Shown: positions 1 through 64,000 of the stretch, piece after piece | Position numbering within the stretch: the first letter of the stretch is position 1 | Layout of the letters: every line of letters starts with the position of its first letter | DNA from: an uncultured Acidimicrobiales bacterium | GTDB lineage: Bacteria; Actinomycetota; Acidimicrobiia; Acidimicrobiales; JAHEJN01 | DNA length: 64,000 bases | NCBI GenBank assembly: GCA_963700995.1 | Contig: CAVOZP010000006.1 | Coordinates: forward strand, 136,006-200,005 | Direction of reading: 5' to 3' | Position numbers and translations under genes: made by a program | The notes under the pieces: generated by a model | What the model saw: only the letters and a program-made list of their open reading frames with translations | The model's database searches: none | What the model was told of the DNA's origin: nothing

Positions 1-828
1 TTCATCATCATGGAGCCCATGCACACGCCACCCATGTCGGGTTCCAACGCCATGTGCGTCGCCACGGTGGTGCTCGAGACCGGGCTCGTCCCGATGGTCG
101 AGCCGGTCACCCGCCTCACCCTGGAGGCGCCCGGTGGTCTGGTCGAGGTCGAGGCCCGGTGTGCGGCGGGCAAGGTCGAGGCGGTGACGCTCACCAATGT
201 GGCCTCGTTCGTATCGGAGCTCGACGCGATGATCGAGGTCGAGGGGTTCGGATCGCTGCGGGTCGACACGGCCTTCGGGGGCGACAGTTTCGTGATGGTC
301 GATGCCGCCGACATCGACCTCGAGGTGGTGCCGGCTGCAGCCGCCGAGCTCGCCGTGGCCGGCGCCCGGATCACGCTGGCTGCCAACGAGCAGCTCGGGT
401 TCTCCCACCCCGGCAACGACGCCGGCCTCGAGTGGAACCACATCTCGTTCTGTCAGATCGCCGAGCCACTCGAGCCCGAACCCGGATCGGCCGGGTCCGA
501 GTGGATGCTCAAGAGCACGTCGGTCATCGACCCTGGGAAGCTCGATCGCTCACCGACCGGCACGGGCGTTTCGGCTCGCCTGGCCGTGCTGGCCGCACGG
601 GGCTTGATGGACGTCGGCAGTCGGCTCACGATGCGCTCGGTGATCGACTCGACCTTCGTCGGAACCATCGTTGCGCGAAGCGCTGTGGGGGAGCGCCCGG
701 CGATCGTCCCGACGATCACGGGACGGGCGTGGATCACGGGTACTCACCAACATGTGGTTGACCCGACCGACCCCTGGCCCGAGGGCTACCGGCTGTCCGA
801 CACCTGGCCGGGCGCGGGCAGTCGGTAG
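1..828 (+). CDS. Proline racemase family protein, Ser/Thr active-site type (likely trans-3-hydroxy-L-proline dehydratase-like), 5' partial
   Basis: PPMSGSN and DRSPTGTG motifs, C-terminal ITGRAWITG; frame is open from the window start. Confidence 0.85.
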   Translation, partial: FIIMEPMHTPPMSGSNAMCVATVVLETGLVPMVEPVTRLTLEAPGGLVEVEARCAAGKVEAVTLTNVASFVSELDAMIEVEGFGSLRVDTAFGGDSFVMVDAADIDLEVVPAAAAELAVAGARITLAANEQLGFSHPGNDAGLEWNHISFCQIAEPLEPEPGSAGSEWMLKSTSVIDPGKLDRSPTGTGVSARLAVLAARGLMDVGSRLTMRSVIDSTFVGTIVARSAVGERPAIVPTITGRAWITGTHQHVVDPTDPWPEGYRLSDTWPGAGSR

Positions 829-838
829 ACCGACGTGC

Positions 839-2083
839 CTACCGGGAAGTGACGAAATCGGTGACGTCGGGATCTTTGTGGAAGCTGCCACCTTTCATGA
901 TGCCGACGAGCTTGCCGTGGTCCTGCAAGACCGTGATGTCGGCGAGGGGATCGCCGTCGACGAGGATCAGGTCGGCGAGATAGCCGCGTTCCACCTTGCC
1001 GAGCTTGTCGTTCTGCATGATGGCCCCCCCGTGAACCGTCGCCGCCCTGATGGCCTCCATCGGAGTGAAGTCGAGGAGCTCGACGAAGTGCTGGAGGTCG
1101 CGGGCGTTGGTGCCGTGCGGCGTCCATGCAAAGCCGTAATCGCCGCCGGGAAGCACCCGGATGCCTCGACGGTGCATCTCCTTGAGTCCCTCGATGCCGG
1201 CGTCGAGCTCGAGCTTGTAGCCCACCGCCTCGGCCGCCTCCTGGGGAAACCCGAACGCGTCGGCTTCGTAGAGTGAGGCGTACAGCCAGTGCAGCCCCGG
1301 TGCGACGAAGACCTCGTCCTTTCGCTCGGCGATGAGGTCGATGCACGCTTCGTCGGCGTAGCTCATGTGGTAGAAGATGTCGACGCCGTTGCGGGCCGCC
1401 TTCAGGCAGCTCTCCGTGCTGCGGGCATGCGTCGCCACGCGGCGTCCGAGCCGGTTGGCCTCCTCGACGGCCACAGCGATCTCGTCGTCGGTGAGGTAAT
1501 CGTCGCCGGCCCACGCCCGTTGGGTGATCGACTCGCCGCTCTGGATGATCTTGACGATGTCGGCACCGAGCCGGAGCGCCTCGCGCACCGCTTTGCGCAT
1601 CTCCTCGACCCCGCTGACCTGCGTGGAGATACCCGGTACGAGCATGCCCGCGGGCGAGCAGATCTCGCGAACCGACGCGAGATAGCGCGGTCCGGGGATC
1701 ATGCCTGCGTTGATGGCGTCGCGGGTTGCGATGTCGAGCCGCATCTTGGCCGCTGCGGCTCCTACCGCCATCGTGTACCCGGCGTCGAGCAGAATCCGGG
1801 CGGACTCGGCGCACACGAGCACGTGGTCCTCGAGCTCCATCGAGGCGATGCCGTCGAGGTCGCCGCTGTTCCAGCTCAGGTGGGTGTGGGCGTCGCACAG
1901 ACCCGACATGAGCGTTCGGCCCTTGCCGTCGATGACGCGGTCGTCGCTGTCGGGCAGACCGCCGCCTTGTTCCACGGCTACGATCTCGCCGTCGCGGACG
2001 AGGACCTCAGCCCCGAATGGTTCGTCGGCGTTCCCGTCGATGACCTGCACGTTCTTGAATATGACGTCCTCGGTACTGCTCAT
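839..2083 (-). CDS. Metal-dependent amidohydrolase (Xaa-Pro dipeptidase-like family)
   Basis: IDGKGRTLMSGLCDAHTH, ATHA, GGDYG and ADLILVDGDPLADI motifs; GGGGAGA RBS before ATG 2083. Confidence 0.85.
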   Translation of the reverse strand: MSSTEDVIFKNVQVIDGNADEPFGAEVLVRDGEIVAVEQGGGLPDSDDRVIDGKGRTLMSGLCDAHTHLSWNSGDLDGIASMELEDHVLVCAESARILLDAGYTMAVGAAAAKMRLDIATRDAINAGMIPGPRYLASVREICSPAGMLVPGISTQVSGVEEMRKAVREALRLGADIVKIIQSGESITQRAWAGDDYLTDDEIAVAVEEANRLGRRVATHARSTESCLKAARNGVDIFYHMSYADEACIDLIAERKDEVFVAPGLHWLYASLYEADAFGFPQEAAEAVGYKLELDAGIEGLKEMHRRGIRVLPGGDYGFAWTPHGTNARDLQHFVELLDFTPMEAIRAATVHGGAIMQNDKLGKVERGYLADLILVDGDPLADITVLQDHGKLVGIMKGGSFHKDPDVTDFVTSR

Positions 2084-2144
2084 TTGCTTTCTCCCCCGTG
2101 AATGCAGCAGATGCTGCAGAGTGTTGTCGTTGTCGATCGAGTTT

Positions 2145-2915
2145 TCAGCCGAGGAACTCTGCCACCAGTGAGGCGACCTCGACCCCGGCCTCGACGACGG
2201 TCCAGTGCCCGATGCCGTCGATGACATGGACGGCGGCGTCGCCGAACCCGGCGGCGATGTGCTGGGTCTTCTCCGGTGGCGCGATTCCGTCGGCGGTTCC
2301 GGTGATCAGCAGGACCGGACAGGTGATGGCCCCCTGGTCGGCGTCGACGGTGGCGGCCGCCGCCTCGCAGGCAACTGCGTACCCCTCATCGGTCTGTCCG
2401 AGCACGCATTCGCGAACGTATCCGACGATCTCTGGTCGTTCATCCTTCGTCTTGGGACCCGTGCCGGCGTTGGCGATGGTCGGAGCAATCGCTCCGATCG
2501 TCTGGGTCCGAACGGTCGCCGCTCGCTCGCGCAGCCCGTCGCGGCCTGCGTCGGGAAGCTCGCGGATGGGCCCGAGGAGGACGAGCTTGTCGACCCGATC
2601 GGGGTGGCTGGCCGCGAAGGTCTGAACGATGGCCGAACCCATGGAATGGCCGATCACCGACGCCGACTCTGCGCCGACATGATCCAGCACGGCGCCCAGA
2701 TCATCGGCAAACCCCTCGATCGAGACAGGACCGGTGAGCGGACTTCGGCCGTGACCGTTGAGATCGAAGGCGACCATCCGGTGATTCTCGGCCAGTCGGG
2801 CGGTCACGGCGTCGTAGAAGGTGGTGGTCCCACCGAGGCCGTGCACCATCACGACGGTCGGACCGTCGCCTGTGATCTCCAGCCAGAGCTGCTTGCCGTT
2901 GATCTGGGTGAGCAT
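2145..2915 (-). CDS. Alpha/beta hydrolase (3-oxoadipate enol-lactonase-like)
   Basis: VHGLGG, DLNGHGRS, GHSMG nucleophile elbow, C-terminal GHW; AAGGAAGG RBS. Confidence 0.85.
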   Translation of the reverse strand: MLTQINGKQLWLEITGDGPTVVMVHGLGGTTTFYDAVTARLAENHRMVAFDLNGHGRSPLTGPVSIEGFADDLGAVLDHVGAESASVIGHSMGSAIVQTFAASHPDRVDKLVLLGPIRELPDAGRDGLRERAATVRTQTIGAIAPTIANAGTGPKTKDERPEIVGYVRECVLGQTDEGYAVACEAAAATVDADQGAITCPVLLITGTADGIAPPEKTQHIAAGFGDAAVHVIDGIGHWTVVEAGVEVASLVAEFLG

Positions 2916-2935
2916 GCGGGTACCTTCCTTGGGCT

Positions 2936-3796
2936 CTACTTGAACGGGTTCTCGAGGGTTCCGATGTTGGTTATCTCGATCGTCACACGATCGCCGGGTT
3001 GCAGGAACTGCGGGGGATCGAGGCCGATACCCACTCCCGCCGGGGTTCCCGTGGCGATGATGTCGCCGGGGCGGAGCGTGAAACCGGCCGAGATGGTCGC
3101 GATGATGTCGGGAACCGGGAAGATCAGGTCGCAAGTGTTCGCGTGTTGGCGGCGCTCACCGTTCACATAGCTCGTGACCCAGGTGTCGGCGAGGTCGACT
3201 TCGTCATGGGTGACCGCGACCGGACCCATGGGGCAGAAGGTGTCGAGGGTCTTGCCGAGGAGCCATTGCTTGTGTGTCTTCTGGCGGTCTCGGGCAGTGA
3301 CGTCGTTGACGATCGTGTAGCCCCACACGTGGCCCATGGCGTCGTTCGGCGAGATGTCGCGACCGCCAGATCCGATGATCACGGCCAGTTCGGCTTCGTA
3401 GTCGACCATGGAGGTCACGTGCGGCATCAACTCGACGGTCTCGTTGGGCCCGATCACCGACGAAGCGAACTTCGTGAACACGATCGGGTGCTCGGGTTCG
3501 GGCGGTGCTCCGGCGTTGTCGGAGTTGTCGAAGCCGCTGGAGGCGAACTCGATCGCGTGTTCTCGATAGTTCTTGCCGACGCAGAGGACGTTGCGTCGGG
3601 GCTCGGGAATCGGCGCCAGGCGATGAGCGGTCATGTCGTCGATGTGGTCGACGATGTCGATCAGGAGGGGGTCGATGTCGATGACGTCGAGCACCGATAG
3701 GTACGAAGGCGCGAGGAGTCCCAACGACGCTGGCGTTGTAGGGTCCTCGATGGCTACCCGGCGCTCGCCGCGGTACTCGATTGTCGCAAACCGCAT
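2936..3796 (-). CDS. Fumarylacetoacetate hydrolase family protein
   Basis: CVGKNYREH, DYEAEL, NDVTARD, GKTLDTFCPMGP, TGTPAGVG. Confidence 0.9.
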   Translation of the reverse strand: MRFATIEYRGERRVAIEDPTTPASLGLLAPSYLSVLDVIDIDPLLIDIVDHIDDMTAHRLAPIPEPRRNVLCVGKNYREHAIEFASSGFDNSDNAGAPPEPEHPIVFTKFASSVIGPNETVELMPHVTSMVDYEAELAVIIGSGGRDISPNDAMGHVWGYTIVNDVTARDRQKTHKQWLLGKTLDTFCPMGPVAVTHDEVDLADTWVTSYVNGERRQHANTCDLIFPVPDIIATISAGFTLRPGDIIATGTPAGVGIGLDPPQFLQPGDRVTIEITNIGTLENPFK

Positions 3797-3814
3797 GGCG
3801 TCACCACCGACTGC

Positions 3815-3842
3815 ACCAATATGAACCAATATTGTTATTGGT
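3815..3842. promoter_or_regulatory. Putative FadR/GntR operator upstream of the FAH operon
   Basis: AT-rich ACCAATAT direct repeat (3815, 3825) and inverted repeat ACCAATA-TTGT-TATTGGT (3825-3842), next to a GntR gene. Confidence 0.55.
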
Positions 3843-3880
3843 CTGACATCAGCGGAAACTAACGGCGAGACAACACTCTG

Positions 3881-4543
3881 TCAACCGGTTGCGAGCTCCA
3901 GCGAGTCGGTGCCGAACATGTTCACCGAGATCTGCTTGAGGTGCTCCGACACCCGCAACGCCGCCGTGGTCGCGTCGCGTCGGAGAAGGGCCTCGACGAT
4001 CGCCCGATGGTGGGAGTCATAGACCGCGCGCCGCTCGGCTGAGAACGAGGACCGCTTGAGATCACCCCAGACCGTCGTGTCTCTCGCCGCCGTGATGAGG
4101 GCATACAGCTCGGTGATGAGGGCGTTGTGGGTTGCCTCGACCATGGCGGTGTGCAGCGCCGCGTCCCACACTTCGAACTCCTCCTGCGATGGCGCCGCCT
4201 CTGCGGCGACAAGGCAGTGTTCGAGGCGATCGAAGTCGGACTTCGTGGCGTTGGCGACGACCAATCCCATCATCGCCGGCTCCAACAGGAGTCGCACGGC
4301 GAGCACCTCGCGGGGGCTGACGTCCTCGCCCGCCCTGCGGTCGCCGGCCACGAACGTGCCTCTGCCGACCTGCCGGGTGACCGCCCGCTCGGCCTCGAGG
4401 CGAGCCAGTCCGGTTCGCAGCTGCGATCTCGTCATGTCGAGGAGGTCCACCAGTTCACGTTCGGGCGGCAGCCGGTCGCCCGGCTCGAACCCGTGGTCGA
4501 CCCAGTAGGACCTGATTCTCGCGGCCACGTCTCGGCTGTCCAT
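3881..4543 (-). CDS. GntR/FadR family transcriptional regulator (FCD domain)
   Basis: PGDRLPPERELV...RQVGRGTFV wHTH; DAALHTAMVEATHN...HRAIVEAL FCD domain. Confidence 0.9.
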   Translation of the reverse strand: MDSRDVAARIRSYWVDHGFEPGDRLPPERELVDLLDMTRSQLRTGLARLEAERAVTRQVGRGTFVAGDRRAGEDVSPREVLAVRLLLEPAMMGLVVANATKSDFDRLEHCLVAAEAAPSQEEFEVWDAALHTAMVEATHNALITELYALITAARDTTVWGDLKRSSFSAERRAVYDSHHRAIVEALLRRDATTAALRVSEHLKQISVNMFGTDSLELATG

Positions 4544-4576
4544 CCCTTGACGATGGCTGCTGGCGGCGCGAATTGC

Positions 4577-4594
4577 AACCAATCCGACCAATCC
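4577..4594. promoter_or_regulatory. Putative autoregulatory GntR site
   Basis: ACCAATCC direct repeat (4578, 4587) in the divergent promoter; same ACCAAT core as at 3815-3842. Confidence 0.45.
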
Positions 4595-4660
4595 TGCCTA
4601 CCATCGCCAGCCGCCGGCGTACGATGACCCACGATGATGCAACGACCAGGAGAAACACCG

Positions 4661-4948
4661 ATGATCCAGCACACCGTCACCTTTCGCCTCGGCGACGAAG
4701 CCGACTTCGCCGCCTTCCTCGAGCAGGCCCGTGCGCTCGCCGAAATCGACGGGGTCCTCGACTTCCGGATCTTGCGCCAGGTGGGCGCCAAGAACGACTT
4801 CACCCACGCCCTGTCCATGTTCTTCGACTCGCAGGAGCACTACGACGGGTACAACAGCCATCCCGATCACCTGGCCTTCGTCGCCGACGTGTGGGTTCCC
4901 AACGTGGCCGAGTTCATCGAGCTCGACTACGTGGCGGTCGACGCCTGA
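4661..4948 (+). CDS. Dabb family (stress-responsive A/B barrel) protein
   Basis: MIQHTVTF start, YNSHPDHLAFV, ELDY end; AGGAGA RBS. Confidence 0.8.
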   Translation: MIQHTVTFRLGDEADFAAFLEQARALAEIDGVLDFRILRQVGAKNDFTHALSMFFDSQEHYDGYNSHPDHLAFVADVWVPNVAEFIELDYVAVDA

Positions 4949-5001
4949 GGGTTCGGTCCCGCTCTGGGACCATCGGCGAATTCGTCGTACTGTGCGTCGG
5001 T

Positions 5002-6702
5002 ATGGAGCAATCAGCGTTGGACCCGGCCAAGGCCACCTCGACTGCCGACGTCCGCCGCCTGTACGCCGCGCTGCTTCAAGCCGAGCTGACGGGTAGCGAC
5101 GCGCTGCTCGCCAGCCAGCAGATGCTGCAGATCCTCATGGACTCCATGACCAACGCCGTGTTCTGGAAGGACTCCGACTCCTGTTATCTCGGGTGCAACC
5201 AGGTCTTCGCCGGCTTCGCCGGCTTCGAGTCGTCGCTGTTGCTCGGGAAGTCCGATCGCGACATGCCGTGGGCCGACGACGCCGAATACAGCTCCGAGTG
5301 GTTCATCGACTGGGATCAGGCGGTCATCGAGAGCGGAGAGCCACAGTACGGAATCCTCGAACGGCTCCGGCGGGCCGACGGCGAGATGCGGTGGATCGAG
5401 ACCAACAAGGTGCCGCTGCGCGACGTCGACGGCCAGGTCATCGGCATTCTGGGCACCTTCGAGGACATCACCGATCGGCGCCGAGCCGAAGAGGAGCTCA
5501 CGCGAACCCTCGACGATCTCGACGAGCGGGTCATCCAGCGCACCAACGAGCTCATGCGGGCCAACGAAGCCCTGCGGCGGGAAGTCGAGGACCGCATCCG
5601 ACTCCAAGCCGAGGAGCGTCAGCAACGGGCCTACGCCGAAGCGCTGCGAGACACTGCCGCGGCGATGTCGAAGACCTTCGATCTCGCCGCGGTCGGAGAA
5701 CAGGCGCTGGGTGGCATCGAACGGCTCGTGTCGAACGACCTCGCCGCCATCGTCCTCGCCGACGCCGACGGGGCGTGCGAGCTGAGCCACCTCCACTCCG
5801 GTTTCGGGTATCTCGAAGACGCCACCGATGTCGCCGCCTGCGACATCGAGAAGCTCAGCGTCATACAGCGTTTGAAAGCCGAGCACGGTCCGGTGATCGT
5901 CGACCAACCCGTGGCCGCGATCGGTCCGGCCCAGTCGGTGCTCGGGGCCCGCATGCAGGTCGCCGATCAGCTCGTCGGCTACCTCCTGGTCGAGAGTGCG
6001 ACGCGTGGGTTCTTCACCGAGGGTCACGCCGACCGGCTCGGTGCGGTGGCCGACCAAGCGGGCGCGGCGCTGTCGAATGCTCAGCTGGCCGGCCGGATGT
6101 CCGAGCTGGCGGCGGCCGAAGAGCGGCAGCGACTCGCCCGCGATCTCCACGACGCGGTGAACCAGACGCTGTGGACGGCGGCGCTCACGGCCGAGTCGCT
6201 CCTGAGTGATGTCGACGTCGACTCGAGCCTGCACCATCGTGTCGATCGTCTCCGTCAGCTCACGCGTGGCGCGTTGGCCGAGATGCGAGCGCTGCTGCTC
6301 GAGCTTCGTCCCGAAGGGCTCACCGATGTCGACCTCGACGAGCTGATCGAGTTCCTCCTCGCGGCGCTCGAGTGCCGCCGCACCCTCGATGTGACCCTCA
6401 AGCTCGACCGGGTGAAACTCGACCCGACCGTTCACATCGCGTTCTACCGCATCGCCCAGGAGGCGCTCGGGAACGTCGCCCAGCACGCCGAAGCCTCCGC
6501 GCTCACCGTCGAACTGCGGGCCGGACCGCCGGTCGAGTTGATCGTCTCCGATGACGGGCGTGGATTCGACCCCCACGCCGTGCCCGGAGGGCACTTCGGT
6601 CTGCGGATCATGTGCGAACGGGCTGAGTCGATCGGGGCCACGCTGGCGGTCGACAGCGAAGAGGGCGCGGGAACCCATCTGCGATTGCGAGCAACGAGTT
6701 GA
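5002..6702 (+). CDS. PAS/GAF sensor histidine kinase (HisKA_3)
   Basis: VFWKD...YLGCN PAS/PAC; GAF; [17 protein letters not shown]-box; [27 protein letters not shown]. Confidence 0.9.
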
Positions 6703-7319
6703 GCGCGATCTCGGTGGTGGTCGTCGACGACCATGACCTGTTGCGCGAGGGGGTGAGCGCGTGCCTCGCGTCCTTCGATGACATCGACGTGATCGGCGAG
6801 GCCGCCAACGGTACCGCCGCCCTCGAGATCGTCGCCTCGCTGCACCCGGCGGTGGTGGTGATGGACCTGGTGATGCCCGGGCTGAGCGGCGCCGAGGTCA
6901 TCCGGCGGCTGCGCGCCGCGCATCCCGACCTGGGAATCGTGGCCCTTTCGTCGTTCTCCGAGTCGTCGCGTGTCCGTGAGGTGATCGACGCCGGGGCCAA
7001 CGGCTATCTGATCAAGTCGGTCGACGCACCGTCGCTCGCCCGGGCGGTTCGCAGCGCCGCAGTCGGTCAGAGCACCTTTTCGGCCGAGGTCACCCACTCG
7101 CTCATGGACGAACGTCCCGAGCCGAGTCTGTCGGGTCTCACGGCCCGCGAAGAGGAGATCGCTCATCTGTTGGCGAGCGGCCGTACCAACGCCGAGATCG
7201 CCGACCAGCTCGATCTCAGCGTGTTCACGGTGAAGAACCACGTGAGCAGCATCCTCATGAAGCTGCACGTTCGCACCCGCACCGAAGCGGCGTCGGTGAT
7301 CCTCCGCGTCGCCGACTAG
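6699..7319 (+). CDS. NarL/LuxR family response regulator
   Basis: VVDDH, MDLVMP receiver; LTAREEEI...TVKNHVSSIL HTH; overlaps the kinase stop codon. Confidence 0.92.
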   Translation: MSAISVVVVDDHDLLREGVSACLASFDDIDVIGEAANGTAALEIVASLHPAVVVMDLVMPGLSGAEVIRRLRAAHPDLGIVALSSFSESSRVREVIDAGANGYLIKSVDAPSLARAVRSAAVGQSTFSAEVTHSLMDERPEPSLSGLTAREEEIAHLLASGRTNAEIADQLDLSVFTVKNHVSSILMKLHVRTRTEAASVILRVAD

Positions 7320-7416
7320 TTCTTTCGCGCCCCCTCGATCGCGCTAGCGCGTCTGCGTCTCCTGGCTCTGTTCCGATCGCGCGCCGCTCGTTAGGTTGAC
7401 GGTGGGGGAAACAGAT

Positions 7417-8526
7417 GTGACCAGGGCAAGCCACAGCGACGCTGCGCAGATCCGGTTCGGGGCGCTGAGTCTGACGCCGCGCCAGATCGAGACGCTGCGC
7501 AGGATTCCCGTTGTGTTCATCGGGCTGCTCGTGGGGTTCGCGTTGCTCTGGGTGCTGTTCATTGCCGACCGGTCGTGGACCGTCCACACCTCGGCCGGGC
7601 CCGCGATCAGCGAACCCGGTGAGTTCATCGTCACCTTGCTCGACGGTCTCACCTTCGCCGGGTTGCTCTTCGTGGTGGCGTCGGGGTTCACCCTGATCTT
7701 CGGCCTCATGCGTACGGTCAACATGGCCCACGGCGCCTTCTTCGCGCTGGCGGCCTACGTGGCCATCGACCTGCAACAGCGCATGGTCGGACAGAGCCGC
7801 AACATCGAGTCCGACGACGTCTCGCTGTTGCAGTGGATCCTGCCGATGCTCGCTGCCGCATTCTTCGTGGCGGTGCTCGGTCTCGCCATGCAACAACTGT
7901 TCTTGCGCTGGAATCAGGGTCAAGACCTCCGTCAGGCCATCATCACCGTCGCAGTCACCGTCATCGTGGCCGATCAGATGCTGTTCGAGTACGGCGGACT
8001 CGCCAAGCGAGTGGTGTGGCCCGGTGGCGTCGTGCACTTCTTCGAGATCATGGGCCAGCGATACGCAACGAGTCGACTCTTCCTGCTCGCGATTTCGATC
8101 ATCGTCGGAGCCGGGTTGTGGATATGGCTCAACCGCACCCGCATGGGAATGGTCATCCGGGCCGGTGTCGACGACCAGGACATGGTCCGAGCGCTGGGGA
8201 TCAACGTCACCGTGGTGTTCGGCATCACCTTCTTCGTCGGGTCGTTCCTGGCCGGCATGGGCGGCGTGATGGGCGCTTCCTTCGCCGGTGTCGCACCCGG
8301 TACCGACGGCCAGTGGTTGCTCAACTCGTTGATCGTCGTGATCATCGGAGGACTCGGGTCGGTGAAGGGAGCCATCGCCGGATCACTGCTCTACGGCATG
8401 GTCACCGCCTTCTCGCCCGCGTACCTGCCGGCCGATTACACGTTCTACTCCATCATCTTCACGCTCGTGGTCCTGGCGGTCGTGTTGGCGGTGCGGCCCA
8501 ACGGTCTGTACGGGAGAGCGGAATGA
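7417..8526 (+). CDS. livH: Branched-chain amino acid-type ABC transporter permease
   Basis: ASGFTLIFGLMRTVNMAHG, GMVIRAG, VVIIGGLGS; start approximate. Confidence 0.85.
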   Translation: MTRASHSDAAQIRFGALSLTPRQIETLRRIPVVFIGLLVGFALLWVLFIADRSWTVHTSAGPAISEPGEFIVTLLDGLTFAGLLFVVASGFTLIFGLMRTVNMAHGAFFALAAYVAIDLQQRMVGQSRNIESDDVSLLQWILPMLAAAFFVAVLGLAMQQLFLRWNQGQDLRQAIITVAVTVIVADQMLFEYGGLAKRVVWPGGVVHFFEIMGQRYATSRLFLLAISIIVGAGLWIWLNRTRMGMVIRAGVDDQDMVRALGINVTVVFGITFFVGSFLAGMGGVMGASFAGVAPGTDGQWLLNSLIVVIIGGLGSVKGAIAGSLLYGMVTAFSPAYLPADYTFYSIIFTLVVLAVVLAVRPNGLYGRAE

Positions 8527-9584
8527 CGTCGCTCTCGTTGCGGAGCGCTGCGGTCGCCGCCATCGTGGCGCTGTTGGCGCTGCTCCCGCTGTTCGGATCC
8601 GACTTCTTCATCGATTTCGTCATGACCCGCGCCCTCATGTTGGGCCTGGCGGCGTCGACGCTCGTGTTCTTGTCGGCCTACGGCGGCATGGTGTCGCTCG
8701 CCCAGTGGCTGATGTTCGGTGTGGCCGGTTTCGCCGTGGGCAACGTGGTCGCCGACAGCGGCCGTGGCCTGAAGCTGGGCCGGGATCCGTGGCTGGCGGT
8801 GGTGATCGCCCTGGTCATCGTCACCCTCCTTGCGTTCGTGTTCGGGCTGCTCTCGGCCCGCTCGAGCGGCATCTACTTCCTCATGCTCACTCTCACCTAC
8901 GCCGTCCTGGGGTTCTTCTTCTTCGGTCAGGTCACCACGTTCTCCGGCTTCGGGGGGATGACCGGCATCGACCCCCCAGGGTTGTTCCTCGACCATCCGA
9001 AGCGGCTGTACTACGCAGGTCTGGTGCTCTCGGTTCTCGCGTACGTGGGTTTTCGCGCCATCGCCAAGACGCCGTTCGGGCTGGCGCTGCAGGGCGTTCG
9101 CGACGACCCGATACGCATGTCGTCGCTGGGCTTCAGTGTGCAGCTGCATCGCACTCTTGCGTTCACACTGGCGGGTTTCGTGGCGGGCGTCGCCGGGATT
9201 CTCAACATCTGGTGGAACGGACAAATCGACCCCACCTCGATCAACATCGGCCCCACGCTCGATCTGCTCATCATCGCCGTCATCGGTGGAATCGCTCACC
9301 TCGAGGGAGCGTGGCTCGGGGCATTCGTTTTCGTCGGGGCGAACATCTACATCCGCGACATTCCCCTGCTCGGAAACATCGGCGGCGTGATCGAAGAGCG
9401 AATCCTGGCTCAGGAGCGGTTCAACACCATGATCGGCTTGATGTTGCTCGTCATCATGTTGCTGTCTCCCGACGGCCTCGCCGGGATCATCCAACGACTT
9501 CGCGATGCGGCGAGCAAAGCACTTCGGCGCGGCCCTGAACCAGCCGCCACCGAGGAGAGCTCGCTTCAAGCGAGTGGGTCCTGA
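8523..9584 (+). CDS. livM: Branched-chain amino acid-type ABC transporter permease
   Basis: YGGMVSLAQ, GIYFLMLTL, PFGLALQGVRDD, PDGLAG; ATGA overlap with the previous gene. Confidence 0.85.
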   Translation: MTSLSLRSAAVAAIVALLALLPLFGSDFFIDFVMTRALMLGLAASTLVFLSAYGGMVSLAQWLMFGVAGFAVGNVVADSGRGLKLGRDPWLAVVIALVIVTLLAFVFGLLSARSSGIYFLMLTLTYAVLGFFFFGQVTTFSGFGGMTGIDPPGLFLDHPKRLYYAGLVLSVLAYVGFRAIAKTPFGLALQGVRDDPIRMSSLGFSVQLHRTLAFTLAGFVAGVAGILNIWWNGQIDPTSINIGPTLDLLIIAVIGGIAHLEGAWLGAFVFVGANIYIRDIPLLGNIGGVIEERILAQERFNTMIGLMLLVIMLLSPDGLAGIIQRLRDAASKALRRGPEPAATEESSLQASGS

Positions 9585-9649
9585 TGGGCTCCACACAGCA
9601 AGTGACCACTCGTGGTCGGTACCAACAACCAACGGAGGGAACCAATCCC

Positions 9650-11203
9650 ATGAATCCAAACAAGAAGCGGAGACTGCTGAGCCTGCTCGGCATCCTCTTC
9701 ACGTTCACGTTGATCGCCGCGGCATGCGGCAGCGACAGCGATGACGAGACTGCCAGCGAGGAACCGGCGGCCGAGGAACCGGCGGCCGAGGAACCGGCAG
9801 CTGAGGAACCGGCGGCCGAGGAGCCCGCGGCCGAGGAACCCGCGGCCGAGGAACCGGCCATGGAGGAAGGCGGCGAGTCGATCCAGCTCGGAATCATGGG
9901 CGAGTGCGAAGGCGCTTTCGGCGGCTTCCACGAAGACGTCGTCGCCGGTGCCACGCTGGCGATGATCAACCAGGCCGGCGCCACGTCCAACTCGCCGACC
10001 ACCGCCCTCGACGGCTTCTCCGGCGCTGAAATCGCCGGAACCCCGATCGAGCTCGTGGGGATCGGTTGCGGCGACGACACCCCCGACACCGCGATCCAGG
10101 AAATCCGCACCCTGGTCGAGCAGAACGGCGCCAATGTCGTGCTCGGGCCACTGTCGGGCGACGAGGGCATCGCCATTGCCAACTATGCGCTCGACCATCC
10201 CGAGGTGACCTTCATCAACGGCATCTCCGGAGCCCAGGACTCGACCCTGCACGTGCAGGCGCCGAACTTCTTCCGATTCAACGGCGACGGCGCTCAGTGG
10301 AACGCCGGCGTGGGCGACATCTTGTACAACGACGCTGGATGGGAGACGGCGGCGGTCATCGCCGACGACTACGGCTTCGGCTGGACCTCGGCGGCAGGAT
10401 TCGTGGCCGACTTCTGCGCCGCAGGCGGCGAGATCGTCAGCCAGGTCTTCCCACCGCTCGGAACCACCGACTACTCGTCGTTCGTGCAGCAGCTGCCCGA
10501 TCCCGACGAGGTCGACGGGTACTTCTGGGTCATCGGCGGCACCGGCACGAATGCGTCGCTCGAGGCGTTCCTCAACGCCAAGGGCGATCTCACCGGCGAT
10601 CAGCACGCAGGCAACCTGTTCTTCAGCCCGGCCCTCGCCGAGGCCCTGGGAACCGACATTGCCGGCGCCTACATCGGCGGGTTCGCCTCGCTGCCCGGAG
10701 ACATCTCCACGCCGGAGATCACTGAGTACCTCGCCAGCGCCGATGCCGCTTGGGAGACCCTCAGCTCGGGTGCCATGACCGGTGGCGAACCCGACTCTCC
10801 GTCAATCCCGTTGGGCTTCGGCTTCGCCTACGGCTACTACGCCGCCGGCACCGCCCTTCTGACCGCCCTCGAGCAGACCGGTGGCGTGCTGGGTGAGAAC
10901 AACGCCGACCTCAATGCGGCTCTGGCTTCGCTCGAGCTCGACCTTCCCTATGGACCGGTCAGCCTCGACGAGAACCGTCAGGCCATCGTCGACACCTTCG
11001 TCGCACAGCTCGAGCTCGACGAGGCCAGCGGTGAGGTCATCCAGAAGACGGTCTACATCGTGCCGGGGGTCGACCAGACCTTCGGTGGGACCTTCTCCAG
11101 CGAGACCGACCCGCCCGAGCGCGACAACACACCATGCGAGGCCAAGGCCCTGCCATGGCAGGGCAACGAGATCCCCGTCGTCGACGGCGTCCCCCAACGC
11201 TGA
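9650..11203 (+). CDS. ABC transporter substrate-binding lipoprotein (Leu/Ile/Val-binding fold)
   Basis: Lipobox IAAACG, EEPAA linker, VVLGPLSGDEG, APNFFRF, DDYGFG; GGAGGG RBS. Confidence 0.85.
   Translation: MNPNKKRRLLSLLGILFTFTLIAAACGSDSDDETASEEPAAEEPAAEEPAAEEPAAEEPAAEEPAAEEPAMEEGGESIQLGIMGECEGAFGGFHEDVVAGATLAMINQAGATSNSPTTALDGFSGAEIAGTPIELVGIGCGDDTPDTAIQEIRTLVEQNGANVVLGPLSGDEGIAIANYALDHPEVTFINGISGAQDSTLHVQAPNFFRFNGDGAQWNAGVGDILYNDAGWETAAVIADDYGFGWTSAAGFVADFCAAGGEIVSQVFPPLGTTDYSSFVQQLPDPDEVDGYFWVIGGTGTNASLEAFLNAKGDLTGDQHAGNLFFSPALAEALGTDIAGAYIGGFASLPGDISTPEITEYLASADAAWETLSSGAMTGGEPDSPSIPLGFGFAYGYYAAGTALLTALEQTGGVLGENNADLNAALASLELDLPYGPVSLDENRQAIVDTFVAQLELDEASGEVIQKTVYIVPGVDQTFGGTFSSETDPPERDNTPCEAKALPWQGNEIPVVDGVPQR
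9758..9862 (+). repeat. 15-bp coding tandem repeat x7 (EEPAA linker)
   Basis: GAGGAACCGGCGGCC unit repeated, with synonymous variants. Confidence 0.9.
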
Positions 11204-11224
11204 TCGGCGAGTAGGAACCGCCTG

Positions 11225-12010
11225 ATGATCTCCGACGCCACGACACCGACAACCGAGACGCGTGATCCCCTCCTGCGGCTCGAGTCGGTTGCCGTGGCGT
11301 TCGGAGGTCTGCTCGCCCTGAGTGGCATCGACCTCGAAGTCACTCAGGGCGAGCGGCTGGCGGTGCTCGGCCCCAACGGGGCGGGCAAGACCACGTTGTT
11401 CAACGCCATCGCCGGCGACATCACACCCACCGCAGGGAAGGTTCTCATCAAGGGTGTCGATTGCACGGCGCTCCCGTCTCGGCTTCGGCCGCAACTGGGA
11501 GTGGCGCGGACCTACCAGAAGACCCGGCTGTTCAGCGGACTGACCGTGGGCGAGAACCTCTACCTGGCCCAGACGGGCAAGCAGGGGCGGCATCTGTCGC
11601 TGCTTCGCACTCGTCGCGACGCCGAGCTGCGCCAGACTGCCGCCGAGGCGGCGAAGCGGGTGTGGCTGGGCAACCAGTTCGAGACCCAGGTCGGTGACCT
11701 GTCGCACGGCCAGCAACGGCAGCTCGAGATCGGTATCGCCTTGGTGACCGAACCCGACCTGATCATGCTCGACGAGCCCGCATCAGGGTTGTCACGTGGT
11801 GAACGGGAGCGACTGATCGAGCTGCTCGAGAACCTGCCGGTCGACGTCACGATGATCATCATCGAGCACGACATGGATGTCGCGCTCAAGGTCGCCGGCC
11901 GCGTCGTCGTGATGGCCGACGGCGAGACGGTTGCCACGGGGACTCCCGACGAGATCCGTCACAACGCGCTGGTTCACGCCATCTACCTCGGCCAGGAGGG
12001 CATGTCGTGA
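11225..12010 (+). CDS. livG: ABC transporter ATP-binding protein
   Basis: GPNGAGKT, LSHGQQR, LDEP, IEHDM. Confidence 0.88.
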   Translation: MISDATTPTTETRDPLLRLESVAVAFGGLLALSGIDLEVTQGERLAVLGPNGAGKTTLFNAIAGDITPTAGKVLIKGVDCTALPSRLRPQLGVARTYQKTRLFSGLTVGENLYLAQTGKQGRHLSLLRTRRDAELRQTAAEAAKRVWLGNQFETQVGDLSHGQQRQLEIGIALVTEPDLIMLDEPASGLSRGERERLIELLENLPVDVTMIIIEHDMDVALKVAGRVVVMADGETVATGTPDEIRHNALVHAIYLGQEGMS

Positions 12011-12717
12011 CCGACGAACTGTTGCGTGTCGATGGCCTGTCTGCGGGCTATGGCACGTCCCGCGTCCTCGACGGCATCACATTCTCGATGGGCCGCGAAG
12101 CCGTGTGCATCGTCGGGCGCAACGGCATGGGCAAGACCACGCTGTGCCTGGCCCTCATGGGCCTGATCAAACCTTCGGGTGGACAGATCACCTTCGCCGG
12201 CCAACGTATCGAGGGCAGCACGCCCGAGCGGATCGCCCGGCATGGCATGGCCTACATCCCGCAGGGGCGTCGCCTGTTTCCGTCGCTCACCGTCGACGAA
12301 CACCTCGCGATGCTGGCCAAGGGCACCCGGGGCAAACGCTGGACTCCCGAGGCCGTGTACGAGCTCTTCCCCCGGCTGGCCGAGCGGCGCAAGAACGGTG
12401 GTGCCGAGCTCTCCGGCGGCGAGCAGCAGATGCTGGCGGTGGGTCGGGCGCTCTTGTTGAACGGCAGCCTCGTGTTGATGGACGAGCCGTCGGAAGGCCT
12501 GGCTCCGACCATCGTCGACACGCTGATCGAGGCCACCCACCAACTGGTCGAAGAGGGGACAGCGGTGCTCATCGTCGAGCAGAATCTGCGTGCGGCCACC
12601 TCCATGGCCGAGCGCCAGCTCGTGATGGTCTCCGGGCGAATCGAGACGGAGACGACCGCACAACTGCTGGCCGGTGACCAAGATCTCCAACGTCAGTATC
12701 TCGGAGTCGACGCATGA
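12007..12717 (+). CDS. livF: ABC transporter ATP-binding protein
   Basis: GRNGMGKT, LSGGEQQM, DEPSEGLAP, VEQN. Confidence 0.88.
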   Translation: MTDELLRVDGLSAGYGTSRVLDGITFSMGREAVCIVGRNGMGKTTLCLALMGLIKPSGGQITFAGQRIEGSTPERIARHGMAYIPQGRRLFPSLTVDEHLAMLAKGTRGKRWTPEAVYELFPRLAERRKNGGAELSGGEQQMLAVGRALLLNGSLVLMDEPSEGLAPTIVDTLIEATHQLVEEGTAVLIVEQNLRAATSMAERQLVMVSGRIETETTAQLLAGDQDLQRQYLGVDA

Positions 12718-12751
12718 CCGCCTCCGCAGACCCCGAAAGGAAACCCGACTC

Positions 12752-13939
12752 GTGACCGAGCACCTCAACATCGCCCTCCTCGGCTCGAAATTCATGGGTC
12801 GCGCCCATTCGAACGCGTGGCTCAACGTCGGCAAGTTCTTCACCCTCGACCCCCAGCCGGTCATGCACACCGTTGTCGGTCGCAATGCCACCGAGCTCGA
12901 GGCGTTCGCCGAGCAGTGGGGATGGGCCAACGCCAGCACCGACTGGCGGGCTGCGGTCACCTCACCCGAGATCGGCCTCGTCGACATCGGCACGCCGAAC
13001 AACGTCCACGCGGAGGAAGCCATTGCTGCGCTCGAGGCCGGCAAGCACGTGGCCTGCGAGAAGCCGTTGGCCGGAACCCTCGACGACGCCCGGGCCATGG
13101 CCGACGCCGCGGCCGCAGCGAGCGGGCAGACCTTCGTCTGGTACAACTACCGCCGCGTTCCGGCGGTGGCGCTGGCCCACCGGATCGTGAAGTCCGGCGC
13201 CATCGGTCGGATCTACCACGCCCGCGCCTGTTACCTGCAGAGCTGGGGCGGCCCCGACACACCCCTGCTGTGGCGCTTCCAGTCCGACGTCGCCGGCTCG
13301 GGTGCCCACGGCGACCTCAACGCGCACATCATCGACGCCGTGCGCTTCGTGACCGGCGAAGAGATCACGACCGTCGAAGGATCGATCGAGCACACCTTCA
13401 TCGCCGAGCGGGAGATCATCGAGGGCTCCGGCGGCGGCGAGATCGCCGGGTCCGGCGCCGGAACCGTGGGCGCCAAGGGCGCCAGCACCGTCGACGACGC
13501 TGTCATGTTCCTCGCCCGGTTGAGCGGAGGCGGAATCGCGTCGTTCGAAGCGACCCGCCTGGCAACGGGTTACCACAACTCGAACCGATTCGAGATCCAC
13601 GGCGAACACGGCGCCCTCCGCTTCGACTTCGAACGCATGAACGAGCTCGGCTACTACGACGCACGGGGCGAGGGACGCACCGCAGGGTGGACGACCATCG
13701 ACGTCACCCGCGGCGGCGACGACCATCCCTACGCCGCCGCCTGGTGGCCCGACAGCCACGGGCTCGGCTACGAACACGGCTTTGTGAACCAGGCCGCCGA
13801 CATCGTCACCATGATCGGTGGAGGAACGCCGCTCGTTCCCATGCCCGATTTCGCCGACGCGCTGCAGACCCAAAGGGTGCTCCATGCCGCGATCCAGTCG
13901 GCCCGCGAACGCGCCCCCGTCACCATCGACGCCACCTGA
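12752..13939 (+). CDS. Gfo/Idh/MocA family oxidoreductase
   Basis: [35 protein letters not shown]; GAAAGGA RBS before GTG. Confidence 0.9.
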
Positions 13940-13952
13940 CAGGAGATCAGAG

Positions 13953-15197
13953 ATGAGCGATCCCAAGCCCTTCGAGCCCACCTACATGCCAGTCGGCGTC
14001 CTCACGGCCGCCCTGCAGGAGCTGACCCCTCGAGAACGCCGCGATCCCGATCCCGACCTCGCGGTCGAGGAGTGGTTGCAGTTCGCCGCCGACCTCGGTG
14101 CCGACAGCATCGAGCTCTCCACCGCGTTGCATCCCAGTGTCGCCGACATTCCGGCCGAGGCCATGCTCGATCCCGTGGCCAACACCCTCGACCTGCGCGA
14201 CCCCTTCGACGAGGTCAGAGCCAAGCGAGTCCTCGAAGCGTGTGATGCGACGGGCGTGAGCATCGCCGACATCGGCTACTTCGATGACATGCTGCACGAG
14301 GATCCCGCCATTCGTCAGAAGAAGTGCGACTTCATGATCGCGGCGATGGATGCCGCGGTCCTGCTCGGCGTTCCGGCGGTTTGCGGCTTCGTCGGCCGCG
14401 ATCAGTCAAAGTCGATGGAGCAGAACCTCGGCGAGTTCGAGCGCAGCTTCATCCCGCTCCTACAGGCGGCGAAGGACCGCGGCCTCCAGTACCGGGTCGA
14501 GCAGTGCCCGATGCCGGGCTGGACCGCAGGCGACAACTTCCACAACAACATCGGCTACACACCGGGAACGTGGATCGCGCTGCACCAGATCGCCGAGCGC
14601 CACGGCGTCGGCGACAGCTTCCGCATCCATTACGACCCATCCCACTCGATCCTGATGGGCCAGGACACTCGCTCCATGTTCCAGTACCTGAAGGACGAGG
14701 GCTACCCGTTCCTGATTTCCGGTATGCACGTCAAGGGCCAGGTGATCGACAGCAAGGGCGTCGCCGGCTGGGGGTACGGCGGCCAGACCGTTCTGCGGGG
14801 CGATCATGTCGACGGCGAGATCTCGCCGAACCCGGCCGATCTCGGCAACGCATGGAAGAAGCAGACCGTGCTGTGCGAGCACGAGCTGCCGGGCACGGCC
14901 CGTCACGATCCGCTCGCCTACCTGCAGAACCGCACGGTCGACTGGCTCGACCACCAGCTCGCCGCACGAGAGCTCCTCGACATGGACTTTGCGAACACTC
15001 CGCTGATCGTCGAGCATGAGTACGGAGCCGCGCGGATTCAGGACAAGGACCTCCTCGCACCGATTCTGAAGGGCTCCATCGACTTCACCCGCAACATCGA
15101 CCGAGCCGCGGCGGCGATGTACTCGCTCCAGCACGAGGTGCTCGCGTCGCAGGGAATCCCCATCCAAGGCGTCGGACGCCAGGCCTACCGGAGTTGA
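13953..15197 (+). CDS. Sugar phosphate isomerase/epimerase (xylose isomerase-like TIM barrel)
   Basis: [23 protein letters not shown] metal-ligand pattern; AGGAGA RBS. Confidence 0.8.
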
Positions 15198-15201
15198 CGA
15201 C

Positions 15202-16536
15202 ATGACCGAGTTCTTCACCGACGTTCCCCATCCCGTCGCCGTCGCCGGCGCCGCTGGCCCCGCCGACGGGCTCGCCTATCGCGTGTATGACCCGGACCGC
15301 ATCGTTGCCGGCAAGCGGATGGAGGACCATCTGCGAATCGCGGTCTGCTACTGGCACAGCTTCAACTGGCCCGGCAGCGACATCTTCGGCGAAGGCACCT
15401 TCGATCGGCCCTGGTTGGAGCCGACCGACGATCCGATGACAGCCGCCTTCGCCAAACAGGACGCCGCCTTCGAGTTCTTCGAGAAGCTGCGGGTGCCCTT
15501 CTACTGCTTCCACGATGTCGACATGGCGCCGGCGGGCGAGACGCTGGCCGAGTCGCAGAAGAACCTCGAGATCATGGTCGATCGGGCGGGAGAGAAGCAG
15601 GAAGCAACCGGTGTGGGCCTGCTCTGGGGTACCGCCAACGTGTTCTCGCACCGTCGCTTCGCGGCCGGCGCGGCAACCAATCCGAATCCGGAGATGTTCG
15701 CCTACGCGGCCACCCAGGTGCGCAACGCGCTGCGGGCGACTCATCGCCTCGGCGGGGCCAACTACGTGCTGTGGGGTGGCCGCGAGGGCTATGAGACACT
15801 GCTGAACACCGACATGCGGCGCGAGAACGATCACCTCGCGCGGTTCCTCGAACTGGTGGCCGACTACAAGCGCTCGATCGGGTTCACGGGCACGCTGCTG
15901 CTCGAACCGAAACCGCAGGAGCCGACCAAGCACCAGTACGACTACGACTCGGCCACCGTGCACGGCTTCCTCGACCGCTACGACCTGGTCGACGAGTATC
16001 GCGTCAACATCGAAGTCAACCACGCCACCCTTGCCGGGCACAGCTTCCATCACGAGGTGGCCTACGCCCTCGGCAACGGGATCTTCGGCAGCGTCGACGC
16101 CAACCGTGGCGACCCCCAGAACGGGTGGGACACCGATCAGTTCCCCAACTCGGTCGAGGAGATGTCGCTGGCGATGTTCGAGATCATGCGGGCGGGCGGG
16201 TTCAGCACCGGCGGGTTCAACTTCGACACCAAGCTGCGCCGCCAGAGCATGGATCGCACCGACCTGTTCCACGGCCACATCGGCGGCATCGACACGTTGG
16301 CGCAGTCGTTGCTCGTTGCCCACGCCTTGATCGACGACAACATGCTCGACGGCGAGCGTACGAACCGCTACAGCGGCTGGGACAGTGGTCTCGGCCGGCT
16401 GATCCTGGCCGAGGGTGCGACCCTCGAGTCGATCGCCGACGAGGCGACTCGCCGTGGGCTCGACCCGCAGCCGGTGTCGGGCCGCCAGGAGTTCCTCGAG
16501 AGCGAAGTCAATCGCATCATCTGGTCCACCACGTGA
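15202..16536 (+). CDS. xylA: Xylose isomerase (class II)
   Basis: [48 protein letters not shown]. Confidence 0.97.
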
Positions 16537-16546
16537 GGAAGCTGCC

Positions 16547-17756
16547 GTGAACAAGAACGTTCTCGTCGTCGGCACCGGCGACACCAAGAGCCGAGAGCTC
16601 CGCTACGTCAAGGACGTCATCGAGGCGGCCGGGGTGCCGGCTCGGTTCGTCGACGTTGGTACCACCGGTCATGACTCCGACGCCGACGTCACGCCCGCCG
16701 AGGTCGCCGCCCATCACCCCGACGGCGCCGACGCAGTGCGCTCCGACGATCGGGGCGCAGCCGTCGCCGCCATGGCGGTCGCCCTCGAGCACTACGTGGT
16801 CGCCAACCAGGACGGCATTGCCGGGATCATCGGCGCCGGTGGCTCCGGAGGCACCGCCCTCGTGACTCCGGCCATGCGAGCGCTTCCCATCGGCGTGCCC
16901 AAGCTGATGGTGTCGACAGTGGCGTCGGCCAACGTGGCCCCCTATGTCGGGCCATCCGACATTGCCATGATGTACTCGGTCACCGATGTCGCCGGTCTCA
17001 ACCGCATCTCCCGACAGGTGCTCGGCAACGCGGCCAACGCCATGGCGGGCATGGCCGGCCACGAAATCGCGGCCGGCACCGCCGACCTGCCGCCCATCGG
17101 CTTGAGCATGTTCGGCGTCACGACGGCACTGGTCACCCGCTTGGTCGAGGAGCTTGCCGATCGCTTCGATCCGCTCGTCTTTCATGCCACCGGCACGGGC
17201 GGCCAGTCGATGGAGAAGCTCGTCGACTCCGAGATGGTCGTCGCCGTTCTCGACATGACCACCACCGAAGTCGCCGACCATCTGGTGGGTGGCGTGTTCT
17301 CGGCCGGCCTCGACCGGATGGGGGCCATCGCCCGCACGAGCGTTCCCTATGTCGGGTCGGTCGGCGCCGTCGACATGGTGAACTTCGGGGCGCTCGAGAC
17401 CGTGCCCAAGGAGTTCGCCGACCGCAATCTGCACGTCCACAATCCGCAGGTCACGCTGATGCGGACGACGCCCGAGGAGAACACAGCGATCGGGGAGTTC
17501 ATCGCCGCCAAGCTCAACGCCTGCGAGGGACCGGTGCGGTTCCTGTTGCCCGAAGGCGGTGTCTCGCTCATCGACGCTCCCGGTCAGCCCTTCCACGATC
17601 CGGTCGCCGACGACGCACTGTTCGCGGCCATCGAGTCGAACGTCGTCCAGACCGACGACCGGGTCGTCCGACCGCGTGGCGGCCAACATCAACGACGAAG
17701 ACTTCGTCCAAGCTGTGCTCGTCGCCTTCGACGAGGTCATGGGAGGTGAGCGCTGA
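16547..17756 (+). CDS. Tm-1-like ATP-binding domain protein (UPF0261); frameshift near 17670
   Basis: [52 protein letters not shown]; C-terminus NINDEDF in another frame. Confidence 0.88.
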
Positions 17757-18586
17757 TGCCCGCTCCGTCGAGGGCCGAGACCCTGGCCCGATTCCGCGAG
17801 ATGATCGACCGTCGCGAACCCATCGTGGGCGGCGGGGCCGGTACCGGCTTGTCGGCCAAGTGGGAGGAAGCCGGCGGCATCGACCTCATCGTCATCTACA
17901 ACTCGGGCCGTTACCGCATGGCCGGTCGGGGCTCGCTCGCAGGTCTGCTCGCCTACGGCAACGCCAACGAGATCGTCGTCGACATGGCCAAGGAGGTGCT
18001 GCCCGTGGTGAAGCACACGCCGGTGCTCGCCGGCGTCAACGGCACCGACCCCTTCTACCAGCCCGAGGTGTTCCTGCCCGAGCTGGCCCGGCTCGGATTC
18101 GCCGGCGTCCAGAACTTCCCGACCGTCGGCCTCATCGACGGCGTGTTCCGCCAGAACCTCGAGGAAACGGGCATGGGCTATGGGCTCGAGGTCGAGATGA
18201 TCGCCGCCGCGGCCGAGCTCGACCTGTTGACCACGCCCTACGTGTTCAGCGAGGACGACGCCATGGCCATGACCGAGGCCGGCGCCGACATCGTCGTCTG
18301 TCACATGGGCCTCACGACCGGTGGCAGCATCGGCGCCGAAACGGCCCTGACCCTCGACGACTGCGTCGCCAGGGTCGACTCGTGGGCCGCAGCAGCTCGG
18401 TCGGTGCGGTCCGACGTGATGGTGCTGTGTCACGGTGGTCCGATCGCGATGCCCGATGACGCGGCGTACGTGCTGCAGCACTGCGAGAACATCAACGGCT
18501 TCTACGGCGCGTCGTCCATGGAGCGCCTGCCCACCGAACGGGCGTTGAAGTCCCAGACCGAGGCCTTCAAGGCCGTCACGTTCTAA
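17756..18586 (+). CDS. Phosphoenolpyruvate hydrolase-like / TIM-barrel signal transduction protein
   Basis: [49 protein letters not shown]; usual partner of Tm-1-like genes. Confidence 0.9.
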
Positions 18587-18598
18587 GAGGAGAAAAGC

Positions 18599-19006
18599 AT
18601 GTGCTTCATCTGTGTCGACGATGTCGAATGGGAAGAACTCGACTGGGGTGACCTCGGCTGGGTCGTCCGTCCGGCCAATGTCCCCGAGGGCTCGCGCCTG
18701 TGTGTGCTCGACGTGAAGATCCAGCCCGGCAAGGGCCACGACTTCCACAACCACCCCAACCAGGAGGAGGTCATCCTGGTTCGCAGTGGAACCGTCGAGC
18801 AGTGGATTCGAGAAGAGCGCAAACAGCTGGTTCCCGGCGACGTCGCGTTCATCCCCATGGCCGCGGTCCACGCCACCTTCGTCGCCGCCGACGCGGCCGA
18901 GCCGGCCCGGTTGTTGGTGGTCTTGGGTCCGAGTCATGGGCCCGCCGGCTACGAGGCCGTCGACAAGTCGACCGAGGAGCCGTGGGCCTCACTACGTCAG
19001 TCATGA
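18599..19006 (+). CDS. Cupin domain protein
   Basis: GHDFHNHPNQEE and FIPMAAVHA cupin motifs. Confidence 0.85.
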   Translation: MCFICVDDVEWEELDWGDLGWVVRPANVPEGSRLCVLDVKIQPGKGHDFHNHPNQEEVILVRSGTVEQWIREERKQLVPGDVAFIPMAAVHATFVAADAAEPARLLVVLGPSHGPAGYEAVDKSTEEPWASLRQS

Positions 19007-19046
19007 GCAACAACCGCCGGAATGCCGGCGAAAGGAGAAGGTGAGC

Positions 19047-19932
19047 ATGCACCTGTCGATGCACAACTGGATGCGGTCCGAGCCCCTCGAGGTCACGCTC
19101 GCTCGATTGTCACGCTGCGGCTACGGCAGCATCGAGATCAAGGGGGAACCCGACCAGTACGACACGGGCGAGGTCCGTGCGCTGCTGGACAAGTACGACC
19201 TCGAATGCTGGGGTGCGGTCACGCTGACCCTTGGTGAACGCAACCTGTGCGCCAAGGACGAGAAGCAACGGGCCGACACGGTGCAGTACATGAAGGACTG
19301 CGTCACCATGGTCAAGGAGCTCAACGGCCAGGAGATCACCATCGTGCCCGCAACCGTGGGGAAGATCGTGCCCGACGGAACCCCCGAGGAGGAGTGGCAG
19401 TGGGCCGTCGACGGCCTGACCGAGATCCACGAGCTGGCGAGCGCGTCCGGTGTTCGGATGGCCATCGAGGGTCTGAACCGATTCGAGACCTACTTCGTGA
19501 ACCGCGGCGACCAGGCCCTGGCGCTGGCCAACGCGGTCTCACCCGACGTCGGGGTGTGCCTCGATGCCTTCCACATGAACATCGAGGAGGTCGATTTCCT
19601 CGAGGCCATTCGCAACGTGGGTGATCGCCTGGTCGACTTCCACGTGGCCGACAACAACCGCATGGCGGCCGGCATGGGCACCCTCGATTGGGCCGACGAT
19701 CGTCGCCACGCTGAAGGAAGTCGGCTACGACGGCGCGCTCACCGTCGAGTTCGTGGCGCCGATCGACCGCACGCCGGCCAACCAGTACCCCGACGCCGTC
19801 GAGACGAACCCGGTCGATATTTCGCCGGAGGAGATGCAGTTCATCATCGACCATGGCAGCAGCCTGTTGTCGGAAGGCTTCTACGACATGCTCGTCGAGA
19901 AGTGTGCCACGACCCTGTTGCCGATGATCTGA
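19047..19932 (+). CDS. Sugar phosphate isomerase/epimerase (ketose 3-epimerase-like); frameshift near 19695
   Basis: IEGLNRFETY, LDAFHMNIEE, HVADNNR; GYDGALTVEF in the second frame. Confidence 0.85.
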
Positions 19933-19939
19933 GCGGTCG

Positions 19940-21103
19940 ATGCTGATCCGAGACGTGCGGGCGCGCTGGTTGCACTGCCCGATTCCCGTCGACCAGCAGC
20001 ACGTCTCGGATTTCGGTCGCATCGAGAGCTTCGACACGGCCATCATCAGCGTCGAGGTCGACAACGGGCTGGTCGGCTGGGGCGAGGCCAAGGCCGCAGT
20101 GGGCAGTGCCGGAGGGTGCCGATCGGTGGTGCGGGCGGTCGAGGACGAGCTCGCTCCGGCAATGATCGGGCGCGACGCACGGCACATCACGGCGCGGTGG
20201 GACGGCATGTACAGCGGATCTCGGGCCGGCCATGCGCTCGAACGGGCACGGGGCTTCCCGGTGCTCGGCCGCCGGGGCCTGTCGATCAGCGCCATGAGCG
20301 GAATCGACATGGCCCTGTGGGATCTGCTCGGGAAGTCCCTCGATGTGCCGGTGCTGACCCTGTGGGGAGGGGCCCGCACACCGACGCTGCCGGCCTATGC
20401 GAGTGGCGGTTGGGCCGACGCCGCCGGTATCGGTGCTCAGCTCGGCGGGTACGTCGACAAGGGCTTTCGCAGCGTCAAGATGCGGGTGGGGGTGATGGAC
20501 GGTGCGGTCCACGCCAGCGTCGCTCGGGTTCACGCCGCACGCGACGCCCTGGGTCCCGACATCGGGCTCATGGTCGATGCACACGGCACCTACAGTCCCT
20601 CCGAGGCCATGCAGTTCGCCGCTGGTGTCGAGCACCTCGGCCTGCGTTGGTTCGAGGAGCCGGTGAACGCCGACGATCGGGCCGGTGCCCGACGAGTCCG
20701 GGCCTCGACGGCGATCCCCATCGCTGCCGGCGAGAGCGAGTTCACCCGGTTCGACTTCCGGGACATGATCGACAACGAGTCGGTCGATGTGCTGCAACCC
20801 GATCTCGCCATCTGCGGTGGACCGACCGAGGGGCGTCGCATCGCGGCGCTCGCCGAGGCCCACCAGATCGAGCTGGCCCCCCACTGTTGGGGATCGGCGC
20901 TGTCGTTCAGCGCCGGCGTGACACTGGCCTTCGCCAGCTCGGCGGCCTGCATCATCGAGTACTCCCTGGGTGGCAATCCGCTGTTGCGCGAGATGCCAGA
21001 AGAAGTGATCGCGGTGCACGATGGTGTCGTGTCCGCGCCGACCGGCGTCGGGTTCGGAGTGACTCCGCGATCCGACTTCCTCGACGAATACGAGGTGAAG
21101 TGA
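19940..21103 (+). CDS. Mandelate racemase/muconate lactonizing enzyme family (likely acid-sugar dehydratase)
   Basis: SGIDMALWDL, KMR, MVDAH, WFEEP, AGES, QPD, APHCW. Confidence 0.9.
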   Translation: MLIRDVRARWLHCPIPVDQQHVSDFGRIESFDTAIISVEVDNGLVGWGEAKAAVGSAGGCRSVVRAVEDELAPAMIGRDARHITARWDGMYSGSRAGHALERARGFPVLGRRGLSISAMSGIDMALWDLLGKSLDVPVLTLWGGARTPTLPAYASGGWADAAGIGAQLGGYVDKGFRSVKMRVGVMDGAVHASVARVHAARDALGPDIGLMVDAHGTYSPSEAMQFAAGVEHLGLRWFEEPVNADDRAGARRVRASTAIPIAAGESEFTRFDFRDMIDNESVDVLQPDLAICGGPTEGRRIAALAEAHQIELAPHCWGSALSFSAGVTLAFASSAACIIEYSLGGNPLLREMPEEVIAVHDGVVSAPTGVGFGVTPRSDFLDEYEVK

Positions 21104-21546
21104 TGACTGGGGAATCCAGTATCCAACATGTGAATCTGATGGTCGACGATCTGGCGGCCGCCGACGAGTTCTACGGAGACGTGCTCGGACTCGTTCGCAC
21201 TCCGGCGCCCGACCTGGGCTTTCCGGCCCAGTTCTACGACGTGAACGGCGGTCAACAACTGCACGTCAACGAGCTGGGCGATGTGCACCCCGAGCGAGCG
21301 CACTTCTGCCTGCGCCTCCACAACTTCGACGAGGTCTTCCACCGTGCCCTCGCTCTCGGCATCATCGAAACCGAGACGTGGGGCAAGGTCCGGCGGCTGC
21401 CGACCGGTGTCATGCAGGCGTTCATCCGCGATCCGTCCGGGAACCTCATCGAGCTGTCGTGTGAGGCCGATCAGCGGGTCGATCCGGCGATCTTCGAGCT
21501 CGACATCGTCGACTCCGAGACCAGGTTCTTCTCGAAGTCGAACTGA
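21103..21546 (+). CDS. VOC/glyoxalase family protein
   Basis: HVNLMVDDL...FYGDVLGL; FIRDPSGNLIEL. Confidence 0.85.
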   Translation: MTGESSIQHVNLMVDDLAAADEFYGDVLGLVRTPAPDLGFPAQFYDVNGGQQLHVNELGDVHPERAHFCLRLHNFDEVFHRALALGIIETETWGKVRRLPTGVMQAFIRDPSGNLIELSCEADQRVDPAIFELDIVDSETRFFSKSN

Positions 21547-21552
21547 GATCTC

Positions 21553-22498
21553 GTGATCCTCCTGCTCGAGTCGGTCCACGTCGACGCGCTCCGGTTGCTC
21601 GAGGCTGCCGACCGCGTAGAGGCGGTCGACGACCTGGCGACCTTCGACCCGGGTATTGACCGACCGGGAATTCGGGCGATCGTGACTCGGGGCCGAGGTC
21701 GGGTGACGAGCGAGATGTTCGGGCTCCTCCCCGATCTGGTCGTGGTCGCTCGGTGTGGCGCCGGCCTCGACAACATCGACACGACCGCGGCAGCCCGCGG
21801 CAGGTGTGACGGTGGTGCACGCACCGGGCGTCACCACCCAAGCCGTCGCCGAACACGCCCTGATGCTCATGTTGTGCGCTGCCCGCCGGCTCGTCGAGGT
21901 CGACGCAGCGGTCAAGGCGGGCAACTGGGCGATCCGTGAGGGCTTCGAGGGAACAGAGCTGCGGAGCAAGCGCCTCGGGATCATCGGGCTCGGCGCCATC
22001 GGCGCACGCATCGCCGAATTCGGCAGGGTTCTGGGCATGGACGTCGTGTGCAGTACCCGCTCGGAACGCCGGGTCGACGTGGCTCGGGTCGAGCTGAGCG
22101 AGCTGCTCGCCACCTCCGACGTCGTGCAGCTCTGCGTGCCGTTGACCGACGTCACCAGGGCCATGATCGGTGCTGACGAGCTGGCGTCGATGAAGCCGAC
22201 TGCGGTGTTGGTGAACACCGCCCGGGCCGCGATCGTCGATCACCACGCGCTCGCCGTTGCGCTCGATCGCGGGGCACCGGGCGCGTACGCCACCGATCTG
22301 TGGGACCCCGAGCCTCCCGTCGTCGATGACCCGGTGCTCGCGCATCCGCGCACCGTGGTGACGCCCCACGTCGCCGGCCTCACCGATGTGACCTACCGAG
22401 AGCTCTGTGTCCGGCCCGTCGAGGCGGTCGTCGCCATCCTCGCCGGTCGCGAGCCCGACCCGAGCTCGATCTTCTCGCCTCCGGCCGCATCGATCTGA
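21553..22498 (+). CDS. D-isomer-specific 2-hydroxyacid dehydrogenase; frameshift near 21800
   Basis: GAGLDNID, AVAEHA, GIIGLGAIG, LVNTAR, TPHVAG. Confidence 0.88.
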
Positions 22499-22509
22499 CG
22501 ATGCGGCGG

Positions 22510-23319
22510 TCAGGCGACGCGGTTCACCAGCGTGCCGATGCCGTCGATGGAGATGGAGATGCGATCGCCCGAGCGAAGGGTGAACTCGCTCTCGGGGACG
22601 ATGCCGGCACCGGTCATGAGGTAGCACCCGTGGGGGAACGACATTTCCCGCGTCAGATACTCGACGAGCTCGTCGAAGGGCCGCTTGATCTGGGCGACCT
22701 CGGTCGAACCCTCGAAAACCGTCGAACCGGCCCGTTCGATTCGCATGGCGATGGCGGTGGTACCGGCGAGGGGAGCATCGGTGATCAACAGCTCGGGTCC
22801 GAGCGCCGCCGATCCGTCGTAGGTCTTGGCCTGCGGCAGATACAAGGGGTTCTCGCCTTCGATGTCACGACTGCTCATGTCGTTGCCGATCGTGTACCCG
22901 AAGACGTGACCTGATGTCGAGATGGCGAGGGTCAGCTCTGGTTCGGGCACGTTCCAGTGCGAATCGGCGCGGATCCTGACCAACCCATCGGGGCCGACGA
23001 CGCGGTGCGCGGTCGCCTTGAAGAAGATCTCGGGGCGGTCGGCGTCGTAGCACCGCTGGTAGACGTCGGCGCCGCCGGACGCGGCCGACTCCTCCATCCG
23101 GGCGGTACGGCTGACGTAGTAGGTCACGCCGGCCGCCCAGACCTCCTGGTTGAGGATGGGAGCGAGGGCGGCCATGGGATCGACGGTGCGACCCGCCGCA
23201 GAGTGGAGGTATTCGATGGGGTCCGGGTGTTCGAAGATGTCGTCCCATCCGATGTCGAGCAGCGAGTGCTCGCCGTCGCGAGCGAGCACCGGACCTTCGG
23301 CGGTGAGGCGAAGTTTCAC
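22510..23319 (-). CDS. FAH family protein, 2-keto-3-deoxy-pentonate dehydratase-like
   Basis: VWAAGVTY, RPEIFFKAT, VPEPEL, NDMSSRDIEGENPLYLPQAK. Confidence 0.85.
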   Translation of the reverse strand: MKLRLTAEGPVLARDGEHSLLDIGWDDIFEHPDPIEYLHSAAGRTVDPMAALAPILNQEVWAAGVTYYVSRTARMEESAASGGADVYQRCYDADRPEIFFKATAHRVVGPDGLVRIRADSHWNVPEPELTLAISTSGHVFGYTIGNDMSSRDIEGENPLYLPQAKTYDGSAALGPELLITDAPLAGTTAIAMRIERAGSTVFEGSTEVAQIKRPFDELVEYLTREMSFPHGCYLMTGAGIVPESEFTLRSGDRISISIDGIGTLVNRVA

Positions 23320-24171
23320 GCGGAGCCCCCAGCGAGTCGATCGAAGAAGACGAGGCTGTGCTCGATCCGACTCGACCAGGCCTCCCAGTCGTGGGCACCG
23401 GCGAAGGTGTGGGCCTCGTGCCCTACCCCGCGGCGGGTCAGCTCCTGGTGGAACATCTCGTTCGCCCCGGCCAGCGGATCCGAGGCGCCACAGTCGAGGT
23501 AGATCGGTGGGGGAGTCGACCGGCATCGATCAACGGCGGTGAGCAGGTCGCGCTCGACCGGATCGAGGCCGGCTTCGGTGGCGATGTCACCGGTCGTGAA
23601 TTGGGCCAGTTGGTCGAGGTGGGTGATGGCCGAATGCATGGCGATGCCCGCCACCCGGTCAGCGTGGCGCAGCCCGAGCCGTGCCGCACCGAAGCCCCCC
23701 ATGGAGTTGCCGCCGAGGAAGACCGGTGACGCCTCGGTGACTGCGTCGACGAACTCCCGCACCACGTCGACCACATCGTCGATGATCCATCGCTCGTAGT
23801 CACGGTCGGGATGAGCCAGATAGGCCGTCCCCTCGCCGCTCATGCCGTCGCTCGGCGTCACCAGCACCATCGGAGCCACCGACCCTGCCTCCACGAGTCG
23901 GTCGAGCGCGCGATGGGCACCGCCGGCCAGGAACCAGTTCCAGAAGCTGCCGTACACCCCGTGGAGCAAGACGACGATCGGCGCGCCCTCGGGAAGGGCC
24001 ACGGCCTGGGGAACGTGAATGCCGAGATCGCCACGGCCACCGATGGTCGCGCTCTGCACGGTGACGAAGGCCGAACCCGGGTCGAGGGTGCCGGGCGGCG
24101 ACGCCGCGCACCGTGCGGAAACGGGTGGGCCACGGGTTGGTCGGCCAGGGCTGAGGCAGCGCGAACGTCAA
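23316..24171 (-). CDS. Putative esterase (alpha/beta hydrolase); probable frameshift near 24105
   Basis: LLHGVYGS, GNSMGG, DCGASD, GAHDW; start inferred from a TTGA overlap, uncertain. Confidence 0.75.
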
Positions 24172-25461
24172 GGTGCGGGCACGACCGTCGGCGTGACTTC
24201 TGCGAGCGTGCCGGCCTTGATGATGCCTCCCTGCATGACGGCCCGGATGTTCTCGCGGTTCTCCAACCGGCTGATGTCGGCGAGTACATCGCCCTCGACG
24301 ATCAAGATGTCGGCCAGCTTGCCCGCCTCGAGGGTGCCGACCTCGTCGTCGGTCTCCATGATCTTGGCCCCGTTGCGGGTCGCGCAGACGATGGTGTCCA
24401 TCGGAGAGAACCCGACGTAGTCGACGAAGAAGCTCAGCTCCTTCGCGTAGTCGCCGTGCGGGTTCCAGGCAAAGCCGTAGTCGCCGCCCATGCCGAGAAT
24501 GCCACCGGCCTGGTGGATCATGCGGGCGCTCTCGGCGCCACCCTCGAGGGTCTCCTGGTGAGCGTCGACGACGGACTGCGACATGCCGAAGTCCGGCCCG
24601 CTGTGCACCGACGCGTACTCGAACTGGAGGGCCGGAACACAGGGGACGTTGCGCTCGAGCATCATGTCGAGGCACTCCTGGTCCATGAACGTGCCGTGCT
24701 CGATCGAGTCGTAGTCGGCAAGAAGGGCCATCTTGATTCCCTCGGTCGCCCGGCAGTGGCCGTACACCTTGCGGCGATGGTTGTGGGCCACCTGGGAGAC
24801 GGCCTGCATCTCCTCGAAGGTCATGGACAGCGTGTGGTGATCGTTGATGGCCGGCGCCGCGGCGTCGCCGGTTGGGTAGGTCTTGATCCAGTGGACGCCG
24901 TTCTTGACGAGTCTCCGTGCGGCCGATCGGGCCTGATCGGGACCGTCGACCACGAGGATGACGCCCTCCATGCCGATCTTGCGGAACTCGGGGTTCCAGT
25001 CCATCAGGCCGCCCGCACCGCAGATCTCCTGGCCGCCGGGTACGAACCGTGGCCCGAGGATCAGGTCGGAGTCGATGGCGGCAGTGAGGGCCACGTCGGT
25101 GTTGAACAGGCAACCGGCCGACCGGGCCGAGGTGTAGCCGCATTCGAGGGCCAGCACGCGAGTTGAACGCCGAGTGGAGGGCGACAGTCTCTGGTGGGTG
25201 GGCGATGTCGAGGTCCTCCAGGACCAGGATGTTGAAGTAGCTCGCATGCCAGTGCGCCTCGATGAGGCCGGGCATGACCGTGGCGCCGGTTGCGTCGAGG
25301 TGCTCGGCGTCGCCAGGAGTGGCCGGAGCGCCGTCGGCTCGGCCGGCGTAGGCGATGCGGCCGTCGACGAGCACCACGGTGGCATCGGGTATGGCGTCGT
25401 CGCCGGTGCCGCTGATCAGCGTGCCGTGCTCGATGACAGTCGTTCCCTTGGCGCTGCGCAT
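24168..25461 (-). CDS. Metal-dependent amidohydrolase; frameshift near 25160
   Basis: TVMPGLIEAHWH, GHCRA, IEHG, GGDYGFAW, GKLADILIVEGD. Confidence 0.85.
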
Positions 25462-25569
25462 GACTTCCCCCATTTGGTCTCGTCTGGCCTGCCGGCGCGC
25501 TCGCCGACTTGGATGGATGTTAGGCGGGCGACCAGGTCGCGGCCCAGGCGACGCGTGGTCATCTCTGGG

Positions 25570-25915
25570 GTGCCAGTTGGCCACGTACAGCAGTGCGGCC
25601 CGAGCACTGCTGATGAGCTCGGTCCGGGTGAGGCGGGGCAGGTACAGCAGGGCAACCAGACAGGTACCGATCACCGTGGCGATCGCGGCGGGGAGCAGAC
25701 GCCGCAGCCGTCGTCCGTCGAAGGCTCCGAAGCCGAAGTCGTCGAGGCCGCCGTGGAGCACGACCGAGGTCATCAGGAAGCCCGAGAGCACGAAGAACAC
25801 GTCGACACCGACGAAGCCGTTGGCCAGCCGGGTACCTGTGAGTGGGAGCCCACCACGAGCAGGACGGTGACGCACCGCACGCCGTCGAGCCGTGGCCGGT
25901 AGGCCCATGTCGTGG
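25570..25915 (-). pseudogene. Truncated acyltransferase-3 (OafA-like) N-terminal fragment
   Basis: YRPRLDGVR...VGSH, then in another frame GFVGVDVFFVLSGFLMT, RRLRRLLPA, LLYVANW; no room for the remaining helices before the next gene. Confidence 0.7.
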
Positions 25916-26028
25916 GAGTCACACGGTCACGGCAATCGATGGTGACCTTGGCCCCTGGCGCAGTCGATGGGGCCAGACGACAGTGGGGCCGACCCGGAGA
26001 AACGACGAAAGCCACGGGAGGTGCAGTC

Positions 26029-26961
26029 GTGCTCGTCGTGTTCACCCTGGCCATGGGCCTCGGTTTCCTGGGCATGGTGGTTGCCAGTCGACGGGCGGTC
26101 AATGCGGCCACCGAGTTGGCGGCCACCACCCAGATCCCACCGTTCTTCGTCGGTGCCACGCTCCTCGCGGTCGGCACCGACCTGCCCGAGATCGCCAACT
26201 CGATCGCGGCCTCGGTGACCGACAACGGCGACGTGAACGTCGGCGACTCCGTCGGGTCGGCGGCCACACAGCTCACGTTGATCCTCGGCATGCTTCCCCT
26301 GATCGCCGGCACCATCGCCGTCCCTCGCCGGGGAATCCTCACCACCGGCGTCGCGACGATTGCCTCGCTCGTCTTGTTGATCGCCCTGATGTGGGACGGT
26401 CACCTCGGCCGCCTCGACGGGCTCCTGCTCATCACCGGATGGGTCGTGGCCACCCGATTCATCTATTCCCGTACGGCGGTGAACCAGCAGCTCACCATGA
26501 CCGAGTCGAGTGCGCCGCGGCTCCGGTTGGCCGTGCGGGCCCTCGTTGCGTTGGTGGGCGTGGCCCTCGCGGCGATGTTGTCGGTGTGGGCCATCGTCGA
26601 ATGGGCTGAGTCCGTCGGCGCACCGCCGCTGCTCGTCGGCTTCTTCCTGGCGTCGATCGGCACGTCGATGCCGGAGCTGGTGTTCAACATCACTGCCCTG
26701 CGTCGTGGCGCGGTCGCGTTGGCGATCGGCGACATCTTCGGCGCGTCGTTCGCCGATTCGTCGCTGTCGGTCGGCGCCGGTCCCCTGATCGCCCCGACCG
26801 ACATCACGAGGGATCTGGCGATCGAGGTGACCGTCGTCGCGATCGTTGCCGTCCTCGCCGCGGTGGTGATGATGACGCGCGTCAAAGAGCACGACTGGCG
26901 AACCGGTCTGATCCTGTTGGCGGTCTACGGAGGGTTCTTCGCCGTGCTCCTGCTGGTCTAG
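26029..26961 (+). CDS. Sodium:calcium antiporter (YrbG-like)
   Basis: Two alpha repeats: AVGTDLPE...GDSVGS and SIGTSMPE...GDIFGA; GGGAGG RBS. Confidence 0.85.
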   Translation: MLVVFTLAMGLGFLGMVVASRRAVNAATELAATTQIPPFFVGATLLAVGTDLPEIANSIAASVTDNGDVNVGDSVGSAATQLTLILGMLPLIAGTIAVPRRGILTTGVATIASLVLLIALMWDGHLGRLDGLLLITGWVVATRFIYSRTAVNQQLTMTESSAPRLRLAVRALVALVGVALAAMLSVWAIVEWAESVGAPPLLVGFFLASIGTSMPELVFNITALRRGAVALAIGDIFGASFADSSLSVGAGPLIAPTDITRDLAIEVTVVAIVAVLAAVVMMTRVKEHDWRTGLILLAVYGGFFAVLLLV

Positions 26962-26970
26962 GCCGATGGT

Positions 26971-27513
26971 TCAGTCGACGACGGGGGCTTCGGCCCCCAG
27001 ACGGGTGGCGAGGTGCTCACCCCAGGCACGGGCTCGCTCGAGCTCGCCGGCGAGCAACGGGCCACCGCTGTCGGCGACCAGGAAGCTCATCGGATCGCCG
27101 GCCAGGGTGTAGCCATGACGCCGCAGTCGCTTGGCGATGCCCTTGGCTGCGGAGCCCGTTATCAGCGTCGGCTGGTCGATTCGGGTGTCGTAGGCCGCGG
27201 CTGTGGTGTCCCTTCCCTCGGGTAGCTGCTTCAGCCAGCTCCGCAGCCCCGGCGCGTTCGCCTTCTCGTCGAGATCGAGCCCGGGATCGGCGTCGGCCGC
27301 TTCCGCAGCTGCATGTCGGCTCGATTTCGAGCTCATGCCATGGACGTGGGTGGGGCCGCCGACCACCAGGAGATCGCCGTCGAAGGTCGACGGCGGAATC
27401 TGGTCGGTGCTCCCGACGACCACTTCGCCCACCCCGGTCAGGCCCGTGGCGATCTCGTCGGCCACGGCGTGGGTGTTCCCGTACATCGATTCGAAGACCA
27501 CGACGGCTCTCAT
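26971..27513 (-). CDS. Flavodoxin domain protein
   Basis: FESMYGNT, VGGPTH, AAYDTR, GELERARAWG. Confidence 0.88.
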   Translation of the reverse strand: MRAVVVFESMYGNTHAVADEIATGLTGVGEVVVGSTDQIPPSTFDGDLLVVGGPTHVHGMSSKSSRHAAAEAADADPGLDLDEKANAPGLRSWLKQLPEGRDTTAAAYDTRIDQPTLITGSAAKGIAKRLRRHGYTLAGDPMSFLVADSGGPLLAGELERARAWGEHLATRLGAEAPVVD

Positions 27514-27577
27514 GACGGCTCCTCTTGCTGCGTCGACTCCGTGGCTTCAGCCTGATGCGCTCGGCGGGGTCGGTGCC

Positions 27578-27630
27578 AGGGTCGAAGGACCCCTCAGTTT
27601 GCGGTTTCGGAGGCAGGGACCAACGTCCCT
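27578..27630. promoter_or_regulatory. Two DosR-like palindromic boxes in a divergent promoter
   Basis: GGGTC-GAAG-GACCC (27579-27592) and AGGGAC-CAAC-GTCCCT (27615-27630) match the GGGAC-N4-GTCCC core. Confidence 0.65.
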
Positions 27631-27705
27631 ACCGTGGCCTGCGGCTCGGCGCGAGGGTCGAGGCACGGTCGCCGTCAGATCGGCGCCGCTGAGAAGGGAT
27701 GAACC

Positions 27706-28074
27706 ATGCGCAGCATCATCGACGTGATGACCGGCTCTCCGATGACGGCGGCTCGGACCGACTCCATAGGCGCACTCCGTGACGCGATGGCGCACTCGGG
27801 CGTGCACTGCATTCCCGTGACCGACCCCGGCGGTCATCCGGTCGGCATCGTGAGCTCGTTCGATCTCGTGGAACTCAACTCGGACTCGAGTCCCGTCGAG
27901 GACCTCATGACCAAGAAGGTCTTCACCATCGGTGCCCATCAGAGCATTCCCGAAGCCGCGACCATGATGCGCACGCACTTCGTCCACCATCTCGTCGTGG
28001 TCGACGTGGCCAACGAGGTCGTGGGTGTCGTGAGCTCTCTCGACCTGCTCGAGGACCTGCTCGACATCGATTGA
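27706..28074 (+). CDS. CBS domain protein
   Basis: Two CBS repeats (IPVTD...VGIVSSFDL; LVVVD...VGVVSSLDL). Confidence 0.88.
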   Translation: MRSIIDVMTGSPMTAARTDSIGALRDAMAHSGVHCIPVTDPGGHPVGIVSSFDLVELNSDSSPVEDLMTKKVFTIGAHQSIPEAATMMRTHFVHHLVVVDVANEVVGVVSSLDLLEDLLDID

Positions 28075-28103
28075 GTCGGCAGGGCCTGATCTGCGGGCTC
28101 GAG

Positions 28104-28333
28104 TCAGGCGTGGGGGTAGTCGTCGGCGAGGGCCGTGTCGGCCTCGACGATCTCGTCGAGCGGTTTTCCCGAGAGTTCATCGAGCTCGGCTCGCGCTCCG
28201 GAACGCGCTCGGTCCACTCGTCGGCGAAGGCCTCGGCCGTTTCGAGATCGTCGAACAGGCCGACATGGACCATCTCGCCACTCTCGAAGATACGCACCTC
28301 GATGCGAGGTGTGCGTTCACGGTCGCTCAACAT
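28104..28333 (-). CDS. Small acidic hypothetical protein; probable frameshift near 28200
   Basis: GAGGAG RBS, high-GC codon pattern, plausible continuation to ...DDYPHA* in the adjacent frame. Confidence 0.5.
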
Positions 28334-28399
28334 GGCGGTTTCTCCTCGTTCTCGGCCGATCCTTCATTCGAAGTGTCCCGGATCGGTGGCGGCTCACCT

Positions 28400-28448
28400 A
28401 GGGCCATTCGACCTCAGTTCGGCCCGTCACGAGATGACCTTCGCCTCT
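28400..28448. promoter_or_regulatory. Degenerate DosR-like boxes
   Basis: GGGCC-ATTC-GACCT (28401-28414) and ATGAC-CTTC-GCCTC near 28434, upstream of the PRTase fusion gene. Confidence 0.4.
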
Positions 28449-28512
28449 TCGCCGGCCGTGAGCCGGTCCCCATGGTGGAAACTGCAAGGACTGCAGGAGA
28501 CGGGAGTAGGTC

Positions 28513-29841
28513 ATGAAGGTCTTCGTCGACCGCCGAGAGGCCGGCCGCGAGCTGGCCGAACGACTCCGGAGCTTCGCGGCCGACGCCAACGCGGTGGTGG
28601 TGGGGCTGCCTCGAGGCGGCGTGCCGGTCGCCGATGAGGTCGCCCGTTCTCTGGCGGTGCCATTGGACGTGATCGTGGTCCGCAAGCTGGGTGCGCCGGG
28701 CAACCCCGAGCTGGCGATGGGAGCCATCGGCGAGGACGGCGTTCGTGTCCTCAACCAGATCGTGATCGGCCAGATGGGAGTGACCTCCGCCGAGATCGAT
28801 CAGGTCGAGACGCGCGAAGCGCATCGAGCTCGAACGCCGGGCTCAACGTTTCCGGCAGGGTCGGCCGCGGGTCCCGCTGTCGGGCCGCACGGTGATTCTG
28901 GTGGACGATGGCGTGGCGACCGGCTCGACCATGCGTGCTGCGTGTGCGGTTGCCCGCGCCGAGAGCGCCAAACGCGTCGTCGTGGCCGTACCGGTGGCCC
29001 CTGTGGGCTGGGTCGACCGCTTCGACCGCATCGCCGACCAGTGCGTCAGCGTGGCGACCCCGGAGCGCTTCATGGCCGTGGGCCAGTGGTATCGCAACTT
29101 CGACCAGACCACCGACGACGAGGTGATCGAGTGTCTCCGCCGCAGCGCAAGGGTGCCCGACGCCGATGCAGCCACGGTACGAGACGAGGCCGTCGAGATC
29201 CGACTCGACGGCCTCGTGCTCAACGGACAGCTCACGGTGCCGCCCGACTGCAACGGTTTGGTGGTGTTCGTGCACGGGTCCGGCAGCAGCCGGCTCAGCC
29301 CCCGCAACCGTTTCGTGGCGTCCGAGCTGAACACAGCCGGGATGGCCACGTTGCTCTTCGACCTCCTCACCGGGGCCGAGGAGCACGATCGGGCCAACGT
29401 CTTCGACATCGAGCTGCTGGTCCGACGGCTCCTCGCCGTCACTTCCTGGGTCAAGCACCAGCCCGAGCTCACCGCGCTACCCGTCGGGTACTTCGGGGCG
29501 AGCACCGGCGCGCGGCGGCCGCTCTGCGAGCCGCGGCCGCGGCCGGCTCGGCGATCTCGGCGGTCGTCTCGCGTGGCGGGCGTCCGGATCTCGCGCTCGA
29601 GTGGCTGGCGGCCGTGCGGTCGCCGACCCTTCTGATCGTCGGCAGCAGGGACACGACGGTGCTCGATCTGAATCGCCGCGCGGCTGATCACCTGCACTGC
29701 GAGAAGAGCCTCCGCATCGTCGACGGCGCCACCCACCTGTTCGAGGAGCCCGGCACGCTTCGTGCCGCAGCCGAGCTGGCCCGCGACTGGTTCGTCGAGC
29801 ACTTCGGCCAGGCCCGGCTCGAGACGCCTTCGTCGTCCTAG
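28513..29841 (+). CDS. Phosphoribosyltransferase fused to dienelactone-hydrolase-like domain (Rv0571c-like); two compensating frameshifts
   Basis: FVDRREAG, GLPRGGVPVA, ILVDDGVATG, HGSGSSRLSPRN, GYFGASTG, SRGGRPDLA, ATHLFEEPG. Confidence 0.88.
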   Translation: MKVFVDRREAGRELAERLRSFAADANAVVVGLPRGGVPVADEVARSLAVPLDVIVVRKLGAPGNPELAMGAIGEDGVRVLNQIVIGQMGVTSAEIDQVETREAHRARTPGSTFPAGSAAGPAVGPHGDSGGRWRGDRLDHACCVCGCPRRERQTRRRGRTGGPCGLGRPLRPHRRPVRQRGDPGALHGRGPVVSQLRPDHRRRGDRVSPPQRKGARRRCSHGTRRGRRDPTRRPRAQRTAHGAARLQRFGGVRARVRQQPAQPPQPFRGVRAEHSRDGHVALRPPHRGRGARSGQRLRHRAAGPTAPRRHFLGQAPARAHRATRRVLRGEHRRAAAALRAAAAAGSAISAVVSRGGRPDLALEWLAAVRSPTLLIVGSRDTTVLDLNRRAADHLHCEKSLRIVDGATHLFEEPGTLRAAAELARDWFVEHFGQARLETPSSS

Positions 29842-29850
29842 ACGGCCCGC

Positions 29851-30588
29851 TCAGCTGACAGCGCGGACCACGAGGGCGACAGCCGACACCGAGAGCACGG
29901 CAAGGACGGCCCGATCGAACGCTTCGCCGCTCATGCGCCTCCGCAACGCGCCACCGAAGGGCACCATGGCGAAGGCCGGGATGAACGTGAGTGCCGCCTG
30001 GGGACCGAGATCGAACAGCCGACCGTCGGCCACGAACACTGTGAGCTGGGCAAGCCCGGTGATGGTGAACAGCAGGGTGACCGCGAAGATGTGCGCGCCC
30101 GGGGCGAGTCGATAGGCGTGGATCCACGTGACGACGATCGGTCCCGAGATTCCGGTGCTTCCCAGCGACACACCGGCGCCGAAACCGACGACAGGTGACC
30201 ACTTGGCCGACGCCGCCGAACCGACCTTGATGTCTGGTGCCGTCAGAAACCGCACCACGTAGGCCAGCACCATCGTCGCGAGCGCGGCCATCACGACCCG
30301 CTCGGGCAGGGCGGCGAGCAGGAACGCACCGAGTACCGCACCCATGATCCCGAAGAGCGCAAGTCGGCCGAGATCCCGGGTTTCGTGGCGATGCGCTCGC
30401 TCGCGCCAGGCCAGCCATGCGTTCAACGCGACCGTCGGCGCGGCGATGACCACCACCGCGTCCTCCACCGACACGAACAGCGCCATGATCGGCACCGCGA
30501 TGATCGGCATGCCCATGCCCGTGACGGACTTCACCAGCGACCCGGTGAGGATTGCGAGCACCACGATGACGACCTCGGTGGTGGTCAC
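29851..30588 (-). CDS. Sulfite exporter TauE/SafE family membrane protein
   Basis: VKSVTGMG, GSTGISGP, about 8 hydrophobic helices. Confidence 0.8.
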   Translation of the reverse strand: MTTTEVVIVVLAILTGSLVKSVTGMGMPIIAVPIMALFVSVEDAVVVIAAPTVALNAWLAWRERAHRHETRDLGRLALFGIMGAVLGAFLLAALPERVVMAALATMVLAYVVRFLTAPDIKVGSAASAKWSPVVGFGAGVSLGSTGISGPIVVTWIHAYRLAPGAHIFAVTLLFTITGLAQLTVFVADGRLFDLGPQAALTFIPAFAMVPFGGALRRRMSGEAFDRAVLAVLSVSAVALVVRAVS

Positions 30589-30690
30589 CGCCCGTAGGTC
30601 GCGGGAGTTGCCATTGGCGCAGTGGAACACGGGCGGTTACGGGGGGCAAGTCGGTTGGCGGGGCTGCGACGCCGCGGTCAGACTGAACCC

Positions 30691-32649
30691 ATGGCGACAC
30701 GCAAGCTCTGGGAGCCGACGGTGGCCGCGGTCGACAGCTCGGCCATGACGTCGTTCATGGCCCACGTTCGCGAGCGGCACGGCGCTCCCGTCGACGACTT
30801 CTCGTCGCTGCACCGGTGGTCGGTGGAGCACCTCGGTGAGTTCTGGGCCGAGGCGTGGGACTTCTTCGGCGTGATCGGGCAACGAGGTGACCGAGCCTTC
30901 GAGCCCGGGGCCGACCTCATCGATGCCCGCTTCTTCCCCGATGCCCGCCTCAACGTGGCTGAGAACCTGATGCGCCGCAACGACGACACGAGCGCCATCG
31001 TCTTCCGGGGTGAATCGGGAATCGCCCGGGACATGACATGGGCGGAACTGCACCGCCAAGTGTCGACCATGCAACAGGCGATGCGGGCCCACGGCGTGAC
31101 ATCGGGCGATCGGGTGGCGGCGTGGCTGCCGAACGTCCCCGAGACCTACGTGGTGATGCTCGCGACGGCGAGCCTCGGAGCGGTGTTCTCGTCGTGTTCA
31201 CCCGACTTCGGCGTCGGCGGCGTGCTCGATCGCTTCGGACAGATCGAGCCGGTGCTCCTGTTTGCCACAGATGCCTACGCCTACGGTGGCAAACGCCACG
31301 ACTGCCTCGACCGCCTCGCCGACATTCGTGCCGGTCTGCCCACGGTGACCAAAACGGTCCTGGTGCCCTACCTCACCGCAGAGGTACCAGAGGCGGCCCT
31401 CGGCGACGGCGTCACCAGCCTGGCCGAGTTCGTGGGTGCCTTCGCACCTGCGCCGGTGACCTTCGAGCGATTCTCTTTCGATCATCCCTGGTACGTACTG
31501 TTCTCGTCGGGCACCACGGGTCCGCCCAAGTGCATCGTGCATCGGGCCGGCGGCGTGCTGGTCAAGCATCTGAGCGAGTACCGGCTGCACTGCGATGTGC
31601 GACCGGGGGAGCGGGTCTTCTACTTCACGACGGCCGGATGGATGATGTGGAACTGGCTGGCGTCGGCTCTGGCCAGCGAGGCCACCGTCGTCCTGTACGA
31701 CGGGTCGCCGTTCGAGCCCGACGGCAACAGACTCTTCGACCTCGTCGACGACACCGGCATCTGCCTGTTCGGCATCTCGGCCAAGTTCATCGACGGCGTG
31801 GCCAAGGCGGGGCTCGAGCCCATGCGAACCCACGATCTCTCGTCGATGCGACTGATGTGCTCGACTGGATCGACCCTGTTGCCCGAGAGCTTCGAGTTCA
31901 TCCACCGGTCGATCAAGACCGATCTGCACGTGGCGTCGATGAGTGGTGGCACCGACCTGTGCGGCTGTCTCGTGACCGGTGATCCCACCAGCCCGGTCTA
32001 CGTTGGCGAGATCCAACGGCCGACCCTCGGACTCGACATCGACGTGGTCGACGACGCCGGGGCATCGTGCAAGCCGGGTGTTGCCGGCGAGCTCGTGTGT
32101 CGCACGCCGTTCCCGTCGATGCCGCTGCGGTTCTGGGGCGACGACGACGACCGCCGCTACCGGGCGGCCTATTTCGACGAGTTCGAGGGTATGTGGCACC
32201 AGGGAGACTTCGCCGAGTGGACCGAACACGGCGGCGTGGTCATGCACGGTCGTTCCGATGCCACGCTCAACCCCGGTGGCGTCCGCATCGGAACCGCCGA
32301 GATCTACCGCCAGGTCGAGCAGCTCCACGACGTGCTCGAAGCGGTTGTGATCGGCCAACAGCACGACGGCGACACGCGGGTCGTGCTGTTCGTGGTGTTG
32401 CGTGAGCCGGGCACACTCGACGACGACCTGCGCGAGCGCATTCGCACGCAGGTGCGCCGTGGCGCGTCACCGCGGCATGTTCCTGCGGTGATCGCCGAAG
32501 TGCCCGAGCTGCCCAAGACTCGCAGCGGCAAGGTCGTCGAGCTGGCGGTGCGCGACACGGTGCACGGCCGCGCCATCAAGAACGGGCATGCCCTGGCCAA
32601 CGCCGAGGCTCTCGACGCCTTCCGCAACCACCCGGCGCTCTCGTCGTGA
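30691..32649 (+). CDS. Acetoacetate--CoA ligase
   Basis: FSSGTTGPPKCIVH, WMMWNW, SGGTD, GRSDATLNPGGVRIGTAEIY, TRSGKVVE. Confidence 0.92.
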   Translation: MATRKLWEPTVAAVDSSAMTSFMAHVRERHGAPVDDFSSLHRWSVEHLGEFWAEAWDFFGVIGQRGDRAFEPGADLIDARFFPDARLNVAENLMRRNDDTSAIVFRGESGIARDMTWAELHRQVSTMQQAMRAHGVTSGDRVAAWLPNVPETYVVMLATASLGAVFSSCSPDFGVGGVLDRFGQIEPVLLFATDAYAYGGKRHDCLDRLADIRAGLPTVTKTVLVPYLTAEVPEAALGDGVTSLAEFVGAFAPAPVTFERFSFDHPWYVLFSSGTTGPPKCIVHRAGGVLVKHLSEYRLHCDVRPGERVFYFTTAGWMMWNWLASALASEATVVLYDGSPFEPDGNRLFDLVDDTGICLFGISAKFIDGVAKAGLEPMRTHDLSSMRLMCSTGSTLLPESFEFIHRSIKTDLHVASMSGGTDLCGCLVTGDPTSPVYVGEIQRPTLGLDIDVVDDAGASCKPGVAGELVCRTPFPSMPLRFWGDDDDRRYRAAYFDEFEGMWHQGDFAEWTEHGGVVMHGRSDATLNPGGVRIGTAEIYRQVEQLHDVLEAVVIGQQHDGDTRVVLFVVLREPGTLDDDLRERIRTQVRRGASPRHVPAVIAEVPELPKTRSGKVVELAVRDTVHGRAIKNGHALANAEALDAFRNHPALSS

Positions 32650-32662
32650 CGAGTCGACGCCG

Positions 32663-34108
32663 TCAGGTGCCCAGGCCGCGGGCGGCGGCGTAGGCGGCGC
32701 GGATCGCTGCGGCGTCGGCCGCGGGCGACGGGTGAACGACCGTGGCCGTCGAGTTGAGATTCCAGCGGCCGATGACCGCGTCGATGGTCGATCCCTCCAC
32801 AACGGCGGCGGCCTGAACGGCGGCGCCAGTGGCGACGGCCTCGTTCACGTCGGGGATGGTGATCGATCGACCCGACAGGTCGGCGAAGGCCTGTCGGTAG
32901 GAAGGCGACTGCGCGCCGCCGCCGATCAGCAGCAGGTTGCCGTCGAGGCTCGCTCCCGCTGCGCCCAGGGCGTCGAGGCCGTCGAGCAGCCCGCAGGCCA
33001 CTCCTTCGAAGGAGGCCCGGGCGAGCTGTTCGCGGGTCACGTCGCTGCGGAACCCCGTGAGGAGCCCGGTCGCATCGGGGCGGTTGGGCGTCCGCTCGCC
33101 GTCGAGGTACGGAATCAGCACCACACCGTCGGCGCCGGCGGGCGCCTGTGCGGCCAGCTCGCCGAGCACACCGAGATCGACACCGAGGAGCCGGGCCATG
33201 GCGTCGGTGACCTTGGTGGCGTTGAGCGTGCAGACGAGCGGAAGGAACTGGCCGTCGGCCGAGGCAAACCCGGCGACGGCCCCGGTGGGATCGGCGGTCG
33301 GTGTGGCCGAAACGCCGTAGACCGTGCCCGAGGTGCCGAGGGAAATGGCAACATCGCCCGAGCGCAGGCCCAGCCCGAGGGCGGCCGCCATGTTGTCGCC
33401 GGTGCCGGGCCCGACGACACACCCGGCTGGTAGGCCGAGCTCGGCCGCCGCGGCGGCAGTCAGTGCTCCGGCCGCCTCGGTGGGTTCGAGCACCCGGGGA
33501 AGCCTTGCCTCCCACTCGTACTCGGAGTCGACCACCGCGAGTGAGCGGGTGTCGTACCGTTCGGCGATCGGTGACCACCAGCCGGTTCCGGACGCGTCGC
33601 CCCGATCGGTGACGTGGTGTCCGGTGAGGCGCAGGGTCAGCCAGTCGTGGGGCAGGGCCACCCGCTCGAGACGAGTGAATGCGTCAGGGTGGGTCCGCTT
33701 GAGCCACGCCAGCTTGGTGACGGTGAACGCTGCGACCGGCACGCTGCCCCACGTGTCGGCCCACACCTGCGCGCCGAGGGCCGCGACCAGCTGTTCTGCG
33801 TCGGGTGCCGACTCGGTGTCGTTCCACAGCTTGGCCGGATGCAGCACCTCGTCGTCGGGGCCGAGCGCCACCATCCCGTGCTGTTGTCCGGCAACGGCCA
33901 GAGCCACGACGTCTTGGGTGTAGGTGCCCAGGGTATTGATGGCCTCGTGCAGGGCCCTCCACCATGCGGCTGGGTCCTGCTCGCTCCGGGGCGGAGTGGT
34001 TGCCGGGTGGCGAGCGGAAGCGGCGGCCACCAGCGCACCGTCGTCGAGTCGACGCAGGACGACGGTGGTCGACTGCGTCGAGGTGTCGATGCCGGCAATG
34101 AGGCTCAT
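32663..34108 (-). CDS. xylB: Xylulokinase (FGGY family)
   Basis: GIDTSTQS, AGQQHG, LWNDT, TDRGDASGT, GTGDN, SLGTSG, GERTP. Confidence 0.9.
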   Translation of the reverse strand: MSLIAGIDTSTQSTTVVLRRLDDGALVAAASARHPATTPPRSEQDPAAWWRALHEAINTLGTYTQDVVALAVAGQQHGMVALGPDDEVLHPAKLWNDTESAPDAEQLVAALGAQVWADTWGSVPVAAFTVTKLAWLKRTHPDAFTRLERVALPHDWLTLRLTGHHVTDRGDASGTGWWSPIAERYDTRSLAVVDSEYEWEARLPRVLEPTEAAGALTAAAAAELGLPAGCVVGPGTGDNMAAALGLGLRSGDVAISLGTSGTVYGVSATPTADPTGAVAGFASADGQFLPLVCTLNATKVTDAMARLLGVDLGVLGELAAQAPAGADGVVLIPYLDGERTPNRPDATGLLTGFRSDVTREQLARASFEGVACGLLDGLDALGAAGASLDGNLLLIGGGAQSPSYRQAFADLSGRSITIPDVNEAVATGAAVQAAAVVEGSTIDAVIGRWNLNSTATVVHPSPAADAAAIRAAYAAARGLGT

Positions 34109-34224
34109 CGCTGCATTCTTGCCCACGCTCGGGGCACGACACGAACGTCACGAACCGGGCCCAGGTGAGTCCCTCAGACCCCGGGGTACGATGTCGACGA
34201 CGGCAGGCTTCGGCCCGCCGCCAC

Positions 34225-34299
34225 GCGTCGGTGCCCGAGCGGCCCAAGGGAACGGCCTGCAAAGCCGTAAAGTCGCGGGTTCAAATCCCGCCCGGCGCT
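34225..34299 (+). tRNA. tRNA-Cys (GCA)
   Basis: Acceptor GCGTCGG/CCGGCGC, U73, anticodon arm ACGGC-CTGCAAA-GCCGT, T-loop GGTTCAAATCC. Confidence 0.92.
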
Positions 34300-34338
34300 C
34301 CCTCACCTGTGGTCTCGCGCTCGGCTAGTGTGCGAGGT

Positions 34339-35904
34339 ATGAGTGACACCTCGCAGGGCGCCGGATGGTGGATGGCGTCAGACGGCAAGTGGTATCCGCC
34401 TGAGCTCTACCCGACGGATTGGGCGCCACCGGCCGCCCCGGAGCCATCGGCTGACCACCAGGAGCAGTCTGTCGCGGAACCCGATTCGGACCAGCCCAGC
34501 CACGAGTCGTCAGCCGACGAGCCGGTCGTCGAGGTCGCGGCCGAGGAGATCGTCGCTGAGCTTCCCGACGTCGAGCTCCCGGCGGTCGAGGAGATCGTGG
34601 CCGAGCTTCCCGACGTCGAGGTGGTCGAAGCAGCCGCAGTGGCGGGCATCCCCGATGTCGCGGCCGTCGACGAGGCCGGATTGGTTGATTTGTCCGAGGC
34701 GGCGGTGCCCGAGCACGTTGCGCCCGAGGGTTTGCATGACTTGCCCGGGGCGGCGGTGCCCGAGTCTGGCGATGTGGCCGAGGCTGCTGTGCCTCCGGGG
34801 CTGGCTGATTTGCCCGAGGCGGCGGTGCCCGAGCATGGGGATGTGCCTGACTACGTTGCGCCTGAGGGTTTGCACGATTTGCCCGGGGCGGTGGTGCCCG
34901 AGTCTGGCGATGTGGCCGAGGCTGCTGTGCCTCCGGGGCTGGCTGCTTTGCCCGAGGCGGCGGTGCCCGAGCATGGGGATGTGCCTGACTACGTTGCGCC
35001 TGAGGGTTTGCACGATTTGCCCGGGGCGGTGGTGCCCGAGTCTGGCGATGTGGCCGAGGCTGCTGTGCCTCCGGGGCTGGCTGCTTTGCCCGAGCCTTCC
35101 GCGCCGCCACCCTTGACCGATTTGCCCGAGCCCTCCGCCCCGTCGCCCTGGGGCGACGACGCCGACGAGGCGACCGGGTCCGAAACCCAGGAAGCGGCCG
35201 CCACACCACCGCCCGAGCCTCCGGTCGGAGCTCCGGTCGCTCCTCCCGCAGCGCCGGCCATGCCACCCCCCGCCGCGCCACCCGCGTACGCGGCTTCCGC
35301 CGCCACGGGGTACGAGGCCACCCAGGTCGTTCCCGCTGTCGGCGAAACCCAGGCCCAGCAGCAGGTGCCCGACGGTTGGTCGACCGAGGGGCCTCCCATC
35401 GCCCAGAGCGGTCCCGATGTCGTTGCTGCTCCTCCGGCCGAAGCCTCACCGCTCGGCCCGGCCATCGCCGGTGTCGGCGGTGCGGCCATGGTGGTCGGCT
35501 CGCTGCTCGAATGGGCCTCGCCCACAATCGACCCAACGGTCGACATCGAAGGGCAGCTGGCCCGCCTCGGTCTCGTCGGTCAGCTGAACGTCCCCGCTGT
35601 CGGTGCCCTGAGCAGCCAGTCGAACAGCGTCGGCGTGCTGGTCGCCGGGCTCATCGCCCTGTTGCTGTCGTTCCTGCTCTTCGCCAAGATGCGCCACATG
35701 GTCGTCAAGATCGGTCTGATCGTGGTTGGCCTGTTCGGCGCCGGACTGGCCGCCTTCTCCTATCTCGACCTCAGTGACCTCAAGGTCACTGCCGGCGGTC
35801 AAGAGATCGCGGGCATCAGTTTCGACATCGGCATCGGTCTGTGGATTGCGCTCGCCGGCGGCATCGTTGCGGCTGTCGGCGGCCTGCTCTCCAAGACCGA
35901 CTGA
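34339..35904 (+). CDS. Acidic repeat-rich membrane protein with N-terminal GWWxASDGxWYPP motif
   Basis: Trp-rich N-terminal motif, long Pro/Glu/Ala repeats, four C-terminal hydrophobic helices. Confidence 0.75.
   Translation: MSDTSQGAGWWMASDGKWYPPELYPTDWAPPAAPEPSADHQEQSVAEPDSDQPSHESSADEPVVEVAAEEIVAELPDVELPAVEEIVAELPDVEVVEAAAVAGIPDVAAVDEAGLVDLSEAAVPEHVAPEGLHDLPGAAVPESGDVAEAAVPPGLADLPEAAVPEHGDVPDYVAPEGLHDLPGAVVPESGDVAEAAVPPGLAALPEAAVPEHGDVPDYVAPEGLHDLPGAVVPESGDVAEAAVPPGLAALPEPSAPPPLTDLPEPSAPSPWGDDADEATGSETQEAAATPPPEPPVGAPVAPPAAPAMPPPAAPPAYAASAATGYEATQVVPAVGETQAQQQVPDGWSTEGPPIAQSGPDVVAAPPAEASPLGPAIAGVGGAAMVVGSLLEWASPTIDPTVDIEGQLARLGLVGQLNVPAVGALSSQSNSVGVLVAGLIALLLSFLLFAKMRHMVVKIGLIVVGLFGAGLAAFSYLDLSDLKVTAGGQEIAGISFDIGIGLWIALAGGIVAAVGGLLSKTD
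34681..35095 (+). repeat. 138-bp (46 aa) coding tandem repeat, about 3 copies (first is 120 bp)
   Basis: Units start at 34681, 34801, 34939 and (partial) 35077; copies 2 and 3 are nearly identical. Confidence 0.9.
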
Positions 35905-35914
35905 CCCTCGTTCG

Positions 35915-35939
35915 CACGCCGCCTCGACCGGGCGGCGTG
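35915..35939 (+). terminator. GC-rich hairpin, possible terminator
   Basis: CACGCCGCC-7 nt-GGCGGCGTG just after the stop codon; no U tract. Confidence 0.35.
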
Positions 35940-35970
35940 GCGGCAACCAGCTGCTACGCTTCTCGGCCCG

Positions 35971-36047
35971 GGGCCATTAGCTCAGTTGGCTAGAGCACCT
36001 GCATGACGCGCAGGGGGTCGGGGGTTCAAGTCCCTCATGGCCCACCA
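35971..36047 (+). tRNA. tRNA-Val (GAC)
   Basis: Acceptor GGGCCAT/ATGGCCC, encoded ACCA end, anticodon arm CCTGC-ATGACGC-GCAGG, GGTTCAAGTCC. Confidence 0.92.
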
Positions 36048-36161
36048 CATAACCCCAGTTCAGCGACCGATATCCGAAGCGGCGGACCCAAACGACCGGA
36101 CCCGGGGAGCACCCCAGCGAATAGTCGCGCTCCGCTCACGGGTGCCGAGCGTGGCGCGGTG

Positions 36162-37232
36162 TCATGCGGGAGGCGGTGGCACGGGTGTGGGCGGAAACAC
36201 GTCGGGCGGCAACACGCCGGGCGGAAGCGGTTCGGGTGGTACCGGGGTCGGCGGGACGGGTGTAGAGGGCACCGATGGGGGTGGGACGGGTGTGCGTCTC
36301 GGCGGAGCCGGTGGGGGCGGGAGACTCTGGGGGGGTGATGCCGGAGGAGGGGTCGGAGCTGGCTCTGGAGTTGACGTGGGCCCATCGACAGCGGTCGCAG
36401 TGGTGCGGAAGATTGTGCAGCGTTCGGTGCTGGTCCGGCCATCGGGGTGGGTGGCGCGGATGGTGATGGTGTTGGTCCCCTGGTTCAGCTCGACGGTGGC
36501 GGACCAGCGGCCGTCGGCGTCGACGGTCACCGGGTCTCCATCGACGGTGACCGCTGCGTCGCCCTCGACAGTCCCGGTCGCATCGACGGTGGCCGACGCC
36601 GACTCGACCATCTCGCAGTTGCGCGGGGAGATGACGACGAGGTCCAAACCCTCGACCTCGGGTTCTGGGGTCTGAGTCGGCTCTGGGATCGGTCGTGTAC
36701 AGATGTCGGCGGTGCGGTCGTTGAGGCAGTAGGCGGCCTCGGCCTCGTCGCGCTCGTTCAATGCTTGCTCCAGCCACTGCTGATCGGTCTGGCCGCTCGT
36801 CCTGTCGACCACATCTGTCCTGTAGGTGACGACGATCGTGCTGAGGGGTTGGAGCCGAAGGTCGAAGGCCACCACGGGATCGGGATCGATCACCTCGTCG
36901 GGTGGGACGCTGAAGTCGAGATCGTCGACGTGACGGGCGACGGACTTGGGGATCACCTCGACGTGGCGCACGCTGATGGATTCGAAGCCTTCATTCACGA
37001 TGGTCACGCTGCCCTCGAAGTCGGTTCCCTGGATCTCCCAGTTGCGGTCGACGAGGGGCGCCGACGATGAATCGAGGACGTCTGCAACGAAATCGGTTCT
37101 GCTGTCGTCACCGAGTGAGACGACCCACCAGATGCACAGGACGAGCCCGATCAACGAGACCAGTAACACCGTCGCGCCGAAGGCAACGGTGTTGTCGACA
37201 ACCGTGACGTCGTCGCTGGAGTGGTCGACCAT
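36162..37232 (-). CDS. Membrane-anchored protein with Ig-like domain and Pro-rich tail
   Basis: N-terminal TM helix; VTVDG...DGRWSATVELNQGTNTITIRAT Ig-like pattern; GGGAGG RBS. Confidence 0.7.
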   Translation of the reverse strand: MVDHSSDDVTVVDNTVAFGATVLLVSLIGLVLCIWWVVSLGDDSRTDFVADVLDSSSAPLVDRNWEIQGTDFEGSVTIVNEGFESISVRHVEVIPKSVARHVDDLDFSVPPDEVIDPDPVVAFDLRLQPLSTIVVTYRTDVVDRTSGQTDQQWLEQALNERDEAEAAYCLNDRTADICTRPIPEPTQTPEPEVEGLDLVVISPRNCEMVESASATVDATGTVEGDAAVTVDGDPVTVDADGRWSATVELNQGTNTITIRATHPDGRTSTERCTIFRTTATAVDGPTSTPEPAPTPPPASPPQSLPPPPAPPRRTPVPPPSVPSTPVPPTPVPPEPLPPGVLPPDVFPPTPVPPPPA

Positions 37233-37315
37233 CGTGCCTCCCGACCTACGGGCTCACCGAATCCGACAAAGGGATCGTTGTAGTCGGGCCCTGGGTTGGC
37301 CAGAGCCGACCGCCA

Positions 37316-38649
37316 TCAATTGGATTCGATGCGGCGGACGGCAAAGGTCTCGACGCCGTCGTTGTTCCAGTCGCCGACCAGCAGTTCGTCGGTGGGCTTG
37401 CCGTAGCCGATCACGGTCTGGGCTGGCCCCGGCTGGAAGTCGTTGCGGATGAAGATCAGATTGCCCCGTCGCACACCGAAGGTATCGATGCCGTCGCGGT
37501 TCCAGTCACCCACCAGGACTTCGTCGCCGGCTCGGCCAAAGCCGAACACCACATCAGCAGGACCAGAGGTGGTGGAGTTGCGCACAAAGAAGGTGTTGCC
37601 GCGGCGCACCGCGAAGGTGTCCTTGTTGTCGCCGTCCCAGTCACCCACGAACACTTCGTCGCCGACCTTGCCGTAGCCCAACACGATGTCGGCGACGCCG
37701 GTGGTAGGGGCGTTGCGTACGTAGAAGACATTGCCGCGGCGTACCGCGAAGGTGTCTTGGCGGTTCCCGTTCCAGTCCCCGATGTAGATGTCGTCGCCCG
37801 GTTTACCGTAGGCCGCGCCGCCCTGGAGGTTCCCGCGTTCGTCCACCAGGATGAACAGGTTGCGGAACCGCGACGCGAAGCCGGTGTGGCCGTCGCCCGT
37901 CCAGTCACCGGACACCACCGGCGCATCGGCCGCACCGAACACGAAGCTGTACTCGGCAGGACCCGACACGATCTGGTTCGACACGTAGATGCGTGAAAGC
38001 GGCGACCGGACCGGCGGGGTGCCGACGACGGTGTAGCCGACAGCGACGGTCGTGGTGTTCGCATCGTTGTCGGTGGCGGTGACCGAGAAGGTCTTCGGCC
38101 CGAGGGTCGCGGTGTCGATCGCCGAACCAACCGGCACGTCGCCGACGCATGACGCGATACCGGATCCGCCGGGGTCACTGCAGGTGTAGGCGGCGAGCAC
38201 GGTCGCGCCGAGATCGTAGGTGCTGGCCGAGGGCGTGGTGATCGTGACGGTAGGCGCACCGACGTCGATGACGGTGTAGTTGTGGGTGACGGTGGTGTTG
38301 TTGCCGGCGACGTCGGTGGCGGTGACCGAGAAGGACTTCTGCCGCGTGTGGAGGTGACGATCGCGGCGCCGACGGGCACGTCGCCGACGCAGGAGTCGAT
38401 GCCGGATCCGCCGGGGTCAGTGCAGGTGTAGATGGCCGGCACGGTGGCCCCTCGGGCGATCGTGGCATCACTCTCGGGGGTCGTGATCGTCACCGTCACG
38501 GACGCGGCGTGGATCGCGTCGTCGGCAGGCAACCCGCCTGTGGCGACTGAGTCGCCGCCCAGTGCGTGGACTGCTGTCGCCCCGTCGCTGACCGCGGCCG
38601 GAATCAGGCTCACGACCATGACGGCAATCGCGAGGAATCGAAGTCTCAA
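37316..38649 (-). CDS. Secreted protein with two Ig-like repeats and FG-GAP-like GDW repeats; frameshift near 38345
   Basis: Signal-like N-terminus; YTCxDPGGSGIxSCVGDVPVG twice; five GDWxGD...AVRRGN repeats. Confidence 0.75.
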
Positions 38650-38741
38650 CAGATACCCACGATCCCACGCGCACCGTTGCGAGCGCCAACTTCGACGGTT
38701 CGGCCGCGATCCGACGTTGTGGCGAGGTGTGCCGATGAGGG

Positions 38742-40046
38742 TCAGGACTCGTCGAGGCTGTCCAGCGCGTCGAGCCTCGTGGTGACGAGCTTCAGGCGAC
38801 GGCGGAGCGCTTCGGTGGACCCGGGAAGCTCCTGGTTCTCGCACTCGTCGATGATGGTGTTCAGAGTCGTGCGCAGGGTGCGCAGCGTCGCCCGATCGTC
38901 GCGGGCGGCGTCGGAGATCTGCTGGAACGCCTCCGTCGCGAAGTCATCGTGACTCGGTGCTGCGATGCGCAGCAGCGCCTTGTCACCTTCGCGACGCTCG
39001 CCACCAGGCAGTTGATGACGCTGGAGCTGCAGAACTACCTGCCCGAGTCGCAGCACGACCTCGCGGGCCGTGTTCGGATCGTTCACACCGGGTGAGAGCG
39101 CTCGCAGTCCGATGTCGGTGAGCCGAACCAGCCCGAAACCGACGTCTTGTTGGAGCGTTCGCTGATCGCCCACGACGATGGCGGCTCGAAGTGCGGCGGC
39201 CGTGTCGCCGTCGAGGTCCGCGGTGTCGACCTCGATGAGCGCCATCCCTGCGAAGACGAAGGTGCCGACCGGATGCCGGATGCGGGTGCGACTTGCTCTC
39301 GGCTGGGCCGAGAGCAAGCCGTCCTCGTCGATGTACTGGATCCAGCCGGGCCGATCGGTCGACACGGGCGAGGCGTTCTCCCACGGCTCGTCGGGTGAAG
39401 CGCCCACCAGCTGTCCCGGTCGTTCCACCTCGAGGCCACTCGGTCGGTCGGCGCCGTACTTGGCGTCTACGAGCGCGCAGGTTTCCTCGGCCAGATCGGT
39501 CAACAACGTGCCGACGGCGAGCCTGCTCGCAGTGCGATCGACACTGAGTACCAACATAACGAGTCCCGTCAGGGTCAACCCCACGGCCACGAGAACCGTC
39601 AGGTTCGGATGCGAGACCGCGTCGCCCTCACCCCCAATTCTGACGGCTCGCAGCGCCAACAGACTGAACGTCGCGGTCCCGAGCGCCACGCCCACCGTTG
39701 CCTGCTGGAACCGGTCGCCCAGGAAGTTGGCGATCGTGCGCGGCGACAGCTGGCCTGCAGCAAGCTGGATGGCGACGAGCGTGAGGGTGAGCACGAGCGT
39801 GACAACGGTGATCATGCCCGTGGCGATGGCGCCCAAGATCACGCGGCCACTCGCCGATGTGGTCTCGTAGCTGTCGGGCAGCCACGCTTGCACGCTGGAC
39901 CGATCGACGCGGATCGTGAGCTCTGACAGCACGACACCAAGAACGAGACACAGCGCGGGGATGGCCACCAAGCTCTGTCGGAGCGACTCGGTGACCGCGG
40001 CAGGTTGCAGCTTGCGGAGCTCGGGAGTGCCGTGTGGCACGGTCAT
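38742..40046 (-). CDS. DUF2254 family predicted membrane protein
   Basis: QLAAGQLSPR, GWIQYID, RTLQQDVGFG...DIGLRALSPGVNDPNTA. Confidence 0.88.
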   Translation of the reverse strand: MTVPHGTPELRKLQPAAVTESLRQSLVAIPALCLVLGVVLSELTIRVDRSSVQAWLPDSYETTSASGRVILGAIATGMITVVTLVLTLTLVAIQLAAGQLSPRTIANFLGDRFQQATVGVALGTATFSLLALRAVRIGGEGDAVSHPNLTVLVAVGLTLTGLVMLVLSVDRTASRLAVGTLLTDLAEETCALVDAKYGADRPSGLEVERPGQLVGASPDEPWENASPVSTDRPGWIQYIDEDGLLSAQPRASRTRIRHPVGTFVFAGMALIEVDTADLDGDTAAALRAAIVVGDQRTLQQDVGFGLVRLTDIGLRALSPGVNDPNTAREVVLRLGQVVLQLQRHQLPGGERREGDKALLRIAAPSHDDFATEAFQQISDAARDDRATLRTLRTTLNTIIDECENQELPGSTEALRRRLKLVTTRLDALDSLDES

Positions 40047-40400
40047 GCGTCGCCTCCTGCTCGTTGTCGCATCGATGCGCACGATAGATGCTGGACGTCA
40101 CCGCCTGGCGAGCGGTTGCCGACTAACCCGCCCCAAGGGCGCGGCGCTCGAGCTCTGCCGGATGTGACCGAGGTCGGTGCCTGCGACGACTCAGTGGACA
40201 GTCGGAATCGATTCGAGCCTCACACGCTCCCGCGCCAGTGGATAGTGTCGCGTGCCTGGCAATGCGAACGCAGCCACAGGCTGCGGAAAGAGGTGATCGC
40301 GATGCACGTGATTGCGACGCGCGAGGCCCAACGGGGCGACGATGGCGTCCATCCTGACACGATCTCGATCTTCGTCGCGGAGTAGGCGCGGCTCGTGGGC

Positions 40401-40862
40401 ATGTCCGAGTCGACACCCAAGGCGCGGCTTCCTCCCCGCTGGTTCATCCGCCTCGCCTGGTTCACTCATCGCCGCGTGTACCGCCTCACCGGTGGTCGCC
40501 TTGGTCTGTGGCGGCCGAAGCGGAAGGGTTGGGGCGCGATGCGCCTCACCACCATCGGGCGCCGGACCGGCCAGGAACGCAGCGTGATGGTCGGCTACTT
40601 CGAGGATGGGCCGAATCTCGTCACCATGGCGATGAACGGCTGGGGCGAGGGCGAGCCCGCGTGGTGGCTGAACCTCCAGGCCCATCCCGAGGTTCACGTC
40701 GACTTGCCCGACGGGCCCCGTCGGGTCACCGGCCGAGCCGCGCTCGGTGAGGAACGGGAGCGTCTGTGGGCCAAGTGGCGAGAGATCGACAAGAACCTCG
40801 ACGCCTACGCCGCCCGCCGCCCCACCGAGACCGCGGTCGTGATTCTCGAACCGCGGTCGTGA
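40401..40862 (+). CDS. Deazaflavin (F420)-dependent nitroreductase family protein
   Basis: YRLTGGRLG, LTTIGRRTGQER, PAWWLNLQAHP. Confidence 0.88.
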   Translation: MSESTPKARLPPRWFIRLAWFTHRRVYRLTGGRLGLWRPKRKGWGAMRLTTIGRRTGQERSVMVGYFEDGPNLVTMAMNGWGEGEPAWWLNLQAHPEVHVDLPDGPRRVTGRAALGEERERLWAKWREIDKNLDAYAARRPTETAVVILEPRS

Positions 40863-40936
40863 CGCTACGGGGTCGACCGGACACGATCGGGCGGCTCGCG
40901 GGACCATCGGCGCCGCCGGCAACGAGGCGTCACCTT

Positions 40937-43535
40937 TCATCGGTCTGGCCTCGGTTCGCCATCTCGATCATCAGTGGAGCTTCGCCAGATCTCGGGGTCG
41001 AGGCTGTGGCCGAGCCGCTCGGGGTCGAGCTCGGCGGCGCGTCGTTCGAGCTGTCGACTGCGTGACTTGGCGTCGACGTACAGTCGATAGGCGCGGGCTG
41101 CCTCGGTCTCGGCCTCGTCGAGACGGGTCCTCAATGCGCCGGCCGTGGTGTCGTCGCCGGCATCGACGACCTCCAGCTCTAGTCGAATGGCCTCGGCCGC
41201 AACGAGCAACGTGGCGGCCTTCGCGTCGAGCTCGGCGACCCACTTGTTTGCCGCGCTCGCTCGTTCGGCTGCTTTGGCGAACTCGGCATGGGCCCCTTCG
41301 TCGGCTTCGGCGTCGAGATCGATGGTCTCGGTGGCCAGGATCATGGCTGCGAGCGGAAGACTCTCGACGAGCATGCCCAGCGGCGTGTTGAAAGGACCGG
41401 TTGCGCTACCGTGCCTGACCCGCAGGGGAGCCAGGGCAAGGGTGGCTGCGCCAAGCGCGGCGGAGAACGCCGCCGGTGTCGGGTCGACTTCGACGACCGT
41501 CGCCTGGATTCGCGCGTCCTCGAGCACTCCTTCGATCCGCGACTTCTCGTCGGAGTCCGCCATCTGCGGGACATAGACGATGATCGAACCGTCGGCCCAG
41601 TCGCCGTGGCGGGTACACAGCCAGCCGAGCAGGGTGATCAACTGACCGACCACGTCGTCGGACCACCAGAGGGCGATCGTTCGCTCGCGCGCAGGAGTCG
41701 ACTCGAAACGCTCCCAGGCATCGTCGCGAACGTTGATGACCGCCACGTTCGTGCCGAAGCGGATGCAATTCTGGAGCATTCGCCCGTACTTCTCCCGGTC
41801 CTCGTCGCTGCCCCGCAGATTCGCGACACCGAACAACATGAGGTTGGGTCGAATGTCACCGAGGCCGTGTGACTGCACGAGCGCTTGTACCGCCACGCCG
41901 ACCTTCTCGACCAGTACGACCCTGGCGTAGGTACCGGCCGCGATCTGCGCGGCTTCTCGCTGGAGCTCGATCTCGATTTCGGCGGCCTGGCGGCGCATGA
42001 CGGGTCCGGTGCCCTCGTGGATGCGCACTGCGGTGATGAACCCCGAACTGCCCTCCATCCACGAGGCGACGGTGATCATGCGGGTCCGAATCGTCGGATC
42101 CCTCGGCACGAAGGCCACGATGCACGGACGCCAGTCTCGGTCGCCGGTCGGCTCATCGGCCAGGGCATGAAGATGGTGTCGCGCTCGGGTGAAGTGGTGG
42201 GAGCCGGTGCTGTCGACCCACCGGTCGGGCACGTCGCGGTGTCGGAGGTAGTTGTACAACCCGACGAAGACCACTGCGGCGAATGCGCCGGCCAGTGGGT
42301 TGATGGCAACGATGGCTCCGCCGCAGGCAATCGTGCCGGCCAGACTCGCCCGATGGTCATACCAGCGAAAACGCGGTCGGAACGAAGTGCTACCCGCCGC
42401 GTATCTCGAAGTACGTGGCGTAGTTGATCAACCCGTAGCTCGCCAGGAAGAACATGGAGATGATCGGGGCGATGGCGTTCAGGTCGCCGGCGGCAACCGT
42501 GGCGAGGGCGATGAGCACCGACAGGCCGAGCGCTCGGCGGGGATTGTCGGACGGCCCGCTCCCGGCGGCGAAGAACTCGAGTCGGGGTAGCACCCGATCT
42601 TCGCCCAGACGCTGCAGCACCCTCGGCCCTCCGAGGATCGAAGCCAGCGCCGACGACAGGGTTGCGGCCAGTACGCCGACTATCACGGTCCACCCGACGA
42701 AGGAGACGTCACCCATGACCGTGGTGGTTTCTTGCGCGAGGATCGTCGCCGGTCTGGCGCCGGCCAGCGCCACGATGACGGCCAGATAGACGACGGTCGA
42801 CAGACCGACGGCGGCGAAGGTGCCTCTGGTGATCGAGCGACTGGGATTGCGGAGCTCACCCGACATGGCAACACCCTGGCTGAAGCCCGTCACCGCCGGG
42901 AAGAAGATGGCGAAGGCCTCCCAGAAGCCGACATCGCTCTCGGGCCGGCCGACGTTGTCGGCGAGAACATCGGGGTCGAACTCACCGGCTGCACCGGCGA
43001 AGAAGGAGACCAACGCGATGATCAGCAACCCCATGACCAGGAACTGGAGGCGGGTCGCCAGGTCGGCGCCCACCGCACCGACGGCGGCGAGAATGAGGAC
43101 CACGGCGGCTGCGGTCACGCGAACAAGCACCGCACTGTCGCTCCCGAATGCAGCGACCACCGCTTCGGCGAAACCGATGCTGTAGAACGCGATCGAGACC
43201 GAGATCGCCAGGTACAAGACCACCCCGACCGCGCCGCCGAACTCGATGCCCAACGTCCGTGAGATGAGAAAATACTCACCACCGCCGCGAACCCGCATGT
43301 TGGTCGCGACGACGGCGAGCGAGATGCTGGTGAGGACCGATACCGATGTCGCCAGCGCCAGTATGAGCAGCGCCTGCACGAGCCCGACCGATCCCACGAC
43401 GTACGCGACGCGGAGGAACAGGACGAGACCGAGAATCGTGAGGATGCTCGGGGTGAAGACGCCACCGAATGTCCCCAGCGTGCCCACCGGCTGCTGGGCG
43501 CCGAGACTGCGATCCTCCGATGTCGTGGCTGCCAT
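40937..43535 (-). CDS. Cation-chloride cotransporter (SLC12-like) / amino acid permease; frameshifts near 42350-42400
   Basis: LGTFGGVFTPSILTILG, GGGEYFLISRTLGIEFGGAVG, FAIFFPAVTG; cytoplasmic domain with WRP and GLGDIRPN. Confidence 0.85.
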
Positions 43536-43595
43536 CGCCGCACATTAAACGAAGCGACGTTGCCCTCGGGGCTTCGCCGGGACATCCTTGCCCTC

Positions 43596-44897
43596 GTGAC
43601 CGATCAGGTTCCCCACGTCGTCATCATCGGTGGGGGCTTCGGCGGGCTGGCCGCAGCGAAAGGGCTGGCCGATGCTGCAGTCCGTATCACCGTCGTCGAT
43701 CGTCGCAACCACCATCTGTTCCAGCCGCTGCTCTATCAGGTGGCCACCGTGGGATTGAATCCAGCCGACATCGCCCACCCGATTCGCTCGATCCTGTCGT
43801 CGCAGGCAAACGCGAAAGTGCTGCTGGGGGAGGTCGTCGCCATCGATCCCGAGGCCGCCACGGTGAACCTCGACGACGGAACCGACCTCGAGTTCGACTA
43901 CCTCGTGGTGGCCGCCGGGACGGCCCACTCGTACTACGGGAACGACGGCTGGGAAGCCCACGCCCCGGGACTCAAGACGATCGAGGATGCGCTCGAGGTG
44001 CGGCGTCGGGTCCTGCTGGCGTTCGAACGTGCGGAGCGGAGCGACGATCCGGCGGAGCGCCAGGCCGACCTCACCTTCGTCGTGGTCGGTGGCGGACCGA
44101 CCGGCGTCGAGACGGCCGGAGCGATCGCCGAGATCGCCTTCAAGACTTTGACCAGGGAGTTTCGGGTGATCGACCCGTCGACGGCCACGGTGATACTCCT
44201 CGAGGGGACCGACCGGGTGCTCGGCGCCTACCCCGAGTCGCTGTCGAAGAAGGCGTTGCGCCAGCTTCGCGATCTCGGAGTCGACGTGCGACTCGACGTG
44301 ATGGTCACCGGCATCGATGATGCCTCGGTCGAGACCACCGCAGGCACGATCGCGGCTCGCACGACCATTTGGGCCGCCGGAAACGAAGCGTCACCCCTGG
44401 CCGCCATGCTCGGTGCCAGCACCGACCGGTCGGGCAGGGTCATGGTCGAATCCGATCTCTCCATCCACGGGCACCGGCGCATCTTCGGCATCGGCGACAT
44501 GGCTCATGCCGTGTCGAACGGCACCGAGGTTCCCGGCGTTGCGCAGGGCGCCATCCAGGGCGGTGCCCACGTCGCTGGTGCCATCCGCGCCGATCTCGCC
44601 GGGCAGCCACGACGGAAGTTCCGCTATCGGAACAAGGGGGAACTGGCGACCATCGGTCGCTCGTCGGCGGTCGGAACGATCGGTCGGCTGCGTCTGTCGG
44701 GCTGGATCGCCTGGATGGCCTGGTGGTCGGTCCACATCTTCTTCCTCATCGACTTCCGGAGTCGACTGGTCGTGTTCTTCAGCTGGGCCTGGAGCTATGT
44801 CACCTTTCAACGAGGTGCTCGCCTCATCACCGGGCCGTGGCGACCCCGACGCGATCCGCCTACCGCGAAGCCCGAACGCCGATCAGCGTTCGAATGA
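43596..44897 (+). CDS. ndh: Type II NADH dehydrogenase
   Basis: IGGGFGG, FQPLLYQVAT, VGGGPTGVE, WAAG, IGD, KGELATIGR. Confidence 0.9.
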   Translation: MTDQVPHVVIIGGGFGGLAAAKGLADAAVRITVVDRRNHHLFQPLLYQVATVGLNPADIAHPIRSILSSQANAKVLLGEVVAIDPEAATVNLDDGTDLEFDYLVVAAGTAHSYYGNDGWEAHAPGLKTIEDALEVRRRVLLAFERAERSDDPAERQADLTFVVVGGGPTGVETAGAIAEIAFKTLTREFRVIDPSTATVILLEGTDRVLGAYPESLSKKALRQLRDLGVDVRLDVMVTGIDDASVETTAGTIAARTTIWAAGNEASPLAAMLGASTDRSGRVMVESDLSIHGHRRIFGIGDMAHAVSNGTEVPGVAQGAIQGGAHVAGAIRADLAGQPRRKFRYRNKGELATIGRSSAVGTIGRLRLSGWIAWMAWWSVHIFFLIDFRSRLVVFFSWAWSYVTFQRGARLITGPWRPRRDPPTAKPERRSAFE

Positions 44898-45695
44898 CCA
44901 GGTCGGTTGCACCTGGTACAGGTACCGATCGGCCACATAGTTGAGGAACCGCCGTGCGGCACGGATGCGGTGAGCCATGTCGTGCAGGAGCACCGGCGTC
45001 GATGGCGATCCTTCGGCTGCGGCGGTGTACCAGGCCGAGCTCAGAGTCTCGAGCGCGTCGAGGCCGGCGGTGGACGACCCATGGTCGATCAGGTGGTCGA
45101 GCTCCTCGTCGGTCATCTGCACCGATCGCCCGAGATGCTCGGCCTGGGCGGCGGAGAGCGTGGTGGCACCGGCGCGATCGGGGAAGACGCCCGCCTGGAA
45201 CAGCGCCAGGTCGCCCAACTGACGCAGGAGCACGACCCGATCGGCCGGCTCGACGGCGGTGAGCCAGTCGACCAGATCGTCGAGATCGAGGTGATCGGCC
45301 GGCACCGCCTGGGTGGTCGGTGCGGCGAAGCCCGCCAAGAGCCTGGCGGTGAACAGGAGTCGGCCCGGAGCGTCGGCGAACTCCAACAGCGGTTCGACAT
45401 CGAACACCGGCAGGCGGCAACCGGGCCCCACCCAGTCCGCCACCCACTCACTCGAGGCCAGCTCCTCGGCCGAGAGGTGCACGAGCGCCGCGAAGAAGAG
45501 GAGCGGCGACACACCGAGATGCTCGGGATCGGTGCCGGTGGTGATCGACTCGACGACTTCGGGTCGGCGGAGGATCTCGCTGATCGATGAGGGGCGTCGC
45601 TCGAGCTCGACCCGCAGCGACTGGGGATCGGTGTCGAGAGCACGCGCCAACACGATGAGGTCTCCTTCACCGAGCTCAACGCGCTGTCGTGTCAC
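44883..45695 (-). CDS. Conserved hypothetical protein
   Basis: GTG start with AGAAGG RBS; motif-like VSPLLFF, LRQLGDLALFQAGVFPD, ARRFLNYVADRYL. Confidence 0.7.
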   Translation of the reverse strand: MTRQRVELGEGDLIVLARALDTDPQSLRVELERRPSSISEILRRPEVVESITTGTDPEHLGVSPLLFFAALVHLSAEELASSEWVADWVGPGCRLPVFDVEPLLEFADAPGRLLFTARLLAGFAAPTTQAVPADHLDLDDLVDWLTAVEPADRVVLLRQLGDLALFQAGVFPDRAGATTLSAAQAEHLGRSVQMTDEELDHLIDHGSSTAGLDALETLSSAWYTAAAEGSPSTPVLLHDMAHRIRAARRFLNYVADRYLYQVQPTWSFER

Positions 45696-45796
45696 CGTGT
45701 CGCCTTCTCTCGAGGCACTTCTCCATCTATCGGCACGATTTCGAGAGTAGTGAACCCGGCAGATGAAGGTGGGACGCCATGGCGCCAGCGGGTGTG

Positions 45797-46216
45797 TCAA
45801 ACCGCGACGGCGTGGGTCTTCCAGAGGATGGGCTCGGCCATCTCGCTGTGGAAGGGCTGGAACACGACCTGACCGGTGCGTCGGTCGACGCCGTAGGGGC
45901 CGATGACGGTGATAGCTACGCCGTCGGCGTGTTCGACGGCGATCTGCACCTCGTTCTGGTCGCGCTCGTCGACCATGAAGGCGACGGTGCGGAACTGCGA
46001 CGGCTGCATCTGCACTCGAGTCGCCAGCACGTTGCGGCGGTTGGTCGCGTCGTCCTCGCAGAGCTCGGTGTCGCCGTCGACGCTCAGCGCGATCATGCAC
46101 GGCCGCACCGCCCCGCTGGCCGCAAGGCTTCCTTGTATCTGATCGACCGCAGCTCGGACGAGCTGGTCGATCTCGGTCTCGGTGGTCGAAGCGACATGGT
46201 CGCGCCAATTGGCCAT
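45797..46216 (-). CDS. Hypothetical protein
   Basis: GGAGG RBS, 139-aa ORF with globular composition. Confidence 0.65.
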   Translation of the reverse strand: MANWRDHVASTTETEIDQLVRAAVDQIQGSLAASGAVRPCMIALSVDGDTELCEDDATNRRNVLATRVQMQPSQFRTVAFMVDERDQNEVQIAVEHADGVAITVIGPYGVDRRTGQVVFQPFHSEMAEPILWKTHAVAV

Positions 46217-46357
46217 CGGATTGCCTCCAGGGGTGGTGCTCGAGCGCCGGTCCTACGCCGATGTGGGCTGTGGCCTGATGGATCGGATGGCTACCACCGG
46301 GCCTTGATACCTACCCAGCCAGATTGGTCCGATCGCCCCAGAACTGGTCCTTGTGAC

Positions 46358-47259
46358 TCAGGCTCTTGTACCCAGCGCTGGGCGAGACATCCCAGCACGT
46401 GCCGCATTCCGAGCGATCTCCTCGGCCATCTCGGCGCGTCGGGTGACGGGCAGATCGTGGCCCATCTCGGGATACAGGATCAGCCGTGAGCCGGGGATCG
46501 CGGCGGCGGTGGCTTCGCCCCCCGAGGGCTGAACGAGCGGATCGACCATGCCGTGGACCACGACGGTGGGAGCCGTGACCGACCCCGAGCGCGGCCGTGC
46601 GGTCGGCACTGGCGAAGATGGCAGCCGTCTGTCGACCAGTGCCCTCGGGTGTCCAACTGCGGGCCACACCGATCGAAGCCTTCCGGCGGAAGGCTTCCTC
46701 GTCGAAGGTCGGCCCGGCGATGGTGCGGAACACCTCGACCGCCTGCTCGACGCCGCGTTCGCGACTCGGTTCCTCGCCTCGCGTCATCTTCAGCATCAGC
46801 CGGGGCGTGGGCTGACCGACGCGCCGATTGCCGGTGGTCGACATGATCGAGGTGAGCGATCGCACCCGCCGGGGATGATCGATGGCAAGGGTTTGGGCGA
46901 TCATTGCGCCCATCGACACGCCAGCCACGTGGGCACCGTCGAGGTCGAGAGCATCGAGGAGACCAGCGATGTCGTCGGCCATGTCGGCGAGGAGGTATTC
47001 GCTCTCGACGGGACGACGGGACAGGAGCGATCGGGCGAGGCGCGCCCTGGTCGGCGGCACCGACATGAACTGCGTGCTCAGACCCGCGTTCGCGATTGTC
47101 GAGGGCGATCACCCGGAAGCCCTGGCCGACCAGCGCTTCGACGAGGTCGTCGGGCCAGTCGGTGAGCTGGCGCCCGAGACCCATCACCAGCAGGAGGGGT
47201 TCACCCGAGCCCCACTCCTCGTATTCGATCGTGATGCCGTTCGCGGCGACGGAAACCAT
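46358..47259 (-). CDS. Alpha/beta hydrolase; frameshifts near 47090 and 46585
   Basis: LLVMGLG, DNR, GVSMGAMIAQ, HGMVDPLV, MGHDLP over three frames. Confidence 0.85.
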
Positions 47260-47278
47260 CTGGTGAGGGTACGAGCGC

Positions 47279-48295
47279 TCAGTCCGAGGGATGCGTGTTG
47301 GCCATGGTGAATCCGGCTGCTTCGGCTGATTCGGGCGAGTCGAACCAGACCTCGGCGACGGTGGCGCCGTAGTTGCGGCTGTCGGGCCGGTGGTAGAGCA
47401 TCGAGTCGACGTTGCCCTTCACGGGGAAGCCCGCGGGCATGACTCCGCTGTCGAGCGGAGCGTGCGACCCAGTACCGAAGGGGTACAGCCCGCTCGGAAC
47501 CGGGTCAGAGACCGTCGGAGCCCTCCGCTCGACAACGACCGGAGCGCCGATCAGGGCGGCGCCGGACGCCTCGTTGGGGGCGGCCCCTTCGCCCAGGCTG
47601 GGATCGTCGATGGCCAGCCACAACACCACGGCGAGAAGGGCACCGAGGGTGGGGAAGATGAAGAAGGCCCACAGCTGTTCGACGGCGTCGCCACCCGCGA
47701 AGACGGCCATTCCGAGCGATCGGGCAGGGTTCACCGACGTGTTGTTGACCGGGATGGAGATGAGGTGGATGAGGGTGAGGGTCATGCCGATGTGCAGGCC
47801 GAGCACCGCGCCGCTGTAGCCGCGGCGGGTGCTTGACAGCACCGCCAACACCAGCACGGCCGTGAGCAGGATCTCGGTGATGACCATCGGCCAGAAGCCG
47901 AAATACCCGTTGCCCTCGTCCCAGAGATTGGTGGCGAAGTTGAGTGGGTTGGTGTCCCACGCATCGGGGGCGCCAGAGCGGATGGCCCAGATGAGGAAGC
48001 CACCGAGAACCGCACCGACCAGCTGTCCGGCCCAGTAGGCCAATGCCCTGCTCCAGGTGATGGCGCCGTAGGCCAGCATCCCCACCGTTATCGCCGGGTT
48101 GATGTGGGCGCCCGAAACATGACCGACCGTGTAGATCGCAACCAGTACTGCGAGACCGAAGCCGAGCGAGACTGTGAGCACCGCAGCTCCGTCGAGGTAG
48201 CCGGTACCAGCGGCAAGCACGGCGACACCGGGCCCGCCCAGCATCAAAATGGTCGTGCCGATGATCTCGGCGACCAGGATCCGTCCGTTGTTCAT
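47279..48295 (-). CDS. aqpZ: Aquaporin Z-like MIP channel with extra C-terminal domain
   Basis: [13 protein letters not shown] and [19 protein letters not shown]; C-terminal [10 protein letters not shown]...AEVWF...AEAAGF. Confidence 0.9.
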
Positions 48296-48409
48296 GGTTC
48301 TCGACTCCGGGTCGTGGGTGGACATCTGCGGGGAACAGTAGGTCGGCCCCTTGTGGACGTCGACCCGACGGCGTTGCGAACCGGGCGGCCGTGCTCCAGG
48401 CTCGTTGTC

Positions 48410-48833
48410 ATGGAAGAGTTCGGCGACACCCTCCGGCCCGGGAGCGGGGTCGTGATCCCCGTCGGCGTGGTCGAGTGGCGCTTCAGCACCTCGGGAGGTC
48501 CGGGGGGCCAGCATGCCAACCGGTCGAACACGCGGGTCGAGGCCGCACTCGATCTCACCACCGCTCCGGGAATCGCCGACGACACGCGCGCAACCCTGAT
48601 CACCAAATGTGGCGAGGTGCTCACCGTGGCGGTCGACGACACGCGCTCCACAGCATCGCAATCGCCAGGTGGCGCTCGAGCGCCTGCAAGAGAAGATGGC
48701 TGCCGCCCTTCGGCGCCCGAAGCGACGGCGCAAGACCAAGCCCTCGCGCGGCGCCGTGCAGCGACGGCTGAAGGCCAAGAAGGTGCAGGCCGACAAGAAG
48801 AAGGCTCGCGGCCGCGTGACCGGAGACGACTGA
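48410..48833 (+). CDS. arfB: Alternative ribosome rescue peptidyl-tRNA hydrolase; frameshift near 48650
   Basis: [16 protein letters not shown]; basic tail [22 protein letters not shown]. Confidence 0.9.
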
Positions 48834-48874
48834 ACTACCTTCGGGTTGACGCCGAAAACCAACGGGGAGCAGCG

Positions 48875-49744
48875 ATGGTCGAGAAGAAGTTCGTGACCGT
48901 GAACGGCAAGCACATGGCCTACTTGGAGTCGGGCGACCACGACGGTCACCCGATCGTGTTCCTCCATGGCAACCCCACCTCCAGTTACCTGTGGCGCAAC
49001 GTCATGCCCCACCTCGAGGCGCAGGGTCGATGCCTGGCGCCCGACCTCATCGGCATGGGCGACAGCGACAAGCTCGACGATGTCGGCCCCGACTCGTACC
49101 GCTTCGTGGAGCACCGCGACTACCTCGACGGCTGGTTCGATGCGGTGGGGGCCACGGTCAACGTCACCCTCGTGGTCCACGACTGGGGATCGGCGCTGGG
49201 GTTCCATCGGGCCCATCGCTTTCCCGACCAGGTGGAAGGCATCGCCTACATGGAGGCGATCGTGAAGCCGGTGACCTGGGCCGACTGGCCCGAGGCCGCG
49301 ACCAGTGTGTTCCAGGGGTTCCGGAGCGACGCCGGCGAGTCGATGGTGCTCGAGAAGAACCTGTTCGTCGAGGCCGTGCTGCCCGGGTCGATCCTGCGGA
49401 AGCTGACCGACGAGGAGATGAACCAGTACCGGCGGCCCTTCACCGAGGCGGGTGAGTCGCGTCGACCCACCCTCACCTGGCCCCGGGAGATTCCCATCGA
49501 CGGCCACCCGGCCGATGTCGAGGAGATCGTCGCCGCCTACGCGCAGTGGATGAGCACCAACGACATGCCGAAGTTGCTCATCACCGCCGACCCGGGGGCG
49601 ATCCTGCAGGGCGCCCAGCTCGAGTTCGCCCGGACCTGGCCCAACCAGACCGAGGTCGGCGTGAGCGGCAGCCACTTCATCCAGGAGGACTCGCCCGACG
49701 AGATCGGCGCGGCCATCGCCGAGTGGCGTTCGGGCTGGGCGTGA
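48875..49744 (+). CDS. Haloalkane dehalogenase
   Basis: [43 protein letters not shown]. Confidence 0.92.
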
Positions 49745-49754
49745 TCCGCACAGC

Positions 49755-51005
49755 GTGAGCGAGACCTCCCAGGGTCACGGGTGGTGGAAGGCGTCCGACG
49801 GGCTGTTCTACCCTCCGGAGACCCACCCGGACTACGTTCCGCCGCCTCCGCCGCGGGGCGCGAGCTACCGGCCGCCACCGGCAGCGCCGGTACCCCCGCC
49901 CATGTCGCCACCCTCGACTACGGCGCCTACCGAAAACGCGCCGCCTCCAACGGGTGTGCCGGCGCCGGGGCCCGATCGCCGTGTCACGATTGCGTTCGTC
50001 GGCCTGGCGGTCGTGGTGTTGGCGGCCGGCGTGGTGGCGGCGATCGGCCTTTTGGCCAGCAGCGACGATGCGACCGAGGCGTCTCCCGCGACGTACGACG
50101 TCGCACGGGCGCCGGCGACCGCCCCCGCCGATGCCTTCGTCACCACCGGTGTCGAGACCGGCAACGGTGTGGTGATCTTCGGGACCGTCGACGACACCGA
50201 CGCGACCGATACGCAGATCTGGAGCTCTGAGGTGCTCACGCTGGGCCCCGGACCCGCCGTGCAGGTGGGGGCCATCTCGGTGCCCGTCGGTACGCCGTAC
50301 CTCTACGGAGTGACCCCGACCGCCGAAGGCTTCCTCGGTGGCGGTGAGATCTTCTTCCCCGACAGCGGCGAGTCGCAGGCCGCGATCTTCTCGTCAGCCG
50401 ACGGGATCGACTGGTCGCTGGCCGCTGCGCCCGGTGGCGTGGCCGACGCCGATGCGGTCTATGACGTCGCGGTGGTCGGTGACCTTGCGCTGGCGGTGAG
50501 CGTGAACGACACAGAGGCCATCGGGTCGAACCGCGTGTACCGGAGCACCGACGGCGGGCTCACATGGGAGGCGACGATGGTGGAGGTGGCCACCAACTTC
50601 GCCAACGCCTGGGGCATCGGCACCGACGGCGAGCAGTTCGTGATCGTCGGTAGCACGCCCCTGCCGAGCGGGGGAGCGAGGCCTGCCATCTTTCGCTCGA
50701 TCGACGGCATCGCGTGGACCACATCGAAGCTGCCAGCCGAGTTCCAGGGTGTTCTGTACGACGTCGCAGCGGTCGACGGCGGGTTTCTCGCCGTCGGTGT
50801 CGAGTACCGCGACGGCACCGACGATGCCCTGATCTTCTCGTCGGTCGACGCCGAGAACTGGCGCGATCTCACCACCGAGGCCGACGTGACCCTCAGCACC
50901 GACGAGGCCATGTACTCGGTGATCCCGTCGGGCTCGGGTGCGGTGGTGACCGGTCTCATCGACGAGGTGTACGGGTTCTGGGAGGTCACCGTCGTCGAAG
51001 AGTGA
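49755..51005 (+). CDS. Membrane-anchored protein with GWWxASDG N-terminal motif and Asp-box beta-propeller-like domain
   Basis: [21 protein letters not shown], Pro-rich linker, one TM helix, SxDGxxW repeats. Confidence 0.75.
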
Positions 51006-51052
51006 CCCCGTGTGTCATGCTCGGCGGGTTCGACGACGGTGAGGAGCAAACG

Positions 51053-52033
51053 ATGCGCGCAGTGGTCTTGCGGGAGTACGGCGGACCCGAGGTGCTCCGG
51101 ATAGAGGACGTTCCCGACCCGGTCGCCGGCCCTGAGGAGGTGGTGGTCGACATCGTCGCCACCGCTCTCAATCGGGCCGACACCCTGCAGCGCATGGGCC
51201 TGTACTCAGGTCCACCGGCCGAGCACGAGATCCCCGGGCTGGAGTACTCCGGCACCGTGTCGGCCGTGGGTGAACGGGTGGCCGGTCGGTCGGTGGGTGA
51301 TCCGGTGATGGGCATCGTCGGTGGCGGCGCCTACGCCGAGAAGCTGGCCGTGCACGAACGCCAGACCATCACCATTCCCTCCTCGGTGTCGCTGGCCGAT
51401 GCGGCCGCCATTCCCGAGGTGTTCATCACGGCCTGGGATGCGCTCGTCGTACAGGGCGGGCTCACTACCGGCCGCACCGCGCTGGTGCACGCCGGTGCCT
51501 CGGGGGTGGGCACGGCCTCGATTCAGATCGCCAAGGCGCTCGGCGCTCGGATCATCGTCACCGCGTCGTCGGGCAAGGTGGCCCGCTGCCGTGAGCTGGG
51601 CGCCGACCTGGCCGTCGACTACACGACCGACGACTTCGCCGAGGCGGTGGCCGAATTCACCGGGGGAGCGGGGGTCGACGTGGTGCTCGACGTGATCGGC
51701 GGTGAGTACCTGGCCCGCAACGTGGCCTCGCTCAAGACCAAGGGCCGCATCATCCAGGTGGGGGTGATGGGAACGGGAATGGTCGACTTCAACATCGGGA
51801 GTCTGCTGTTCAAGCGTGCGCAACTGATCGGCACGGTGCTGCGGGCCCGCCCCATCGAGGAGAAGATTGCGCTCACGCAACGGTTTGTGGCCGAGATCGT
51901 GCCGCGCTTCGACGACGGCAGCCTGGCCCCGGTGATCGACAGCCGCTACACCCTCGACTCCATCGCCGACGCCCACGCCCACATGGGCGCCAACGCCAAC
52001 ATCGGCAAAATCATGGTCGACGTCGCCTCCTGA
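51053..52033 (+). CDS. NAD(P)H-quinone oxidoreductase (zeta-crystallin/PIG3 family)
   Basis: YGGPEVL, LNRADTLQRMG, PGLE, HAGASGVG, NIGKI; GAGGAG RBS. Confidence 0.9.
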   Translation: MRAVVLREYGGPEVLRIEDVPDPVAGPEEVVVDIVATALNRADTLQRMGLYSGPPAEHEIPGLEYSGTVSAVGERVAGRSVGDPVMGIVGGGAYAEKLAVHERQTITIPSSVSLADAAAIPEVFITAWDALVVQGGLTTGRTALVHAGASGVGTASIQIAKALGARIIVTASSGKVARCRELGADLAVDYTTDDFAEAVAEFTGGAGVDVVLDVIGGEYLARNVASLKTKGRIIQVGVMGTGMVDFNIGSLLFKRAQLIGTVLRARPIEEKIALTQRFVAEIVPRFDDGSLAPVIDSRYTLDSIADAHAHMGANANIGKIMVDVAS

Positions 52034-52059
52034 CCCCCCTCCCCCCGCTTCCCAGCATC

Positions 52060-52109
52060 GAAATTGGTTTGCTGAGAGTCATATCTGGGTCCCCGTAGAC
52101 CAATTTCGG
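52060..52109 (+). repeat. 50-bp palindromic REP-like element, copy A
   Basis: GAAATTGGTTTGC...GTAGACCAATTTC stem; 34/50 ungapped identity to copy B. Confidence 0.6.
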
Positions 52110-52205
52110 GCAATCTCGGCACGGGTCGTCGGGATCATGGACTCAACCTGGGGTGCGAAAGCGTCGATGGCGTGGTGAGATCTCCGATGAAAGAAGGACA
52201 TTCCG

Positions 52206-52974
52206 ATGATTCATCTCGCGCCCGTGAAGGTGTTGCTCGGCGTCGTGCTGACTGTGCTCGGCGCCGGTGGCGTTGCTGCCGCCGTCAATGGAGAGATACC
52301 GGCCGAGTCAGATCCCTGGAGCCCCAGCTCAGTGCTCTACGGCGTTTCGGAGCAGTCCACCGCCGATGGCACTCTCCCGGCTGACAATGACGGCACGGAG
52401 GAAGCCGGCGAGGAGGAGGTCGAGGCGGAGATCGACGCCACCGATGGCTTGTCCGATGATGAGCTGGCGGTGTTGTGTGCCGAGGCGGGTTCGCACGGTG
52501 AGTACGTGTCGCAGGTGGCTCGTGATCGGGTGACCGAGACCGACGGCAACCACGGTGCGCGGGTGCGTGAAGCAGCGCAGTCCGACTGCGGCAAGAGCCG
52601 ACGGCGACGAAGAACCTCCATCCGGCGAGGCGGAGGTCGACGCCACCGATGGCTTGTCCGATGAGGAGCTCGAGGTGTTGTGTGCCGAGGCCGGCTCGCA
52701 CGGTGAGTACGTGTCGCAGGTGGCTCGTGATCGGGTGACCGAGACCGACGGCAATCACGGTGCGCGCGTTCGCGACGCCGCCCAGTCCGATTGCGGAAAG
52801 TCCGAGTTCGCCGGCGAGGACGAGGCCGAGTCAAACGAGGCCGCGGAATCCGACATCGACCATCCCGCAAGCGGCAACGGCAATGGCAATGGCAATGGCG
52901 GTAGTAACGGCAACGGCAACGGCGGTGGTAACGGCAACGGTCAGGGTCGTGGCCAGGACAAGAAGAGCGACTAG
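52206..52974 (+). CDS. Secreted acidic protein with duplicated Cys/His domain and Gly-Asn tail; frameshift near 52600
   Basis: Hydrophobic N-terminus; near-identical repeats at about 52422-52595 and 52627-52800; GNGNG tail. Confidence 0.7.
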
Positions 52975-52996
52975 GAGTCAGGCATCGACTTGGTGG

Positions 52997-53749
52997 TCAC
53001 TGCGCCGGCCGGCGTCGCGCGCCGCATCCGAGAGCGCCGGTGACGCGTACCGGCAGGCCGATGAGACCGAGGTGATCGAGCAGGGTGTCGTGGACACCGC
53101 CGAGCTGGTAGCCCGACAAGCCGTCGTTGGCCAGGCGTAGCTCGACGCTCTGCGCCGCGCAGCCCGTTTCGATGAGGGCGAAGCGGTCGCCGCGAGCGCC
53201 GTACTTGCGGCGAAGCTCGCCGAGGTGGCCGACGAAGACGAGTGTGAGCGGCGGGATGCTGTGGTCGGGCTCGAGGCTGAGCAGCCGGCGAAGGTCCGCG
53301 TCGGCCGGAATGGCCCCGACATCGTTCACCGCATGGTTGTCAGCGTCGTAGCGGATGACCCGTCGGGCGCACGGGCCGAGAACGTTGTGGCCGATCGCGT
53401 AGGTGGCCATTGCGCTGAGACCTCCGGCCGACGGCACCACGCGTCGACCAGACCGGTCGACACCGGTGGCGGCGAGCACGCGGGCCACCGTCCGAGCCGA
53501 CAGAGGAGCGGCACCGAACTCGCGTCGGCTGCGCCGTGACTCGAGACGGCGTTGGAATCGGTCGCGCTCCGGTGCCAGCGCGGTAGTCGTACCGGCGTGG
53601 GTGAGCGGATGAATGGGGTCATCGGCAGGTTCGAAACTCGTGAGTCGGCGCACGAATCGGTCGGCGTTCGTGTCGTCGAGGGCGGTAGCCGACCAGAAAT
53701 CGTCGGCGACATCGAGCTCGAAATCGGTGTGGGACTGGTCGATCGTCAT
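52997..53749 (-). CDS. SagB/ThcOx-type FMN-dependent azoline dehydrogenase
   Basis: RRSRREF, PSAGGL, KYGARGDRFALIETGCAAQ (Lys-Tyr motif); directly downstream of YcaO. Confidence 0.85.
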   Translation of the reverse strand: MTIDQSHTDFELDVADDFWSATALDDTNADRFVRRLTSFEPADDPIHPLTHAGTTTALAPERDRFQRRLESRRSRREFGAAPLSARTVARVLAATGVDRSGRRVVPSAGGLSAMATYAIGHNVLGPCARRVIRYDADNHAVNDVGAIPADADLRRLLSLEPDHSIPPLTLVFVGHLGELRRKYGARGDRFALIETGCAAQSVELRLANDGLSGYQLGGVHDTLLDHLGLIGLPVRVTGALGCGARRRPAQ

Positions 53750-53753
53750 GAGG

Positions 53754-54989
53754 TCATCCGAGCGGGTGGGGGTGTGGCGATGGGAACGGGCCGAGCGGTT
53801 CGAGGTCGGGGTAGCGCCAGTTGCGGTCGGCGGTGGTGCCGCCGAGAAAGGGCAACCGGTGGTCGTGATGGATCGGCGTGAGCGAAGGGGCGAGCACTCG
53901 CACGACCCGCAGTCCGATCTGACGAAGATCGACCGTGGTGAGCTCGCGGTAGTAGAGATCGATGCCCGCCTCGGCGAGGTGGCGGACGAGGTTTGACAGC
54001 TCGGCCGCGGCATCACCCGCGACTGCGGCAACCGGTTCCGGCCACGGCTTCGACGCCAGGATTGGTATGCCAGCGACCCGATCGGGGGAGGCGGTGTAGA
54101 AGACGGCGTGGCGGTCGAAGTCGGTCATCGCCTCGGGAGCGAGTCCGACCAGCTCGGGGTGTCGGGCGAGGTGATGGCCCGCGAACACGGTGCCCTGCAG
54201 GCACTCGAGCTCGGCCTTGGCCACCGCGTCGGCCCAGGTGCGGCGGCAGGCGAGACCGATCGAGAACCGGGGATGCCCTTCGAGCGGGGCCACACCGAGC
54301 ACCGCTGCGACCACGTGCGGCGACCACGCCGGAGTGAGGTCGAAGGCACGCAGCCAGCCGCCGAACTCGTCGCGGACGTCGGCGACAGGCGCGTAGGTCA
54401 CCTCGCGTCCCGGGAGCTGGTGCAGCCACGTGCTCATGAAGGCATCTCGTTCGATCAGCTCCTGGGCGGCCCGCAACAGCGCCAGCTCGGGCGAGAACGC
54501 GGCAGCGAGCCCCGATGACGTCGACAGTGCGCCGTAGGTTGGAGCGAGACCCACCAACGCCGATGGCACAAACGCCGGCCGGTTGTCGGCCAGGCGCCAC
54601 ACCGGCGTGAGGCTCGGCGCTGCGCCGTACCCGACGTCGGCCAGGAGACGATCGTTCTGTTGGCGGGAGCTGTGGAGGGTGAAGTCGTCGAACCCGAGCC
54701 GACGCTCGGCGGGGGCGCCGGCCCACGCCACGGTGGGCAACTCGACCACGTTGGCGGCGTAGCGCTCCAGGGCTTCGGCGATGGCGGCCGCCTCCGCCTG
54801 CTCGAGGGTGGTGCCCACCCCGCCGCCGGCGCTGGCCAGAGCCGTCGCGTCTTCTCGCGGAACGCTGGCATGGAACACGCCCGGCGGATCGGCGGGCAGG
54901 CGAGGTACTCCCGTCGGGGCCAACACGATGCCGTGCCGTCGACCGAGGCCCGAGCGAAGACGTTCGAGCGGTTCGGTCGCGGCGATCAT
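53754..54989 (-). CDS. YcaO cyclodehydratase (azoline-forming type)
   Basis: AEALERY, STSSGLAA, ELIERDAF ATP/Mg motifs; Pro-rich C-terminus PFPSPHPHPLG. Confidence 0.92.
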   Translation of the reverse strand: MIAATEPLERLRSGLGRRHGIVLAPTGVPRLPADPPGVFHASVPREDATALASAGGGVGTTLEQAEAAAIAEALERYAANVVELPTVAWAGAPAERRLGFDDFTLHSSRQQNDRLLADVGYGAAPSLTPVWRLADNRPAFVPSALVGLAPTYGALSTSSGLAAAFSPELALLRAAQELIERDAFMSTWLHQLPGREVTYAPVADVRDEFGGWLRAFDLTPAWSPHVVAAVLGVAPLEGHPRFSIGLACRRTWADAVAKAELECLQGTVFAGHHLARHPELVGLAPEAMTDFDRHAVFYTASPDRVAGIPILASKPWPEPVAAVAGDAAAELSNLVRHLAEAGIDLYYRELTTVDLRQIGLRVVRVLAPSLTPIHHDHRLPFLGGTTADRNWRYPDLEPLGPFPSPHPHPLG

Positions 54990-55612
54990 GAGTCGGGTTC
55001 GGCCGGTCGCGGTGGTGGCGCGGGGGGTGCTTCGGTCGGGGCAACGCCGGTTGCGGGCGGCGGTTGAAGCCATGGCGGCAACGAGGACGGCGGTGGCTCA
55101 CCCGGGTCGAAAGCAGTGGCCCGGAGCGCCAGCCAGACCCAGAACGGGATGGTGAGCCAGAAGAAGCCGATCGTGAACAGCACGGCGAAGATCTCGACGA
55201 GCATGGCCCCGCCCGTGGCAACCGGCAAGGCGATGGCCATCAGCGCCGCCGATCGAGGGCGTCCACTCGCGGTCAGGCGGATGGCGAAGAGCATGGCGCC
55301 GGTCAGCGCTATGAACGTCGCGACGACACCGAAGAGGCTGTCGATCTGTTCCTCTGCGGCAAGCGCTACTGCCACCACCGCCGCGAGGATGGGAGCGAGA
55401 ACGGCTGCCGTCACGAGCGTCCATCGAGTTCTCTGCGACGGGGGCGGCTCGGACCCGCTGAGGTCGCGGGCCACGATGCGGCCGGCAACCACTGCCGCGG
55501 ACGTGATCGAGGCGAGGCAGCAACAGCAACAGCAGCAGCAACTCGGGGTGGCGACGGTGGTCGGGCTTTCGAGCTCGTCGAACGGGGTATCCAGCTCGGC
55601 GACGACGATCAC
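54986..55612 (-). CDS. Integral membrane protein with N-terminal octa-cysteine tract; candidate RiPP precursor fusion
   Basis: AELDTPFDELE-SPTTVATPS-C8, then about 4 TM helices; 4-nt overlaps with both neighbours. Confidence 0.75.
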   Translation of the reverse strand: MIVVAELDTPFDELESPTTVATPSCCCCCCCCLASITSAAVVAGRIVARDLSGSEPPPSQRTRWTLVTAAVLAPILAAVVAVALAAEEQIDSLFGVVATFIALTGAMLFAIRLTASGRPRSAALMAIALPVATGGAMLVEIFAVLFTIGFFWLTIPFWVWLALRATAFDPGEPPPSSLPPWLQPPPATGVAPTEAPPAPPPRPAEPDS

Positions 55613-56346
55613 GACACCGTCCAGGGGAGGTCCAGACGTCCGCCGGGCGGAGCAAGGTCACAGGTCGGACAACCGGGAGACATGAGCAGATGGTTGCGGG
55701 TGCTGGTCATGGTGTTGAGGTCGAAGGCGATGGTGGCATTCATCAGCGGCGAAGCGCCGTGGTGAATCAGATCGACGTGGCGACGGGTGAGCGCCGTCAC
55801 GAGGTCGACCTCCAGCGTCGCACGGGGCTCGGCGGGCTGAGGCGATACCGCCCAGCGTCGGGCCAGCAACCGCTCGAGGCACGTCTCGCAGGCAGTGATG
55901 CCCGGCACCACGAACGGCCCGAACACCACCGTGTGTTCGGCGCCGACGTCGACGATCAGGCGCGGGAGCACCGTCTCGACCGGAGCGCCGGGCCCGCAGC
56001 GGACCACGACGACGAGGTCGGCATCGGCGACCGTTCCTCCGATGGAATCGGCGAGTGGTTCGGCCGCGGGGTGGGTGGCGAGCACCGTGGCTCGGAGGGG
56101 CGCGGACGGTTCGGCAAGCGCGGGCACCAGCGCACCGAGTTGCACCAGGTGGCGGACCAAGTCGTCGGCGCCGGCATCGACCGGGCTTCCGTCGGCCCAG
56201 GCCCGCACCGACGCCACCTGTTCGGCCGTGAGCCCATCGATGGCCACCTGGCGGTCGGCACCAGCCGACACCGCCAGGCCCCGGTCGGTCGGGGCGGCCG
56301 TCCACTGTTTCGACCAGCGCAAACGGCCAGCAGGGACGCCTTCCAT
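55609..56346 (-). CDS. TOMM E1-like (ThiF-like) leader-binding cyclodehydratase partner
   Basis: FGPFVVPGITACETCLERL and C-terminal PGCPTC zinc motifs; GGGAGG RBS; in operon with YcaO. Confidence 0.8.
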   Translation of the reverse strand: MEGVPAGRLRWSKQWTAAPTDRGLAVSAGADRQVAIDGLTAEQVASVRAWADGSPVDAGADDLVRHLVQLGALVPALAEPSAPLRATVLATHPAAEPLADSIGGTVADADLVVVVRCGPGAPVETVLPRLIVDVGAEHTVVFGPFVVPGITACETCLERLLARRWAVSPQPAEPRATLEVDLVTALTRRHVDLIHHGASPLMNATIAFDLNTMTSTRNHLLMSPGCPTCDLAPPGGRLDLPWTVS

Positions 56347-56367
56347 CCGTTCATCCTCCCACCTCCA

Positions 56368-56417
56368 CCCAAATTGGTTTGTCTGGGCCCAAATGTGAGC
56401 CAGGACAAACCGATTTC
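56368..56417 (-). repeat. 50-bp palindromic REP-like element, copy B
   Basis: AAATTGGTTTGTC...GACAAACCGATTT stem; collinear with copy A when read on the minus strand. Confidence 0.6.
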
Positions 56418-56433
56418 GGAGGAGGGGAGGGGG

Positions 56434-56874
56434 TCAGCCGGTTTCGAGGTAGGCGGTTGAGGAGGCGGTGACGAGCTTGGCCGAAGGGCCGCCGGGCACG
56501 GCGGGGGCGAAGATGTAGTCGACGGTGCGACTCAGCGTGACCTCGACACCGACGCGTCCGCCGTCGCTGACGAAGGCCACGGTGACCGTTGCGTTCAGGC
56601 CCTCGGCCGCCACGCTCGCCGCCGCGGCGTCGTTGGCTACCCCGAAATCGAGGCTCTCGTCGAGCGGGACGCCTGCCCGCAACGCGTCGACGTCGATGGC
56701 TAGGGCGACCGCATCGTTGGCTGCCGACGAAGCCGCCGACAGCAGCTCTCGCCGTTCGAGATACAGGTGGGAGAAGTCGATGGTGATCGCGGCGAGGATG
56801 ATCACGATGAGCACGCCTGCCGGCAGCAGCATCATCACGCTGCCACGATCGCCTCGCCGCCGCGAGCTCAGCAC
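56434..56874 (-). CDS. Tad pilus TadG/TadE-like pseudopilin
   Basis: DRG cleavage-like site, hydrophobic helix, ELLSAASSAA; last gene of the tad operon. Confidence 0.7.
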   Translation of the reverse strand: MLSSRRRGDRGSVMMLLPAGVLIVIILAAITIDFSHLYLERRELLSAASSAANDAVALAIDVDALRAGVPLDESLDFGVANDAAAASVAAEGLNATVTVAFVSDGGRVGVEVTLSRTVDYIFAPAVPGGPSAKLVTASSTAYLETG

Positions 56875-57350
56875 AGCGAATCCTCACCGAGGCCGGCCCG
56901 GTACGGATCGACGATCTCACTGTGGGTTGAGGTGACCGTGATACCCGATCCCCAGCCACCGAGCAGAGGTACCGACACCGCTCGGGTCGTGTACCGGTAG
57001 GTCACCGCCACTCGGGCGCACCGGGCGAACCCCCCTCCGATGTCGGAGCCCTGGACGACGACATCGGAGGTGAGTCGATCGGTGTGACCGACGTGGTTCT
57101 GGAAAGCCTCGTTGCCGATGGCGATCGCACCCGCGGCGTCGCCGTTCGACTCGACGAGGTACCTGACCGCCTCGCGGCTGGCCGAGTCGGTGGCCATCTT
57201 CGCGTCGACCACCGCCCACGCATTCGCAATGAGCAGCGCCCCGCTGACGAAGATGAGCAGGCCGAAGGGAATGGCCTCGATCCCGCCGACAACGCCTCTT
57301 TCGTTCTGGCGAGGTCGGGTGCCGGCCAGGAACCGGCTACGGAGGAGCAT
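56868..57350 (-). CDS. TadE-like pseudopilin
   Basis: NERG plus hydrophobic helix, ASREAVR. Confidence 0.7.
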   Translation of the reverse strand: MLLRSRFLAGTRPRQNERGVVGGIEAIPFGLLIFVSGALLIANAWAVVDAKMATDSASREAVRYLVESNGDAAGAIAIGNEAFQNHVGHTDRLTSDVVVQGSDIGGGFARCARVAVTYRYTTRAVSVPLLGGWGSGITVTSTHSEIVDPYRAGLGEDSLC

Positions 57351-57774
57351 CACGGAACTCCTCGATTCGTACCGTGACCGATTTGTCGATGTCGAGGCCG
57401 GTCGCATCGGTGAGTCCGGGTGGCAGCAGCGACGGTGCCCGGCCGACAACGGCGACGGTGACTGTCTCGGTGCCGATGGTCCACGTGACCGACACGTCGT
57501 TGCCCCAAGCTCCGAGGGCCGAACGGAGCTCGGATTCAGCTCGGGTGGCTGCGCCGCCACGGTTGCCCTCGGCGTTCACCGAGGCGACTGTCGCCGCAGC
57601 GTCGTAGGCCGCCCCGGCGGTCAGCGAGGTGGCATAGAGATGCAACAGGAGGTGGATGCCGAGGAACATGAACAGGAGGAAGATGATGAATCCAACCGTG
57701 GTTCCGAGCAGGCCCGTGCCGGATTCGTCACGGGCGCGTTCACCCCAACCGTTGTCAGGGTTCACCGGCAGCAT
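57337..57774 (-). CDS. TadE-like pseudopilin
   Basis: RDESG plus hydrophobic helix, AAYDAA. Confidence 0.7.
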   Translation of the reverse strand: MLPVNPDNGWGERARDESGTGLLGTTVGFIIFLLFMFLGIHLLLHLYATSLTAGAAYDAAATVASVNAEGNRGGAATRAESELRSALGAWGNDVSVTWTIGTETVTVAVVGRAPSLLPPGLTDATGLDIDKSVTVRIEEFRDAPP

Positions 57775-57806
57775 GGATCGACGCCTCTCGGGGCTCCGAC
57801 GACGGA

Positions 57807-58034
57807 TCAGCCGCCGATCTGATCGACCTGGGTCTCGGCTTTGGTGCTGGCCGAATCGAAGAGCGCCTTGAATGCCACCCAGGCGGCCACCCCGAGGAAC
57901 GCCATGATCAACACGGCGATGGCGGCCGAGATCACGCCCTCGCCTCGTTCGTCACGGGCACGCTTCGCGAGATCGACGGTGAGACAACGCACGAAGACAT
58001 CGAGTCGGATCGCATTGGTTGTGAGGGTGTTCAC
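57807..58034 (-). CDS. flp: Flp-type major pilin
   Basis: 75 aa, RDERG plus hydrophobic helix, directly after tadC; AGGAGG RBS. Confidence 0.75.
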   Translation of the reverse strand: MNTLTTNAIRLDVFVRCLTVDLAKRARDERGEGVISAAIAVLIMAFLGVAAWVAFKALFDSASTKAETQVDQIGG

Positions 58035-58059
58035 GGGGACCTCCTGGGTGGTAAGTGTG

Positions 58060-58969
58060 TCACGCATCGGTGAAAAGGCGTAAGGCTTCGACGAAGGGAA
58101 CAGCGAGGAACAGCACTCCAGGCACGAGGGTGGCCACGGTGACGGGGATCCAGACCTGCTGTCCCCGACGCTCGATGGTGGCCAGTAGCTCGCGGTGGAC
58201 CTCGCGTCGGATCGCGTGGGCCTCGTCGTGGATGAGCCGACCGAGATCGACTGCGCTTCGGTTGAGCGCAAGGATCGACGTGAGCCGGTCGAGGGCGTCG
58301 ACGTCGGCGAGCTCCGGCCCACTCGGCGAGTGCCTGTGCCTCGGAGAGGCCCTGGCGAACACGCGAGATCACCAGGCGAAGATCTTCCGCGACTACGCCG
58401 TCTCCCCGGGTGGCAATCCGCTGCAGGGCCGAGCCCAACGAGTAGCCGGCCGAGAGCAGCATTCCCAGTTGCTCGGCAATCACCGGCAGCTCGAGGAAGA
58501 GGCGACGCTGTCGTTTCTCCGAAGCCGACGCCACGTGTTGCTCCTGCACGAGGAAGGCGAGGATCGGCGACCCGATGATGAGAAGAAGGGAGACCACGAG
58601 TGGGGGTTGGACGGCAACGGCGAACAGCGCCGACAGGCCACCGATCGCCAGGCACACCCCGACCTGGCGGGTTCGGAACGAGGCGACATCGAGGGGAGAG
58701 TGGATCCGGCGAAGGCGGACCGAGAGCTCCTCGCTGACTCCGAAGGTGCGGGCCAGTGACGTGCCGATGCTCTGGGAGAGCGGTGCGACGACATCGTGGA
58801 ACGACTCGACGCTCAGCAGCCCGGCTCGCCCGTGACGGCTGCTCACGTTCGGCGAGTACTGCCGGAGCCGGTCCGCGAGCGGACGCCGACTGAACCAACG
58901 CAACTCTGCCATCATCAGCACCAGACCGACCCACAGCAACAAACCCGAGATCACGACGAGGCGACTCAC
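58060..58969 (-). CDS. tadC: Tad pilus inner membrane protein TadC; frameshift near 58320
   Basis: ELPVIAEQLGMLLSAG, QGLSEAQAL, VWIPVTVATLVPG. Confidence 0.82.
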
Positions 58970-59870
58970 GAGACCTCGTCTCGTCCGGCCAGCACCCGCT
59001 GCTCTTGGGGGAGCCGCATGAAATACCCGGCCCACATCCAGCAGATCACGATGACGGCGAGTGCGAAGACGACGATGGTCTGCCCGATCGCCGTGCTGTA
59101 GGCAGCCCGACCGTTTCCGACCGACATGCCGGCAAGTGCCATTCCGGCCGGAACCAGCAGCACGAACCATCGGGCGAATTTCACCCCGGCCTGCTTGGCG
59201 ATCGCGTCCTTGCGGCCCTGCACATCGAGGACGCGATCCTCGGCCAGCGACTGGAGGCGATGGTCGAGATCGGTGCCGCCGATCTCCTGGGCCACCAGCA
59301 GTGTCTCGAGCGCCGCATCGGCGGTCGAGTCGGCCAGCTCGCGTTTGAGGACGGCAACGGTGCGGGCGAAGTCGGTCGTGATGAGCCACTCCCGCCGTCC
59401 GGCGGCGAAGGCCGATTGCATCTCGTCGGGCGCCCGCTCGCCGATCTCGAAGAGGGCCTGAGGAATCGAGCGGCCGAGTGACCCGGTGAGGACCCGCATC
59501 TCCTCGATCATGCGCGGCCATGCCTCCTGGGCGCGAACCCGGCGTTTCTGGCGCCGCAGCCGGTAGCTCGCAAGGGGGAAGGTGGCGGCGAAGAGCCCCA
59601 CCACGAGGGCCGGGACCGCTCCGCCGAACACAGTGAAGGCGACCAGAAAGCCGAGCACGAACAACATGGCGACCACGGCACCGAACTGGTTGAGGTCGAT
59701 TCCCTCGAGGCCGGCCTGGGTGAGCCATTGCTCGATTTGGTGAGACGCTGACTGCTTGCGCCGGGCTCGCGGCTCGGGGCCAGGCTGGTACCCGTCCAGC
59801 CGACGGCCAGCGCGGTGTAGAGGTAGTACACGCCGAGGGCACCGACCAGAGCGAGAACGAGGCCGATCAC
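58966..59870 (-). CDS. tadB: Tad pilus inner membrane protein TadB; frameshift near 59780
   Basis: EAWPRMIEEM...GRSIPQAL, IGGTDL, AYSTAIGQ. Confidence 0.82.
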
Positions 59871-61189
59871 AACGCACCCTCGGCTGCGCTCGGATCGATG
59901 TCGAGCAGCGCGTGTAGGTCGAAGCCACGCTCTTCGATCTGACGACCGGCCCGCACGGGCAGCTCTCCCGTCCAGCCGAGCTGGACGCCGGGCGCCGGCC
60001 GGCGAAAGATCTCCGAGATGGTGAACTGGGTGCCGTCTGCTGCGCTCTGGAGGTCTTCCACGGCAATGACCGACGACACCTGAGGGCCCTCCGCTGCTGC
60101 GGGTGCAATGCACAACGATGTCGACCGAGTCCGACACCAGGGTGTTGAGCGCCGACATGGGTAGTTCGTTCGACGTGTCGGAGAGCTGGCAGATGAAGCG
60201 GAGCCGGGACAGGGCCTGACGGGCCGAGCCGGCGTGGATGGTGGTGTATCCGGTGACGCCCGAAGACAACGTGAGCAGGAGTGGTAGCGCTTCTCGGTCT
60301 CGGACTTCGCCCACGATCGCGACATCGGGCGCCATTCGCAGGAATCCGGCGACCAGGCGGCGAAGGTCGACGGCAGAGCGCTCGGCTCGTGCGGGTCGGG
60401 TCTGCATGCTGGCGACGTTGGGCACCATCACGTCGGCCTCGAACACCTCTTCGGCGATGACGACGCGAAGCGACGGATCGAGCTCGGCGCAACAGCACGA
60501 CATGAGCGTGGTCTTGCCAGCGCCAGGTGCACCGGCGAATACGATTGAGAGCCGTGACCGCACGCAGGCGGAGAGGAATCGGGCGACCTCGGCCGAGAGC
60601 ATGTCGCGATCGACGAGCTCGCCCAGGTTGCGAAACGGCACGCCGGTGAACTTGCGGATGTTGACCATCGTGTGGCTGCCGCGAGCGACATCGGCATGCA
60701 CGATGTGCAGACGAGCGCCGCTGTCGAGCTGGGCGTCTTGCAGGCCCTCGCTCGGATCGAGCTTTCGGTGCGACCGCGACGACTCGTCGAGCACCTTGGT
60801 GAGTACCCGGAGCACGTGCTCGTCGTCGTGGAAGACCTCGTCGTTGTAGCCGCTACCGCCCGTGTGGCGTTTCACGAAGATCGCGTCCGGAGCGTTGATC
60901 ATGATCTCCCAGACATCGTCGTCGTCGAGGAGCGGACCGAGCGGTCCGTAACCGACCAGATTGCGATAGGCGCGATCGGCGACGAGCGGTGCGTCGGAGA
61001 GCTCGTATGGCCGCTGGCCCCGCTTGAATTCGTCGTTCCAGCGGCTGATCTCGTCGTCGATCAGGGCACGGATCGCTGCGGGTCCCTCGAACGCGGTTCA
61101 TATCGAGCGCCATTGTTTCGGCCCGGTCCTGCACGCGCCTGCTCTTCGATGAGTGCGAGTGGAGACAACTCTTCGGCGTGCTCGCTCAC
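59867..61189 (-). CDS. tadA: Tad pilus assembly ATPase CpaF/TadA; several frameshifts
   Basis: EIMINAPD, NIRKF, GAPGAGKT, LRMAPDVAIVGEVR, TTIHAGS. Confidence 0.92.

Positions 61190-64000: not shown

Follow-up and report, generated by a model that had tools for sequence, protein, structure and literature searches.

A poly-cysteine membrane protein encoded between the enzymes of a predicted YcaO azole-forming module and its proposed role as their substrate

Introduction

Azole-forming YcaO systems are understood as makers of antibiotics, cytolysins and other small peptides that are secreted. What, then, is modified by a set of such enzymes whose genes enclose one for an integral membrane protein? 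The question is raised by four minus-strand genes in a 64,000-nt stretch (here called the window) of contig CAVOZP010000006.1 from an uncultured Acidimicrobiales bacterium (GCA_963700995.1). A first-pass annotation of this DNA had proposed that the embedded gene, which specifies a run of eight cysteines, encodes the substrate. Comparative genomics lends this proposal support, in that leader, Cys run and linkage to the enzymes are all conserved, and we consider it probable (roughly 0.7) that the membrane protein is a cis-encoded substrate receiving about eight contiguous thiazoles. The four genes would then constitute a self-contained azole-installing module acting on a membrane protein encoded between its enzymes.

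Results and Discussion

Organization of the locus

The ORFs and their junctions were found as first annotated, in the order E1-like protein, membrane protein, YcaO and SagB, with the octa-Cys tract in the second of these (Table 1). The stop codon of the E1-like gene overlaps the start of the membrane protein gene in a GTGA, the stop of the latter overlaps the YcaO start in an ATGA (the ATG from which the length of YcaO is counted), and a gap of 4 nt (cctc) separates the YcaO stop from the ATG of SagB.

Table 1. Features of the putative azole-forming module in the window
Feature	Position	Strand	Description or basis
E1-like / RRE-type leader-binding partner ("C protein"), predicted	55609..56346	-	245 aa, TIGR03882
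Poly-Cys membrane protein, proposed substrate	54986..55612	-	208 aa, GTG start
Leader-like region, residues 1–24	55541..55612	-	A3 column conservation
Core, C25–C32, eight consecutive Cys codons	55517..55540	-	proposed thiazole sites
Helix 0 and four transmembrane helices	55118..55516	-	AlphaFold2 model, hydropathy
Glu140 codon (GAG), transmembrane helix 3	55193..55195	-	read from sequence; near-invariant in A3
Pro-rich tail (predicted cytoplasmic), residues 166–208	54989..55117	-	sequence
YcaO cyclodehydratase ("D protein")	53754..54989	-	411 aa, PF02624
Putative SagB-type FMN dehydrogenase ("B protein")	52997..53749	-	250 aa, PF00881

The window DNA is approximately 69% G+C and the region contains many long shadow ORFs, and one might suspect that the 208-aa ORF is spurious or a mis-assembled frame. 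Against this, homologs occur in hundreds of clusters, and since the family is also present in low-GC lineages, for example in a Saccharibacteria metagenome-assembled genome (MAG; L023), it is not a shadow ORF of GC-rich DNA. Metagenome contigs from four independent runs span the gene without a single insertion or deletion (one of them, contig X2 record 10, covers 54876–56255 with 2 substitutions and 0 gaps), and therefore the fused reading frame is not an assembly error. Together with an overall dN/dS of 0.25 between the window and a congener and a confident structure model, these observations effectively refute the suspicion.

The poly-Cys membrane protein

The family was examined in an alignment of 89 sequences (A3). 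Ahead of the Cys run lies a conserved motif, L-x-T-Q-F-D ... V-A-T-P-S/T, in which the conserved residues are L7, T9, F11, D12, V20, A21, T22, P23 and S/T24; F/Y11 is found in 88/89 sequences, A21 in 84/89, and T22 and P23 in all 89. The positions of the Cys run itself are nearly invariant. On its sequence, the protein appears to supply the linked precursor of this system, with a leader and a Cys-rich core, unusually as the N-terminus of a membrane protein.

Hydropathy and an AlphaFold2 model (mean pLDDT 84.6; block means of 84–98, mostly >90, for residues 31–170) point to four transmembrane helices, at residues 60–86, 93–116, 119–146 and 150–165, plus one preceding helix (helix 0, residues 33–52), which begins directly behind the last Cys with no linker. 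The leader has low pLDDT, that is, it is modelled as disordered. No polar residue of the membrane body other than Glu140, which is Glu in 86/89 sequences, comes close to invariance. In 61 of 139 members the tail is Pro-rich, Pro making up at least 20% of the final 40 residues. The protein is under purifying selection; relative to the congener, dN/dS is lowest over leader and core (0.09), intermediate in the tail (0.18) and highest in the membrane part (0.39).

Charge counts taken across the family fit a topology in which the loops at 45–63 and 117–121 and the tail are inside and the loop at 87–92 is outside. The Cys run and the 12 residues that follow it form an uncharged stretch of 20 residues family-wide (0.00 Lys/Arg and 0.03 Asp/Glu per sequence), which could insert as a fifth transmembrane segment and place the leader outside the cell. 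In that arrangement cytoplasmic ATP- and FMN-dependent enzymes would have no access to the leader unless they acted before insertion.

The predicted modifying enzymes

The E1-like protein scores 39.2 bits against TIGR03882 [TOMM precursor leader peptide-binding protein; cut-off 36.9]. It possesses two CxxC pairs (C153, C156 and C226 are invariant and C229 near-invariant in alignment A4) and ends in a conserved LPW; among PDB entries its profile matches TruD, LynD and MccB. In the AlphaFold2 model (pLDDT 87.3), strands and helices at the N-terminus lead into an E1-like fold; Foldseek returned TruD first [1.3e-10], then LynD, MccB and McbB [to 4.8e-8]. The model suggests an N-terminal RRE/winged-helix leader-recognition domain, and we predict that this partner is the leader binder.

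The YcaO protein, the only one encoded in the window genome (58% complete), matches PF02624 over profile positions 2–324 of 325 [3.6e-39, 135.4 bits, cut-off 25.7]. With 132.7 bits it falls below the cut-off of 219.25 for TIGR03604 [SagD family]; matches to TruD and to TIGR03266 [YcaO-related McrA-glycine thioamidation protein] are weak, the latter at 34 bits being far under its cut-off of 365. A Pro-rich C-terminus is a mark of azoline-forming YcaO proteins. That of the window protein reads FPSPHPHPLG, and its relatives end in P-H-[PGA]-L-G in 54/54 full-length cases, nearly all with FP[SN]PxPHPLG.

The third enzyme has the nitroreductase fold [PF00881, 46.7 bits, cut-off 23.5], scores 41.3 bits against TIGR03605 [SagB], below its cut-off of 78.4, and matches an oxidoreductase of known structure [PDB 3hj9, 4.6e-7]. 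The Lys-Tyr motif of SagB-type dehydrogenases has a catalytic role; the pair, which the first-pass annotation listed together with the Pro-rich YcaO terminus, is present in the window and is kept in 55/56 relatives. Since the SagD and SagB subfamily scores both lie under the curated cut-offs, these enzymes are divergent members. The probable enzymology of the module is read from family membership.

Distribution and gene linkage

At E ≤ 1e-3 a profile of the poly-Cys membrane protein matched at least 335 representative clusters, a number that falls to 163 at E ≤ 1e-10. Family members are 145–320 aa in length. Homologs that lack the Cys tract or are accompanied by a separate short precursor had been named beforehand as the outcome that would count against the substrate reading, and this did not occur: the run is present in 147 of 152 members examined, the other five being N-terminally truncated, and searches for short stand-alone poly-Cys forms gave truncated fragments only. 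The longest run is of seven cysteines in 52 of the 152, eight in 67 and nine in 7; that it keeps mostly to 7–9 across phyla may mean that length itself is functional. The leader, Cys run and membrane body, and their linkage to the three enzymes, persist in relatives from other phyla and from different families of the window's order; by record label the carriers include Acidimicrobiales, the Saccharibacteria MAG mentioned above, a Desulfovibrio MAG and a Clostridiales MAG.

A scan of one genome per species for DNA encoding the pattern ATP[ST]C7 gave 80 loci, 75 of them genuine. At least one of the three enzymes was found within an 8-kb block in 72 of these 75, and all three, always on the same strand, in 50. 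The poly-Cys gene is conserved between the E1-like and YcaO genes, the order E1-polyCys-YcaO-SagB holding for 48 of the 50 complete loci; at L051, L097 and L047 it is placed elsewhere in the cluster and is still linked. In three distant loci the E1-like gene is translationally coupled to the poly-Cys gene by overlapping stop and start codons, GTGA in the window and ATGA in G057 and G237. That two loci (G057 and L097) have tandem copies of the poly-Cys gene, and that 20 of the 89 aligned members weakly match the streptolysin S precursor model, likewise accords with a substrate role. Outside the Pseudonocardiales the conserved neighbors are the three enzymes only, in 22, 22 and 19 of 27 loci, and in loci of the Pseudonocardiales type a MerR-family regulator precedes the module (42 of the 80 loci).

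Some MerR-family members sense metals or redox stress, and the presence of this regulator would suit a very different role, in which the poly-Cys protein only anchors or regulates the enzymes, as a membrane scaffold or through a metal- or redox-active thiolate site (metallothionein-like Cys8, or an Fe-S ligand), and the real substrate is a peptide encoded elsewhere. In the window organism the incompleteness of the genome leaves room for a short precursor encoded in trans. We regard this role as very improbable, since no other part of the protein is as conserved as the leader-like region in front of the Cys run, with its low dN/dS and invariant Thr-Pro, and the adjacent gene, translationally coupled in three distant loci, specifies a predicted E1-like leader-binding protein. 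Nor did the window contain, between 47 and 62 kb, any other Cys-rich or alternative Cys/Ser/Thr-rich small ORF beyond off-frame noise, and (TGY)7 occurs just once more in the window genome, as a repeat ending an unrelated ORF.

Proposed modification

We propose that the 208-aa protein inserts through its four helices, leaving its N-terminal 32 residues and the Pro-rich tail in the cytoplasm. The E1-like protein would bind the conserved leader (L-x-T-x-F-D ... V-A-T-P-S) through its N-terminal winged-helix part, whereupon YcaO, using ATP, would cyclodehydrate Cys25–Cys32 to thiazolines and the SagB-type flavoprotein would oxidize these to thiazoles. About eight contiguous thiazoles would be expected immediately before helix 0, with a mass change of about -160 Da.

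Possible fate of the modified protein

If the membrane protein is the substrate, its polythiazole may either stay covalently attached or be released. We lean slightly towards attachment, because no linked protease or exporter was seen and because the Cys run joins a helix of the conserved bundle without a linker. Kept in place, the polythiazole would form a rigid and hydrophobic rod, unable to hydrogen-bond, that lies within or against the cytoplasmic leaflet, and would be a protein-borne modification and not a secreted peptide. As annotated at the outset, no free small precursor was seen beside the operon, nor any protease or exporter among the flanking genes scanned in the window, which comprise Tad/Flp pilus genes, an ADH, an aquaporin and unknowns. 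No conserved protease or exporter gene was seen beside the family loci either.

The alternative is a membrane-tethered precursor whose polythiazole is freed as a short, very hydrophobic peptide that acts as a streptolysin-S-type membrane-active toxin or bacteriocin. Unlinked housekeeping proteases would remove the leader and cut behind the core, and the four-helix body would serve as a carrier, in self-protection or as an export aid. Several features favor release, being typical of RiPP toxin clusters: weak matches to the streptolysin S family model in 20 of the 89 aligned members, located at the leader/Cys junction where inspected; tandem duplicate poly-Cys genes in two loci (G057 and L097), tandem copies being common among RiPP precursors; a gene order which varies between loci; and a patchy occurrence in the order to which the window belongs, where close YcaO relatives (E ≤ 1e-60) are found in 5 of 301 genomes, the window's own included. 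However, neither a protease, a CAAX-type protease/immunity protein nor an ABC exporter is conserved in the 27 loci outside the Pseudonocardiales, there is no conserved cleavage motif or linker behind the core, where helix 0 begins at once and is modelled with pLDDT >90, and the membrane body, with its near-invariant Glu, is under purifying selection. Furthermore, in the genus which holds the Lentzea loci 46 of 51 species genomes carry one copy, as expected of a cellular function that is inherited vertically. On balance we judge a released toxin or bacteriocin to be unlikely.

The argument for retention draws mostly on the absence of linked protease and exporter genes, and is a weak one.

The strongest form of the retention reading is that the polythiazole is never released, and that these are natural integral membrane proteins bearing some eight conjugated, enzyme-installed thiazoles on a four-helix bundle with a buried, near-invariant Glu. 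We put this forward tentatively, as somewhat short of an even chance.

Relationship to known systems

As in the streptolysin S and cytolysin TOMM systems (SagA-SagBCD), the E1-like protein (C), YcaO (D) and putative FMN dehydrogenase (B) are discrete, and as in SagA a short N-terminal leader is followed by a contiguous heterocyclizable run dominated by Cys. Cytolysin cores have been described as having at least 10 contiguous heterocyclizable residues (Cox et al. 2015, PMC4603692). Unlike SagA, the putative precursor is here an integral membrane protein of 145–320 aa whose conserved body has four helices; unlike streptolysin S clusters, these loci have no conserved SagE-like protease/immunity protein and no SagFGHI-type export genes, and the leader motif differs. 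The window protein gave no match to the streptolysin S precursor model TIGR03602 at E ≤ 0.01; the best of the matches among its relatives has an E-value of 1e-4, and the three rows inspected scored 16–18 bits against a cut-off of 35.

The E1-like model also resembles components of the microcin B17 (McbBCD) and cyanobactin (LynD/TruD) machineries. In enzymes of this type a winged helix at the N-terminus binds the leader, and Cys, Ser or Thr further downstream is then modified. Their substrates, unlike the protein considered here, are soluble peptides of roughly 40–100 residues which are cleaved and exported. LynD and TruD combine an E1-like and a YcaO part in one fused polypeptide; the module considered here has two separate proteins, of which the E1-like one is short.

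A YcaO acting on a large protein and not on a small secreted peptide has a parallel in YcaO-TfuA, which forms thioglycine in McrA, a full-size protein. There the reaction is thioamidation, with TfuA, on a soluble enzyme; here the target would be a membrane protein, and the partners, an E1-like docking protein and a putative SagB dehydrogenase, point to azole formation.

Walker et al. (2022, PMC9052802) show with MicD-F and ArtGox that a cyclodehydratase/dehydrogenase pair can put thiazol(in)es into loops and linkers of intact proteins. This is a laboratory redirection of peptide enzymes, whereas the present family would be natural and dedicated, with about eight contiguous thiazoles on a membrane protein.

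In their account of the "mobilisin" group, Cox et al. (2015, PMC4603692) speak of actinobacterial clusters with B, C and D only, for which no precursor was identified bioinformatically; the cyclodehydratase is there said to be fused, and the genera mentioned are Mobiluncus and Rhodococcus. Our loci, which may nonetheless overlap with that group, depart from this description, C and D being separate and neither genus occurring among the 80 loci. We found no description of a poly-Cys membrane-protein azole system in the searchable literature.

Significance

If the proposal is true, this would be the first natural case of backbone heterocyclization of a membrane protein. The importance of the module is supported by its wide spread over at least 335 clusters, 46 of 51 species genomes in one genus, and several phyla. 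Since many carriers are cultured actinomycetes and a shift of about -160 Da on one N-terminal peptide would be unambiguous, the hypothesis lends itself to a direct test. A set of "orphan" clusters with B, C and D only would be accounted for as well, their precursors having been missed because precursor-finding tools seek short ORFs only. Should the polythiazole never be released, it would amount to a membrane "cofactor" derived from a protein, a rigid heteroaromatic rod about as long as a bilayer is thick, which could conduct electrons, absorb UV, bind cations or order lipids, and RiPP-type backbone chemistry would be extended from secreted peptides to the membrane proteome.

The YcaO module and its enzymes

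The module (see table) consists of four minus-strand genes whose junctions, read from the DNA, are exactly those reported in the first-pass annotation: the stop of the E1-like gene overlaps the GTG start of the membrane-protein gene (GTGA), the stop of the latter overlaps the ATG of ycaO (ATGA), and four bases separate ycaO from the ATG of the dehydrogenase gene. The genome itself is 58% complete in 17 contigs and contains one YcaO.

YcaO matches the full profile of PF02624 [3.6e-39, 135 bits] and ends in FPSPHPHPLG, a tail kept in 54 of 54 relatives. The dehydrogenase has the nitroreductase fold [PF00881, 46.7 bits], matches the SagB dehydrogenase model below threshold, and carries a Lys-Tyr pair which is present in 55 of 56 relatives. 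We take the YcaO tail and the Lys-Tyr pair to be significant motifs of azoline-forming YcaOs and of TOMM dehydrogenases, respectively. Since the window's enzymes do not reach the curated cut-offs of the SagD and SagB subfamily models, both are considered divergent.

The E1-like protein matches TIGR03882 [TOMM precursor leader peptide-binding protein; 39.2 bits, cut-off 36.9], and a profile built from it and its relatives matches MccB and the E1-like parts of TruD and LynD. Foldseek comparison of its AlphaFold2 model (pLDDT 87.3) gave TruD, LynD, MccB and McbB as the nearest structures [1.3e-10 to 4.8e-8]; these are leader-binding E1-like proteins from peptide-modifying systems. When its complex with residues 1–50 of the membrane protein was predicted, in a run made without controls, the best score was 0.22 against a mark of 0.32, which speaks neither for nor against binding.

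Coordinates of the module, of its neighbors in the window and of an example of the flanking genes at a related locus
Feature	Location	Strand	Remarks
E1-like protein	55609-56346	minus	245 aa
Poly-Cys membrane protein	54986-55612	minus	208 aa, GTG start
YcaO	53754-54989	minus	411 aa
SagB-type dehydrogenase	52997-53749	minus	250 aa
Tad/Flp pilus operon	56434-60902	minus	TadE/G-like PF13400, T2SSF-like TadB/C, CpaF/T2SSE ATPase
Two overlapping ORFs, different frames	52206-52974	plus	152 and 139 aa, no Pfam match
MIP-family aquaporin	47279-48300	minus	PF00230, E 1.6e-41
MerR-family regulator and phospholipase A2 PF09056 flanks	L096 1806-3032 and 6098-6673		example locus

The poly-Cys membrane protein

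The product of the second gene opens with 24 residues, most of them polar, and eight cysteines in a row come next (codons 55517–55540). Sequence and hydropathy then indicate 12 uncharged residues, a positive loop, four hydrophobic helices and finally a tail rich in Pro. This tail (residues 166–208; 54989–55117, minus strand) contains PPP and PPxPPP, and 61 of 139 family members have a comparable one. The AlphaFold2 model calculated from an 89-sequence alignment has a mean pLDDT of 84.6; residues 1–30 are of low confidence, and the block means for residues 31–170 are 84–98, mostly above 90, with helices at 33–52, 60–86, 93–116, 119–146 and 150–165. Foldseek found no match for this model in the PDB at E ≤ 0.001, VIA-align against 48,161 chains returned only generic helical bundles (best Z 7.5), and the best ESM Atlas match (0.82) is a cluster named “hypothetical protein.” No model in Pfam or NCBIfam matches the window's protein.

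Four observations show that the gene is real. It is spanned without indels by contigs from four independent runs, and it has low-GC relatives. Its dN/dS relative to the copy of a congener, a rough estimate from a single pair, is 0.25 overall (leader and core 0.09, membrane part 0.39, tail 0.18). Finally, it is the only Cys-rich ORF between 47 and 62 kb of the window. One other (TGY)7 site in the window's genome was rejected as a second precursor; it is a trinucleotide repeat with which an unrelated, transglutaminase-like ORF ends. At this locus (L101, G000:C3:325000-333000), (TGC/TGT)7 lies at about 3776–3796, at the 3′ end of the minus-strand ORF, which terminates in seven glutamines; the poly-Cys string is an off-frame reading of that repeat.

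A family of poly-Cys membrane proteins

A word-indexed search with the window's membrane protein found three close clusters only. A family profile was built from six proteins and searched against 1.84 billion representative proteins, yielding 335 matches at E ≤ 1e-3, 163 at ≤ 1e-10 and 12 at ≤ 1e-30. The Cys run is present in 147 of 152 family proteins, that is, the 150 profile matches listed plus two from the word-indexed search; the other five are fragments, because their sequences begin inside the profile. The longest unbroken run in this set is seven in 52 proteins, eight in 67 and nine in seven. In the 139 of these proteins caught by a regular expression, the core holds eight cysteines in 82 cases, seven in 31 and nine in 18, the median leader is 25 residues long, and 85 members have no cysteine outside the core. 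All source names which could be retrieved read “hypothetical protein.” One 69-aa partial member (P0154) carries the precomputed Pfam tag PF27786.1, an entry absent from the Pfam copy used and from the literature searched, and a recent Pfam entry may thus already cover the family or its N-terminus.

In the 89-sequence alignment every member has T22 and P23, conservation is 90% or higher at A21 and in the Cys columns, 88 sequences have F/Y11, and L7, T9, D12 and V20 are common, giving a consensus of roughly L-P-T-Q-F-D-(7)-V-A-T-P-[ST]-C8-[LVI]-x-[TS]. Conservation is low in the membrane body, where column identity averages 17%; 86 of the 89 sequences nevertheless keep Glu140 in helix 3, and P75, G116, P156 and R167 are frequent. 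The streptolysin-S precursor model gives weak matches in 20 of the 89 members; three which were inspected extend from the last part of the leader over the Cys run and score 16–18 bits, with a cut-off of 35.

Linkage to the enzymes and distribution

DNA encoding A-T-P-[ST]-C7 was sought in one genome per prokaryotic species. The scan produced 83 stretches, and of the 80 loci listed 75 are genuine. Of those dropped, three (L021, L057 and L082) look like another conserved gene read in an alternative frame, and two (L069 and L092) match through a repeat or by chance. The former three, from Nocardioides and two Actinomycetota MAGs, share an “R-A-T-P-C8/9” string in an apparent alternative frame, and their translated downstream sequences are alike.

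At least one of the three enzymes lies within the 8-kb block at 72 of the 75 genuine loci, and the remaining three loci are contig edges or blocks ending just downstream. All three enzymes are present at 50 loci, on the same strand every time. The expectation that homologous clusters would retain a poly-Cys transmembrane gene between the E1-like and YcaO genes is borne out, the order E1, poly-Cys, YcaO, SagB occurring in 48 of these 50. At one locus (L051) the poly-Cys gene lies ahead of the E1 gene, and copies follow SagB at two others (two at L097, one at the truncated L047); the gene changes place within the cluster yet stays with it. Two genomes of the window's taxonomic order, from two other families, show the pattern as well: G057 (99% complete) has two tandem poly-Cys membrane genes, with C7 and CCSC7, between the E1-like and YcaO genes, and G237 has a single gene of 249 aa there. 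In both, the poly-Cys start codon overlaps the E1 stop (ATGA).

A separate short precursor was also looked for in relatives, and only partial or contig-limited fragments came to light. No short stand-alone leader plus core was found in one search; a second gave two candidates, both rejected, of which one is source-named “partial” and has a 154-aa cluster mate and the other lies on an 847-bp contig.

The carriers, by their record titles, include 39 Lentzea records together with Saccharothrix, Actinokineospora, Actinosynnema and Amycolatopsis, many Acidimicrobiales/Acidimicrobiia MAGs, and one MAG each of Solirubrobacterales, Saccharibacteria and Desulfovibrio. A further MAG is labeled Gemmatimonadales, and one partial protein is named as from a Clostridiales MAG. 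The module also occurs in a Saccharibacteria genome of 1.1 Mb. The closest named relative of the window is an uncultured Acidimicrobiales bacterium (L036), with proteins 80–87% identical. One copy is found in 46 of 51 species genomes of the genus holding the Lentzea loci. Within the taxonomic order of the window, YcaO relatives of this kind are rare: eight of 301 genomes have one at E ≤ 1e-10, and in five of these eight, the window's own included, the YcaO is of the close type (E ≤ 1e-60).

Neighboring genes

Counts for MerR and phospholipase A2 genes were made by direct tblastn. Stop-to-stop ORF clustering merged adjacent genes and antisense shadows, and was relied upon only for loci outside the Pseudonocardiales. 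At those 27 loci only the three enzymes recur (22, 22 and 19 loci), and no protease, ABC transporter or immunity-like gene is common to more than four; the few shared neighboring ORFs proved to be antisense shadows of the enzymes. In Pseudonocardiales-type loci the upstream flank holds a gene for a MerR-family regulator (42/80 loci), and the downstream flank one for a secreted prokaryotic phospholipase A2 [PF09056] (41/80). Because the genomes so flanked (Lentzea, Actinokineospora, Actinosynnema and Saccharothrix-type) are close kin, we do not regard this synteny as independent functional evidence.

Immediately upstream of the module in the window, and in the same orientation, is a Tad/Flp pilus operon. 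The T2SSE match of its ATPase ORF (59508–60902) is limited to residues 3–246 of 464, a long ORF (58966–60498) overlaps it, and the region may contain a frameshift or mis-called boundaries. On the other side, the two overlapping plus-strand ORFs each carry a copy, nearly identical in the two, of a repeat about 55 aa long (D-A-T-D-G-L-S-D ... S-D-C-G-K-S), and the second ends in a Gly-Asn repeat; they may represent one frameshifted two-repeat secreted protein. The aquaporin has a C-terminal extension of about 110 residues past the channel domain.

The membrane protein as probable substrate

We suggest, with a probability of roughly 70%, that the poly-Cys membrane protein is the substrate of the three enzymes. 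No other part of the protein is as constrained as its leader-like segment, and the length of the heterocyclizable core is tightly held. The gene is translationally coupled to that of a leader-binding E1-like protein, is constantly linked to YcaO and SagB dehydrogenase genes and is occasionally duplicated in tandem, and there is no other precursor candidate. By analogy with characterized BCD-type synthetases, and on the basis of family membership, YcaO would carry out ATP-dependent cyclodehydration of Cys25–32 to thiazolines, which the SagB-type enzyme would oxidize to thiazoles in an FMN-dependent step.

The enzymes are thus divergent members of the TOMM/linear azole peptide synthetase kind; what is new is the class of substrate. 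No description of a YcaO/azole system with a membrane-protein substrate, or with a poly-Cys membrane precursor, was found in a search made mostly outside subscription journals and supplements. Membrane proteins do not come up in the accessible part of Cox et al. 2015 (PMC4603692), nor do Lentzea and its relatives. Actinobacterial “mobilisin” clusters with only B, C and D genes and no identifiable precursor are described there; unlike this module these have, by that account, a fused cyclodehydratase and other host genera. Azoles have been installed in folded proteins through engineering, according to the accessible text of Walker et al. 2022 (PMC9052802), which underscores the novelty that a natural case would have.

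Predicted topology and possible fate of the modified protein

Charge counts over the family give 2.9 K+R for loop 45–63, a positive loop 117–121 and 4.2 K+R for the tail; loop 87–92 is acidic with few K/R. From this distribution the first two loops and the tail should be cytoplasmic and loop 87–92 outside, and the start of helix 0 (residues 33–52) would then lie on the cytoplasmic side and with it the Cys run, within reach of soluble enzymes. The Cys run and the next 12 residues form a 20-residue stretch which is essentially chargeless in all 89 sequences. Unmodified, this stretch has the length of a transmembrane helix, which complicates the cytoplasmic placement; either modification would precede insertion or the Cys-run segment would lie at the interface.

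If the protein is indeed the substrate, we lean slightly toward a polythiazole that is kept on it. There is no linker or conserved cleavage motif past the core and no linked protease or exporter, helix 0 belongs to the confidently modeled bundle, and the body has a nearly invariant buried Glu and is under purifying selection. The module is, moreover, near-universal and single-copy in one genus and present in the 1.1-Mb Saccharibacteria genome. Alternatively, and within the substrate model with a probability only a little short of even, unlinked proteases would release a hydrophobic polyazole resembling streptolysin S. Such a release fits the members that weakly match the streptolysin-S precursor model, the loci with two precursor copies and the scattered occurrence among the Acidimicrobiales. 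A retained polythiazole, if the reading is true, would put seven to nine conjugated thiazoles as a rigid rod beside a four-helix bundle, and could have a role in membrane structure, in redox or light chemistry, or in cation binding.
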